DNA of 64,000 bases, taken from contig OX638158.1 in the NCBI GenBank assembly GCA_951804945.1, positions 31,806,001 through 31,870,000 of the forward strand, written 5' to 3'. Of the stretch, positions 1 through 64,000 are shown in pieces. This DNA is from Podarcis cretensis. Lineage: Eukaryota. The translations under genes and the position numbers were made by a program. Each line of letters starts with the position of its first letter. Position 1 is the stretch's first letter. The notes beneath the pieces were generated by a model. That model searched no databases. It was not told the origin of the DNA and worked only from the letters and a program-made list of their open reading frames with translations.

Positions 1-32
1 GCTCCAATAACAAATGCATCTAGCGAAGAAAG
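1..32 (-). CDS. SLC25A17: Peroxisomal carrier PMP34, coding exon 7 (partial, truncated by window edge)
   Basis: Minus strand reads acttacag|CTT TCT TCG CTA GAT GCA TTT GTT ATT GGA = LSSLDAFVIG, matching PMP34 LSSLDVFIIG; phase 0 follows exon 6. Confidence 0.9.
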
Positions 33-178
33 CTGTAAGTGTAAATAAAGAAAAGTTTATACGCCTGCAGAAAGAAATCTAGCAATATATGAATTTAACA
101 AAGTGAATAAAGGAAAAGGTTTCATAGGACCAACGTTTAAAGTTTAACTTAAATTCTTTGCAGGCCTTGGAATCTCAC

Positions 179-324
179 CTGCAGTTGCCTCTTCAGAATC
201 TTCCTCTTAAGTCCTTCATAGAACATGAACTGTATGGCAGGATTGAATACCAGGAGCAGCGAAGGAAAAGTACCATTCCACAAAGCTGAGATTCCTTCAT
301 CTCTTATTATCTGATGAAAGGCAT
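179..324 (-). CDS. SLC25A17: PMP34 coding exon 6
   Basis: [49 protein letters not shown]; flanked by AG and GTGAGA. Confidence 0.96.
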
Positions 325-1938
325 CTAATGGGAAGGATAAAGAAGCAGCAGGAATCTTTTAAGAATATTTAAGATACAGGACTCTTAAATATTCAACAAC
401 AGTTTGTGCGCAGAGGGAGAAACAAATTGCATATTTTGCCTATCAACTTGTAATACAGGGATGAGGAATATTTTTATTTTCTTTTCTATTGGTATCATTG
501 ATATACGGGGGGGGGGGGGGTCCATCAGGACCAAGATCTGACTATGACAAGGTCCTTTTGGGCAGTTTCTTTCCTGCCTTCCTTCCTCTGGGCTTCCCAA
601 AAACCTACCTATCTCCCTTCCTCTGGGCTTTTCCTTTCTTCCCCCACAGACCCTGCCAAAGCTTTACCATCTAGTGCCTGCAACAGTTATCCAATTCATT
701 GTTACCTCTCTCTTCCCACTCTTCTCACACACGTATGTACAAAAAGGTAACACAGCTTGTCCTTTGGCAAAAATCACCTGAAGAAAACACACATACACAG
801 TCCATACACATTTAAATGCACTGCCTGCCTGGAGAGCCAAGAGTGGGTTCACTTCAAAAAAACTGTTTATATTTTGTTGTTTTTTACAACTATCTTGATA
901 CGAAAAGCAAAGGATGTCCAATATAGTAAAGCAAATAAATATATCAAGCCACATGCACTGGAATTGGCAGTGCTATGCACACTTACTTGGGTAAGTTCTG
1001 TTTTAATTAATTGTGACTTACATCAGAGTAAACATGGTATTCTCTCTTCCCAATTACTTTCCGTACCAGAAGCTTGCAGCTGAACCCAATCTTGTAGCGT
1101 AAGCTATGTCATTTCAAATATTCTGCTCATCCTCTTAATCCATCCCAGTCCTCAAGATGTTGCTCTAATGTATTCTCACACAGTTATGGGGACTAAGTGA
1201 AATGATAGGATACTATGGTGAGCATTCTTATCACAAGCAGCAATCACTTAGTTCACCCAGAACATGTTTTGTAATGGAACGTGTTTTGTAATGTAATCAT
1301 GGCAACCATACCTTCAAAAACTCTGAACACAACAACAGGTAATCTAGGAGACCTGATTCCAATACTGATTGGCAGTTTTCCCACCAATAAAACACCACCA
1401 CGGAACCTCCCTCCCATTTCTAAGCTGTTTTGCAATTTAAACTATCAGGGCTGATTGTCCAGTTAGCACAAGGACTTCTGCCTGTACTAAAGGAAAGTCC
1501 ACTCCCTCTCCTCTCCCCACACTCCTCCCCAAATCTTCTCCAGCGAGTTGGGGGAAACCCCAGGACTTATTTGGGGGCCTTAGACTGCATACACAGAGAA
1601 TATGAAGTCATTGTGCTACTGGGATCACATTGTTGGAAACCAACCCCATTTCATTTAAAAAAAAAAGTTGGGGACAGATGACTATTAAATGTATTAATAT
1701 TTATGTGGCACTTTCTGATTTAATTTTTAAAAGGGGAGAGACTGGATTGAGCATAGGAGAACAGAAAAGAGTGATGGCTGAGTCAGTGTTGGATATGCTG
1801 GCACACATGTTTAATTTCAGTTACAGTTAGACTCATCCCATCTCAGAGTAATACACTATAAACTTTCTTACTGTTATATGTCTTTCCTGATTATCTAATA
1901 GCTCACTGTTTTAAAAGGGGTTGTATCTATAAACTGAA

Positions 1939-2007
1939 GTGCCTGGCGTGCTCTGGTCCATCGGGTCACGAAGAATTGGACACGACTAAACAACTAAACA
2001 ACAACAA
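1939..2007 (+). mobile_element. BovB (RTE LINE) extreme 3' fragment
   Basis: GGGTCACGAAGAATTGGACACGACTAAACAACTAAACAACAACAA tail; 14-bp TSD ATCTATAAACTGAA at 1925-1938 and 2008-2021. Confidence 0.85.
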
Positions 2008-2129
2008 ATCTATAAACTGAACAGCAAAAGAGCTGCCCATAGCATCCATTTTGTAAATGAAAGCCTTCAGTCCACAAATCTACCAAAAAGTACCAATGCA
2101 AACTAACAGAAATGACAACAAATGCCTAC

Positions 2130-2246
2130 CTGCAACGCCTTTGTAGTTAGTCGGCACAATGTCTTCATTTCTGAATTTGGCCCCCTGGAGTTTCAGACGT
2201 GTATTCACTACCCAGAGTGGAGTAGTCAACAATACATTCACAATAC
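2130..2246 (-). CDS. SLC25A17: PMP34 coding exon 5
   Basis: [38 protein letters not shown]; carrier PxxxxxxR motif; AG/GTAGGC; 117 nt. Confidence 0.96.
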
Positions 2247-2862
2247 CTAAGACAACAGAAACAAAAAGTTGAGTAAAAAGAGCCCTAATATTTTAAAAAG
2301 CAGGTTTAATCTTCATGTACAAAAATGATCCAATGTACATAATAATTAAGATATATAGAAAAGTACAATGCCTCCCCACCCCACCCCCCAAAAACCCAGA
2401 AGACACATATTCTGAAATCTTATACTGAGGATTTTGGTCTAATTTCTGCACCATACTAATAGCTGGCAGAATGCCTTGTGAGGATACACACAAATTGCTT
2501 AAGCAAGCAGGAAAAGCAAGTTTATTTTCATAACAGGGTACACACCTTAGTGCTCACAAATAACTTCCCTGGATTGATGCAAGCCTCCCACATTCATCTA
2601 GGTCATGGAATCATGTACTTCTTAATGAAGATCAGAATTGCCAAATTATTTTTAAAAAGTAATGCTTCAAGAGGCTGTGTGTCAGGTTTAGATTTTACCT
2701 ATGTTTTTCTATCCACTACAAGTTACATGCATTTGAGTAATATAAATTATAATAATAAGGCAGCATAGGTAGCATAAAAAGTGCATGCATGGAATGTAAT
2801 AAACTGGTTCAACCCCTTAAAATCTTAGCAGATTTGTACCACAACTGATAGGGTTCTATTAC

Positions 2863-3014
2863 CTGCAACCACCCCGAGAATCAAGTCTTTTCCTGTGGTT
2901 GAATGATGTCCTTTGACCCAAACAGCTTTTAAACTGTTAAATGTATAGAAATAGACGAAGTTGGAACAACAAAGGCTGGAGATGACAGGAAACCACCCTC
3001 GATATGGTGCCAGG
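2863..3014 (-). CDS. SLC25A17: PMP34 coding exon 4
   Basis: [50 protein letters not shown]; AG/GTAATA; 152 nt. Confidence 0.97.
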
Positions 3015-3609
3015 CTAAGGAACAAGCAATAAAAGCAAAAAGTAACTATCATGCAATCACCAAATAAGCAAGAAATAAAGCAACAGATCTGCAGCCTAAT
3101 CCAGAACCTGGGAAGTCATAGTGTTTGCCTACAAAAATAAGTATTTATAAGCAGGTACAACAAAGTATATTTTAACAATCAGAATCCTACACACACTTAC
3201 TTGGGAATAACTCTAAATGAATTCAGTGCTACTTACTTATGAATAAATGAGCAAATAACTAGAGACGTTTTACTGATGGATAGGATGGGGAGAAACAACA
3301 GTACCAGTGTCCCAAGGTTCCCTAGCAGAAATAGTTCCTTGTCATATTATGCATGCTTCTTAAACTGACAGTTACAACAACTGTTCCCTATAATAATTAA
3401 GAAGATTATTCAGTTCACACTGAGGGCCTTAAAGATGCCTGCATGTGTCCAGAAGCATCTGGTTGGGGGAACTGGTTTTGACAGGTGTTTCAGCCCTTTC
3501 CAAAGGCTGGAACGGGATTGCAGCGGTATTTCCTACAACGGGAATAGTTGATCTCTCGTTTTTACAGTGTTTTGAATTACAATACAAATATGACATCAAC
3601 TTGCTTGTA

Positions 3610-3851
3610 CAGTGGTACCTCAGGTTAAGTACTTAATTCGTTCCTGAGGTCCGTACTTAACCTGAAACTGTTCTTAACCTGAAGCACCACTTTAGCTAAT
3701 GGGGCCTCCCACCTCTGCCACGCTGCCGGAGCCTGATTTCTGTTCTCATCCTGAAGCAAAGTTCTTAATCTGAAGCACTATTTCTGGGTTAGCGGAGTCT
3801 GTAACCTGAAGTGTATGTAACCTGAAGCGTCTGTAACCTGAGGTACCACTG
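3610..3851. mobile_element. Tc1/pogo-type MITE family A, copy 1
   Basis: TIR CAGTGGTACCTCAGGTTA, TA target duplication, internal TAACCTGAAG repeats. Confidence 0.9.
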
Positions 3852-4338
3852 TACTGTACTTTCTAAGTAATTCCCATTTTTCAACCAGTCACTTTTATTA
3901 GATCACAAAAGGACAAGGATTGGACTCCCTACTCCCACTTCCAAATTACAATCTGTGGCAGCAAGTTTCTAATCAGTATTTGAAAGGACTGGTTTTCAAA
4001 AGCATGCCCTTGGTTTCTACACATTTTATGTACAACAAGAGTTACAGAGGCTATAGAAAGGCCTGCTATTAATCACTGGACTCTCCCCTTTCTAATGAAG
4101 GAGTTTGCCTTAAGATAACCCAAAAGACTTAAGCCTTTGTGACTAAAAAAGATTGCACTCTGTTTTTTTTTAAGCTTTGTTGCAAAGGAGCTCATACATT
4201 TTAGTGTAGAACTCAATACCCCTCAAATATTGGGCAAATTAAGAAACTACAATATGTGAAGTACAGGGAGAAAGACGTGATGAATGCTCAACATTTGTGA
4301 ATATTCACATACTGCTTGTTACAAGGTTCTATACTTAC

Positions 4339-4405
4339 ATGCCCTCTTCTTTTATTATCTCCAAGAGAACTTTGTGGGTTCTTTTAGATTTGCGTTTTTC
4401 ATCAA
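4339..4405 (-). CDS. SLC25A17: PMP34 coding exon 3
   Basis: [22 protein letters not shown]; AG/GTAAGT; 67 nt. Confidence 0.95.
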
Positions 4406-5108
4406 CTGGAAGACAATAAGACATTGTACACAAAGGGTAAACATAACATATATTTGAATATTAGGGCAATACATTGATTAGTGCAAGCAGAACATCGCAA
4501 AATAGTGTGCAAACTTTTGAGTTTCTCAGAACTTTGTATTAGCTGATTGGCACTGAAAGTGCATCTTCAAAGGAGGTTGTTGCAATAATAATCCATAATC
4601 CACTGACTGGCAATTACAGTAACCTCCTTGGAACTTTGACAGTGATGTCACCTGACATCATTATGCTCCCACCCACCCATCAAAAGATGGCATGTATGGG
4701 GTGGGGAAGATCCAGCTGTTCATCACTGGGTTAGATAGTCAATAGAGTACATACGAGAGGGGCAAAAAAAGTTGGTGAAGTCAAGGAGGGTGCATCTGGT
4801 CAGTCTCAAGATGCTTTGAAGGTGCAGTCTGAAACCTGCTGAGAACCTATCAGAGTTTCATCTGACTATCTGGTTTCTCGTCCTACACATCATTTCAAGA
4901 CTGACCAGACATAGATTTTATAAGCCAACTTTGTTAGCTCCCTCCACTCTACTTTTACTATCTAGCCTGGTTAAAAGTTATGAAGAAATATTTCACACTA
5001 TTATTGTTGACCTAATGAAGGCATTGTCCGAATATGGATTTTGACATTTTCTTATGGGCCCAGATGAATATCTTTATTTCTTAGATTACTTAGTACAACT
5101 TTGCTTAC

Positions 5109-5169
5109 CTTGAAGTCTTAGTCTAGCTGTATCCAGGGGGAAAAACACAGTCATTGCAGTCATGCTACC
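5109..5169 (-). CDS. SLC25A17: PMP34 coding exon 2
   Basis: GSMTAMTVFFPLDTARLRLQ with the Px[DE]xx[KR]xR carrier signature; AG/GTAAGC; 61 nt. Confidence 0.96.
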
Positions 5170-6439
5170 CTAAAAAGTTTAAAAATAAAGTTAACTTTAC
5201 TGTACCACATGGGGTTTTTTTTGTACAAATCTGTAAGAAGGCTAGAACAATGATTAATAAATATCTGAGCAAAAAAGCCTTGAAGTATTTCTGTATTTGA
5301 ATGAACTTCTTGTTAAAAACGCAGGTTTTTGCAAGATAAACAGCTTTTAAAAAGTCTTTAAAAATTGACAAGGAAAAGAAAATTCCATTTGATAACTATG
5401 AGTTTTACTTTCACTTTGAATTACAATTCTCATCATCCCTGACCACTGGTCATGCTGGTCTAGAGTTGAATGGAACCCAAAACATCTGGAGGGCACAGTC
5501 AGCTTTTCCCTACACTTGGTTCTGAAAGTACCAGTAGCCTTAATGCAGGCAGTGGGACACATTTGTAAATGTGTTTTCTTTGTTTAGGTTAGGCCCCATA
5601 TGCATGTTATGGCACTCCCAAGTTATATTCTTCAAAAATTCAGATCCTTCTCATGTGGAAAGGACTTAGGGGCAGCCCCATCCACAACTAAACAACACCA
5701 ATTTGCATTTAACACATATCTAAGCAGCTGCTATTTGGAGCAGGAAGTACCCTAATTTCTTTATGAATTATCAAGACTTCTCAGACATGGTTAGGGAAGG
5801 GCTTGAAATTTGTGTTTTAAATCTTATAAAGTCTTTAAAGAAATTAAAATGTTGCGCTGAAAGCCTCGTCAGTGGGCAAATAAAACAGCTCAACTTCACT
5901 CCAATTGCTGCTCCACCTTTACAAGTCTGAACAATGTATTAGTGGGATGGGTAGATGAAGACTAGTAATGATTGACTGCACCTTCAACAAGTTACACAAA
6001 CTAATTGATCCTCTCAGTACTAAGGCTGCAGGCATCAATGTAAAAGTATTAAGCTGTATATTGAGGACAAGTCGTCCCACAAAGTTTATTATTTACAAAT
6101 GTATCCTAACCCAGTGATAACAGAATGTTATGGACAAAGTACAGGGGGGAAATCTGCACAGTTCCAAGAACTACAGTATCTGGTTTTCAATAAAGAATCT
6201 GGTGTCTGCTAGAATCCTGAGGATCACATTTCTCAAAGAATGTATAGCCTTTGTGACTGTGAAGATAATTTCTAGACAAGTAGCAATTTCTGCTAGAGAC
6301 TTTTTAATCGTTTAAGTAGGAAGCAGCATGCAGGAATAAATTGCCAGTTCTCACAATGGAAAGATGTAAGAAATGGGGTCCCCCATCATGGGCATAGCCA
6401 GGATTTATTGGGGGGCAGGTTTTACGTTGGGGACAGGAT

Positions 6440-6545
6440 TCAAAATTAGCAGGGTGCCAGGTGCATTTTGCGCCTAAAGAGTCTCCATTTGTGAGCACCT
6501 CAAAAAGTCTAGGTGCCATTTTTTGTGCCTGGCTTACACTCAAGG
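6440..6545 (+). repeat. Unclassified dispersed repeat; inverted copy at ~19677-19788
   Basis: Core GGTGCCATTTTTTGTGCCTGGCTTACACTCAAGG matches the reverse complement of CCTTGAGTATCAGCCAGGCACAAAAAATGGCACC. Confidence 0.6.
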
Positions 6546-7169
6546 ATTACTGAAATGCATGTGTTTTGAAGCCACGAAGTATATGTTAAGGATAGACAAT
6601 ATGTTAAGGCATTTAACAAGAGTAGAGTACTTTGAAAACTGAAGTTTGGTAGCAATATTTTTTATTGTAAACACAAAATTAAACATGTATTAACAATTTC
6701 TGTTAAAAATGTGATATTAACAATGTGTCACTAATGTGAACTGTGTATTAGTTCATGCTTATCAAAATAATAAATAAAAAGTGTGGCCAACCCCCCTCAC
6801 CCCAAAATGGTGACTAGACATTCTGTTTTGGTGCCCTTAACCCAGGTCCCAAGAGCCATTTGGCTCCAACTTTTCCATCCCAGTTTCTAACACTGGTTGG
6901 GGAGCAGATCCAAGTTATCTGTGATGCAATTAATCAGTTGGTTAAGTATTCTTATTTATTTACTTGATTGGAGGGCCAGCTGCCACCCTGCCATGCCCAT
7001 GTCCCTCCTGCATCTGTATTGGGACCACTGCTTTATAACTTGTTTATATTTATGAATCTGTGATTTTTGTATCTCCTCCATCCTCCCAAAAAAGAGCACA
7101 GGACAGCAAACATAAAACAGTATGCCTACAAGCTAGATAGAGCCTTCTGCTGAGTGAGCCAACAATGCT

Positions 7170-8000
7170 GACCAAAGAGCTATCAGGCTGGGAGTGGGGG
7201 GATATTTACATCTACCCCCAAGCTTAGGCTCTAAGCACCATTCACTGAGAAGGTGACCTTGCATTGAGAGATGTGAGGGAGTGCAACCCTGCTCTTTTTT
7301 ATTGGGCTTGGTGGCTTGCAACACCATTAATGATGGTATTCTTTTGAAGTGGCTCAAGAAGGTGGGGGCTGGGGCACTGTACTTTAGTGATTCTGCCTCT
7401 ATCTCCAGACTATTTGCAGAAAGCAGTTGTGGGGGAATAATTTATGGAAGCTTTCTTGTGGTGTGCCCCAGGATCGCATCTTTTCCCCATTCTGTTTAAC
7501 ATTTATATGAACTGTCTTCAATAGTTTTGGAGTGAAGTGTTACCCATATGCAGATGACACCCAGTTCTATCTCCTTGTTAACTTAGAATCAGTAGAGGTG
7601 GCCAAGGTACTAGATGGGTGTTTGGGGGTAGTGATGGGCTGAATGTGGGCCAACAAATCAAAACTGACTCCAGAAAAAACAGAGGTGTTATGTGTTTCAA
7701 TTCTTAAGTCCAGGAGGTGAAAAGATGACCTGCTCTTGACAGGGTTGCAGTCTTATAGAAGGAGGTTTGTCACCTGGGGGTACTCCTGGATTGCCACTTG
7801 AGACCCAGGTGGCTAGGTGTGTCTGCTTCCAGCTCCATCTTGTTTGCCAGCTATGGTCCCTTTTGAACAGAGATCACTGGGTCACGGCACTCCACACTCT
7901 GGCAACTTCCGCATGTGATTGCTGGAATGCACTCTATGTGGGGCAGTTTTTGGCAAATGTTAAAGGCACACCTTTTTACCTTGGGCTTTGTTAGCAGAGG
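7170..8000 (+). mobile_element. Decayed L2/CR1-clade LINE reverse-transcriptase fragment
   Basis: Degenerate GVPQG..ILFNIYM (~7460-7510) and YADDTQ (7547-7564) motifs; many frameshifts; boundaries approximate. Confidence 0.75.
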
Positions 8001-8989
8001 TATATATTTTCAGGACCCAACCTATTATTGCAACAATATGGATAGATACAAAACACAGACTATGAAATAATATGTAGCTGGAAATGTGGACAATAAGACC
8101 CATGGAAGGGATGGGGGGAAGTCGTGAGATTCAGAGAATTCTCATTTTATGGATATGTATCTGTAACTAATTTTCATTTGTTTTATCTGTTTTTAATTTT
8201 TAATTTTAAATTGTTGTAATCTGCCCTGATCTTGTACGAGAAATCTGTGCAGTTGACCAGAGTCAGGTTTGCCAGCTGCATCCAGCCTCAAAATTACTAG
8301 TATCAAAGAAAATATTTACCATTTAGACAGTTGTGGAACAAAAAGCTGAAAAAGCAGGGAAGAGAGAAAAAAAAGGATAATCCTGGCATCCCAATACAGC
8401 ACAAAGTGATTGGGTATAAGCAACCTATTTCTAGGTTACTACAAATATTGATCCTGTAGCTGAGACTGAAACATAAAGGACAATTCCCCAACCCTTTTAC
8501 ACTTTCTGAACTACTGTCCCTCTTTGATTTTGCTTCTGCAGCTCAACAGCAAGTTTGGACATATGATTGTCCCCAGACAGGTATTTTAATCCCAAGCAGA
8601 AAACCCTGGCAGGCGAGTATAGGCAATCTAAGTGATAGTTTAACAACAGAAAGTGCACCCGATAGGACAGTTCACCTGTAGCATCTTATTCCAGGGGCGA
8701 AGAGAATTACCCCATAACCACACCGTAACAGTAACGATCATAGCAATACACACCCCCCAAAAACCGTGAGGGAGAGGAATACAGAAGCGGTAAAACCCAC
8801 CCCATTCTCATTTAGCAGGGCACCACCGACGACGACTATACTAATTGGGGGCACGCAAAATCATACAGTGGCCGTTTGTATTCACTCGGAGCGGCACGGA
8901 CTACTTGAGAGGGACCCACTAGGACAGAAATTGGTGCGCGTGGGGGGGGGGAATCTCTGCCCCGAATACTCATCCCAAGGCGACCAGGT

Positions 8990-9590
8990 GCAGTTTACCA
9001 CCTAACACGAGAGGCGAGTGAGCCCAGCAGCCCCCGGAGCCCAGCCTTGGAGCCCCCACTAACGCACCACCTCCGCTGCAGCAGTCAAACTCACCACAGC
9101 CCCCGCCACAGCGTGGACCAAGCTCTCGTAAGAAAACACCACGGCCATGGCTGAACCTCCGGCGCCGCGGGAGCCAAGGAAGCGCTGGACAAGGAAGAGC
9201 GGGCGTCTCCGTCACCGCCCCGCTCCATGTCACTCGGCGTCACGTGGCTCCAGCGCCGCCGCGACGTCGTTTCTGCCAGCTCCGCACCTATCAGGCGGCG
9301 GCTCGTAATACCTCGGCGCAGGTGGGAGGGCTCGCCCGGCAGAAGGAGCGCTATTCGCCGGCTGCCGCCCCCCCCCCGGCAAGGCAGAAAGGGGCGTGTC
9401 CTCCTTACTCCGGCTCAGGCGCGCGGGTTTCGGCTGACGGGGGTTACGGCCGTTTCGGTTGGCTGAAAAGGGTTCTTCCGTCAACGGCTGGCGCGCAATG
9501 AGTGAGAGGGCTGGGAATACGTGAGAGGGGCAGAGCAGCTCGAAGCAGGCTGGTTTGCGGAGGGGCAGGCGCAGCCGCGTCCAAAGGGTG
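8990..9590. promoter_or_regulatory. SLC25A17 CpG-island promoter; E-box GTCACGTG near 9239-9246
   Basis: High GC and CpG density around exon 1; GC boxes; GGCGTCACGTGGC motif. Confidence 0.75.
9095..9148 (-). CDS. SLC25A17: PMP34 coding exon 1
   Basis: gccATGG Kozak context; MAVVFSYESLVHAVAGAV then GTGAGT donor; inside a CpG island. Confidence 0.96.
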
Positions 9591-9592
9591 TA

Positions 9593-9807
9593 CAGTGGTA
9601 CCTCGGGTTACATACGCTTCAGGTTACAGACTCCGTTAACCCAGAAATAGTGCTTCAGGTTAAGAACTTTGCTTCAGAAATCGTGCTCCGGCGGCGCGGC
9701 AGCAGCAGGAGGTCCCATTAGCTAAAATGGTGCTTCAGGTTAAGAATAGTTTCAGGTTAAGTACGGACCTCCGGAACGAATTAAGTACTTAACCCGAGGT
9801 ACCACTG
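9593..9807. mobile_element. MITE family A, copy 2 (edge of SLC25A17 promoter)
   Basis: TA-CAGTGGTACCTCGGGTTA ... TAACCCGAGGTACCACTG-TA. Confidence 0.9.
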
Positions 9808-10310
9808 TACAGCGAGGGCAGGCAGTAAAACTTTGCCCGGCAAGTCCTGTCAGGCCCGCAGGAGAGAGTGAGCACCCGCAGAAAAGAAGCCTTGGCAGGG
9901 AAAGGCAAAACCCGAGGGCGCTGCAGTTTGGCCTTTATCTATTTTAAACTTCTGCGAGATGGCCTTGGGTGTGGCTGCTCCGCCGCTTCCATTGGCACAC
10001 CTACAAGTGCCACACAATACCCGATCTGCATTTGTAGGAACAAGTGGGGAAAGTTGCGCTCAAGCCTCCCATGCTTTCAGGCTTCCCATGAGCCACTTAT
10101 GTGAAAACTGGACATTGGACCAGGTGGGCCTTTGGGCTCATTCAGCAGGCTCTTGTATTCTGATTTGCCTTAGATTTCCCCTCATCGACAACAGGATTCT
10201 AGACTGCTTCCAGATTGGCGAGATTGTAACTGCTGAGATAACTTAAAAGAAGCTGCAGAAGGAGAAGAATCTTTATTTGCATCAGCCACTAGCCATAGCA
10301 CTAAAGGGAT

Positions 10311-10588
10311 GACTCACGCCCTGGCCAGCACTTCTTTAATCTCCTACCTTTGGGTAGGAGATACAGACATATAGTCAGCCGCACCAACAGGTTAAAGAAC
10401 AGTTTTTATCCGTGGGCTGTTGGGCTGCTGAATGTGAAAAAATAGTGGTGTAATTGACTTCCGACAAGCACACAGAGCGTGAACAAGACTGAGTGTATGG
10501 AGGGGGGGCTCGTTTGATTTCACTGCACACAGGTAGTGTGGTGACAATAAAGGATTATTATTATTAATGATTATTTTTATTATTATTA
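10311..10588 (+). mobile_element. Rex1/Babar-like LINE 3' end
   Basis: Translates as PGQHFFNLLPLGRRYRHIVSRTNRLKNSFYPWAVGLLN*, resembling the Rex1 ORF2 C-terminus; followed by AATAAA and an (ATT)n tail. Confidence 0.75.
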
Positions 10589-10878
10589 CTGAAGATAGAG
10601 GTAAAAACTTAACTATAGAAAATACATTGGGGGGGGGTTACATCTTATTCTAATTGCCTCCGCTAAAAACATTGCAGTTTTTGCTGTCACCTGATCATCT
10701 TGATCTGCTAAAAGAAAAGACACCGTAGCAATGGTTGAGCAACCCAGCATGGACAATAATAGAGGGGTAATAACCCCTCCAACTTAAAACCTGGAATAGC
10801 TTCGCATGAATTTGTTTTAAGGCTTATATAAGCACCACTTATGCAATACTTAACAAAAAAGATTATTCAAAACCACTC

Positions 10879-10884
10879 TTTATT
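10879..10884 (-). terminator. ST13: Candidate ST13 polyadenylation signal
   Basis: AATAAA on the minus strand about 1.45 kb downstream of the stop codon, followed by U-rich sequence. Confidence 0.45.
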
Positions 10885-12335
10885 GTTTTTAAAGGCAACT
10901 AGAAGTATTTTCAGAACTAATTCTTAAGCAAAAATGGATTCATATTTTTTTCATTCAATGAGATTATTATTGTATGAAGAAAAAAAACTTTCTGGAGTTT
11001 ATTTTTAGAAGTGAGTTCCTAAATCTGTCCAGATTTAAACAAACAGAAAGCATACATCACTTATGGGTTCAGACAAAATTACAAGAGCACAGAACAGGAA
11101 ACATTCAAAAGCCCTAGAAGAGACCAAGACGTAATTATAACAAGGTTTTCAACATTAAGAGCGGGAATCAAAATTTTAGTAGAGAGAAAATAACAGATTT
11201 AATTGTATTAGTTATCAATGAACATTTCAGCAAAGTGTCCAATGAATACACATGCTGTAATTATACTGAAGATTTGCCATTCCAACAAAGGTCTTCCTTC
11301 TCTTCCTTTCAACTCAAGCTCCACAAGTATCAATGTGATAGTATGACAAACAACCCCCCACCCTATAAAAATCAGTATTTGATACTCTTAACTAGGATAT
11401 ATGGAAATAGGGAAGTACTCAGCTGCAAAAGATATGTAAGGTTCTGGCAAAAGATATGTAAGTTCATTAGAGCTTCCATGAAATGAGAATCCAGAACTTC
11501 ACCAATCTTAAGATCTATGCTGTATATATTCATTCTGAATTATTTAAAGAATGAATACAACCAATTTGTTTTCCTCCTACAATATTAGGAAATTAAACCA
11601 AGAATAATGTTCAATAGTTACAGAAAGGCTCCTACCTTTTGATGTTATTCAGCTGACTAATGTTAATAAAAACATTTGCCCCCTACACAACTTGACAGAG
11701 ACAATTAACAAGTTAATTGGCTCAACATTGATTGTATAAGTAGTCCAGCCTCAACAGCATTTGTACCAACATATTAAAAGCCTAACCCACTGCTGCAGGG
11801 ATCTGATCTGTGAAGAATCTGATTGTAACTATTTAAGTCACCCTTGTGAATATATAAAAAAGAATATTAATTGTGTATTATTTCTTCCAGTTAAAATAAA
11901 AAATACTGATCCTCACTTATGTTAGAACTTAAAAATTGTTACAAGCTTTCACAAAGGAGTTCAGTTACAGGGAAACAGAAACCCAACACTATTACTTTAA
12001 AAAAACCAAGAAACCAGACGCCCCTCCGAGAATAGCCCCCCCCCCCAACACATTTTGGTACAATCTACTGGAAGATTACAATTAATAAAAATTTAAAAGA
12101 AACTGCACTACTGTTGAGTAAGACAAACTCCTGGGCAAAGGTGCTGAGAGGAGGAAATGTATTTTTTTTGAAATAAAACCTGAATACAATCAAACTGACT
12201 GCCATTTCTGAAGCACGGAGGGAGGGAGGAGGACAAGGGATTCTAGCCAGAGCACCATAATTCTCTTCTGAGAATTATAGGTACAATGGTTTGTGTTATT
12301 GCAACATCCCCCACCTCTTGCAATGGATGGGGATT

Positions 12336-12464
12336 TTAGGGTTGATTTCCAAATTTGGCTGATAGTTTGCCAATGAGATTCATGACTTTGGGGTTATTCT
12401 GGTACTTTGACATGTTTGCTGGGTTCTGTGCAACATCCTGGAAAGCTGCCATGACTTCTGGATC
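12336..12464 (-). CDS. ST13: Hsc70-interacting protein (Hip), coding exon 12 (STI1/DP domain, stop)
   Basis: [45 protein letters not shown]. Confidence 0.97.
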
Positions 12465-13163
12465 CTGTAAAACAAAAAGGGGGGAAATGGCTTGTACTGT
12501 TGTATGAAATTAAGTGGGCTTTCATATCCATGTTAAGGCCACAATACAATAAAAAATCAAGTATGATAAACCTTAGTGGTATGGGAACTAAGTGTTCTTA
12601 ACTATGGATGCTGCAACGTGTCTGTGTGAGGAGCCTGGAGAGAGGCCAAGTCTGTTGCCGTGACATTAACTATATGCTAGTTGTTGTTGGCATCCATCTG
12701 TCTTGAGAGACAATGGAGTACATCTTTGGGGGTGAAGTCAAACCTCTGTGTTAGCAGCACTGAAGTGACCTCACTGGGATGCAAACCTAGGCAATGTATA
12801 TGGAGGTCCTGGGCTGTCCAGATGACAAGAGCCCCTCTCAGCCTCAAGAACAATTATATAAAAATTGTAAAAAATTATATAAAAATTAATATAAAAATAT
12901 ATAAAAACAACTATATAAACATTGTATTCAAAGGCTGTTTAGGCACATCAAGTGATATTTCTTGCAGTTAAGATTCCTCTTGTTAAGAAGTGTCATTTGT
13001 TACCTTGAGGGCATTTTTAAAGCAGAATAAAAATGACTGAAAATAAATCAATGTTGGAATAATCAACTATTTGGGGGAAGAGAGAATAAGCACAACTCAT
13101 ATGAAGAATCAGGGCTCCATAAATCTCTCAGTCATCATTGTTTTACTTGTTCTATGTTCTCAC

Positions 13164-13276
13164 CTGCATGGCTGCAAGAACTTCAGGGTCACTGAGAATT
13201 TCATTGAGACCAGGCATTCCCCCCATTCCAGGCATGCCACCAGGCATACCGCCAGGCATGCCACCAGGAAAATTAC
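13164..13276 (-). CDS. ST13: Hip coding exon 11 (GGMP repeats)
   Basis: [37 protein letters not shown]; AG/GTGAGA; 113 nt. Confidence 0.97.
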
Positions 13277-15252
13277 CTGAAAATGTAAAGCATAGACTTG
13301 GAGCAGGGATCAACAATCTTTCTGGATCAGAGGGCACATTTTGAGAAAGTGTCATGGATGCTAGTCACAAAATGGCTACCATAGGGTATGTGGCATAATG
13401 CAAAATGGTTATGAGGGGTGTGGCATAACAAAAAAATTAGAGTGAGTACAGTCATTGCTGCTTTCTCCCCAACCCCCTAGACAATCTCATGCTTACCATG
13501 GGAAGTCAGCTATGTCCTACTAGATCTGATTGTAGAAGGCACACTATACTGAATACCCATGCACAAACCAGTGAAGTTGCTGTCTATTAATGGGGAGCAT
13601 TCCACAGTACAAGGAAAAATATACAAAGTGGTCACATCACAACCACTTTTATGCACGTGCATGCACAGAGCACCCAAATAGACCACATATACACATAAAT
13701 CTCTCATACACACATATGCCACATACTCCCACTCAAACACAACTCTCTCCCTCTCTCTCTGTCCAAGTGCACCCGTTCTTCTTTCTAAGACCACACATTC
13801 GTACTTCCTGCCCTCCCACCCTTACAGACTGCACCACATACATACCTCTGCTTCCTTCTCTGTCACACATACCTCTTCTCCGTCTCCAAAGTGCATCTTA
13901 ATCACACACACAGATGGAGCCCCTACGCGGGGTGAACAAGCAACAAGTGCCTGCTGCCAGTTCCACATAGCTGGTGGGCAACAAGCAAACAGGATGGGCC
14001 ATCCCTGCCACTTCCTAACCCGCCGCTCAAACATCCTGCCAAACCAACCAGAATGCAAGGAAGAGCCTTTCCAGCTGAAGCAACTGCTCTGCCATTAAAA
14101 ATCCTCTACAACCCGCCCCAATATCAAGGGAAACCAACCCAGCTCTCACAGGCAGCATGATGCCTGCAGGTGCCAATGAAGGCCTTTGGGGGCTCCGTGG
14201 CACCTGTGGGTACAAACCCTGCAGCAAAGCATACTCTGCTTTCACATGTGTGTTACATCCTTACATATTACCATTCTTTGGAAGCCTCCTATAGCCAGGA
14301 GACCAAGGGAACTAAAACTTTTCTTGAACAAAGGTCAAGACTTTATCCTGTGTTCCAATACCCACTCCAATACCCACTTAGTCTTCCGCGTCCAAATATG
14401 GTTGCTTTCAGCTGGAGGTTACCTGTGAAATAGTTATACTACCTCAAGGCTTTGTCTTATCACAAACAGAGGAATGTATTATCATAGCCTCTTTAGCAAA
14501 TTGTATGTGAAGGATTACTGCAGCACAGCAAGTTGTACATACTCTGTATGATCTTACCAATAAAGCAAAACACAAGAGAGGAGGCTGTATGGGCAAGCAA
14601 GTCTGCAGTGTACATGATTTCTAAGATTTGCTGTTAGCAAGTTTGTTTATCTACCACCCTGGATTTGGTTCCAGGGCGGTTCATAAAATTAAAGGATTAA
14701 GAAACAATCAACCACATAAAAAACAACCAGCAGTTTAAACACAGCAAGCAGTTAAGACCGTAAAATGCCTAAAATACAAAAAGAATAAAAAGAGGTTCTC
14801 TGGTCCCTAAAAGCAGTGAGGTGAGCCTTTCTGGGGATGTGCCTACAGAGGGCATGCCATGTGCTTACAGATGGTATGCCATGTCCAGAAAGGCTTTCTC
14901 TTTGGTTGCAAAGGAGTGAGAGAGTGAGAGTGAGAGAGTGAGAGCAGGATGATATGGGTGAGGCTCTTCAGGTCTCAATAACATCTCCCTCTTTACCAGC
15001 CCTCAAGTCACTTTCATGGTCTCCTAGGCCACTACAGTGAGTGTTTGTTCCTATGAGTTGTTATGTGTTCCCTTCACATACAGATATTCTCTTCCAACAG
15101 CCAAACAACTTTCCCTCTTGCTTAGAAAAACCAAACTTATATAAGTGCAACTTTTCTTTTGCCCCAGTAGCAAGTTAAACAAAATGCTATGACCCAGATC
15201 CATTAAGTTACCATCTCTCTGTTGCTATTCATGCTTTGAAATTAACACATAC

Positions 15253-15316
15253 CTGGGAAGCCACCTGGGAAGCCACTAAACGGAGGTCCTCCTGTTTGTC
15301 GTCGAGCCTCTTCCTC
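15253..15316 (-). CDS. ST13: Hip coding exon 10
   Basis: EEEARRQTGGPPFSGFPGGFP(G); AG/GTATGT; 64 nt. Confidence 0.93.
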
Positions 15317-15590
15317 CTGCAATCAATAAATCATGAGAAAACTTCACATGCTCTCCAACTAATCAAGATTAGATATAGAAAGCTGAGAAGGCTGTTACAA
15401 CTGGATCCAAAGCCTACTATATAGACCCTACATGCTCTTAGGTTCTGCAATACCGCTTCACTCCAGGATAATACTGAATTTCCAGGCCCCTGGAAGAGTG
15501 AGTTTTGAAAAGAAAATAGTTGTGATATTTATTTTAATGCTCAAGTTTGTTGCTGCTCCCTCAGTGTTTCTAGCACGGGGCCTCAAATTA

Positions 15591-17876
15591 CAGATAACTC
15601 GCATCTTACGCAGCAGGGGTTAGGTTCTTGGCCATTGCACGTATAAACAGCGCAAAGCCAGAACGACCCCTAGAAAACTGTAAAAATAAATAAATCACTG
15701 CACTCATCAGTGGGTGACAAATAAGGCTCTTAGTCTTCCTCCTCCTCTTCCTTGCTAAATGATGCTTTAGAGGATGATATGAGGACAAGGGGGGTTGCCA
15801 GATAGCCAGAAGAAGTGCTTGGCTGTGGTTCAGATCCAGGGGTGGATCGCATGGGCACAATTGCCACTATTGTCTCTTGAACTCATCAAACATTTACTTG
15901 CATGGTCTCAGTGTCTGTAATCCCACAGATGTTCTTGAGGCTGAGTTCCATGAAGGGGTCAAACTCTGCAATCAGATCATTTGTGCGCTTTATGACTTGG
16001 AAGAGTTGAGAAAATTTCTGCAGCTTCCAACTCGCTCTCCATCCTCATCCTCACATTCTAAACTTGTTCTGACCAGTTCCTCTCTAGCTATTCAGCAGTC
16101 AATACCTGTTGGCCCTCAGTTAGTTCTTCTACTTCTTCCTGGATGAGGCCAACAAAGCCATCACCACTACCTGCCTAGCCATCTGCACAATGCCCTCCAC
16201 CTCAGTGACAGTGCTTGAAAATCTCTTGAAATCATGCACACATTCCTTCCACAAGTTCCACCAGCATGCACTCACTGTTTCAGGCTTGATTGCATCCACT
16301 GCCTGTTTGACATAGGTGACGCAATGGGTAACGCTGAAGGACATCCAGCATACCGTGGAGTCAAGAGATGGATCAGCATCCATTGCATTGATAATCCAGG
16401 TGATGAGCTTTGTGTGAGTAGTCTTGGAGCAGTGGATCACACCTTGATGCAGAGGCTGGATGAGGGATGTCCTATGCGGGGGGGTGGGGGGCGTCTACCT
16501 TGCTGTGTGCGAAGGAGAGTCCTTCAATGCCCAGCATTGTCCATAAGCAGCATCATTTTAAACCACAGTTGTTTCTCTCTGAGGAACTGTCTCACCTCTG
16601 GAAAGAAGCAGTTATGGAAGCAGTCTAGAAATGATGTCACCCAGGCCTTTTCATTGGATTACCAAAATACAGGAAGTAGATTCTTCTCCTTGCCTTTTGC
16701 ACAGGGGGTTTGAGACCTGTACAGAAAGCATGACTTTATTAAGTGTCCAGCTGCATAGCTACAGAGCAGAACAGCTACTCTATCCTTTCCAGCTTTGAAG
16801 CCAGGGGTTTGCTTTTCAGCTTTGGCAATGCAAGTCTGCTCAGGCATTTTCTTCCAAGAAGTCCTGTCTCGTCTAAAGTGAAGACTTGCTCTGGAAGACA
16901 GGACTTGTCCAGCAGCTACTTTGATTGTGCAGGGTATTGCCTGGACATTCTTCAGGTTGAAACAGATCTTAAAGCTCTTAAGGCAACCTGAGCTGGCTTT
17001 AAATTCCTTGCTGATTCCCAACTGTAGTGGAAAGTTTACAGTGGTCACAGAGGCTGAGAGATTTGTGGCACAAGAAGCTGCCATTCATAGCAACATGTTT
17101 CTGGTTCTTGTCTTCCAGCCACAAGTTCAGTGCCTTCTTTGTCTTCACCGAAGCCATGTTTTGCACTTGGCTGGTCACCTTTGCAGCTAGGGATGCACTT
17201 ACTGCCACTCTTCCATGGACGTCATTTTCATGCACCTTGATGGCATGGATGCTGTACTCATTCCGGCCATATTTGTGTGCCACAGCACACACAGACATGC
17301 CAGCTCTCAAGCACCTCAGCACAGCCAACTTCTTTTCCAGTGTGGGAACCATCCTTTACTTCTTTGGTTTCTCAGCGGCTGATGATAATGAGGATGCCTT
17401 GTGTTTTGCGGCCATTCTGCAGCTCTCTCTAACCACCTCATCCATAATCCAGTCTCCTCCAATGTCTCTCCAAGCCCCTCCACAAGTCCTTCAGAGCTCT
17501 TCCAACCACCTCTTCCAAACTCCTGTGATGTCTCTCCGACCTCCTTCAATCTCCCTCTCCAACTGCTTCTTCCACACTCCAACCTCCCCCAATGTCTCTT
17601 CAAACTTTTCCACAAGTCTCTTTGGTCTCCACCAGTCACCCACTCCAACTCTCTGCTACCTCCTCTGCCTTCTCTGCAGACTCTTCAACCACTCAAACAC
17701 TTTCACAAAGACTACCGGGATTGTTTGCAGTTTTTTCCTGCTCAGCCACCCCTTTCCACCCCGTGCACCACATTTTCATGGTATTTTAAAAAAAAAATTA
17801 AAAAGAAAACTGGTAGTGTGCATAAAGCTGTGATCATGTTAAATACGTATAATAAGTGTAAGATGTGAGTTACCTG
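15591..17876 (-). mobile_element. Near full-length decayed pogo/Tigger DNA transposon (2286 bp)
   Basis: TIRs CAGATAACTCGCATCTTACGC / CAGGTAACTCACATCTTACAC, each flanked by TA. Broken transposase from ATG at 17415: CENP-B-like HTH (VPTLEKKLAVL..., KALNLWLEDKNQKHV), then FTLDETGL.WKKMP, GFKAGKDRVAVLLC, LMDNAGH, SLIQPLHQGVI. Confidence 0.92.
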
Positions 17877-18068
17877 TACAAAAAATAGTTATCATTTTGA
17901 AGTTCTTTGCAACTAAATACAGACTCAGTTAAAGACAGACATTCTGAAATATAGGTTAGCATTTGAAACTGTAGAAGTGGCCCTTTTTTAGCCTATTTCC
18001 ATACACATTTTTTGGATAGAGTTATGCTGGGTTATTTTCCTGTTGTACATGCTTTATTAAGCTCTCAC

Positions 18069-18185
18069 CCTTTGAGCTCTCTCATGTTCCTCTCGAGCTT
18101 TCTTTACTCTTTCCATCCTTTCCCTGATTTCTTTTTCTTCACGCTTTCGTTCATATTTTCTTCTGTGTTCCGCAATCTTCTGAGC
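18069..18185 (-). CDS. ST13: Hip coding exon 9 (charged coiled coil)
   Basis: [39 protein letters not shown]; 117 nt. Confidence 0.97.
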
Positions 18186-19221
18186 CTGAAGCACAGAGGG
18201 TGGGTATTGGTCATATAAATCCAGATCATCTTTAAAATACCATCTTAGCACTTTACCTACCTCAACTAGTTTTAATTGTTTTTGTACTCTGCCAATTCTT
18301 TTCTAGTACTGCAAATTAGATATTTAAGACACATACCTTCTCTTCAACAGGCAACTTAAGATTCAATATGTAGCTGGGTCCCACAGGATATGAAGTCAGT
18401 ATTTCACAAGAGTGCAAAACTTGCAGCCTGAAGCTGCTGATGGTATGAGTGAACATAGTGAAAACGATTATCCAGGCTTTAAAAGTCTGGAAACCTATCT
18501 AGGAGTTTATACTACAACTCATGTGTAAAAATCTTTTGAGAGGATTGCTTCTAGTGTTCTGGCCAAGCCAAGCTAAAGGATGCAGACTGCCACTTAAAAA
18601 GTCTTAATCAATAATGGAGTGTCTTAACATTTTTCAGCCTCAGGGCCACATTGGGTTAGGATCCTCTCCTAACTCAGCACTGTGGTGGAGAGAACTGACC
18701 AACCTTCCTCTTTCTGCAGTGCTTGACCCCTTAGCAATAGGACCATGTTAACTGGTGAACAGGCACTCCTATGGATGGAGGAGATAAGTCAATTTTCCCA
18801 AGGGGTGGTAGGTCACCAGAAATGGCTTGGCAGGCCAAGGCTAGCCTGCAAATTTGCCACCCTTGATCTAGACAACATAGCATATTTAGAAGCCATAAAT
18901 GCTAAAACCAATGTTCAAAATGTAAAATACCAGGGAGTATACTACACACTTGGCATACAAAACTTTAGTGATATCACATTTTGCGTCAGTGGTATCAGCT
19001 AGGCATCTCAAAACATGATGTACTGAAAAAAACATGCCTTCAGTTGTCATCAGTATTTGGCACCAAAAGCTCTTAGCATCCATAACACTGCTACTTGAAG
19101 AAGCCATTATAATATTTTTCATAGGTTTCAGGTTCCAGATGCTTATAAAGGAAGCCTTTCTGCATCTTTTATCAAAAACTTTAAAGAGACTTGCAGCAGT
19201 AGGCTCCCAACTAGGTCAAGT

Positions 19222-19368
19222 CTCAACTATAGCCCAGTCAGTAGAGAATGAGACTCTTAATCTCAGGGTCATGGGTTCAAGCCTGACGTTGGGCAAATGA
19301 GTCCTGCATTGAAGGGGGTTGGACTAGATGACCCTTGTGCTTCTAATTCTACAATTCTAGGATTCTAA
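19222..19368 (+). mobile_element. tRNA-Lys-derived SINE with CR1-type tail
   Basis: Degenerate tRNA-Lys(CTT) head (TAGCCCAGTCAGTAGAG..GAGACTCTTAATCTCAGGGTCATGGGTTCAAGCC) joined to GGACTAGATGACC...TTCTACAATTCTAGGATTCTA. Confidence 0.7.
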
Positions 19369-21246
19369 GTCTGCCCTGGCTCAGCAGTGCTAGAAATTGG
19401 GATAGAAAAGCTAGGAGCCAGATTTTTTTTGGGGGGGGGGGGCGGCAACACTTTTTAGTTATTATTTTGATACACATGAACTAATACACAATTCACATAA
19501 GTGACACATTGTTAATATCACATTTTAACAGAAATTGTTAATACATGTTTCATTTAGTGTTTACAACAAAAATATTGGTACCACACCCCCTACTCTTTAT
19601 TGTTAAACTCCTTATTAACATTTTGTCTATCCCTGACATATACTTCGAGGCTTCAAAGCATATACGTTTCACAAACCCTTGAGTATCAGCCAGGCACAAA
19701 AAATGGCACCCAGACCTTTTGAGGTGTTTGCAAATGGAGAATCTTTGGGTGTGAAATGAGCCTGGCAACCTGCTAATTTCAATCCCCGTGGTTGAGACTA
19801 GCCTATCTTACTTGGTCCTCTGTCTTGTGAAATTATACTGTTCCGGTTAGTTGCTCATATTTTTATTATCGTTCTCTGTGCTGCAGTTTCAATGAGTGGG
19901 AGGAGGAGGGAACTGCCCTAAGGCGTCTTCACAGGAGTTGGTCCTTCCCACCTAGCAACAACAGGCATTTCCTAAACATCCCCACTCCTCTTCATGTGGC
20001 AAACAATAAAGCAATAGACATGGAGACTGTAACAATGAGTATGGACAGAGCAGAGGCATTTCCTACAACTCTGAAATGCCTTCTCTTCTTTTCATCCATA
20101 AAAGCCATGGAAAAGGGGAGACATATGCCATTCTTTAGGAGTTGTCAATGAAGTAAAAAGAGTATGTGGAAGGCTTAGGCTTGTTGAATCAAATTTTCAT
20201 TCTATCTGTGGGAAATAATACAGTGGAGAGAGCAGCTCCAGATACACAGTGGCAGGGAGAGGAAGCAGAAGCCAGGCTGTCACATCAAAGCTTCAGAAAT
20301 GTTCAATTATACACATGATTATGAGATATCAAAATTTATGACCTACTTGATGGGTATTCCTTTTGTACAAGGTTAAGATTTATCCCTTGCCAATGTCAAT
20401 CCTAAACTTACAGTAGGAAGGGAAAACATTTGGCCCTATGGACACTGCTGAACTAAGACTTCCTTCACCCCTAGCAAGAATGCCCAATGGTCAGGAAGAT
20501 GGGAGTTTAGTTCAAGATCTGGAGGGCCAAAGGTCTCCACATATGATCTACAGAATGCCAGACCAGATGAAACAGTACAGTTAAATAATTATTCAAAAAT
20601 ATATTCTTTGAATATATAGGCCAGCTTGGCAAAAACAAGGAGTGATTCTCTAGAGACAAGGCTGAAGTTAAGAATTTTTTGAACTGTTTGTAATCACAGC
20701 TGACAGCACTCCCATGCGGCAATGCTGCAAATCAGTAAAAAAAAAAAAATGCGTTCTAGCCAATGCAATGATCTTGGATGATCCACATTTTATGCAGCAG
20801 ATGTATCTACAGTTTTCCCACTGCTCCTTTCCCACAAATATTGGGAACACATGCCCATATCATACACACACATTTCCCCTTCAGATGTTATAGGAGCTTA
20901 CTCACAGACATGCAGTGGACACATGGCAAACTTGTCTACTTCCAGCAATCGTCTGGAAGTTTGAGGATGGAACCACAGCATCCTTAGTTTTGAACTATGA
21001 GGCCATGCATAATTCTGACACTAGTTTCTGAAATAAGTTCTGCCTAACACCACAGAAGACAAACCATAAACAAGGCAATAAATTATTGATGTCCCAAGGT
21101 ACAGCCTGAAGGCACGTGAGGCCACCATTCTGTTCAAGCTAAGGAGCTCTGGGGAATCACATATACACTGTGTTCAGTTCCACAAAAAAAAGAAAGCCAG
21201 GATAGAAAATGTAAGAAAATAAATATGTATTCCTGTTGTCACTCAC

Positions 21247-21349
21247 TCTGGGCTGCACTTCCTTCAGCATGGCACTAGCATCTTCATCATAATCCAGTTT
21301 ACAGGCTAATGCCAGGTCATGTGCAGACTCCTCCCAGTGACCCAACAGC
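21247..21349 (-). CDS. ST13: Hip coding exon 8 (TPR3)
   Basis: [34 protein letters not shown]; 103 nt. Confidence 0.97.
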
Positions 21350-21912
21350 CTGGCAATGACAAGATGCAAGACATTTTAAAATCAGATTTAACCCATGGCA
21401 TAAAATGGAGGTGGGCATCCTTTAGTCCAACAACTTCTGAAGACCACAACTCCCACCATCCCTGAACACTGATCATGCTGGCTGGGGATTATGGGGGCTT
21501 TGAGTCCTAAAACATCCAGAGGGCCGCATGTTCGTCATTCTTGGGCTAAAAGAAAACCCATAGATATGCACAGCTTGAAAACCACACAGAAACTTTCCAT
21601 TTCATTATTATGGTACTTGTATTTTTTCAAATCCAAACCGTCCCTTAATTTCAAGTTTTACATTGAAGAAGCAAAGGAGAATTTATAGTGGTAACAGTAC
21701 AAAAATGTGCACTTCTTACCTGCCCTTCACAATAAGGTATTGGGGCAGATTGCAACAATTTACAGTTATAAAACCAGACACTCACGAGTTGAATCAATTT
21801 AATAAAAAATACCAGCTACGCAAATGGATTATGTTTAACAGCAAACCAGACTGGAAAGTTTGTATTTTCATTAATCAGAGTAGTACAATGTAAAGAGAGG
21901 TTAGTTTCTTTA

Positions 21913-22113
<201 letters not shown>

Positions 22114-22978
22114 TTACATGACAGTCATGCTGCCTAATCATATTTTTCCCCCTTCCACGTCCCCAAAAACTGCAAGCTGCTTCAGTAATTTGGATACATC
22201 CTCTTCTAACACGTATGTTGAGCTTTTAATGCTCATTTTAAAAATTTCAATAATAATGTGGTTTAATGGCTTATATATTTTTCTTTTTCTAAGATTGGTA
22301 TTAATGGCATCAATCACCTATTGCTTCAGTTTTTATCTGACAGTGACTTCTATGAAGCAACATTAAGCAGAATCTCAACCTCCAACTTAATTTAGCGAAG
22401 TCCTTTAATAAATACACATACTTACTCTGTCTTACTCAAGACAAAAAATCAAAATTAGGAATATGACATCTAAATTATGTCCAAGTGTGCTAAGAAAAAT
22501 AAAAATGCTTGCTTTTTCATAATGTCATTCTGTAATCTGATTTTATGTATACAGGTATGGTAAGATTAAGGACAAGGGAAAGAGAAGAGGTATATGGGAA
22601 GGAGAACATGGAACAGGGTCATTAGAAGAAAACACAGCCATGAGCACATAGCAATTTAGAAAACTGACATTTACACTTATTATTGCACAACCACAAACAG
22701 GACTTTTCAGGTGAATAACAGCATCTCAAAATGTCAAAGACTGTATGTTGGCTTGCACAGGAGCTTATCAAAATAGATTTAACAAAGAGACACAAGAGGC
22801 ATAACAGTTTTTTTGCAGCCAGGTCAAGGCATATTGTCACATTTTGTACAATATGTACATTTTACTAACAATTCATTTAGCAAGAGAATTCTGGAGTTAA
22901 TTAGTGTAGACTAAGCTGTGTTTGGGTATATGTAGTTTGGCATCCTCTAATACACTTGTTTTCAAATTTAAAGTCTCA

Positions 22979-23198
<220 letters not shown>

Positions 23199-23981
23199 TC
23201 TACATGATATACTTGTCTTAATTAGGAGTACTGGACATATGGAATAAAGGGAATGGTACATAGTGCCATCAGTCTTGTCTCATTGGCAAGTTGCAGACAT
23301 CCTCTTTTGGGACAAGGCACTCAAGTGGATTGCAGCTGTGCAACCCCAGGTATTCGTAGGGTTTTCTAGACAAATTTAACTTGGTTCCAAGTCCTGTTTT
23401 GTTGTAGAAACCGCATTGATCACCCTTTGTGATAACCAGTGCCAAGAGAAGAGGAATACAACCCTTTTGATACCCCTAGTATTCTCAGCATCTTTTGATA
23501 CCGTCAACTGTGGTATCCCAATGGAATGACTATGTGAAATGTATATGGATTGCATTTAGGCAACAGAGCCCAACAACATGCGCTTCCTCCCTTGCCTCTT
23601 GGGGGGGGGGGGGGAGAAAAAAATAGTCTGTGAGAGTGAAGCAGACACACACACACACCTTGGTAGGACCTGCATGGGAGGGGAGCCTGATGAGTGAGAG
23701 GCAATTTGCCTGGCCCTCCAGTTTTTTTTACCTGCAGGTCAGTGGCCCATAACATAAAGAAGATTTCTCTTTAACCTTGCTTTAAAGGCTTTTACAGTTT
23801 GAAACACTGGTCCCTTAAGGACTACTTCTTCTCTGTCAATCTACATGGGAGCTGAGATCTTCCCATGCAGGTTGACAGAGAAGCATTTCTCAGAGTTTCA
23901 CCACCATGAGCAATCAAGTGGTAGGCAATGCTTCTGACATCCTGATTACTGAATTCCTCTCCCCAGAAAGTTTGTCTAGTC

Positions 23982-24233
23982 TGCAGGTCCGCAAACTTTT
24001 TCAGCAGGGGGCCGGTCCACCGTCCCTCAGACCTTATGTGGGACCAGACTATATTTTGAAGGGGGAAAAAATGAACAAATTCCTATGCCCCACAAATAAC
24101 CCAGAGATGCATTTTAAATAAAAGCACACATTCTACTCATGTAAAAACACGCTGATTCCCGGACCGTCCGCGGGTGGAATTATGAGGCAATTGGACCGGA
24201 TCCAGTCCCCGGGCCTTAGTTTGCCTACCCATA
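23982..24233 (-). mobile_element. Non-autonomous hAT MITE (inverted relative to 24645-24938)
   Basis: Reverse complement aligns along its length to the 24645 copy; GTCTAGT(C/G) target duplication. Confidence 0.8.
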
Positions 24234-24490
24234 GTCTAGTGGCTATAACATCATATTTTAGGTATCAAGACAAGATGTTTAGTCTCAAGCATTTTAAATA
24301 AAATTATTCTTTTTCTGGATAAGATGGGAAATGAAATTATTTTAAAGACAGTCATTCACTGCACTATCTGAATCGAAGTTATGGTGAATTTGGAACAACC
24401 CACCCTAAAAAATAGAAGTATACTAGATTACATATTTTGTTTACCTCTAAAAAGCTTGTCAGGCAATTAATTTTCCTTATAAGAACTCAC

Positions 24491-24557
24491 CTTCACCTAG
24501 TGCATTAATAGCTTCCATCTTTTTTTCATTCGCCTGGTCCATCATCTCTTCCGTTAC
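24491..24557 (-). CDS. ST13: Hip coding exon 5
   Basis: VTEEMMDQANEKKMEAINALGE(G); AG/GTGAGT; 67 nt. Confidence 0.97.
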
Positions 24558-24644
24558 CTAAAGGAGAGAGAAACAAAGTGACTCAAATTCACACAAAGTA
24601 TTTGGAAAGCATTCTTAATTCTAGAAATTTTAAAAGGTCTAGAG

Positions 24645-24938
24645 CAGGGGTAGGCAACCTAAGGCCCATGGACCAGATGCAGCCCAATAGCCTTCTCAAT
24701 CCGGCCTGTGGACGGTCCAGGAATCATGTAAAGAGTAGATTGTATCCTTTTATTTAAAATGCATTTCTGGGTTATTTGTGGGGCCTGCCTGGTGTGTGCT
24801 TTTATTTAAAATGCATCTCTGGGTTTTTTGTGGGCATAGGAATTCGTTCATTTCCCCCCCCCCCAATATAGTCCAGCCCACCCCATGGTCTGAGGGACGG
24901 TGGATTGGCCCACGGCTGAAAAAGGTTGCTGACCCCTG
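24645..24938 (+). mobile_element. Non-autonomous hAT MITE
   Basis: TIRs CAGGGGTAGGCAACCT / CAGGGGTCAGCAACCT; perfect 8-bp TSD GTCTAGAG (NTCTAGAN Charlie/SPIN-type target). Confidence 0.9.
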
Positions 24939-25584
24939 GTCTAGAGTATCAATATACAACTCAACTGAATCTCAGCAGAGGGATATGTGTTTCAAAACTA
25001 CTTAAAGCCAATTAGAAAAATATCTATCAACAATAAATTTCTTCTTTTTAAAAAGCCACACAGACTATGAAGGAGAGTTGAAATTGTCTTAACTTTTTAT
25101 TTATTTTTCCATCCTTTAAATCAGTGACTATTTAGTTATGGTAGAACACATCTGGTGCACTGGCAGTCTGCTGGTCTGATCCAGCTCAGCAAGCTCTTCC
25201 TGCTAGCCCACTAGCTCCTTGTCTCCATTTCACAAGCAACAGGACTGCTTTATTTCTTCTGCCTGGCGTATTGCACATGTATGTGATACAAAAGTGTATG
25301 TGCAGACATGAGATGGCCAGATCCACCTTTGTTTTGGCCACAACAATCTTTCTAAGATATCAGTTATTTTTCTTAACATTAAAAGGGTAATTTGAAATCC
25401 ACGTTCTGCATTGGTTTCCTATATATTAGTACAGATTGTATCATGGTGGATTTGTTTAGATAGCTCTTAAATATTGTAAAGAAATTTTCATGCTGTGCAA
25501 TCCAGAAATGTTGATTGATTGATCGAAAAAGCTACATGAGGTTTTACAAAGAGAGACAGTTCCAATCTCAATTAAGCTTATTAC

Positions 25585-25655
25585 CTCAAGACTTTCATCT
25601 CCCATTTCTTGAGGTTCATCACTGTCTGGTTCAATCACTCCTTCATTATCAATTT
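25585..25655 (-). CDS. ST13: Hip coding exon 4
   Basis: EIDNEGVIEPDSDEPQEMGDESLE; 71 nt. Confidence 0.96.
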
Positions 25656-25784
25656 CTGCAAACAAAATCACCACTAATTAGAAGAATCCTAGTTATTCCT
25701 CATAAGAGGCTAAATAGGAAAAATGAAGCCAAAACATTGCATCTACAACATGGAAACCATGCAATATAGTACTGAATAACTCAC

Positions 25785-25857
25785 CCACATCACTCTCTTC
25801 ACTCTCGGGTTCTGATGGCTTTGGCTGTTCCTCGGGCTTCTTTTCTTCTGCTTTCGC
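25785..25857 (-). CDS. ST13: Hip coding exon 3
   Basis: AKAEEKKPEEQPKPSEPESEESDV; AG/GTGAGT; 73 nt; phases consistent with neighbours. Confidence 0.92.
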
Positions 25858-26189
25858 CTAATGAAAAGGATATCCAATTATTGGCATGCTCATTTAAAGC
25901 TTTGCTTAGGGTGGTATTGTAGGATGTTCAGACAATTCTAGAATAAATTATTTTCAGGGACTGAATTGGAGAACTGTTGCACTGTTTTTCCAGCTGGAAA
26001 GTTTAAAATTTAAAAGTTGAATATCTCAAAAATGTAATTATGATATTTTGGTTATTTAACTTCTGCTTGCTACAAACTACTGGAAAATCCAGACTTTCTA
26101 CTGTTTTACAATTCATCTGGGAAGATCTGGAAACATATATAAGTAACACTGAAACATATTGCAAGGGGCCCCATCAGAAAAGCAGCATA

Positions 26190-26507
26190 CAGTGGTGCCC
26201 TGAAAGACAAATGCCTCGCAAGACAAAAAACCCGCTAGACGAAAGGGTTTTCCGTTTTGGAGGCGCTTCGCAAAACGAATTTCCCTATGGGCTTGCTTTG
26301 CAAGACAAAATGTCTTGCGAGATTTTCCAACTTTTCCCCCTCTTTCCCCCCCTTTTTCTAAGCCGCTAAGCCGCTTATCTGCTAAGCTGATAAGCCGCTA
26401 AAAGCCGCTAAGAGCGCTAATCCGCTAAGCTGTCAATGGGCTTGCTTCGCAAGACGAAAAAACCGCTAGACGAAGAGAATCGCGGAACGGATTGCGAGGC
26501 ACCACTG
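26190..26507. mobile_element. Tc1/pogo-type MITE family B, copy 1
   Basis: TA-CAGTGGTGCC...GGCACCACTG-TA; internal GCAAGACGAA and TAAGCCGC repeats; near-identical to 50604-50918. Confidence 0.88.
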
Positions 26508-27552
26508 TATCTGACCAATGAAGTATTTGTTAGCAGAGTCTGATTATCACCGACAGCAATCATCAGCAACACTACTGCTAGTTGTCAGGATTCAAAGAAC
26601 TATGCAACTAACTACACACCCAAGGGAACTTTAGACTTCTGCTTTCCAAAGAGCAGAAGCCTTTGCCACATGACAAACCACTTCGGAAGGCATAAAGACT
26701 TTTAAAAAGCCGACAAACATAATGGGGTGACTTCCTGTTCGGGGGATAGTGGAGGGAGGAGAAAATGTATCATCTCTAGCTACCTCCCAAAAAAGTAATG
26801 TGTATGACGTGTACAAGCTCTCCTGCTCTTACCCTTTCCTCCACGTTGGCTGACCCACGACTAGGGCTGGGCGATATCTGGTTTTCAACATCATAATATA
26901 TAAACAGCTAAATATCGTGATATACTGATTTATCACAGTGTCTGAAATGTATCTCAGCTGCTGACAGAGATTTATATAGTGCTTTTGTCCATAAATTGTT
27001 CAATTTATCTTCTTCAATGTTCATATCCCTGTTTAATTCCCAGATTTTGTTGCGGGTAAAATTGGTTCTCAACAAGGGTTTCGTATAAAAGGGAAATTAA
27101 TCATTATACTATATCTTACCAAATGATTTTCTGCATAGGCTAATGGCCCTTTATGTACTCAAAAAATGATTATCATGGAATCAACAAAGGATGTAGTATC
27201 CAACATGCATCTTTAGGTATGCACAAAGAAAGCCTGAGTAATTACTAATGATCTTGTTGACACATGAAGGAGAGACACACACTTGTGTCCAGGGCAGATG
27301 TCTATCAGCTCCATCTGGTAAGCCAGCCTAGACCCTACCTGCCTGCATTATGTCTTGCCAGAGCGGTACATGCTCTGGTTATCTCCCACTTGGACTACAG
27401 ACAACTCCCCATTTGTGATTTATAAGACAGCATCCATACTACTGCACAAAGTTGAGATGCAGGTCATTTTTTTTAGATCAAATTGCACCCTACATTAGGA
27501 ATTGTATGTACAAACATAAAAGCCATAATCCTAACAAGCGCCTCTCTCCTAC

Positions 27553-27634
27553 CTCATGTGTTCCTTCCGCAGCTCCTTCTGCAGATCCTTCCTGAGAAGT
27601 GTTGCATGGAGCTGGTGGTATTTTACCTCCCATA
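27553..27634 (-). CDS. ST13: Hip coding exon 2
   Basis: MGGKIPPAPCNTSQEGSAEGAAEGTHE; AG/GTAGGA; 82 nt; phase 2 to phase 0. Confidence 0.92.
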
Positions 27635-29762
27635 CTTTTCAAAAAAAGAAAAAGATTGGTGAGATACAGAGTTTGACAACATTTGGTTTAAGATAAATGA
27701 AAAGTATAAACCACTAAGTAACAGTTAGCAATGAATATTTATTCATGACTAAAGAATAACTGAACAGAAATTCTATTACCTTAAAATTAGTCCCATTTGC
27801 TTTTCTGAATTGCTACTCAGGAATGCTTCAGCACAATTTTATGTTATTAGGGTAGAACAACTGAAACCCCTTTAAGCATAGCAATGTCAATTAACTAGCA
27901 TTTGCTGCCTTCTAATCCAGGAAATTTGGAAAGAAAGAAAAAGCTGTGGAAGGTTAAGCATTTCTAGATTTAACTTGTACTTTCACATGCCGCAGTATGA
28001 TTCCACAACACTAAGGAAATTACCCTTAACAAAACACTCCATTTTTACCCATACTTTCAAGTCAGAACTGTGATATGTACAAAGGTTACAAGCAATAACA
28101 CTAGAAAAAATATATCTGTAAAGAGGTGGAATGTAGATTATCCCCAGCAACTTTCCTAGAGCAAGGGGTGCAGGTGCTCAGCTTGTTCTACATTGTTCTG
28201 TACCTCTGATTCCCAAAGCATGTGCTTTGCACCACAACTGATTTCCCTAAAACTGGTTGATCCAACACATGACTTGAGCCATGACAAGGAGCCTTTGAGA
28301 CTTTTTCTGAGGGCCCACAACATCATCTTGGTACCCACCCCCTCCTTGCACTGCTTTCCCAAAACTGGGTAAACAAGGTGTGAGGCTTTGGGAAGGAGGT
28401 GTCAGGGCTGGGAAGGGCTCAAATTCTGGGCTCCCCCCACAGCACAACAATGCAGGGTGTGGCCTGCGGGTTCCGTGTCAAGTACTCTTGCAGCCCACTT
28501 GGTCTGAAAGGTTGGACCTCCCTGCCCTAGAATGTACAGCAAAAGGTGGTGGTGGAAATCACACTTCCTGTTTCAATAAATTAATGGTGAGCTTTCCATA
28601 AACATTTACAGTATCTGTGAAACACTTCTGAGATGCAAGGAGCATCTCTGACACACTCCTCTAGGAATAATATTAAATGTTAAATCTAACTGAAATAAAA
28701 TTAACCCAGAAGAGTAACCACCAAATAAGAACTACTAATATTCTCTGGCCACCCTATTTGATTTACAGTTTCACTGCTCACTTTGTTAGGAAGACTTTAC
28801 CATTCAAAAACTGATACTTTTATAACCCAATCGTTGTATGAGTTAGGCATACCTGAGTCCACTGATTACAATGCATGCAAAGCCTCCTAATGCTACAAGA
28901 CTGTGTTATTAAACAACTATTTGATTCAAAATAAAAAGCATTTCACACACAAAGAGATTTCAAATGAACGAGCTCTACCACTCCAGCAGAAAACCTGAAA
29001 TCTTACTACCCAATAGATAGAGCTACAGGTTACATTAGAGTAAACACAGCCATGTTTGTTTCTACACTCCTCCAAAGCATAGCTCTTTCAGCCACAACTC
29101 TTTCTACACCCCTCCCTCCACAGCATGAAATGCAAGCTTTTGCACTGTCATGGAACAATAACGTCTGCAGAAGCCAAAGCTAGACTGCTTTTCTTCACAG
29201 AATCATCAACATTATTACTTGAGGGGTTTTTCCTGGGCTATGAAACAGGACTCCATAATGGTTTTTAATTCATTTAGCTAGAATGTGGTTGGCTGCATAA
29301 ATGGCGCTCTTGGCAATGTAACACTGATTGCTTTCAAGCAGGATCTGAAATCATGGAGGGGATATTAGAGAACCATCTGGAAAATTTTAACAGCCAATTT
29401 TACTATTATACAGATTTCAATAAGTAATCCAGTTAAATGTTTTTAACCATGCTTACAACAATATGAAAGCAGCTCTATCTACCTTAGTTTTACATAAATT
29501 GAATACTAAATCTAAAAACAGTTACATATTGCTATGAGTTGGTGGGGAGAAAGTAGGCTCTATGTGAGATCCTTCTAATCTAACCCCTGGATCTAGCAAG
29601 TGTTAAAATATAAGCCAGGCTAGCTTCCTGTGTTGAGGTGAAAGTCTGGGTGATGAGGCATTAAGAGAAGGGGTTCTGTGTGAGAAGGTTTGATTTCTGT
29701 TTGCATCCCCTCCATTGTAGGTTCAGGTTGCATATACGTGTAAACAAACCATATATCATAAA

Positions 29763-29979
29763 AACATATAAAAAAATTGTCCGGTAGCACCTTAGAGACC
29801 AACTATGTTTGTTCTTGGTATAAGCTTTTGTGTGCATGCACACTTCTTCAGATGCATGCACATGAAAGCTTACACCAAGAACAAACTTAGTTGGTCTCTA
29901 AGGTGCTACCAGACAATTTTTAAATTTTTTTTTACATGTTTCGACTGTCAGACCGACCAACACAGCTACCTACCTGAAT
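29763..29979. mobile_element. Penelope-like element remnant with inverted (foldback) end
   Basis: ~70-bp inverted arms (29772-29840 / 29853-29921) containing TTGGTCTCTAAGGTGCTAC; GACCAACACAGCTAC end motif; 13-bp direct repeat CATATATCATAAA at 29750-29762 and 29980-29992. Confidence 0.75.
29821..29851 (-). ncRNA. Minimal hammerhead ribozyme motif (core degenerate)
   Basis: CTGAAGA-A-GTGTGC-AT-GCACAC-AAAA-GC-TTA; the inverted arm keeps GAAAGCTTA. Confidence 0.65.
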
Positions 29980-31062
29980 CATATATCATAAATACACTAA
30001 AGTATCAGCTGTGCTTCACTCCAGAAGGAAACAAAACCCTGGGTAAGCTCTTGGAACCCCTGGAATCCCACCCTGCTCCAAGATTGGAGTGGCATGCAAC
30101 AATATATTTGCACAATCCAAGGTGCATTGTGGCTTGTGTTACACACACTTCCACAAAAAATCGTTTGATAAATACAGTCGTTTTTTTTTTTTAAAGATGA
30201 AATAACAATCCTAAGCAACTCAGTTTCAGGCTACTCCAAAATGCATGCTTTTTTCAACAAAGAAGGAACTTCCAGGTGGAAAGAAAAGCATAGGCAAAAA
30301 TGTGCTTGGCGTGTAGATTATTATGTTTGTTTCTCACTAAATGTGCTCTGGTGCAGTAACTGGGGACAATATTCCAGCATCAAAATACATATAAGACGAA
30401 TAAAGAAAGTGCAACACCTGAGTAATTATCATAATGATCTGAAAGCTTTCTCTTATCCTTTCCTCAGGCACGAAACAACGTTTCCTGTGCCGCAGAAATG
30501 TTCGTACACCGATGGGATTAAAGAGCACATGTTAATTGTAACAGCCTGAAACCCTTTCCTTGCCGAGAAGGGGGGGGGGGAGGAGTGGAGTAACTGGACG
30601 CGAGAAGAACAGGTTTCCAATGACACGGCTAGGCCTTCCGTCCAGAAATCCGGCCATCCGTCCCTCAAACAGCCTCGGATTCCAGGGAAAGGACTGAAGA
30701 CTCAAACCAAAGCAGGCACCTTTCGCAAGGCAAATAAATTATTCCGAAGAATTCCCCACCTTCCCAGCCCCATACAAGTCCCTGCAACTCCTACAGCTCC
30801 GCGCTTTTCAAGCCCGACCTCTCTCTTATTATCGAGGCCTGATCCACGGTTCGCCGACCACCAGACACCCCCCTCCCGCCAAAAACAAAATCCCAGCAGC
30901 AGCCCCCCCCCCCGAAGCCCTACCGCCCGAAAACTGAGCACACTTTCATCACCTGAAAACGGGGGTGAGGGGGAGAGAGAGAGGAAGAAACGGGGATACG
31001 GAGGACCCCACTCTACCCCCAACGCCGCCCCATGAGGGGCTTCCCCCCCCCTCCCGACTTAC

Positions 31063-31172
31063 CCCTCCACCCAGTCGCGGAAGAAGCGCAGGTCGTCGCT
31101 GTGCAGGATGGCCGGGTTCTCCTTGCAGAGTTTGACGAAGGCCCGCAGCTCGCTCACCTTCCGCAGGTCCAT
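31063..31172 (-). CDS. ST13: Hip coding exon 1 (dimerisation domain)
   Basis: gccATGG; [36 protein letters not shown]; GTAAGT donor; 110 nt. Confidence 0.97.
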
Positions 31173-31503
31173 GGCTCGCCCGCTTCCCTCCCGCGCGTCC
31201 CCCTCGCTGCTGCTACTGCGGTGGTTGCCGCCGCTTGAGCTTCCCTCCAAGCGGAGTAACGAAAGTTCCCAGCCTCCCTCTTCCCTCCCCTCCCGCTCGC
31301 TCGGGGGCCCCGCTGCCTGTCACGCGCAATTCAGTTCAGCGCCACGCGCACGCGCTCCCCGCCCCTCCTGCCCCGCCCCCCTGTCAGCTTTTCGCTCGCG
31401 GCTGCCGCTCCCGCTGGCCGCCTTCCCCCTTTGCCCACGCCCGAGAGGCTCCTCCCACTGTGCCCTCGCGACCCACCCGCCGTGGCCCTTCGAGCGACGG
31501 ACC

Positions 31504-31518
31504 GGAATTTTCCAGAAA
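31504..31518. promoter_or_regulatory. Heat-shock element (HSF1 site)
   Basis: gGAAttTTCcaGAAa is a perfect nGAAnnTTCnnGAAn triple. Confidence 0.75.
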
Positions 31519-31953
31519 TGAAAGCCGAGTCGCCCAAGGCGTTTGCCTCTTTCCGTTGTCCCCGCCCGCCCCCGCCATTCCCACTTGGAGAACAACACCG
31601 AGTTATTTCACACGCCAGAGGGCAATAACTGAACTTAAACGGGCTCTCTGCGCGCGAGTATGGGTCTCCCCGTGTTTGTTTTTACATGCAGGCGTTTTAC
31701 TTAGTCGCCAAAGTAAACATTTTCCTCGGAAGGAAGGAAGTGGGATGCAATCTCCGGTCGAAATGGGCGTAATGACGCCATCAAACTTCGACTCAAAGCG
31801 GAGAAGGTCCTCTCAACGTGCCTGCGGTCTATTTGAGCTTAGTTTAGGCTGGCATGCTAGGGAGTGGGGACTTGGGAAAGAGAGGAAGAGGGACGCCGGT
31901 TTCCCTTCAGAGATCGCCCTGTAGTGGTGGGTGCTGTCTTTGCAGGTTCAGCC

Positions 31954-32014
31954 ATGGTGTTGTTCCTAGCACAGAGACTTATGCAGCCTGTAAGGGGCAT
32001 GTGCAGCTTTTCAG
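31954..32014 (+). CDS. XPNPEP3: Xaa-Pro aminopeptidase 3, first coding exon (mitochondrial presequence)
   Basis: gccATGG; MVLFLAQRLMQPVRGMCSFS, Arg-containing with no acidic residues; GTCAGA donor in phase 1 matches next exon. Confidence 0.82.
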
Positions 32015-34811
32015 GTCAGAGACTTTCTTTCCTTCTAAAGATGAGCTTCCTTCGTTCTGGGGAGGGTGGAAGTTCCTTATGCTAGGCACTCGGTTCCACT
32101 GTGTGTGCACTTTAGTTTCTACTATGGACAACGGAAACCATTTTATGTAACTGGGTTATTAATCCAGTTAAAATATATTTCTATGGTGAGACACAAAATC
32201 TTCAGAAGGTCATATTAGGTTAATCGGAAGACTTCATATAAAGACAAAAGACAAAGGTTATCGGATGTTTAGGGTCTATAAAACTTCATCAACTTCTGAA
32301 TTCAGAACTGAGGTCATAAAAAAAGAGCATGGTTTTCAGACAATGCAATTCATTAAAATCTCAAGATAGGACCAAAATATTATGTAGCAGAAATTCTCAT
32401 TTAATTTAAAATTCGTTACCTTAATTCATTTCTGGCCATGAATTAGCTGAGTTATATACTCATTTAAGTCTCATTGTTCTCAGTTGGAGAAATTATGTGT
32501 TTTAACTCTTCCACACAGAGATTAGTGGACTTGTGTTTTCAAGCATGGCTGGATTTTAGTTTTATGTCTTTTGTGTAGTTTGTGAAACTACCTGGTATAG
32601 TTTCTCTTACACTTGCATTTGTTCAAACCTCTTTATTTTGGCCCTTCCAATTGTACATTTCTGATATATTTTTGTGCAATTCTATAAAAGCAAATAAAAA
32701 TATCCATTGTTTCAAAGTCTTTTGTTTATCTTACTAATTTTGAATTGTTGAATTGGAAAAAAATAATAAGGTTAAGCTTCCTTGTCAACCTTTGAAACAA
32801 TCTGTTACACAGTACAGATTAAAAGGACATACATTAAAGGTTTTTAACTGAGAAAGTGAATGCTAAAGATAATCTAGTTCTTTTATATTTTTCATACTAT
32901 ACTGTATGTCACCTTCCAAAATGTGTAAAAAATGAAGATTTATATGATAGGAAAACCTGTATGATCACACTGAGTTTTCTTTAAAAGGAAAATTAAATTT
33001 ATTTTTAAAAACTTGTTATGCTTGAATTGCTAGTTTATGGTGTAAAATAGAGAATCCAAACTCTCTGGGTAGCTGGATTCTATGCAGTACAAGGTACACT
33101 TAACTTTATTGACATCAGCAGGCTTAGGCATGCCCAACTCTGCATAAGATCAGGCTGCAATCCTCTGCAAACACTTATGTGAGCATTAAGTTCCATTGAA
33201 TTCAGTGGGACTTCTGAGAATGCAATGACTGGATTGGGTCTTAAGTTTGTAGACCTGAGCACCCTTTCTAGGAAGAAAGTTCTACGGAGCTCAGTAGTAT
33301 TTGCACCTGGGGATGCTGCTGCAAAATGCAAGCGGTGAGGGAGGTTGTATTCATCTGCATGTTTACCTGATGGTAGACCCTTTAAATTCTGTTGGATTTA
33401 TTTCTACATGAAAATGTGGGCAGCCTATTCATACAGTACTTATATTGGAATATGTCCTATTGAGTTTCTGAGTAAACATGCAAAGTATAAAGCTGAAAAG
33501 TTGCATTCCTGAGCAGATTTATGAGGGGTAATAATTGGGTAATTCCTTCTAGTAGACAGTCATCACTCTAGTTTCCATTAACTTCAGTGAGTATGTAGTC
33601 CAATCTCATGCATATTTGCTCGGAAACACCTATTGTGTGCAACTGGGCTTGCTCTTAAGGAAGTGTGTATAGGAGACCCTGAACCTACGCAGGGACTGGG
33701 TTCTACAGCTGCAGCCCTTTGCAGAGTTTGGCATCCCCAACCCAACTTAATTCAATGGTTTTTATGCACAGGATTTCAACCTCAGCTACTACTGGTTTTC
33801 TCTAGATTGTATTCTTGGTCTGTAATGATGTCTATTAGCAATTTTTATGTACCCACCTAGTTCCCCACTCTTGTGAATGTTAGCAGTTTATTCAAACGTA
33901 GTATTTTGGCACTTGAATGAAATACTTTGATACCCGCCCCCCTCAAATAAGTCTGATTCTCAATATTTTAAGTATATTCCAAGTGCATATGAATAAAATC
34001 TATATTGATAAGAGTGCATTAATAATTGGGCAGATGGTAAAATGTTTTCATGTCATGTAGTACTCCCTACTCAGTTTTAAGGAAGAGAAACATAAGCATT
34101 ACAAGGTCTACCAGGGCAAAGGAGAGTTAGGACTGTGTCCTTACAAAACAAATACTGCTAAAAATACTGTGTTGCACAGGAAGAGATAAAAGGAATACCA
34201 GAATGTAACTTGCAATACAGTCACATTCTTACACACTCTCTCTCTCTCTCTTTAATCTCATTGTATGGTTTTGAAAGGATGGTTAGTAGTTAATAGAAGC
34301 ATCACTGCAATATTTTAGTTATATTGTAGAACAGGTGTGGGGAACCTGTGCCCTCCCTAGAAATCACAGGTTTCCTACCCCTCTAGTAGAAGAGTATCAG
34401 TTAACCTTACCCTGGTAAAAGGAGGGTAAGCTCCATGGCTAAGGTATTTGCAGCCTTTGAGATGGAAATAAATACTGAGGACAGACAAACAAAAATCTTA
34501 AAAGTGATGTCCTTTCTGAAAGTTAAAGAGAATTTGTGCAATTCTGTTCTGTCACATTTGTAAGTAAATTGAAGATTTAAATCTTTTTGAATCTGCCATC
34601 CATAGCTACTTTTTGGAGTAAGTACATGTGAATTCAGTGGGGCTTACATCTGAGTAGACATTTATAGGCTTGCACTGCAGGTTATTCCATGTGGACTTGC
34701 CTTAGAAGAAAGGTGAAAAGAACAGTTCTTAAGAATGGCAAGCGTGTGACTTGACTGTATTACACCTAGAAAGGTCTTTCACCTTGACACAATGCAGCTG
34801 TTTTCTTTTAG

Positions 34812-34928
34812 ACTGCAAGTTCTGTTTCTTTCGGAATTTGTCCATCCAGCCTGTTGAGCAAAGGAAGATTCCAAACCGGTACCTAGGTCAACCTAGCCCT
34901 TTCACACATCCACATCTTCTGAAACCAG
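34812..34928 (+). CDS. XPNPEP3: XPNPEP3 coding exon 2
   Basis: [39 protein letters not shown]; 117 nt. Confidence 0.96.
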
Positions 34929-34990
34929 GTAAGGATCATTTCAGTACAGTCCTAAGCATATTTACTCAGAGGTAAGAAATGGGTGGAGTA

Positions 34991-35350
34991 GGGACGCGGG
35001 TGGCGCTGTGGGTAAAACCTCAGCGCCTAGGACTTGCCGATCGCATGGTCGGCGGTTCGAATCCCCGCGGCGGGGTGCGCTCCTGTTGTTCGGTCCCAGC
35101 GCCTGCCAACCTAGCAGTTCGAAAGCACCCCCGGGTGCAAGTAGATAAATAGGGACCGCATACCAGCGGGAAGGTAAACGGCGTTCTGTGTGCTGCGCTG
35201 GCTCGCCAGATGCAGCTTGTCATGCTGGCCACGTGACCCGGAAGTGTCTGCGGACAGCGCTGGCCCCCGGCCTCTAGAGTGAGATGAGCGCCCAACCCTA
35301 GAGTCTGGCAAGACTGGCCCGTACAGGCAGGGGTACCTTTACCTTTACCT
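34991..35350 (+). mobile_element. Sauria SINE
   Basis: GGGACGCGGGTGGCGCTGTGG tRNA-like head with B box GGTTCGAATCC; (ACCTTT)n tail; TAAGAAA duplication. Confidence 0.92.
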
Positions 35351-35760
35351 TAAGAAACACTGTATTCAGTGGGACTTACTCCCTGCCATGTTTGCATAGG
35401 ATAGCATCCACGGACACTAGTTTCTAAGCTGTGTCATTAGATTCTTTTTATTTTGCATGAAGAGGAGGAAAATTGTACATCCTTAGTGGAATTCACCTTC
35501 AGAAAGTATTTCCTAAAATTCCAAAGAGGTATCATCCCTGTGTACACATTTCTCAATCAGTTCAGACTCATTGCTTAAAATAATAGAGCATCCCAATATG
35601 AGATAAAACTTGAGATAAATACAGCAAAAGTTTTAAGTATAGAACAGTGAAATGGGAGAATGGAAAGCGTACATGTGTGAGCAAAGGCAATATGTAAACC
35701 AAGCAGGTATGGTAAACAAATATTTCCATGACAGCAGCAGCAGAAAAAAAATTCCACATA

Positions 35761-35955
35761 CAGTGGTACCTCGGGTTACAGACGTTTCAGGTTACAGACT
35801 CTGCTAACCCAGAAATAGTACCTCAGGTTAAGAACTTTGCTTCAGGATGAGAACAGAAATTGAGCAGCAGCAGGAGGCCCCATTAGCTAAAGTGCTACCT
35901 CAGGTTAACAACGGACCTCCGGAATGAATTAAGTTCTTAACCCAAGGTACCACTG
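35761..35955. mobile_element. MITE family A, copy 3
   Basis: Family A TIRs and TA TSD; internal deletion. Confidence 0.88.
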
Positions 35956-36294
35956 TAGTTCTTATGATTGACAGAACTTACCTCCTTCCCTAAGAACTTT
36001 TCTGAACACCAGTTCCATATTTTCCTACCTTCAGAGTTGCAGCAGGTGGGCAGAATGTCAGGTCCTTCCTTATCATAGCACCAAAAATCTGGAATACCTT
36101 CCCATGGCAGTCTGGACCCATATTTATGAGTCTTCAAGTGGACAGGGAAGACAGTTTTGTTTCCAATAGGCCTTTAGGTCATTTTACTGATGTGCTTCTG
36201 ACAGAAGAGTGAAATAAAAAAGTTTGTAAATAAAAAAACCCTCTCTGCTTGATTGACATTTGTAAATTAGGCCTGGGACCGTCATTTAATTGTA

Positions 36295-36502
36295 CAGTCA
36301 TACCTTGGAAGTCGAACGGAATCCATTCTGGAAGTCCATTCAACTTCCAAACGTTCAAAAACCAAAGTGCGGCTTCGGAAGCTGTGGGAGCCCCAGCGGA
36401 CGTTTGGCTTCCAAAAATCGTTCAAAAACCAGAACACTCACTTCCAGGTTGGGGAGCCGATTTATTCGGGAGCCAAGGCATTCAAGATCCAAGGTACGAC
36501 TG
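36295..36502. mobile_element. Tc1/pogo-type MITE family C, copy 1
   Basis: TA-CAGTCATACCTTGG...CCAAGGTACGACTG-TA. Confidence 0.85.
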
Positions 36503-36794
36503 TATAGCTAGCAATCAGTGTTCCAGAAAAGGAATCATTCACCCACACTTGAAACTCATTGTTATTCAACCATGCTTTCTTCCAAAAGTGACAATCCTTT
36601 TCCTTTATCTAAAACACCTTTATTTTCCATTTGTATTCTATGATTTGCCTCTCTCTCCAAACATGTATCCTGTTGTCATGCATGTTTAAGTCCCACTGAG
36701 TTCAATCAAATTAGTATCGGAATGCACTGTGTGGTTATTTGTGTATTATTTTATACCCTGCCTTTCTACTAGTAAGTTAAAATTACATTACTAT

Positions 36795-37150
36795 GGGCTG
36801 GTTCACATGTCAATTTAAGTATGGTTTAAAGGTGAACATATTCTTGCATGTGACTAAAATAACATCCAGTTTATTCTCTTCTCCACTCTTGCTGCTGCTG
36901 CTACACTGGCAGAATCTAAGCTATACTTTGGCTTTGCATTGTGTCTGAACCCAAGCTCATGCTATATATGGAAAGAGACAAACCATAAATCTAGGTTCAG
37001 ACATGATGTGAAGCCAAAGCATGGCTTAGCTCCAAGCAGCATGGCAGTGGCCATGGTGAGGAAGGAGCGAAGCGTCCACATTTATGGTCCCATATTTAGC
37101 ACGTTGCAAGTATACTAAAGCTTAATTGTGGTTTCAGGTGGTCTGCAAAC
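36795..37150. repeat. Degenerate palindromic (foldback) element
   Basis: Inverted arms CTAAGCTATACTTTGGCTTTGCATTGTGTCTGAACC and GGTTCAGACATGATGTGAAGCCAAAGCATGGCTTAG (~36916-37029); outer limits approximate. Confidence 0.5.
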
Positions 37151-37210
37151 TAGGACAAAATATTACTGGATTACTATAAAACTGAACCCTTGTTCTTCCA
37201 TTCCAACATA

Positions 37211-37570
37211 GGTAAAGGTAAAGGTACCCCTGCCTGTACGGGCCAGTCTTGACAGACTCTGGGGTTGTGCGCCCATCTCACTTAAGAGGCCAGGGGCCAG
37301 CGCTGTCCGGAGACACTTCCGGGTCACGTGGCCAGCGTGACATCGCTGCTCTGGCGAGCCAGAGCCGCACACGGAAACGCCGTTTACCTTCCCGCTGGTA
37401 AGCGGTCCCTATTTATCTACTTGCACCCGGAGGTGCTTTGGAACTGCTAGGTTGGCAGGCGCTGGGACCGAGCAGCGGGAGCGCACCCCGCCGCAGGGAT
37501 TCGAACCGCCGACCTTTCGATCGGCAAGCCCTAGGCGCTGAGGCTTTAACCCACAGCGCCACCTGCGTCC
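37211..37570 (-). mobile_element. Sauria SINE
   Basis: Reverse complement of the 34991 family; GGTAAAGGTAAAGGT tail; 12-bp TSD CATTCCAACATA. Confidence 0.93.
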
Positions 37571-39065
37571 CATTCCAACATAAGAGAGGCCCTAATGGAA
37601 CATGTAGTCCAGCAATATGCTTCCCAGTGTCCAAATGTTTCTAGGAAGCCTCCAAACACAACATGAAGAAAACAACCCTTCCCTACTGTATTCCTACAGC
37701 AACTGGAATTCACTGGCATGTTGTCTCTGAGTGTACTTTTCAGTCTGCACTGTACTTTCTTCATTATGGGTTTGATCCAGTGGAGGCACCTGTTAGTGGA
37801 AGTGGGAGGCATAATTTTCACCAGTTCTACCTCTTGCCTGCACTACCTCCCATGCTATTCTGGGGGGGGGGGGGTCCTTCAGCAGAGGTACAGCGGCTGG
37901 AATGAGCAGAGGTTGCCTCCACCCCCTTTCATTAGCAGGTGTTGGGAGTGACCTTTCTAGGAGCAGAATGCCACTCATGGGATCATTAGAGGCAACCCAG
38001 ATTATTGTAAAGGAAAAAATTCTGAATGCAAGGTAGCCATATGAAACAGGTAGCATAAACATCTAGGCAAAGACCTTTGGCTTGAGAACCTCATATAACT
38101 GCTTGCAGCATTACTCTCCTATCATTTTCACTGGGACTTCCTTCCATGTAAGCTTGCTTAGGGATTGTAGCCTAAGGGTGCAGTTCTCACATAAAACGTC
38201 CCACTTAACTTCATTAACATGTATGAGTGCAGGATTGTGGTCATAGATTATGCCAAGAGTGTACCTCATTTGCAATCAGCAGCTCTTGTTTCTTCAGTCC
38301 AGTTGTGTTAAAAAGACTCTGTACTTTGCATTCTTTGCAGATAAAATGTGGTTGACAGATTAAATCTGCAGTTCCGAGAAAGAGAATTTTTCCTTGGAGC
38401 TATTAGGTACATAGCTTATAATACTAAAAATAGTCCGATGATTGTTCACTGTTAGAAGCTTGATAAGTTTTGGAGAAATTTTCGCTGGGCAATCTAATAT
38501 CTCTTCTGACTTCACCTTAAAGGTTGCACCCAGCACTACCATTGCCTGTGCAATATCCAGAAGCTGAAAAAGTGTAGTATTTCAATTGGGTTAAAGTGTA
38601 CCTATTTTCTTCCTCCATCATCACCTATTCTCCAATCGAAAAATTAATATCCTTATGTTAGTTTGTGGAATGCCTTGAGAATTAATGTTAATTTCAAATG
38701 GAGCTTTTTTTTTCTTACACATGACTGTGAAATAAGCTGAGAATGTGTACACATTGGAGCAGGGCAGGGGTAGCCAACCTGTAGCCCTCCAGATGTTCCT
38801 GGACTGTAATTCCCATCACCCCAGCCATTGGTTATTCTGGCTGATGCTGATGGGAGCTGGAGTCCAGCAAGTTTCCCATCTTGGAGTAGGGAAAAGAATA
38901 GTGATGAAGAGAAAAGGGGATGTGAGGTGGAAAGGAGAGTAAATTGAGAGGAGCAATGACATGCTAGAGGAGGGAAATTTGCTGCTTAGCAGCATAGCGC
39001 AGAAAATTAACAGCATGAAGAGGTGTTTTTGAAACAAGAATAGCTATTTTGATTTCTGTTCACAG

Positions 39066-39464
39066 GAGAAGTAACACCGGGGTTGTCGCAAGTGGAGTAT
39101 GCTCTCCGTAGACACAAGTTGATGGCTCAGATACACAAAGAGGTGCCAGGCATGGACCACACAGTGATTCTGCTATCCAATCCTACCTACTACATGAGCA
39201 ATGATATTCCGTACACCTTCCACCAGGACACTAACTTCCTGTATTTGTGCGGGTTCCAGGAGCCTGACAGCATCTTGGTGCTACAGACTATGCCTGGCAA
39301 ACCTTTGCCATCCCACAAAGCTCTGTTGTTTGTCCCACGGCGGGATCCAAGCAGGGAGCTATGGGATGGACCGCGGTCTGGTACAGACGGGGCAGTGGCT
39401 CTCACGGGCGTGGATGAAGCATATACCATAGAAGAGTTTAGGCACCTGGTGGCTAAATTGAAAG
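39066..39464 (+). CDS. XPNPEP3: XPNPEP3 coding exon 3 (AMP_N domain)
   Basis: [19 protein letters not shown]...[20 protein letters not shown]...ELWDGPRSG...LVAKLK; 399 nt. Confidence 0.98.
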
Positions 39465-40433
39465 GTAAGAAGAAGAAGAAGAAACATATAGGAGATGTGG
39501 ATTGGTAGGAGTTTCGGCAGGGTGTACAAAGCCTTTGGGCAGGTTGCTCACAGGTGGAGAGCATAGTGGAAACATGCAAAGGAATTTTGTGCTCCCAGCT
39601 ACCTAGTTGTAATCCCACCCCTTTAAAAATATTTGAGAAAAGTTACATAATTAACATTTTAGATTCTCCTGCGGCTGTTGGATGGCCTGTGGCTCAGGGA
39701 TCTTTACTAATATAGTAGAAAAATCACAGAAGTCTTCAGTACCGTGGCAAACATTTGCATTGTCCCTTCAGGATCCCTTTATTTGAATAATGACTATTAG
39801 GGAAGAATAATGTGTCTACTTGACAGGCTTGCTTCTTTCTGACATATATCATCCAAAGGCCTGGTTTTCCATAAGATTAGATGACATATTTACATTGAGG
39901 AAAGTGGATATCCTATTTACACAGACAATTTTCTGCTGTGCAATATCTATAATTGTATCCTGCATTTTAGATCCTACATTGAGCGGGGGGGGGGGGTGTG
40001 TGATGACCTCCAAGGTACCTTCCAGCTCTATGATTTTCTCAGCTTATAATTAGCTGGAAGCCTCATACCCAGCATTGCTCAGGAATTTTAAGTATTAAAA
40101 TCAGTGCAGGTTTGAAAGGTTCAGTCTGCTACCTTGATTCAAAATTGTATTCAAACAGAGATGAAAACCTGCTGTTTGATCTCATCATGTAAAGCTTGCT
40201 TAAGATACCTTAAGTGTTGTCCTCAGATGCATGGAGAACAGGCAAACTTTCCAAAATATATAGAAGATATAAGTATACAATTTTGTTTCTAAGTGGATGG
40301 TGCATTAGAATAGAAAGAATAGTTTCAGCAATAGTTCTTGCTAATTCGTTTCAGGCAAATTTTCAAAGTACTGATTTCCCCCAAGATATATATGGCTAAT
40401 TAAACTAACATGTGTTTATATTCTGTTTCACAG

Positions 40434-40636
40434 ATGAATCTAGTATGGTTTGGTATGATTTTGCTAAACCTGTGCATCCACAACTCCATTCTGATTACTT
40501 GCTACACCTGGCAGAAGTCAAAGCTAGAAGCAAGAATCGTATCCGAGCAATCAGGCACTTAGTGCAAAACCTACGACTGGTTAAATCTGCTGCAGAGATT
40601 GAGAGAATGAAGATTGCTGGCAAGGTGACATCACAG
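40434..40636 (+). CDS. XPNPEP3: XPNPEP3 coding exon 4
   Basis: DESSMVWYDF...LRLVKSAAEIERMKIAGKVTSQ; 203 nt. Confidence 0.97.
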
Positions 40637-40886
40637 GTATGGGACAAGGCAGTTGTGCCTAACAGGATGTTAACAGAAAATCTGACATGGTGCAGAAACA
40701 CTTTTCAAAGGGAAGATGGGATGTGGACATACTTGGGTTGCTTTTGGTTGGATTGTTCTGGGGACTGTTCTTTTATAAGTGGGTAATCCCAAGGAAAATA
40801 CATTCTTCAATTTTATGGGAAGGCATTTGTATACTAAGCTTTCCAATATGGCAAGACCTTTATTGGCTAACACAACAATTAATTTC

Positions 40887-40927
<41 letters not shown>
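40887..40927. repeat. (TTA)n microsatellite
   Basis: About 13 TTA units. Confidence 0.9.
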
Positions 40928-41324
40928 TATACCCCACCCTCTCCAGCCAAGGCTGGGCTCAGGGCGGCTTACAAGCAATATTCAACAAAACACCAATCAA
41001 GTGGGAACCAAATGTACTTGATCTTCTTCGTTATTACTTAGTTTCACAATCTGAGCCAATTCCATCTTGGGTTATGTATCTAGTGACATCCTGTGGTTGG
41101 TCTTAGAATGCAGTGTTTTGGAATAAACTTTGAGGGGCATTTTTAAGAAGCAGAACTGGCCTTTACAAATCCATAATAATCCATTATGGAAATGATTTCT
41201 GATGTTGTGGGATAAGATCAACCTCAAATTAAATTTGAAAACATGCTGTTTGACTATAGATTTTTATAACAATATATTTAATTATAGTAATTCCTGGTTC
41301 GCCTTTTCCAAATAGAACTATTAC

Positions 41325-41620
41325 TAAGAATAAAAAAGAGCCTTTTGGGATCAGACCAAAAGCCCATCTATTCTAGCACCCTGTTTGCACAGTTGCCAGT
41401 CAGGTGCCTATAGGAAGCATTCAAACAGGACATCAATGCAACAGACCTCCCACTTTTGTTTACCTAGCAACTAGTATTCAGAGGCATGGCACCTCAAACA
41501 CTGCAGGTGGTACACAGCCAGCACAGCTATCAGCAATTGGTCGTGTTATTCTCCATGAATTCTTTTAACCCCTTTTAAAGCTATCCAAATTGGTGTTCAC
41601 AATTATGTATTGTAGTGGTG
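41325..41620 (-). mobile_element. CR1-like LINE 3' fragment
   Basis: TAAGAATAAAAAAGAGCC...GATCAGACCAAAAGCCCATCTA..CAGCACCCTG resembles the reverse complement of a squamate CR1 tail; similar pieces at ~37577-37720 and ~10100-10160. Confidence 0.5.
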
Positions 41621-42547
41621 GATTCCATTTCTCTGTCCAGAATCTTCCAACATTCAGATTTCTTCTCTAGAACAGTGTTTACCAGCCTATGGGCTGGGAC
41701 CCACAAGTGGGTACCAAAGCCTGTGAAAGTGGATCAGGGGCTTTATAAGTAAATCCGACACTATTATTGCTCTTAATCTTACAACTTTTTGTTTTGTTGG
41801 CATATACTGTGTTGTTGTATAGACGCTTGTTACCATAAATATTCATGTTGCTTTAGATAAGCTTTGCAACTTTATTTACTCATTAAGGACATTATTTTAT
41901 TGCATTGTAAAAGAAAACAATGGTTTGATGTCAAGTGGCTTAATTCAGGCATCACATTAAGCCATGATTACGGAAGATTAATGAAGCTTAAGCATGATTT
42001 CTCAAGTAAAGAATCACTACTTTAGATTAGATAGCAGATCAGTATCAGAAACCATGGCTTGTGCTAACAGTGGCTTGGTTTGAATTGAATTGAGTAGTTA
42101 TGGCTCTGCTTCCAGAGGCTGCTGTACCATAAAGCCAGAAGTGACTGGTCTGGACAGATTGCCTTGAGATCTGTATTGGAGCATGCAATGTGTTTTTCTC
42201 CCATGTTTGGCTACCTTGTTTAACGGGTGTTAGATGTGGGGGACATACCTGACTAATGGTGGTTTTCCCAAAGCCAAGAAGAGATCCCAAGTGTTTGGAA
42301 TCTTGCCACTGTATTCCCCTCCTCAACCAGGATTAGAGTGTATTTACAGCAGTCCTAGCAGATATACATCCAGACCCAGGTGGGCTTTATACCATGGAGG
42401 CAAGCTCACAACTGTGTGAGAAACTGAAAGATGCTGTACATAATTGACCCGGCTTTGTTTCAGACTTTCATGAACAAACCTCTGTCAGCTTTTGAGGGTA
42501 ATATCAGAAACAAGGGTATGGTTTTGAAAATTTATACAATCCTAATA

Positions 42548-42756
42548 CAGTGGTGCCTTGGGTTACATACGCTTCAGGTTACAGTCTCTGCTAACCCAGA
42601 AATAGTGCTTCAGGTTAAGAACTTTGCTTCAGGATGAGAACAGAAATCGTGTTGTGGCGGCAGCAGGAGGCCCCATTAGCTAAAGTGGTTAAGAACAGTT
42701 TCAGGTTAAGAACGGACCTCCAGAACGAATTAAGTACTTAACCCGAGGTACCACTG
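42548..42756. mobile_element. MITE family A, copy 4
   Basis: Family A TIRs and TA TSD. Confidence 0.88.
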
Positions 42757-43119
42757 TACAAATATCTCCCTCTTTTGTGGTGCAAAAGCTAGCATGGGAA
42801 ATGGGTGTGGGGATTTGGGGTCAGGTCATTGTCATAAAATGTGGCATGTGAAGCCTCTTACCCTCAGTCACTGCTGATATTTAGGACAACTTTCTTAAGC
42901 TCATACATTGGTGGTTTTATGTACCGGTTCAAGTGGCCATATTCAGAGTAGTGGTGATGCTCTGTGTTGGCTGTGAAATGCTGTGAAAGAGGCATTTCAC
43001 AGCCTTTTTCACAGCAGTAAAAGCCTTCTGGGAATAGCTGTAGAGATGAATGTCATCACAGGCCATAGATCGGTTTGGGGTCCTAAGTTATGCTTATTCT
43101 ATATTTGACTTTTTGACAG

Positions 43120-43182
43120 GCGTTTGTGGAGACAATGTTTGCAAGCAAAGCTCCAGTGGATGAAGCATTTCTGTATGCTAAG
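43120..43182 (+). CDS. XPNPEP3: XPNPEP3 coding exon 5
   Basis: AFVETMFASKAPVDEAFLYAK; 63 nt. Confidence 0.96.
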
Positions 43183-43408
43183 GTATGTGCTTTGTAGTAT
43201 CCGAGAAAGCATCATAATTCTTCATGTAGTTGGGCTGGATTGATTGATTGAATTTATATACTGCCCTTCATAGGACCTCAGGGTGGTTCACAAGATAAAA
43301 ATACAGGATAAAAGCACAGATAAATAGAACAAAAACGAAACAATAACATCCCCCTCTTAGTATTGCATTGACCTCTTAGGCAGCAGTCCTATGCACACAT
43401 ACTTCATA

Positions 43409-43792
43409 GGGGACACGGCTGGCGCTGTGGTCTAAACCACTGGGCCTCTTGGGCTTGCCAATCAGAAGGTTGGTGGTTCGAATCTGTGCGACGGGTGAGC
43501 TCCTGTTACTCTATCCCAGCTTCTGCCAACCTAGCAGTTCGAAAGCATGCCAGTATGAGTAGATAAATAGTTACCACTGCAGTGGGAAGGTAAGCGGCAT
43601 TTCTGTGCACTCTGGTTTCCATCTTGGTGTTCTGTAGTGCCAAAAGCAGTTTAGTCATGCTTGGCCACATGACCCAGAAAGCTGTCTGCGGACAAACGTA
43701 TGCTCCCTCAGCCTGAAGCAAGATGAGCGCCGCACCCCTTTAACTGGACTTAACCGCCCAGGGGTCCTTTACCTTTATCTTATCTTACCTTC
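43409..43792 (+). mobile_element. Sauria SINE (older, more diverged copy)
   Basis: GGGACACGGCTGGCGCTGTGG head, GGTTCGAATC box, ACCTTT-like tail, TACTTCA duplication. Confidence 0.88.
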
Positions 43793-44557
43793 TACTTCAG
43801 AATAAGTCCTATTGGCCTCACTAGGACTTGCTTCTGAGTAGACATGTGGAGGATTGCACTGTTAGTTTTCCTTCTAAGACAACAATGGGAGCTTAATATA
43901 GACCTTTGCTCTGCCACAACTCATTATGCATCTTTCCCTAAACTTACTTCCTTTCAAAAGGATAACAGACATGGCAGTGAGGCTTCAGAGAAGTTTAGGA
44001 AAAAGCTGGCAAACCTTAAGAGGTGTTTACAATTTTGCATTTGTTAGTCAAACAACAAATATTTTTATTTCATATGCACTCATATGAGGGTTTTATACCT
44101 TCATATCCAAGAATGTGTATTTCTTTCACACAAGCATAATGACTTGAATATTTCTATATTGCACATTGTACAGACCTACAAGTCTTTCTTCCTTGCATAA
44201 GAAATGAATTGGCTAGCATATGGATTGAGCCTGCCACAGAGAATGTGCTTAATGGAATTAGAAGTGCCTCCTGGTTTTCCACATTTCTTTCAAACAGTTC
44301 ATCCAATGAGCCCAAATCAGAAGCATCAAGGAGATAAATACAACAAATGGGAGAACTGTCTGAGGCAAAGGGAGTTGTGTAAATCTGTAATTGATTTAGC
44401 CACTTAAAAACTACCAGTGAATTCACGCCCAACATTGTATCCTCTACACCTAATTGGTTTGTTGTCCGATGCACAAGCAGAAAAGGGCTTGGATGTGTAC
44501 TGTGCAATCCTGAGCTAGAATTAATGGGTTTTCTTATTTCCAACTTAATTATTCCAG

Positions 44558-44671
44558 TTTGAATTTGAGTGCCGGGCTCGTGGTGCTGATATTTTGGCTT
44601 ATCCTCCTGTGGTTGCAGGTGGCAACAGATCCAACACCTTGCATTATGTGAAAAACAACCAGCTCATCAAG
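44558..44671 (+). CDS. XPNPEP3: XPNPEP3 coding exon 6
   Basis: [38 protein letters not shown]; 114 nt. Confidence 0.98.
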
Positions 44672-45129
44672 GTAACCAAATGGATTCTGACAATTCTTAC
44701 TGCAACCTACTGATAACTTCATCTTTCTGAAGCCTTGCAAAACTATTTGGAGAAGTTTTATTCTGACCCATGTTTGCTGTTTTGTGCACCCCTCAGAGTT
44801 GTGACCTCTGCTTCATGGGTGTGTGTGCACGCCATCTCTTACCATAGTTAGCTTAACATGGAGGAAAGGGTGTGGTCAGGAGTATACCTCGGCAAAGCCT
44901 GAGCTATGGAGTGACTCTGCAGTGCTTTTTCCTTGTTAGGTTTGCATATCTGACTTGAATCTGAAAAGCTGTAACATTTATCTTGGGTGTTGTCCTCACA
45001 GAGTTCACATGGACTGGTTCCAAAACTACTGTTGTTTGGCAAATCTTCCCATTAAGATCTTCGGTTTGACAACTGAACCTTCACTATTCAATGATAGTAA
45101 TTGCCTTCAGAGGGTGTCTGTACATAACA

Positions 45130-45132
<3 letters not shown>

Positions 45133-45205
<73 letters not shown>
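45133..45205. repeat. Compound (CT)n(GT)n microsatellite
   Basis: Direct reading of the sequence. Confidence 0.92.
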
Positions 45206-45206
<1 letters not shown>

Positions 45207-48200
45207 TTAGTAAAGGAGGCTTGCATTCTGCAAGCAAAGAAAGGAGTGATGAAATCTCGGAAGTTGCCAAAACAAGATTTATTTGGCCCAATACATTTTG
45301 AAATGTGCAGAATGTCAGAAGCACTCCAAACATACCACTGTGTGCTCAGTGAGCAAATAGTGTTTTGGTCAGATAAGCCTTGTTTCATAAGCCAGTATTT
45401 CATTCCCTGTCTTTTTTCTGTTAATTGCGATTTCTCTCCTTTTTTTTTTCTTTTTTTTTTTTGCATTCAGCAAGCATCAGTTTTTCCTGCCTGCTACTGG
45501 AAGCACCCCTTTCCCAAATGCAAATATTTGAAGAGACAGTGGAACTCCTGGTGCCCAACATTCCACCCCATGTGCAGATTGGCTTATTCTGTGTTGGCAT
45601 GTCTGCTCTCTCTTATGCTTTAAACTTCACGTCTCAAGTTTTAACCGTAAGAGGCAAACATGCCAGGTTTTCACACTTTTCGAAAATTGCTACATGCTGA
45701 ATTTTGATATGGTGGCTGAGTGATTTATTTAAGTTGAAGAGTGATTTATAAACAGCTCCATGTATGACAGGAGTGGGACACCTGTGGCCCAACAGATGTT
45801 GCAGGGCTACATACAACTCTCATCAGCCAGTCCAGTCCATCAGGGGTGATGGCAGCTGTAATGTAGCATCTTCTCGCGAGCCGAAGGTTCCCCTTCCCTG
45901 CTATATGACTACGTGTGTACTAAACTTAACCTTTCTTGCTAGTGTGGGAGCTCATTGATTTTGGAGGTACAATTTGAGTCCCCCATTCTGAATGAGAGCT
46001 ATACAAACATCACCATTTCAGATTTTTCTAGTAATCAGCACACCGTGGAAGTGTCCTGCGAATCCAATGTGTCTATACTGTGCTAGAGTCTAGCTACAGC
46101 CTAACCCATCCAGATGTTGTTGGACTGCAACTCTCATCATCCATGACCATTGACCTTGCTAGGTGAGGCTGATGGGAGTTGTAGTCCAAAATGCTTGCAG
46201 GGCACCAGGTTAAGGGAAGGCTGTTATATTATTTCCTACTGTGTACCAGTGTCGTCGGTTGATTTGTGAAGGGTAGAAGAAAGATTCTGGAGGCAACGAA
46301 AATGTGTTTGAAGGCAAAGAGAGTCCTCCAGGGAACAAAGCCAATTTCCAAGTCAGTGTAGAAAAGATCTACCTTAGAGAATATTTTCAGACAGTCATCT
46401 TCTGTATCCCCCTTTCTTCAACTCTGGTAATTGACTAGATACCTATTTGGATGACATGAGCTTGGAGGGTCCCATGTTTGCTGTAAGTTATTGTGACTCG
46501 TATTGCATGAATCAACCCAACTGAATGGTCTGGCTGATGCCATCAACCATCAGGGTTGCTGGTGTAGAAATAATCACAATGTCTGGCCCAGTTACATGAC
46601 TATTACTTGTATATATTAACCACCATGATGGCAAAGCCTCAAACTCAAGTAGTTTTGCAGCAGCACCTGTCCTTGAGGGGCGTGTGATCATTGGCCCATT
46701 GAAGAGAGCAGTGAAGAAAGAGCAGGACTAAGACATCTTAAAAAGAGGACTACACAGTCCTGTTCCTGAATGGTTTATTGAGATACACATTACTAAAGTA
46801 AAACCAGCTCTACTCTGTCCCAGGGTATTTCTGCTTACCCTGTATCTAGAGACAGGGATTCCCTCTCGAGAAAGCCAAGCAAGGAACTTCTGGGACGTTC
46901 TCATACATCTACATCAAACATGATGCTCCCTGTGGGGGGAATAATAAGGGATTATATTTCTGCACACAAAAACTGAACAGATGTAATGCATGTTCTCATA
47001 TCTGGATGGTCCCTGCAGAATTCCCCTAACACTGTTTCCCCCTTCTTAGTTTGAATGCAGTGTCACAGAGTCCAGGTCTTGATTATTCAGTCATTTAAGA
47101 AAAGCATTTCTTCAGAAGTAGATGTTCTCTTCCTTCCTTTCCTTACAAAGAAACTGGTGAATGGGGCCACATGATGCCTGCCAGTTTCCAAAATTATGAT
47201 GCTTTTTAACAGGTGACTAATAATTGCTGGGGGAAAGGGAGGCTTTTGACTAAGGAAGGGATTTCACTGTTCTGATTACTTGGAGGGAGATTGGGGGGAT
47301 ATAGGAATGATAATGAACAGCTGAAGCGCACAAGCACAGGGAGGCCCTCTTGTCGCAGGGCAGCAGGTGGACTCTTTCTAGAGTAGCATATTACTGGTGA
47401 GACTCAGTTCTTAAAACAAGGTCTTTTATCTCCACCGTTCCCTTCTGGAACTTAAGAACACTGATCACAGCTGCCCTGAAATGGATTTCGAGGTTTATCA
47501 GAACAACAGAATCTTTTGTACGCATTCCATCCAGTTGAGCTGAACTGTCAGAGAGATCACAATAAGGTTTTAATATGCTTCCAGCATGTTATAAAATAAT
47601 ATTATATCAATCCTATTAAAATAAGTGAATGGTGTGTTTTTCAAAAGTCAGTGAGTGTGATGATTACGTCCCATTCAAGTCTCTGCAGGCAGGCCTTATA
47701 CTGCAAGCAGTCTGTGATTTTAATAAGAACCCATCAAAATAGGGTGACCATTTACATTTAGAGGGACTTACATAAGGTAGAGAGCATGAAGTCGGCATCT
47801 ATGACAAAGATTTTAGTTACTTCAGCTAAATCATGGGCAATGCAAAACATTTCAAACATATTCATTTACCTTTAGGACACAAATGGGGAACTTGTGGCCC
47901 TGCATGTATGGTTCAACTGTTGCTCCCATAATCTCCAGATAGCATGGCCAATGCTCAAAGGAAGGTCACAGGTCTGCATTCCTGCATTATCTGCAGTTGG
48001 CTTCATGGGTCATTGGAACAATCTGTAATTGTGCATAAACAGCTTTTCCTCTTTTGTATAGCTAAGAATCGCCCATCTGTCTAATCTATTGGCTGGTAGA
48101 GTTCTGTGCAACTCAGAATTTTTCTTTAGAGCACTGCACTAGGAGAAGCTGATCTGATTAGAAGATGCTTATTTTGTATCTCATACTGCCTTGAGCAAAC

Positions 48201-48425
48201 ATGGCACCAACTTTTTAAAACTGCTTTGGCCGAACCTAGGCAGACAGGATGTTCAGGAAAGGGCAGGACTACAGCTGGAAAACAGCTTCCAACACCCTGG
48301 TCTTCTGTCTGATGAAAAAGTAGTAGTAGTTTATCCCACCCAGTATTATGCATATATTCAAGTTCAAAGAGTTCTCTCTTATTTTCTGCCTCTGGTTGCA
48401 TGAATTGCTTTTTCTTCTGCCCCAG

Positions 48426-48511
48426 GATGGAGAAATGGTTTTACTGGATGGGGGATGCGAATACTCTGGTTATGTAAGCGACATCACCCGCACTTGGCCC
48501 ATCAATGGCAG
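48426..48511 (+). CDS. XPNPEP3: XPNPEP3 coding exon 7 (two metal-binding Asp)
   Basis: [28 protein letters not shown]; 86 nt. Confidence 0.98.
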
Positions 48512-48957
48512 GTAGGTTCTATTCCCAGCAGGAGAATACCGCACTGTTTTTGAGGTCATGAGAGAGCTGCAGCTTGCAGCCTTCTGAGCATGCCTGCATC
48601 TTATATGTTGGGGAGTTTTGGGAGGGTGTTGGGGAAATGAATCCAGGTACAATTTCAATAAACCTGTGATAGCTTTGCTCTGCTGAGTTTCCTGAAAAGT
48701 GTCTCTGCTTCACCACTGTCCTTTCTCTAGTTTGTTGTGCTTCAGGGGCTTTTCTCCCCTGTTTATACTTGCATGTTCTTTCTCAGTACACAACGATCAG
48801 CCTGCTTCACAAATTTTAGCATGAGGGTAATGGCTTATGGTTGTGGTGATGCAGAACTACTCTACTCATTCAGATATTTCGCATGGTTCTGTTCCACTTC
48901 AGAATGCAGGTGGGGCTTCTGTTTGGATACATAGTTTGTATTCATATTTTGTGCATA

Positions 48958-49186
48958 CAGTGGTACCTTGGGTTAAGTATTTAATTCGTTCTGGAGGTCC
49001 GTACTTAACCTGAAACTGTTCTTAACCTGAAGCACCACTTTAGCTAATGGGGCCTCCTGCTGCTGCTGCTGCACCACCGTCACATGATTTCTGTTCTCAT
49101 CCTGAAGCAAAGTTCTTAACCTGAAGCACTATTTCTGGGTTAACGGAGTCTGTAACCTGAAGCGTATGTAACCCGAGGTACCACTG
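48958..49186. mobile_element. MITE family A, copy 5
   Basis: Family A TIRs and TA TSD. Confidence 0.9.
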
Positions 49187-49480
49187 TACTTTGTATGTTC
49201 TATCTGGAAAACACAGAAGTTACTTTTTAAAAAGACTACAGATTGGGCACTCATTCCCCTTCCTGTGTGGAAAGCCAGCATTTTAAGCCTTGTCTTCTCC
49301 TTAACATACCACATTTTGATGCGTAGAGAGTATTTGATAAGAGGCAAGTATTCAAACCTGCATTCTGATGTGGAACAGTTTCGGTAGGGTCACATCACAT
49401 CATTATATTGTAGCCTGGACAGGCTTTCCTTCCTGTTCAAACCCTGCTTGGAGTTGTTTGCATTTGTCTCTCATTCTCAG

Positions 49481-49664
49481 GTTCACCAGTCCCCAAGCAG
49501 AATTGTACCAGGCTGTACTGGAAGTCCAGAAATCCTGCTTGAGGCTGTGTTCTCCAGGCGTGAGCCTAGAGAACATTTACAGTCTCATGCTGACCCTCAC
49601 TGGACAGAAGCTAAAAGATTTGGGGATCCTACAGAAAAGCACCACTGAGAACCACCTCTTCAAG
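49481..49664 (+). CDS. XPNPEP3: XPNPEP3 coding exon 8
   Basis: [20 protein letters not shown]...[10 protein letters not shown]; 184 nt. Confidence 0.97.
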
Positions 49665-50603
49665 GTACTTTGAGTAGATAATGATGGAAGGAAGCAATCT
49701 GCTGCCTTTCTCCATTTAAAAAAAAAAAAGGAAACAGGCACTTCAAAACTGGCCATTGCAATTTTGATGTGCCAACTTCCTGCCAATGTGGGTGTTTCTG
49801 GGATTTCTGGTATTGTTGCAGGTCCAGAAAGGATGTGTCTTGTAAAACCAAAGGTTGGTAGCAGTACCTCTCTTGTGCAGCAGATGGCAGAACATTCAGC
49901 TAACTCAGGCATGCAATAGTTTAATTCCTGACAAGTGTCAGTTGAGTGGGGTGGGACTGTTCTAACTTGTCTGTGATATCATTAAACAGAACTGCCACAG
50001 GGGGCAGGCGAGGAGAGGGAAATGCTTCATTTTGTGGTGGTGGTGAGAGTTACGGGAGGTATGCTCACAGAGCGATTTTGTTCTCATAAAAAGTAGGAAT
50101 CCGACTATTCAGGAAGTGTCTATTAACGAGTCACTTTGATTCTGTTTCGCTGGGTAATGCTGCACACAACAGGTGTGTTTTTCTTGCTTTGTTCTTTGAT
50201 TGACTGATACAAGCACAAATAGTATTTCAGCACAGGTTATTTCCCTCTTTTGATTGCCACTCCCTGGAATTATTTGAGGGAGATCAGATGTTCACCTCTA
50301 TAGGAAGCTTTTAAAAAAAGTAAAATTCAATTCCCTTTCTATGATACATCGAAAGATGTTGCAAATTAGAGAGACCCTGTTCAAAGTACAAGCCAATCCT
50401 GTGACTTGCATCAGACTGAATATATCCTTTAATAAATGCACACAGAGGATGAGCCATAAATCAGCTGCATTCACATACTCCCTGGTTCAATCCCTGACAT
50501 TGCCAGGTAGAAAAGAACCTGGAGAGTCACTGCAGCTCAGTGACAACAATACTGAGCTAGCATTGCTTTCAGTTTATGAAGGTGAGGCTGAGAATTTGAT
50601 GTA

Positions 50604-50918
50604 CAGTGGTGCCCCGCAAGACGAATGCCTCGCAAGACGGAAAACTCGCTAGACGAAAGAGTTTTCCGTTTTGGAGGTGCTTCGCAAAACGAATTTCCTA
50701 TGGGCTTGCTTCGCAAGACGAAAATGTCCTGCGAGTTCCTGCGGTTTTTTTCTCCTTCCCCCTCCCCCTTTTTCTAAGCCGATAAGCCGCTAAAAGCCGC
50801 TAAACCGCTAATAGCGCTAATCCGCTAAGCCGTCAATGGGCTTGCTTCGCAAGACGAAAAAACCGCTAGACGAAGAGACTCGCGGAACGGATTCTTTTCG
50901 TCTTGCGAGGCACCACTG
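50604..50918. mobile_element. MITE family B, copy 2
   Basis: TIR CAGTGGTGCC(C/T)CGCAAGACGAA; TA TSD. Confidence 0.9.
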
Positions 50919-50920
50919 TA

Positions 50921-51159
50921 AATGGTACCTCAGGTTAAGTACTTAATTCGTTCCGGAGGTCCGTACTTAACCTGAAACTGTTCTTAACCTGAAGCACTTT
51001 AGCTAATGGGGGCCTCCTGCTGCCGCTGTGCTGCTGGAGCCCGATTTCTGTTCTTATCCTGAAGCAAAGTTCTTAACCTGAAGCACTATTTCTGGGTTAG
51101 AGGAGTCTGTAACTTGAAGCGTATGTAATCTGAAGCGTATGTAACCCAAGGTACCACTG
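50921..51159. mobile_element. MITE family A, copy 6 (abuts family B copy 2)
   Basis: Left TIR damaged (AATGGTACCTCAGGTTA); right TIR and TA intact. Confidence 0.87.
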
Positions 51160-52010
51160 TATTAAGAACTTCTTGATATTTCTTTTTTGTGGCAGCCAAA
51201 CGCATTGTAGCTAGATATTGGAGGTACATTAAATTCCTTTGACAAATGGTAAAAACAGATTAGACCTTAGCCTTGATGGAGAAGTTAACAGAAAAATGTA
51301 AAGTGCTTAGAACTCAAACCACTAGTGAAGACCTTTATTCCTCGTGGCATTCTTTTTTTATTTACTGTGCAAAACAATTATTGTCAGCCACCTGAGAACA
51401 CGTTGATTATTGTGGAGGAAGATTTTGGGTTGGGGGGGGGGGAATTACCGTATTTTATTTTTAAAAATGTATATTCCACTTGATTGTAACAAAATCTCTT
51501 AAGTGGTGTAAAAGAGATATTAAAACTAAATAAAAACAAGTAATGAAAGACATTTAAAAACAATGAAATGAAAATGAAAAAGAGATAATGCATCAACATC
51601 TACATGTCTGGATTGGCTTGGCTAAACAAAAATGTTCTAAGCAGGTGGCGAATAAAGTACAGTGAAGATGCTTGCATGATGTCAGTGTGCAGAGAGTTTC
51701 AAAGTATACGTGCTACAGTTTGGTTGGAAATCATGTCTGATTTCCAACCAAACTGTAGCACATATACTTTGAAACTCTCTGCAACTTTGTGGCAATACTT
51801 CTCAATTTGTCCCTAGTTTTCTTCTGTTTATACGAAAAAACAGTTAAAATGTACAAAAACAAATAAACCAAAAAAATGCAGAATGTGCTCCCCACACGCA
51901 ACAAAAACAAACCCTGGGGACAACCTGCTAGAGAAAGGCACTTGTCTGCTCAAGATGGACAGCAGTCAGTGTGTGTCCTCCTATTCCCCTTCACTGGGAG
52001 AAGGCAAGTA

Positions 52011-52236
52011 CAGTGGTACCTCGGGTTACATACGCTTCAGGTTACAGACTCCGCTAACCCAGAAATAGTACCTCAGGTTAAGAACTTTGCTTCAGGATGA
52101 GAACAGAAATTGTGCTCCGGCAGCGCGGCAGCAGCAGGAGGCCCCATTAGCTAAAGTGGTGCTTCAGGTTAAGAACAGTTTCAGGTTAAGTACGGACCTC
52201 CGGAACGAATTAAGTACTTAACCTGAGGTACCACTG
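52011..52236. mobile_element. MITE family A, copy 7
   Basis: Family A TIRs and TA TSD; CpGs largely intact. Confidence 0.92.
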
Positions 52237-52874
52237 TACTAGGAGCAATTCCAACCACTGCCTATGTTGGCTAGTGGAAGAAGGTGAAGACCCTTATTCT
52301 ACACATTGCCCAGTTAAAAAGAGCATTTTGTGAATTAGCTGTTGGAAAATCTGAATTATTGTGGTGAGACAGACAAGTGATCCTTTTAGCTGCAGTACTC
52401 CTGCCTTCCAGTGGTAGTCAGGGAGATGTTTCAGGGAGCTTCATGAGCACAGTTTAAGTGCACCTAAGAGGTCAGAGAAAAACTGTATCTCAAAATGGAG
52501 GTTGCATTTTTGGCTATTGAAGCTGATTCCTACTGATAGGTCTGCAATTTAATGCAAAACATTTGAAGGTCACTGAGCTAGTTGTAGTCACAACAATAAG
52601 TTCCTTATATTGTTTGTGCTAGAGGCTTCCTTTTTATCTTTAACCAGCTGCCTGTGAATTTGAACGTTAGGACCAAAACATTTTTGTTTTGTGTGAGAGG
52701 CTCAGGAACAAGAAGGCAAATGAGAAGAAACAAATGATGCTAGTTGTACAGAAGCAATAACTATGAATTAGTTGCATACTTCCCTTTCAATGTATGTTTC
52801 CGCTCTCAGCACTGAAGAAATGTGTGCATCCCTTCACATTTTGCTCACTTTAGGAACATGTCCTTGTCTTGTAG

Positions 52875-52995
52875 GCTGTTCGGAAATACTGCCCTCATCA
52901 TGTAGGACATTATCTGGGAATGGATGTTCACGACACCCCTGATGTATCTCGATCGATCCCCCTCCAGCCAGGCATGGTGATCACCATTGAGCCAG
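52875..52995 (+). CDS. XPNPEP3: XPNPEP3 coding exon 9 (M24B catalytic His/Glu)
   Basis: [40 protein letters not shown]; 121 nt. Confidence 0.98.
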
Positions 52996-54229
52996 GTAAA
53001 AATACACCTTCTCAACAATGCTGGAATAAAGTTTGCAGGACTGTGTGTGCATGTATAGACACTTGTGTATACAAATGCCTACAACTATAAACATACATGT
53101 ATGTGCATGTATACCATGGGTTCACAGAATTGCCATTCGGTTGGCATATATGGTATTTTCTCCTAACTTGCCATCCTGAGAATCCTAGTTCTCACATTTC
53201 TAAAGTTCTTACATTTCTAGCTTTTACAGCAATGATGAAAAGCTAGGAGACGTGTAGGCAGCATCTGGTAAAACCTAGGACAATAACCTGAGGGCTGAGC
53301 AAGACTTGAGCTTCTAGGGGCGCTGACACTATACTAAACACAACAACTTACATTTTTCCAAAATGCTCTGAGCACATAAAATAGGGTATTATTTCAGTAG
53401 AACTTGCAATACTGTAGGTTGGGCCAGGTTAGTTCATTAACATCTGTTAAGGAAAGAGATTCCACAAGCTTTATTCTACTGTGGATGTATCGATGGTTCA
53501 CCGTCTTAGCTGTGTCTTCTACAAGAAGAAAACACTAGATGCACTTAATGAGGAAACCCCCAGAAAAACCTGTGCATTGGTACGGGTCAGAATCATGGTT
53601 GTATATTTAGGATCACTGTGTAAGTTCAGAGTTGCTGCTGACATTTCATATTCACCTGCATGGTAGTGCAACATGTTGCTGGTTTTTTCCCCCAGCAATA
53701 ACAATACAAAGCTGCTTTTAGTTTGAGATCATCTTCCATCAGCAAAAGAGGTTCAGTTGGTGGGAATGGGGGACAGAGCCTTTTCTGTGGCAGGTCCCAT
53801 TATAAAATTACCTTCCTTAGGGAAGTTAGACTGGTTCATCCGTGATGACTGTTAGGCAAGCAGTGGAGACTTTTAATAGTTTTTAATTGGAGGCTGTGGA
53901 TTTTAATTCTACCCTTTTTGGTTTTCAACGCTCTGCTTTAATTCTATTACTGTTTAGTTTTCTCAATTTGGTTTTGTAAACTGCCTTGGCAGCCCTCATT
54001 AATAAAAATACCTGCATTAGAAACAAAGATTACTGACCTAGCTGAATAGCCACAGCATGCTACACTGGTGTGACACTGTTTGAGCAGTGGCAGATCTCAC
54101 CTTGCCTAAAGTGTGGGTCAGGATAGGGCTCACAGGAGCATCTCAAGGCCTATCAATCTTCTCAAGGCAAGCAGCTACTCAAGCCACTGGAGAACTGATT
54201 TCAATGTGATGCCTCATTAAAAGGCAAAC

Positions 54230-55052
54230 TGTCAGAGCTGCCTCTAGGTCCCAGCTCACAGAGGACCAACGCTAGGCTGTCGTAATGTACAAAAGTCTTT
54301 ATTGAAGTTCAATTTCCATTTCAAAGCCGCAGCGCGCAGCCCTACGTCTTAAACCCTAGATCGGCAAAGTCCCGTCTGAATCTCCTCCCCTCTGACACCA
54401 GTTTAAGATCCTAGCCCTGCTCCACCTTTTCCGCTGCTCTCTTCTCTGGGTCCTCCTGCCCGCTGGGGCATTCCCCTTTCTGGACTCTTCCGACGCTGAG
54501 TCGCTTAGCTCCTCCCCCTCCCTCCGGCGGGCTTTAGGACCCGGTTCCCAATCCTCATTCTCTGCTGTCCCACGCTCCTGTACATTTGAACTTGCCTCTC
54601 ACGCCAACCCAGTGACCTTCCTCCTAACCGTTACACTACTTCTGTCACTGCTTCCCTCTTCCGGGATACTGGCCGGATCTGACCTCCCCTCCGTTGTCTG
54701 ACTCTCCGATGGAGGCGTGGTCAGCCCTGACTCCTCTCCTCTCCCTGCTGGGGGAGACGCTACTCCCGATACCTGTGACTCTTCCCCCCCACTATGCTCT
54801 GGTGGGGAAGCTGGTCCTGATTTCCAACTGCGGCTCTGGGAGTTCCCGCTGGCCCCTTGCTTCTGGGGTGTCCCCCTTGGGACCCCCCTTGCCCTGGCCA
54901 CCGGCGCCCCCTTCTGTGAATCTTCCGATTCGCTGGAGAGGCTCGTGGAATCCCTCGGTCCACTGTCCTCTTCTCCTACGCTCCCCTCGGATTCTTCCCC
55001 TTCGCTCTCCATCTCCTCTTTTCCCTGTGCCTCTGCTCCTGAGCCCCTGACA
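54230..55052 (-). mobile_element. Solo LTR (823 bp), probably Gypsy/Ty3 or retroviral
   Basis: TG...CA ends with short inverted repeats (TGTCAGAGCT / TGTCAGGGGCT); 5-bp target duplication CAAAC/CAAAT; minus-strand AATAAA at 54298-54303; GC-rich block in an AT-rich intron. Confidence 0.8.
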
Positions 55053-55111
55053 CAAATGTATGAATTGGGGCTAAGAATGGGGAGGTTCTTCCTACTGCAT
55101 AAACTCTCCAT

Positions 55112-55314
55112 CAGGGGTTCCCAAACTGTGGTCCATGAGCCTGCTTCATTAAAATGGTCTGTGACATGTCTATAAAAATTCAATAAGAAATCATACAGCA
55201 CCTTGCATAGTGCATTGCAATTGCTACAACAAACAAAAACACATTAAGTGATCAGCCAAGACACTTGGCAATTTACAAGTGGTCTGTGAGGGGGGGAAAG
55301 TTTGGGGACCACTG
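55112..55314. mobile_element. hAT MITE
   Basis: TIRs CAGGGGTTCCCAAACT / CAGTGGTCCCCAAACT; 8-bp TSD CTCTCCAT/CTCTACAT. Confidence 0.8.
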
Positions 55315-55770
55315 CTCTACATCTTTTCCTCTGTGATTTAAACAAGTTGCACATACATTTCAGTGGATTTGGTGGTTAAGTGCTCCTCTTTTTCTGACAG
55401 CCTTTTGCATATTTGAAAACTATCAGCAAATCTTTTCTTTTTACACTATACGACTCGTCCACACTGTATAGCAGGCATCTGCAGAGACATGAATAACTAA
55501 CCAATAGACTATGTCACCCACCTCCATCTTGTACCAACGAATGCAATATGCAGAGTTGTGTGTCCTTGTATTGTACCACTACTGGACAAAGCTATTTTTC
55601 ACAATCTTCTTGCTTGTTTAGAGTCTTTTCTCTAGTGTGAGCCCACATAGCCTTCCTCAGTCCTGTCATATATTTGTATCAGGGTTGAAGATGAGTGCAA
55701 TTGAATTTCTTTATTAATACCGGAGAGGACTGGACAGTTGATTCCTTAATCTGAGAAAATGAAGCCTTTA

Positions 55771-56020
55771 CAGTCATACCTTGGAAGTCAAACGGAATCC
55801 GTTCTGGAAGTCCGTTCGACTTCCAAACGTTCGGAAACCAAGGCGTGGCTTCCGATTGGTTTCTGATTGCGCAGGCATGCCGGAAACAATAGCGGAAGCC
55901 ACGCAGGACGTTCAGCTTCCAAAAAACCATTTGGAAACCTGAACACTCACTTCCAGTTTTCAATTGCCTGGGAGCCGGAACGTTTGACTCCCGAGGTGTT
56001 TGGGAGCTGAGGTACGACTG
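55771..56020. mobile_element. MITE family C, copy 2
   Basis: TA-CAGTCATACCTTGG...GAGGTACGACTG-TA. Confidence 0.85.
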
Positions 56021-56176
56021 TATTCATGTATCCTGCCTTCTAAATTCTGTTAGTTTTTTTGAAATATTAAGTGGTTTATAAATGTTTTAAAATAAATCAT
56101 TAGTGACATGCTGCATATTTGTGACATAGTTTTTAACCCAGGCCCTTTAGTTTTGGATTGCCACATTTATTTCCAG

Positions 56177-56343
56177 GCATCTACATCCCCGAGGATGACG
56201 TGAGTGCCCCTGAAAGATTTCGTGGCATTGGTATACGCATAGAAGATGATGTTGTAGTGACAGAGAACACACCATTAATCCTGTCTGCAGACTGCCCAAA
56301 GGAGGTCTATGACATTGAGCAGGTTTGTGACTGCCGCCCTTGA
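56177..56343 (+). CDS. XPNPEP3: XPNPEP3 coding exon 10 (last; RIEDD motif, stop)
   Basis: [57 protein letters not shown]. Confidence 0.98.
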
Positions 56344-59192
56344 CTGTCCTTCACTGCCTTTGACACCTTGCTCAGGTACAGATCAAGAAATATGCTCTCC
56401 CAAACATTATGTAGTCCTTTATAGACTTTATAGTGTATTTATAGGATTTTTAGAGTGGTGCCGCTGGAAAAATGTTACCAGCAGGGAAATGTGTGTAAAT
56501 ATTCTTGGACAGCATGAACAAAGTATTTAAGTGGGGGAAATGTAGTTCCATGACAAGTCATCAGCTTTGATGCAAATGTTAAAGCAAATCAGGCACAGAA
56601 GCTGGATTTCACATCCCACCATCTGGACTATTTATTGCCCCTGTGCAAATCTTGTTTGTCACTTACAGTGATATATTGAATTGTGGCATGGTTGTTTCTT
56701 AGTTTCTCAGATTGGGTTGTGGGGGCAGAGCTGGATTTCGGCTTCTGATGAGATTGCCCTCTGTTTTAATTTCAAAAGCAGGAAAAGAGTGTTCTTTCCT
56801 TTTTCTCCCTTGCAAAAAGTGGTCTTTTGAAGGCAGCAGCACAGATGAATAAAAAACCGAGAGACAAAACCTTAACATTTAAGTAACACTTCTTTCTTTG
56901 AAGGCAAAAGAAGAGCTTTAGCTTTAAGAAATGGTGTCAAAGTCATTCTGTGAATAACAACTCACAACCCAATCCTATGAAAATGAGGTGTGCCTAAGAG
57001 CATTGATATAGTGAGCTTAAGCAGACCTAACTTTTAAATCAGTCAGTACAAGGCATACAAATGACAGTTTTAGGTGTATAAGCTAATTTGGTGGGCTTGC
57101 ATGTAGTTTCACTGAGGAAGCTTGCCATGGGGTTTGGGTTACTTTTTTTCTGTACGTTTTCTGCCTCTTTTTCCTTGGTTCTTTGAAGAGTCACTGGCAA
57201 GGACATTCTGGAACTGTTTGTATTTAGGGGTAGATAACCAAGTACATAATATGTGCATTTTACATTCAGTATCTTAGAACCTAACTTTCCTTCCCTGAAA
57301 AGGGCAGAATTCATTCATGTTCACAGAATGAGATTTTCTGACTCCTTCTATTTACAGCCCACTGAATCCTCCAAAAATCTTCTCTTTAGGGTTGTGGGAC
57401 TATTGGGAATGTTGTGGGTCATGATGCAGAGAGCTGCATTGGGAGTGGGGAATTTGCAGAAATCTCATCACCACCTTTAGTATATAAGCCATGTGTAAGT
57501 TTCCTTGGCCAAATACAGAGAGATGGTGACCAGGCAATGATAAATTCTCCACTTCCATATTTTTTCCCTGAGAAATGCAGCAATTTAAATGTGACTGCAT
57601 CATTCTGAACTAGTGCAAGGTATCAGTATTTTGTATTTGGGTACTCATACCCAATGTAAGGCAGGATGCAATCCTTAAATAAATGTGATTTTTTTTAAAG
57701 TTGTCTTGCCTAGACAAGATCAAAAAATGAAAACTAATGTGAATGAGATTAAAGCAAAGTTTTGTTTTAGTTAGATCAACAGAAATCTTTTACATTTGAA
57801 TGTAAAGGAGAAAATGTTACAGAACTATCCAGCAACCAGACTTTGTCTGTGTAGCACTTTTTGGATCTCTGAATGAGATATTTTATATTTGTAAAGAGTA
57901 TTATTATAATATATATATTTATATATAATGTACAGAATATTTTATTCTGATATGAACCAAAAAAAAATTCTGTATCAGTAAAAGGTGTCGTTTAAAAACA
58001 TTGCTTTAAAACTCTGATTATGTGATTGCCAGTCAGAAGGCATTTTGCCCATCAGTGCTCATCTTCTTGTGATAGCACTACTGAAATTGGGACTTTCTAG
58101 TTTTCTACCAATAGCAGAAGGTATATCCTTCTTTTTTAAATATTCTAAACTTAAATGAGTATGTACAGCTATGTATTATTTTTTAAAAGGACAACAGCAT
58201 CTAAATTTAAGCATTAGGTTTTGTAAAAGGACTTAGGATGTACAATTTTTAGCTGCTCCTCTGTGAGGCTGCAGCACAGAAGACACATGCAAGGCGGCAC
58301 ACTTCAGGAATCTTAAATGCTTCTGTTCCAGCCTGATGCTAGGCTGATCCTTCCTTAGGTAAAGGCAGCTCATGTTCCTTTTGCCATGATGACTTGTTCA
58401 ACACCTGCCTGCCGACATGTTTACATTTCACTGGTTGCTGTCCACCTGTGGTAGGTGTGGGGCAGGTAGCAGTGAAGAAAAAAATGAGCTTTACCCTCCT
58501 TTGAGAACTAGTGGTATAAAGAACTTGTAAAGAAGGTTGCTTGGTTGTTTCTCTTTTTGGCCCTTAGGGCATTAACCAGCTGGAAGATGAAGTTGGAAGT
58601 GTGTGTCTACACTACAGAACATCAGCAGTTAGGTGTGGGGGGATATCTTGGCGATAAGGCATTAAGAGGCCCTTTATAAAAAGGATAAATTGGCTGGGCA
58701 AAATGTGAGGATATTGCCTAGTAGGGATAAAATAATTTCTACAGAGAAAAAAGATATATCTGGGATCTACATTTTTCCTCTTAGTTCTCTTTGCCCAAAA
58801 TATTGTATTACTCCTCTTTTGTTGCAAGGCCTTATACACAAGTTACTTTATCTATTGATACACTGACTAGAAAGCAAGACTAAACAGTTTAATTGTATTT
58901 GCTGCAGTTTTTACAGAACTGTGGTCAAAAGCTTGAAGTGGTGTTTTCTGTTTGTTGAAGGAAGTATTTAGCAAACTTTAGCCCTCTTACTGGACATTTC
59001 ATTTACCAGTCTCTATTTCTACTATTCTCATTGTTTTAAAAGCTGTAAGACAGAATACAGATAAAAAGTACTTACCTTCTATTTTGTATGTAATGTTTGT
59101 AGAATGAATACAGCTTTCATGTAACTTAAATACTGTTACTTTTTGTCAAATACTAGCTGAAGTCCTTAGAGTTTAAAAGATATGTGCTACCA

Positions 59193-59198
59193 AATAAA
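59193..59198 (+). terminator. XPNPEP3: Candidate distal XPNPEP3 polyadenylation signal (proximal candidate at 56848-56853)
   Basis: AATAAA followed by U/GU-rich sequence after an AU-rich, transposon-poor stretch. Confidence 0.45.
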
Positions 59199-59912
59199 AA
59201 AATGTTGTAATATCATATTGACTTTTGTCAGTTTCTTCTAAAATGTGACGCAGCAGCACTCAGGTCTCTAGTTATTAATTCATTTACATGCAATTAGTCT
59301 TAAGCTACACTTGTGCATTATACTGTAATATTTTAGTTAAGGTGTACAAATAGAAATGGACAGAGCTCCTGAAACATTTATAGCTGAATGGAAAGAGGGC
59401 ATTTTAGCAGGTGTAGCTTAGAATCATGAGGTATCTGTAATATTTATTTGGCCTTGTGAACCTTGTTCCTCCACTGGTTCCCTCCCATACCTGGAGTATT
59501 AGCCTTATCTTCTATGATAACACTGATACTTTGGCAATCTATGCAAATTAACTATAATCTGGAAAGATTTATTTATTTATTTTAAATCTCCAATTTCCAA
59601 ATCCCTGAGTATTGTAGGAATTTATTTATTTTAACTATTCCACATTTTAGGCCAGGGCCCCACCAAATGGTTAACATGACGAATTTAAAAACATTCTTGG
59701 CTGTTGCAGAAACATTGCATTCTTCTTCCTGTTGTATAAAACTAGATCTACTAAAGTTAGATTTTACAATAATCTTTGCAGGTGTGTTGTGTACCCTAAA
59801 ACTATATACATTTTAGACATGTTTTTGGTACAGTACCTGGAAAACAGCATCTTAAGTGTAAACACATGGCAAAGGAGAGTTCAAAAGCAACTGTAGGAAG
59901 GGTTTGTTAGTA

Positions 59913-60141
59913 CAGTCGTACCTTGGAAGCTGAACAGAATCCGTTCCAGAAGTCCATTTGACTTCCAAAACATTTGGAAAGCAAGGCGTGGCTTCTGATT
60001 GGCTGCAAGAAGCTCCTGCAACCAATCGGAAGCCATGCCAGACGTTCGGGTTCCAAAGAATGTTCGCAAACTTCTGGGTCTGTGGCGTTTGGGAGCCAAA
60101 ACATTTTACTCGCAAGGCATTTGGGATCCAAGCTACAACTA
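59913..60141. mobile_element. MITE family C, copy 3
   Basis: TA-CAGTCGTACCTTGG left TIR; right TIR degenerate. Confidence 0.8.
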
Positions 60142-60272
60142 CAAGTTAGAATTCAAAATTCTCAACGAGTTTATAGTGTACACTAAACAGCTCGCAATTT
60201 ACAAAGAAAAGAGTTGGAAAAGAGAATATGCGTCTTAAACAATATTCTTAAATGTTTTCTTTATTTCTAGTA

Positions 60273-60514
60273 CAGTGGTACCTCAGGTTAAGTACTTAAT
60301 TCGTTCCGGAGGTCCGTACTTAACCTGAAACTGTTCTTAACCTGAAGCACCATTTTAGCTAATGGGGCCTCCTGCTGCCGCCACACCACTGGAGCACGAT
60401 TTCTGGTCTCATCCTGAAGCAAAGTTCTTAATCTGAAGCACTATTTCTGGGTTAGCGGAGTCTGTAACCTGAAGCCTATGTAACCTGAAGCCTATGTAAC
60501 CCGAGGTACTACTG
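60273..60514. mobile_element. MITE family A, copy 8
   Basis: Family A TIRs and TA TSD. Confidence 0.9.
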
Positions 60515-61149
60515 TATTGTGGTCCTGTTAGTGTCCACTGGAAAGAATGTACATTTTTTTGCTGTGGCCAACCAGATTAGTCTGGTTCCAGGGTTTGAAA
60601 AAGTCTGTTATGCTGCATATACGCTCTTGTGGACACTGCTAGTGCAGGAACAAATAAGATCAACCATGCAGGCCAATCGTATTTATATGTACAGAAAGAA
60701 ATCCCACTCACTTCAATGGCACTCAATTTCAAGTAAGTGTACATCTTATTGTAGCTTTTGGAGCATCAGTGTAAAGTGCGATGGTGGCGTTTTCTTGCAC
60801 TCCATCTCTCTTTTTCTGATGGGTTGTTGCCAGGGGCCTAGGGAACCTCACCTATTACTCCCCCAGATATCAAAAGGAAGGCAGGCACATATGGAGTATA
60901 AGAAGTGACTTATAATGCCCTGGTGCAACTTGTTTGAAGTCACCCTAGCTTGCGCAGATATTCCTGGGAGCCGAAGCTGCCCGTGGTGCCCTCACAGCCA
61001 AACCATTTCAGGACTTCATTCAGCGTGAAGGCTTTGACTGGGTAGACTGTGCAGAAACGATGATGGTTCAGACGCAAGACCCCTGGAGCTCCGCGGGTCT
61101 TTGCTTACAAGTATAAACATGCCCAGGACACATCTGTGTGCATGCTTCT

Positions 61150-62360
<1,211 letters not shown>

Positions 62361-63389
62361 GCAGTAAACAGGTGGGTTGTTGTTATCACCTGGTGTCACA
62401 GGGAGGCCTAGTTTCCGTGAACTCTACTCGCATGTGCCATTTGAGATGGAGTTGTCGTTACTGACACTTCTGTTCTCTTTGACTTGAGCTACATGTAGTG
62501 GAGTAAGTCAACCTTGTGGGGAGGGAGGGATGGCGGGATACGCATCTTTATTTTGAAGTTACCAGAGTCATGGAGGAAGTGATGAAAGCGTCAGGAAGCT
62601 GGCTCTTCTATAACTCAGTTATAGTTCAGGCCATTGAATAGTTAGCTAGTTCCTAATCTCTTTAGAACTAGTTAGTGTAGTTAAAAAGGTAATTATAACA
62701 CTACTGGTTCATAAAAGTGGCAGGAGCAAGTTAAATTTGTCATTATGAAGTGTTAGCTTGCTGTCACTTTACCCAGTTTTGAGATCTGCAGTTATATATG
62801 TGAAAGTACTATTCAGGAGGGAAACCCTGTCTCAGTTGTAGGGATTACTTCACACAAAAATTCCTAGTGATTTTTCTCAAAAATTTTAATACTATAGGTT
62901 GAACTATAATATTCTTTTTCATGTCTTGATAGCCTTTCACTTGTGGCCCAGGTATAAGAAAGAAAATAACTGTCAATACTCGGCCCTTGCAAGCCATTGA
63001 TAGTAATTCTCTGACATGCTTGGGTACTTGCTTTGTTTTACTTGCATTCTATGAAAATAACAGGCTGTAATCTAGGCCATGATATTTCCTCTTTACAATT
63101 CAGCTGCATAAAGTGATTATTTTTTAGAAGTCTGTGCATAGAAAACTTAACTACAGCACTGGATGAAGTTCACAGCCATCTCTCTTAAGCAAACTGACCT
63201 GTCTATGTGATGTGCTCCTTGGTAGGCTATAAATGTGCATTGGTACTGGGGTAGAATAATTCTATTCCTAATTCTATGGATGAAAAGTTAATATTTGAAT
63301 CAGGAGGAATGATTGCAAGGAATGCAGAAAGTCATTTCATTCAAAAATTATTGGTATGCATTTCAGATAAATGTCTTTTATTCTTGTAG

Positions 63390-63479
<90 letters not shown>

Positions 63480-64000
63480 TAGATAGAGGTAGGAGGTGAG
63501 CAGTATAACTATGTATGGGCAGGTTCATGGCAAAGTGAAGGGAAGTGATGAAGGAAATAACTTTGCAGGTGCCCCAGTGACTCTTGATGAATTGTGATGT
63601 TAGGTTACAGAGATGGAGTTAGGGCAGCCATTACAATTACAACTACATCTGCAATATAAATTTAAACTAGTTGTACTTGTTTCCTCCTAGGAACCCTATT
63701 TATTGTGGTGTCATAGGCTTCAGAACTCTCTTCTTTATCCCCAGACCCTCACTGAACTGAACTTCCTTATGTAGTGGCAAAAACCATGACTTCAGAAAAG
63801 AAAATACGGTTATAAAATTAATTTAGCCTCTTAGATCTTTTAGAAATACTATTCTGGTATGTTAACTGTTGAGTGGTATAGAAATTCCTATGAATAAATT
63901 ACTAAATTTCAAATCAAGCTCTTCAGCTGTTTGAATGGTCTTTGTATACTACAGTGCTTGATTTGATAACAAGTGACTTCTGAGTCTAGGATACGGGTCT

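Follow-up and report, generated by a model that had tools for sequence, protein, structure and literature searches.

Protein-coding sequence in the U3 part of a long terminal repeat (LTR) is known from nef, sag and bel, which are separate genes of env-bearing retroviruses. The window analysed here, a stretch of 64,000 nucleotides from the lizard Podarcis cretensis, contains a solo LTR with a reading frame that runs on the minus strand from position 55051 to a TAG at 54356-54358 and is interrupted by a single internal stop at 54599-54601. This raises the question of whether the frame encodes a protein and, if so, to which gene the protein belongs. A search of the lizard's own genome with the window LTR yielded 3,398 first-look candidates; 40 of them were scored, and the 39 besides the window copy are 97-98% identical. 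The PSIP1 exon of this genome shares 99% identity with Podarcis muralis and 97% with Lacerta agilis, which points to a lacertid as the likely host. The copy number, the LTR termini and the target-site duplication bear out the first-pass annotation, which had described a repeated solo LTR, and the frame, both stops, the first ATG and the AATAAA lie where it had placed them. The features of the locus are as follows:

54230..55052, minus strand: solo LTR of gypsy subfamily A1, 823 bp (sister copies mostly 826 bp), with the termini TGTCAG...CTGACA
55053..55057, no strand: upstream copy of the 5-bp target-site duplication, with one mismatch to the downstream copy
54225..54229, no strand: downstream copy of the 5-bp target-site duplication
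54356..55051, minus strand: LTR-encoded last part of Pol (integrase tail), continuous with PR-RT-RH-IN-chromodomain in two-LTR elements
54599..54601, minus strand: in-frame stop, a copy-level lesion present in 3 of 155 aligned LTRs
55010..55012, minus strand: first ATG within the LTR, without conservation in families C and D
54521..54535, minus strand: basic cluster KARRR, retained across close families
54395..54457, minus strand: Arg-rich terminal segment with the end ILNWC, the sole predicted helix of the tail (pLDDT ~52)
54378..55052, minus strand: predicted U3, 675 nt, entirely coding, its boundary placed from the self-primer
54402..54407, minus strand: TATA-like hexamer of putative function, ~25-30 nt upstream of the predicted start and overlapping the I-L-N codons
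54367..54377, minus strand: 11-nt self-primer and predicted RNA 5' end (start of R), which complements the sequence after the 5' LTRs and co-varies with it
54298..54303, minus strand: AATAAA polyadenylation signal

The parent element and continuity of the frame with Pol

The element from which the LTR derives has the features of Ty3/gypsy retrotransposons: two LTRs enclose gag and, after it, pol with the order PR-RT-RH-IN, the LTR ends are TG...CA, and a polypurine tract and a short target duplication are present. A 6.7-kb two-LTR copy encodes a Gag with a CCHC knuckle, followed by PR-RT-RH-IN-SH3. The integrase's C-terminal end carries a chromodomain, which matches HP1/CBX chromodomains in a profile search (E 1.5e-8) and chromodomains in a fold search (E ~0.005); the Pfam Chromo score is below the cut-off for family A, and one tryptophan of the HP1 chromodomain, which we take to be part of the methyl-lysine cage, is an arginine in families A, B and D.

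The reading frame of the LTR is the continuation of this polyprotein. In a natural copy, a single frame of 1,545 codons extends from the protease through the polypurine tract and U3 to the LTR stop, and the LTR contributes the last 232 codons of Pol. The earlier suggestion of a C-terminal extension of Pol or Env thus holds for Pol, with which the frame is continuous, and fails for Env, as no env frame was seen in the two-LTR elements examined. Five related groups (A-E) have the Pol-into-LTR layout in common; the number of LTR codons varies between families from ~102 to 232, the distant family E having a 412-bp LTR with ~102 Pol codons. With both junction sets ranked by likeness to a frameshifted copy, the spacing between chromodomain and LTR is in frame at 13 of 30 junctions, and the net indel is in frame at 11 of 26 junctions of another set that has some junctions in common with the first (a full alignment was missing for 4 of 30 loci). 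The out-of-frame junctions, which make up more than half of this older sample, carry small indels, mostly in scattered G-runs near the polypurine tract. Pol had also been considered to end 70 nt into the LTR, based on copy L031, but this copy has a G-run indel and the idea was rejected. In the young family D, a frame of 1,556 codons is present in 17 of 17 cleanly cut elements (two mis-cut rows were dropped). The same tail is found at the end of the UniRef protein P0007 of Podarcis muralis, and a search of 1.84 billion representatives gave 10 matches, four of which are without a name while the named ones are all from Podarcis. Homologues of the LTR frame share 52-64% identity across >90% of its length.

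The 5' LTRs are followed by an 11-nt sequence whose complement lies within the LTR, 148 nt from its 3' end. The complement was found in 14 of 16 LTRs with a following GTAAG, one miss being the flank of a solo LTR; primer site and complement change together in family C, and the complement is also present in family D. These patterns suggest that the element is likely self-priming and uses no tRNA primer. The primer of Tf1 is presumably the 5' end of its RNA, and the same is assumed here; the transcription start is therefore predicted at window position 54377, which would place all but the last few codons of the frame in U3. As the frame lies upstream of this start, a solo LTR should not transcribe it, which argues against the proposal that solo LTRs scatter an expressible reading frame through the genome. 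The copy in the window is an inert solo LTR, in which the coding DNA lies upstream of the site where transcription is predicted to start, and the parent is an env-less, likely self-priming chromodomain Ty3/gypsy retrotransposon. Self-priming is a described trait of the Tf1/sushi group (PMC6317226), and LTR end motifs of sushi elements are given in PMC3601003. As described in PMC6317226, Tf1/sushi elements such as Sushi-ichi and Amn share with the lizard element the CCHC Gag, the order PR-RT-RH-IN-SH3-chromodomain, 11-nt self-priming and TGT...ACA ends; however, compared with these descriptions the lizard element has an extra tail of ~390 residues past the chromodomain.

The assembly contains 4,252 exact A/B-type LTR ends; with the primer site following only 348 of them, most A/B LTRs are solo. 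A perfect 5-bp duplication flanks 52 of 155 LTRs, and the LTR frame is open in 21 of 38, 27 of 41 and 14 of 20 copies of the three families that were collected by DNA search. One element (L081, G000:C8:94,359,611-94,366,909) combines a family C 5' LTR with a family A 3' LTR, which are 82.5% alike; these mixed LTRs suggest recombination between subfamilies.

Selection on the frame and competing explanations

Given that the window LTR has a GC content of ~60%, a frame of this length could have arisen by chance in an LTR rich in GC and purines, and 24 of 2,000 dinucleotide shuffles indeed reach at least 230 codons in any frame. Chance would, however, explain neither the continuity with Pol and the homologues found nor the frame-specific pattern of changes, and the selection tests contradict it, leaving this explanation highly improbable. 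Changes at the subfamily level comprise 75 synonymous and 69 nonsynonymous ones and no stops, whereas private changes comprise 76, 167 and 8 (p = 1.5e-5), which corresponds to a depletion of nonsynonymous changes with a ratio of ratios of 0.4; since family B was partly collected by protein search, the private baseline is taken from the DNA-collected families only. Subfamily-level changes are distributed over the three codon positions as 46/46/97 in the frame versus 5/7/9 after the stop, with an enrichment of third positions in each third of the frame. In this frame the subfamily-fixed dN/dS is 0.25-0.43; the remaining two sense frames have 0.48-1.64, and the low value is mirrored by the antisense frame with common third positions. 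Shared indels are 3 and 63 nt long within the frame, and 1-nt indels are found beyond the stop. Several expectations of the first-pass annotation are thereby borne out, namely a dN/dS below 1, indels that keep the frame and an internal stop specific to few copies.

The substitution patterns indicate that the LTR frame is under purifying selection, with a constraint that is real but moderate. The last codons overlap the predicted promoter, and part of the conservation may therefore act at the DNA level. A comparison of families A and D gives a dN/dS of 0.31 for the LTR part and of 0.06-0.10 for the enzyme domains, and identity is 44-64% in the tail and 69-92% upstream of it. The tail, with a dN/dS of ~0.3-0.4, is thus under far weaker constraint than the enzymes and could be a loosely constrained spacer. 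It would also fit these values, as well as the low complexity and predicted disorder of the tail and its variable number of LTR codons, if the end of Pol were a mere passenger, whose read-through stays open because the RNA suffers from premature stops or from an extended 3' untranslated region. This is unlikely, since nonsynonymous changes are depleted and not stops alone, the enrichment of third positions extends over the whole frame, and short motifs are kept in distant families. Slightly less likely still is that the LTR frame also or mainly encodes a separate accessory protein, which would arise from an RNA that is spliced or starts internally, or through cleavage of Pol by the protease. 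A donor-like GTAAG follows every 5' LTR seen, an in-frame ATG is located in the polypurine tract just upstream of the LTR, and pyrimidine-rich, acceptor-like stretches can be seen by eye in the internal tail; however, the GTAAG overlaps the self-priming site and the upstream ATG belongs to the polypurine tract, so both have other reasons for conservation. Furthermore, the first ATG within the LTR is missing from 20 of 21 family C copies and from the D-type protein and is therefore probably not a start codon, and the Pol frame is unbroken in intact copies. An accessory gene of the nef, sag or bel type, as had been proposed, is accordingly not supported: the lizard frame is fused to pol, and the element is env-less. 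We therefore consider it very likely that the frame is genuine, under selection and a part of Pol.

The tail beyond the chromodomain

The part of Pol that follows the chromodomain is a low-complexity, predicted disordered tail of ~390 residues, 60% of which is encoded by U3. AlphaFold2 models the chromodomain, ~360 low-confidence residues and, close to the end, a single basic helix. Pfam yielded no family for the LTR frame, the ESM Atlas no usable match for the tail, and PDB sequence and fold searches matched the chromodomain only; the resemblance to Rev or Tat proposed in the first-pass annotation found no counterpart in these searches. Two short motifs recur. The internal portion of the tail, outside the LTR, contains an FxGF motif. 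In 11 of 12 tails it is located 69-70 residues past the chromodomain anchor, and in the twelfth at +116; family E carries it at both positions. Ahead of the motif come a short hydrophobic segment and ~8 linker residues that are acidic or Ser/Thr. In PMC9987994, TND-interacting motifs, which are ligands of LEDGF/HRP2, are described as a short helix, an acidic or Ser/Thr linker of 8-16 residues and FxGF. The sequence layout around the lizard FxGF fits such a motif, but the monomer model shows no helix there. D/ExExFxGF is given as the LEDGF-binding consensus in PMC8022399, FxGF also being mentioned in PMC11740969, and three of four distant relatives match this consensus. A prediction of the complex between the FxGF peptide and the IBD of lizard LEDGF returned 'no answer' (score 0.01) and carries no weight either way. 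The second motif, a basic run with an LLxW-like end, closes the tails of the close families, of the distant family E and of the protein P0017. The KARRR cluster may be the first half of a nuclear-import signal.

Taken together, the tail most likely serves nuclear import and chromatin tethering, which is the best overall explanation and one that we consider probable. The tail would be translated solely from the 3' LTR portion of the full-length RNA as part of Gag-Pol and would remain on the integrase, which the FxGF motif and the basic end would in turn tether to the chromatin of the host, so that the motifs of the tail may steer insertion. Targeting by C-terminal parts of the integrase has precedents in CRM (PMC3059260), Ty5 (PMC4700185) and Ty1 (PMC7459421). 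According to these sources, the copia-type yeast elements Ty5 and Ty1 have short integrase motifs by which integration is tethered to chromatin proteins of the host; Ty5 arrives at telomeric silent chromatin via the integrase targeting domain and Sir4 (PMC4700185), and the targeting domain of Ty1 is tied to an import-signal linker (PMC7459421). The layout closest to that of the lizard is found in the plant CRM group A chromoviruses, in which Pol likewise runs into the LTR, as described in PMC3059260; however, the lizard element is not a member of this group. CRM group A elements have a tRNA-Met primer site and a CR motif replacing the chromodomain and are centromeric (PMC3059260), whereas the lizard element keeps the chromodomain, is predicted to be self-priming and shows a bias to chromosome ends.

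Family D, telomeric arrays and possible targeting

A search with the protein P0011 led to family D, the youngest sister family, for which 101 scored matches were 99% identical to the query. Among 74 matches on chromosome-scale contigs, 37 are located within 100 kb of an end (0.19 expected). The 728 LTR ends of family D, 363 of them followed by the primer site, correspond to ~365 insertions, and 223 of these (~6 in 10) adjoin (TTAGGG)n arrays, with ~39% lying outside arrays. Perfect telomeric arrays account for 61,810 overlapping 24-mers or ~0.03% of the assembly, a figure to be read with the caveat that assemblies may under-count telomeres. When junctions are counted in any register, 120 + 106 are obtained, and those listed are nearly all in the GTTAG/CTAAC register; the telomeric insertions thus occur in both orientations and one register. 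The mapped ends of C7, C8, C10 and C13 are mosaics of intact 6.5-kb D elements and repeat tracts; both orientations occur at C7 and C8, and one element sits inside another, flanked by a duplication of its own. Copies at the same end differ by a mean of 14.6 substitutions (20 pairs, minimum 6) and copies at different ends by 15.1 (116 pairs); same-end copies are no more alike and behave as independent insertions, and local duplication as the source of the telomeric copies is unsupported. In contigs of four public sequencing runs, telomeric loose ends at both LTR edges were present in one, possibly the source sample, and none were listed in the other three.

Several further observations concern the arrays. 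At G000:C8:1-62,000 (L222-L228), the telomeric tracts between neighbouring D elements are just ~180-265 bp long, near one nucleosome repeat, and may reflect a minimum insertion spacing. At G000:C8:62,031 (L228), a 5'-truncated B element starts directly where the innermost telomeric tract stops, an arrangement that resembles the healing of a broken end by telomere addition. Clusters of D elements are also present in interstitial or sub-terminal telomeric arrays (G000:C2:4.62-4.65 Mb, C3:121.83-121.95 Mb and C1:27-75 kb), and many D-telomere junctions are found on the small unplaced G000 contigs C24, C25, C30, C32, C36-C39, C41, C43, C44, C47 and C49, which are probably unanchored chromosome ends. 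D-type LTR pairs lie ~3.5 kb apart, and not 5.7 kb, at G000:C1:3,704,627-3,708,177, C2:126,614,559-126,618,108 and C3:66,198,984-66,202,533; recurring at several sites, they are possibly an internally deleted, non-autonomous derivative of D. In the flanks of solo LTRs (L001-L191), target duplications prefer G/C as outer and A/T as central bases. The telomeric GTTAG/CTAAC matches this preference, which may set the register of insertion.

That the tail of family D itself directs integration into (TTAGGG)n by binding telomeric chromatin, be it shelterin or G-rich DNA or RNA, is possible, with the odds somewhat against it. Families with similar tails differ in their distribution, which counts against a simple link between tail and telomere. 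With the end pattern of families A, B and C, 2 telomeric junctions were found versus 4,252 A/B ends, both of them B-type and in the interstitial arrays of C2 and C3; turnover could have removed old telomeric insertions. On C1-C3, primer-linked A/B LTRs are within 1 Mb of an end in 46 of 79 cases (1.2 expected; counted by hand), but this holds for just 4 of the 40 closest copies of the window LTR, so the retention of full-length copies may contribute to the end bias. Family E is mostly dispersed, with 10 of 90 copies within 1 Mb of an end. The divergence between the tails of A and D would fit either a changed specificity or a relaxed constraint. An HxLxP motif in the last chromodomain helix, which we take to be TRF-binding-like, was rejected as the telomere determinant: telomeric and non-telomeric families both have it.

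Compared with known telomere-associated elements, family D differs in its destination and in its class. Ty5 inserts into Sir4-marked chromatin near telomeres (PMC4700185), whereas family D inserts within the (TTAGGG)n array itself. The elements described as inserting into canonical telomeric repeats, which are TRAS/SART, MoTeR, FoTeR, Zepp, Gil, Athena and Tx1_Acar of Anolis, are all non-LTR elements in the accounts of PMC10088271, PMC12857005 and PMC6410037. Their likeness to family D lies in the interspersion with canonical repeats; however, they mostly have a fixed orientation per family, whereas family D is an integrase-using LTR element, is found in both orientations and is not confined to telomeres. 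A literature search that covered few subscription papers found no account of such a tail, nor of any LTR element located in the TTAGGG arrays of a vertebrate.

The LTR in the window combines a promoter, an integrase attachment site and protein-coding DNA, thereby providing an animal parallel to the plant CRM elements. In family D, ~60% of the copies are located in vertebrate telomeric repeats, for which no LTR counterpart was found in the literature searched. Telomere structure in this lizard is thereby altered, with one end containing intact 6.5-kb elements ~200 bp apart. The close families, with arrays, subtelomeres and dispersed sites as their different destinations, form a natural comparison for the recognition of telomeres by an integrase. 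If the tail indeed drives the targeting of family D, this would be a telomere-targeting LTR retrotransposon of a vertebrate, which turns chromosome ends into mosaics of elements and repeats, and an animal counterpart of CRM.
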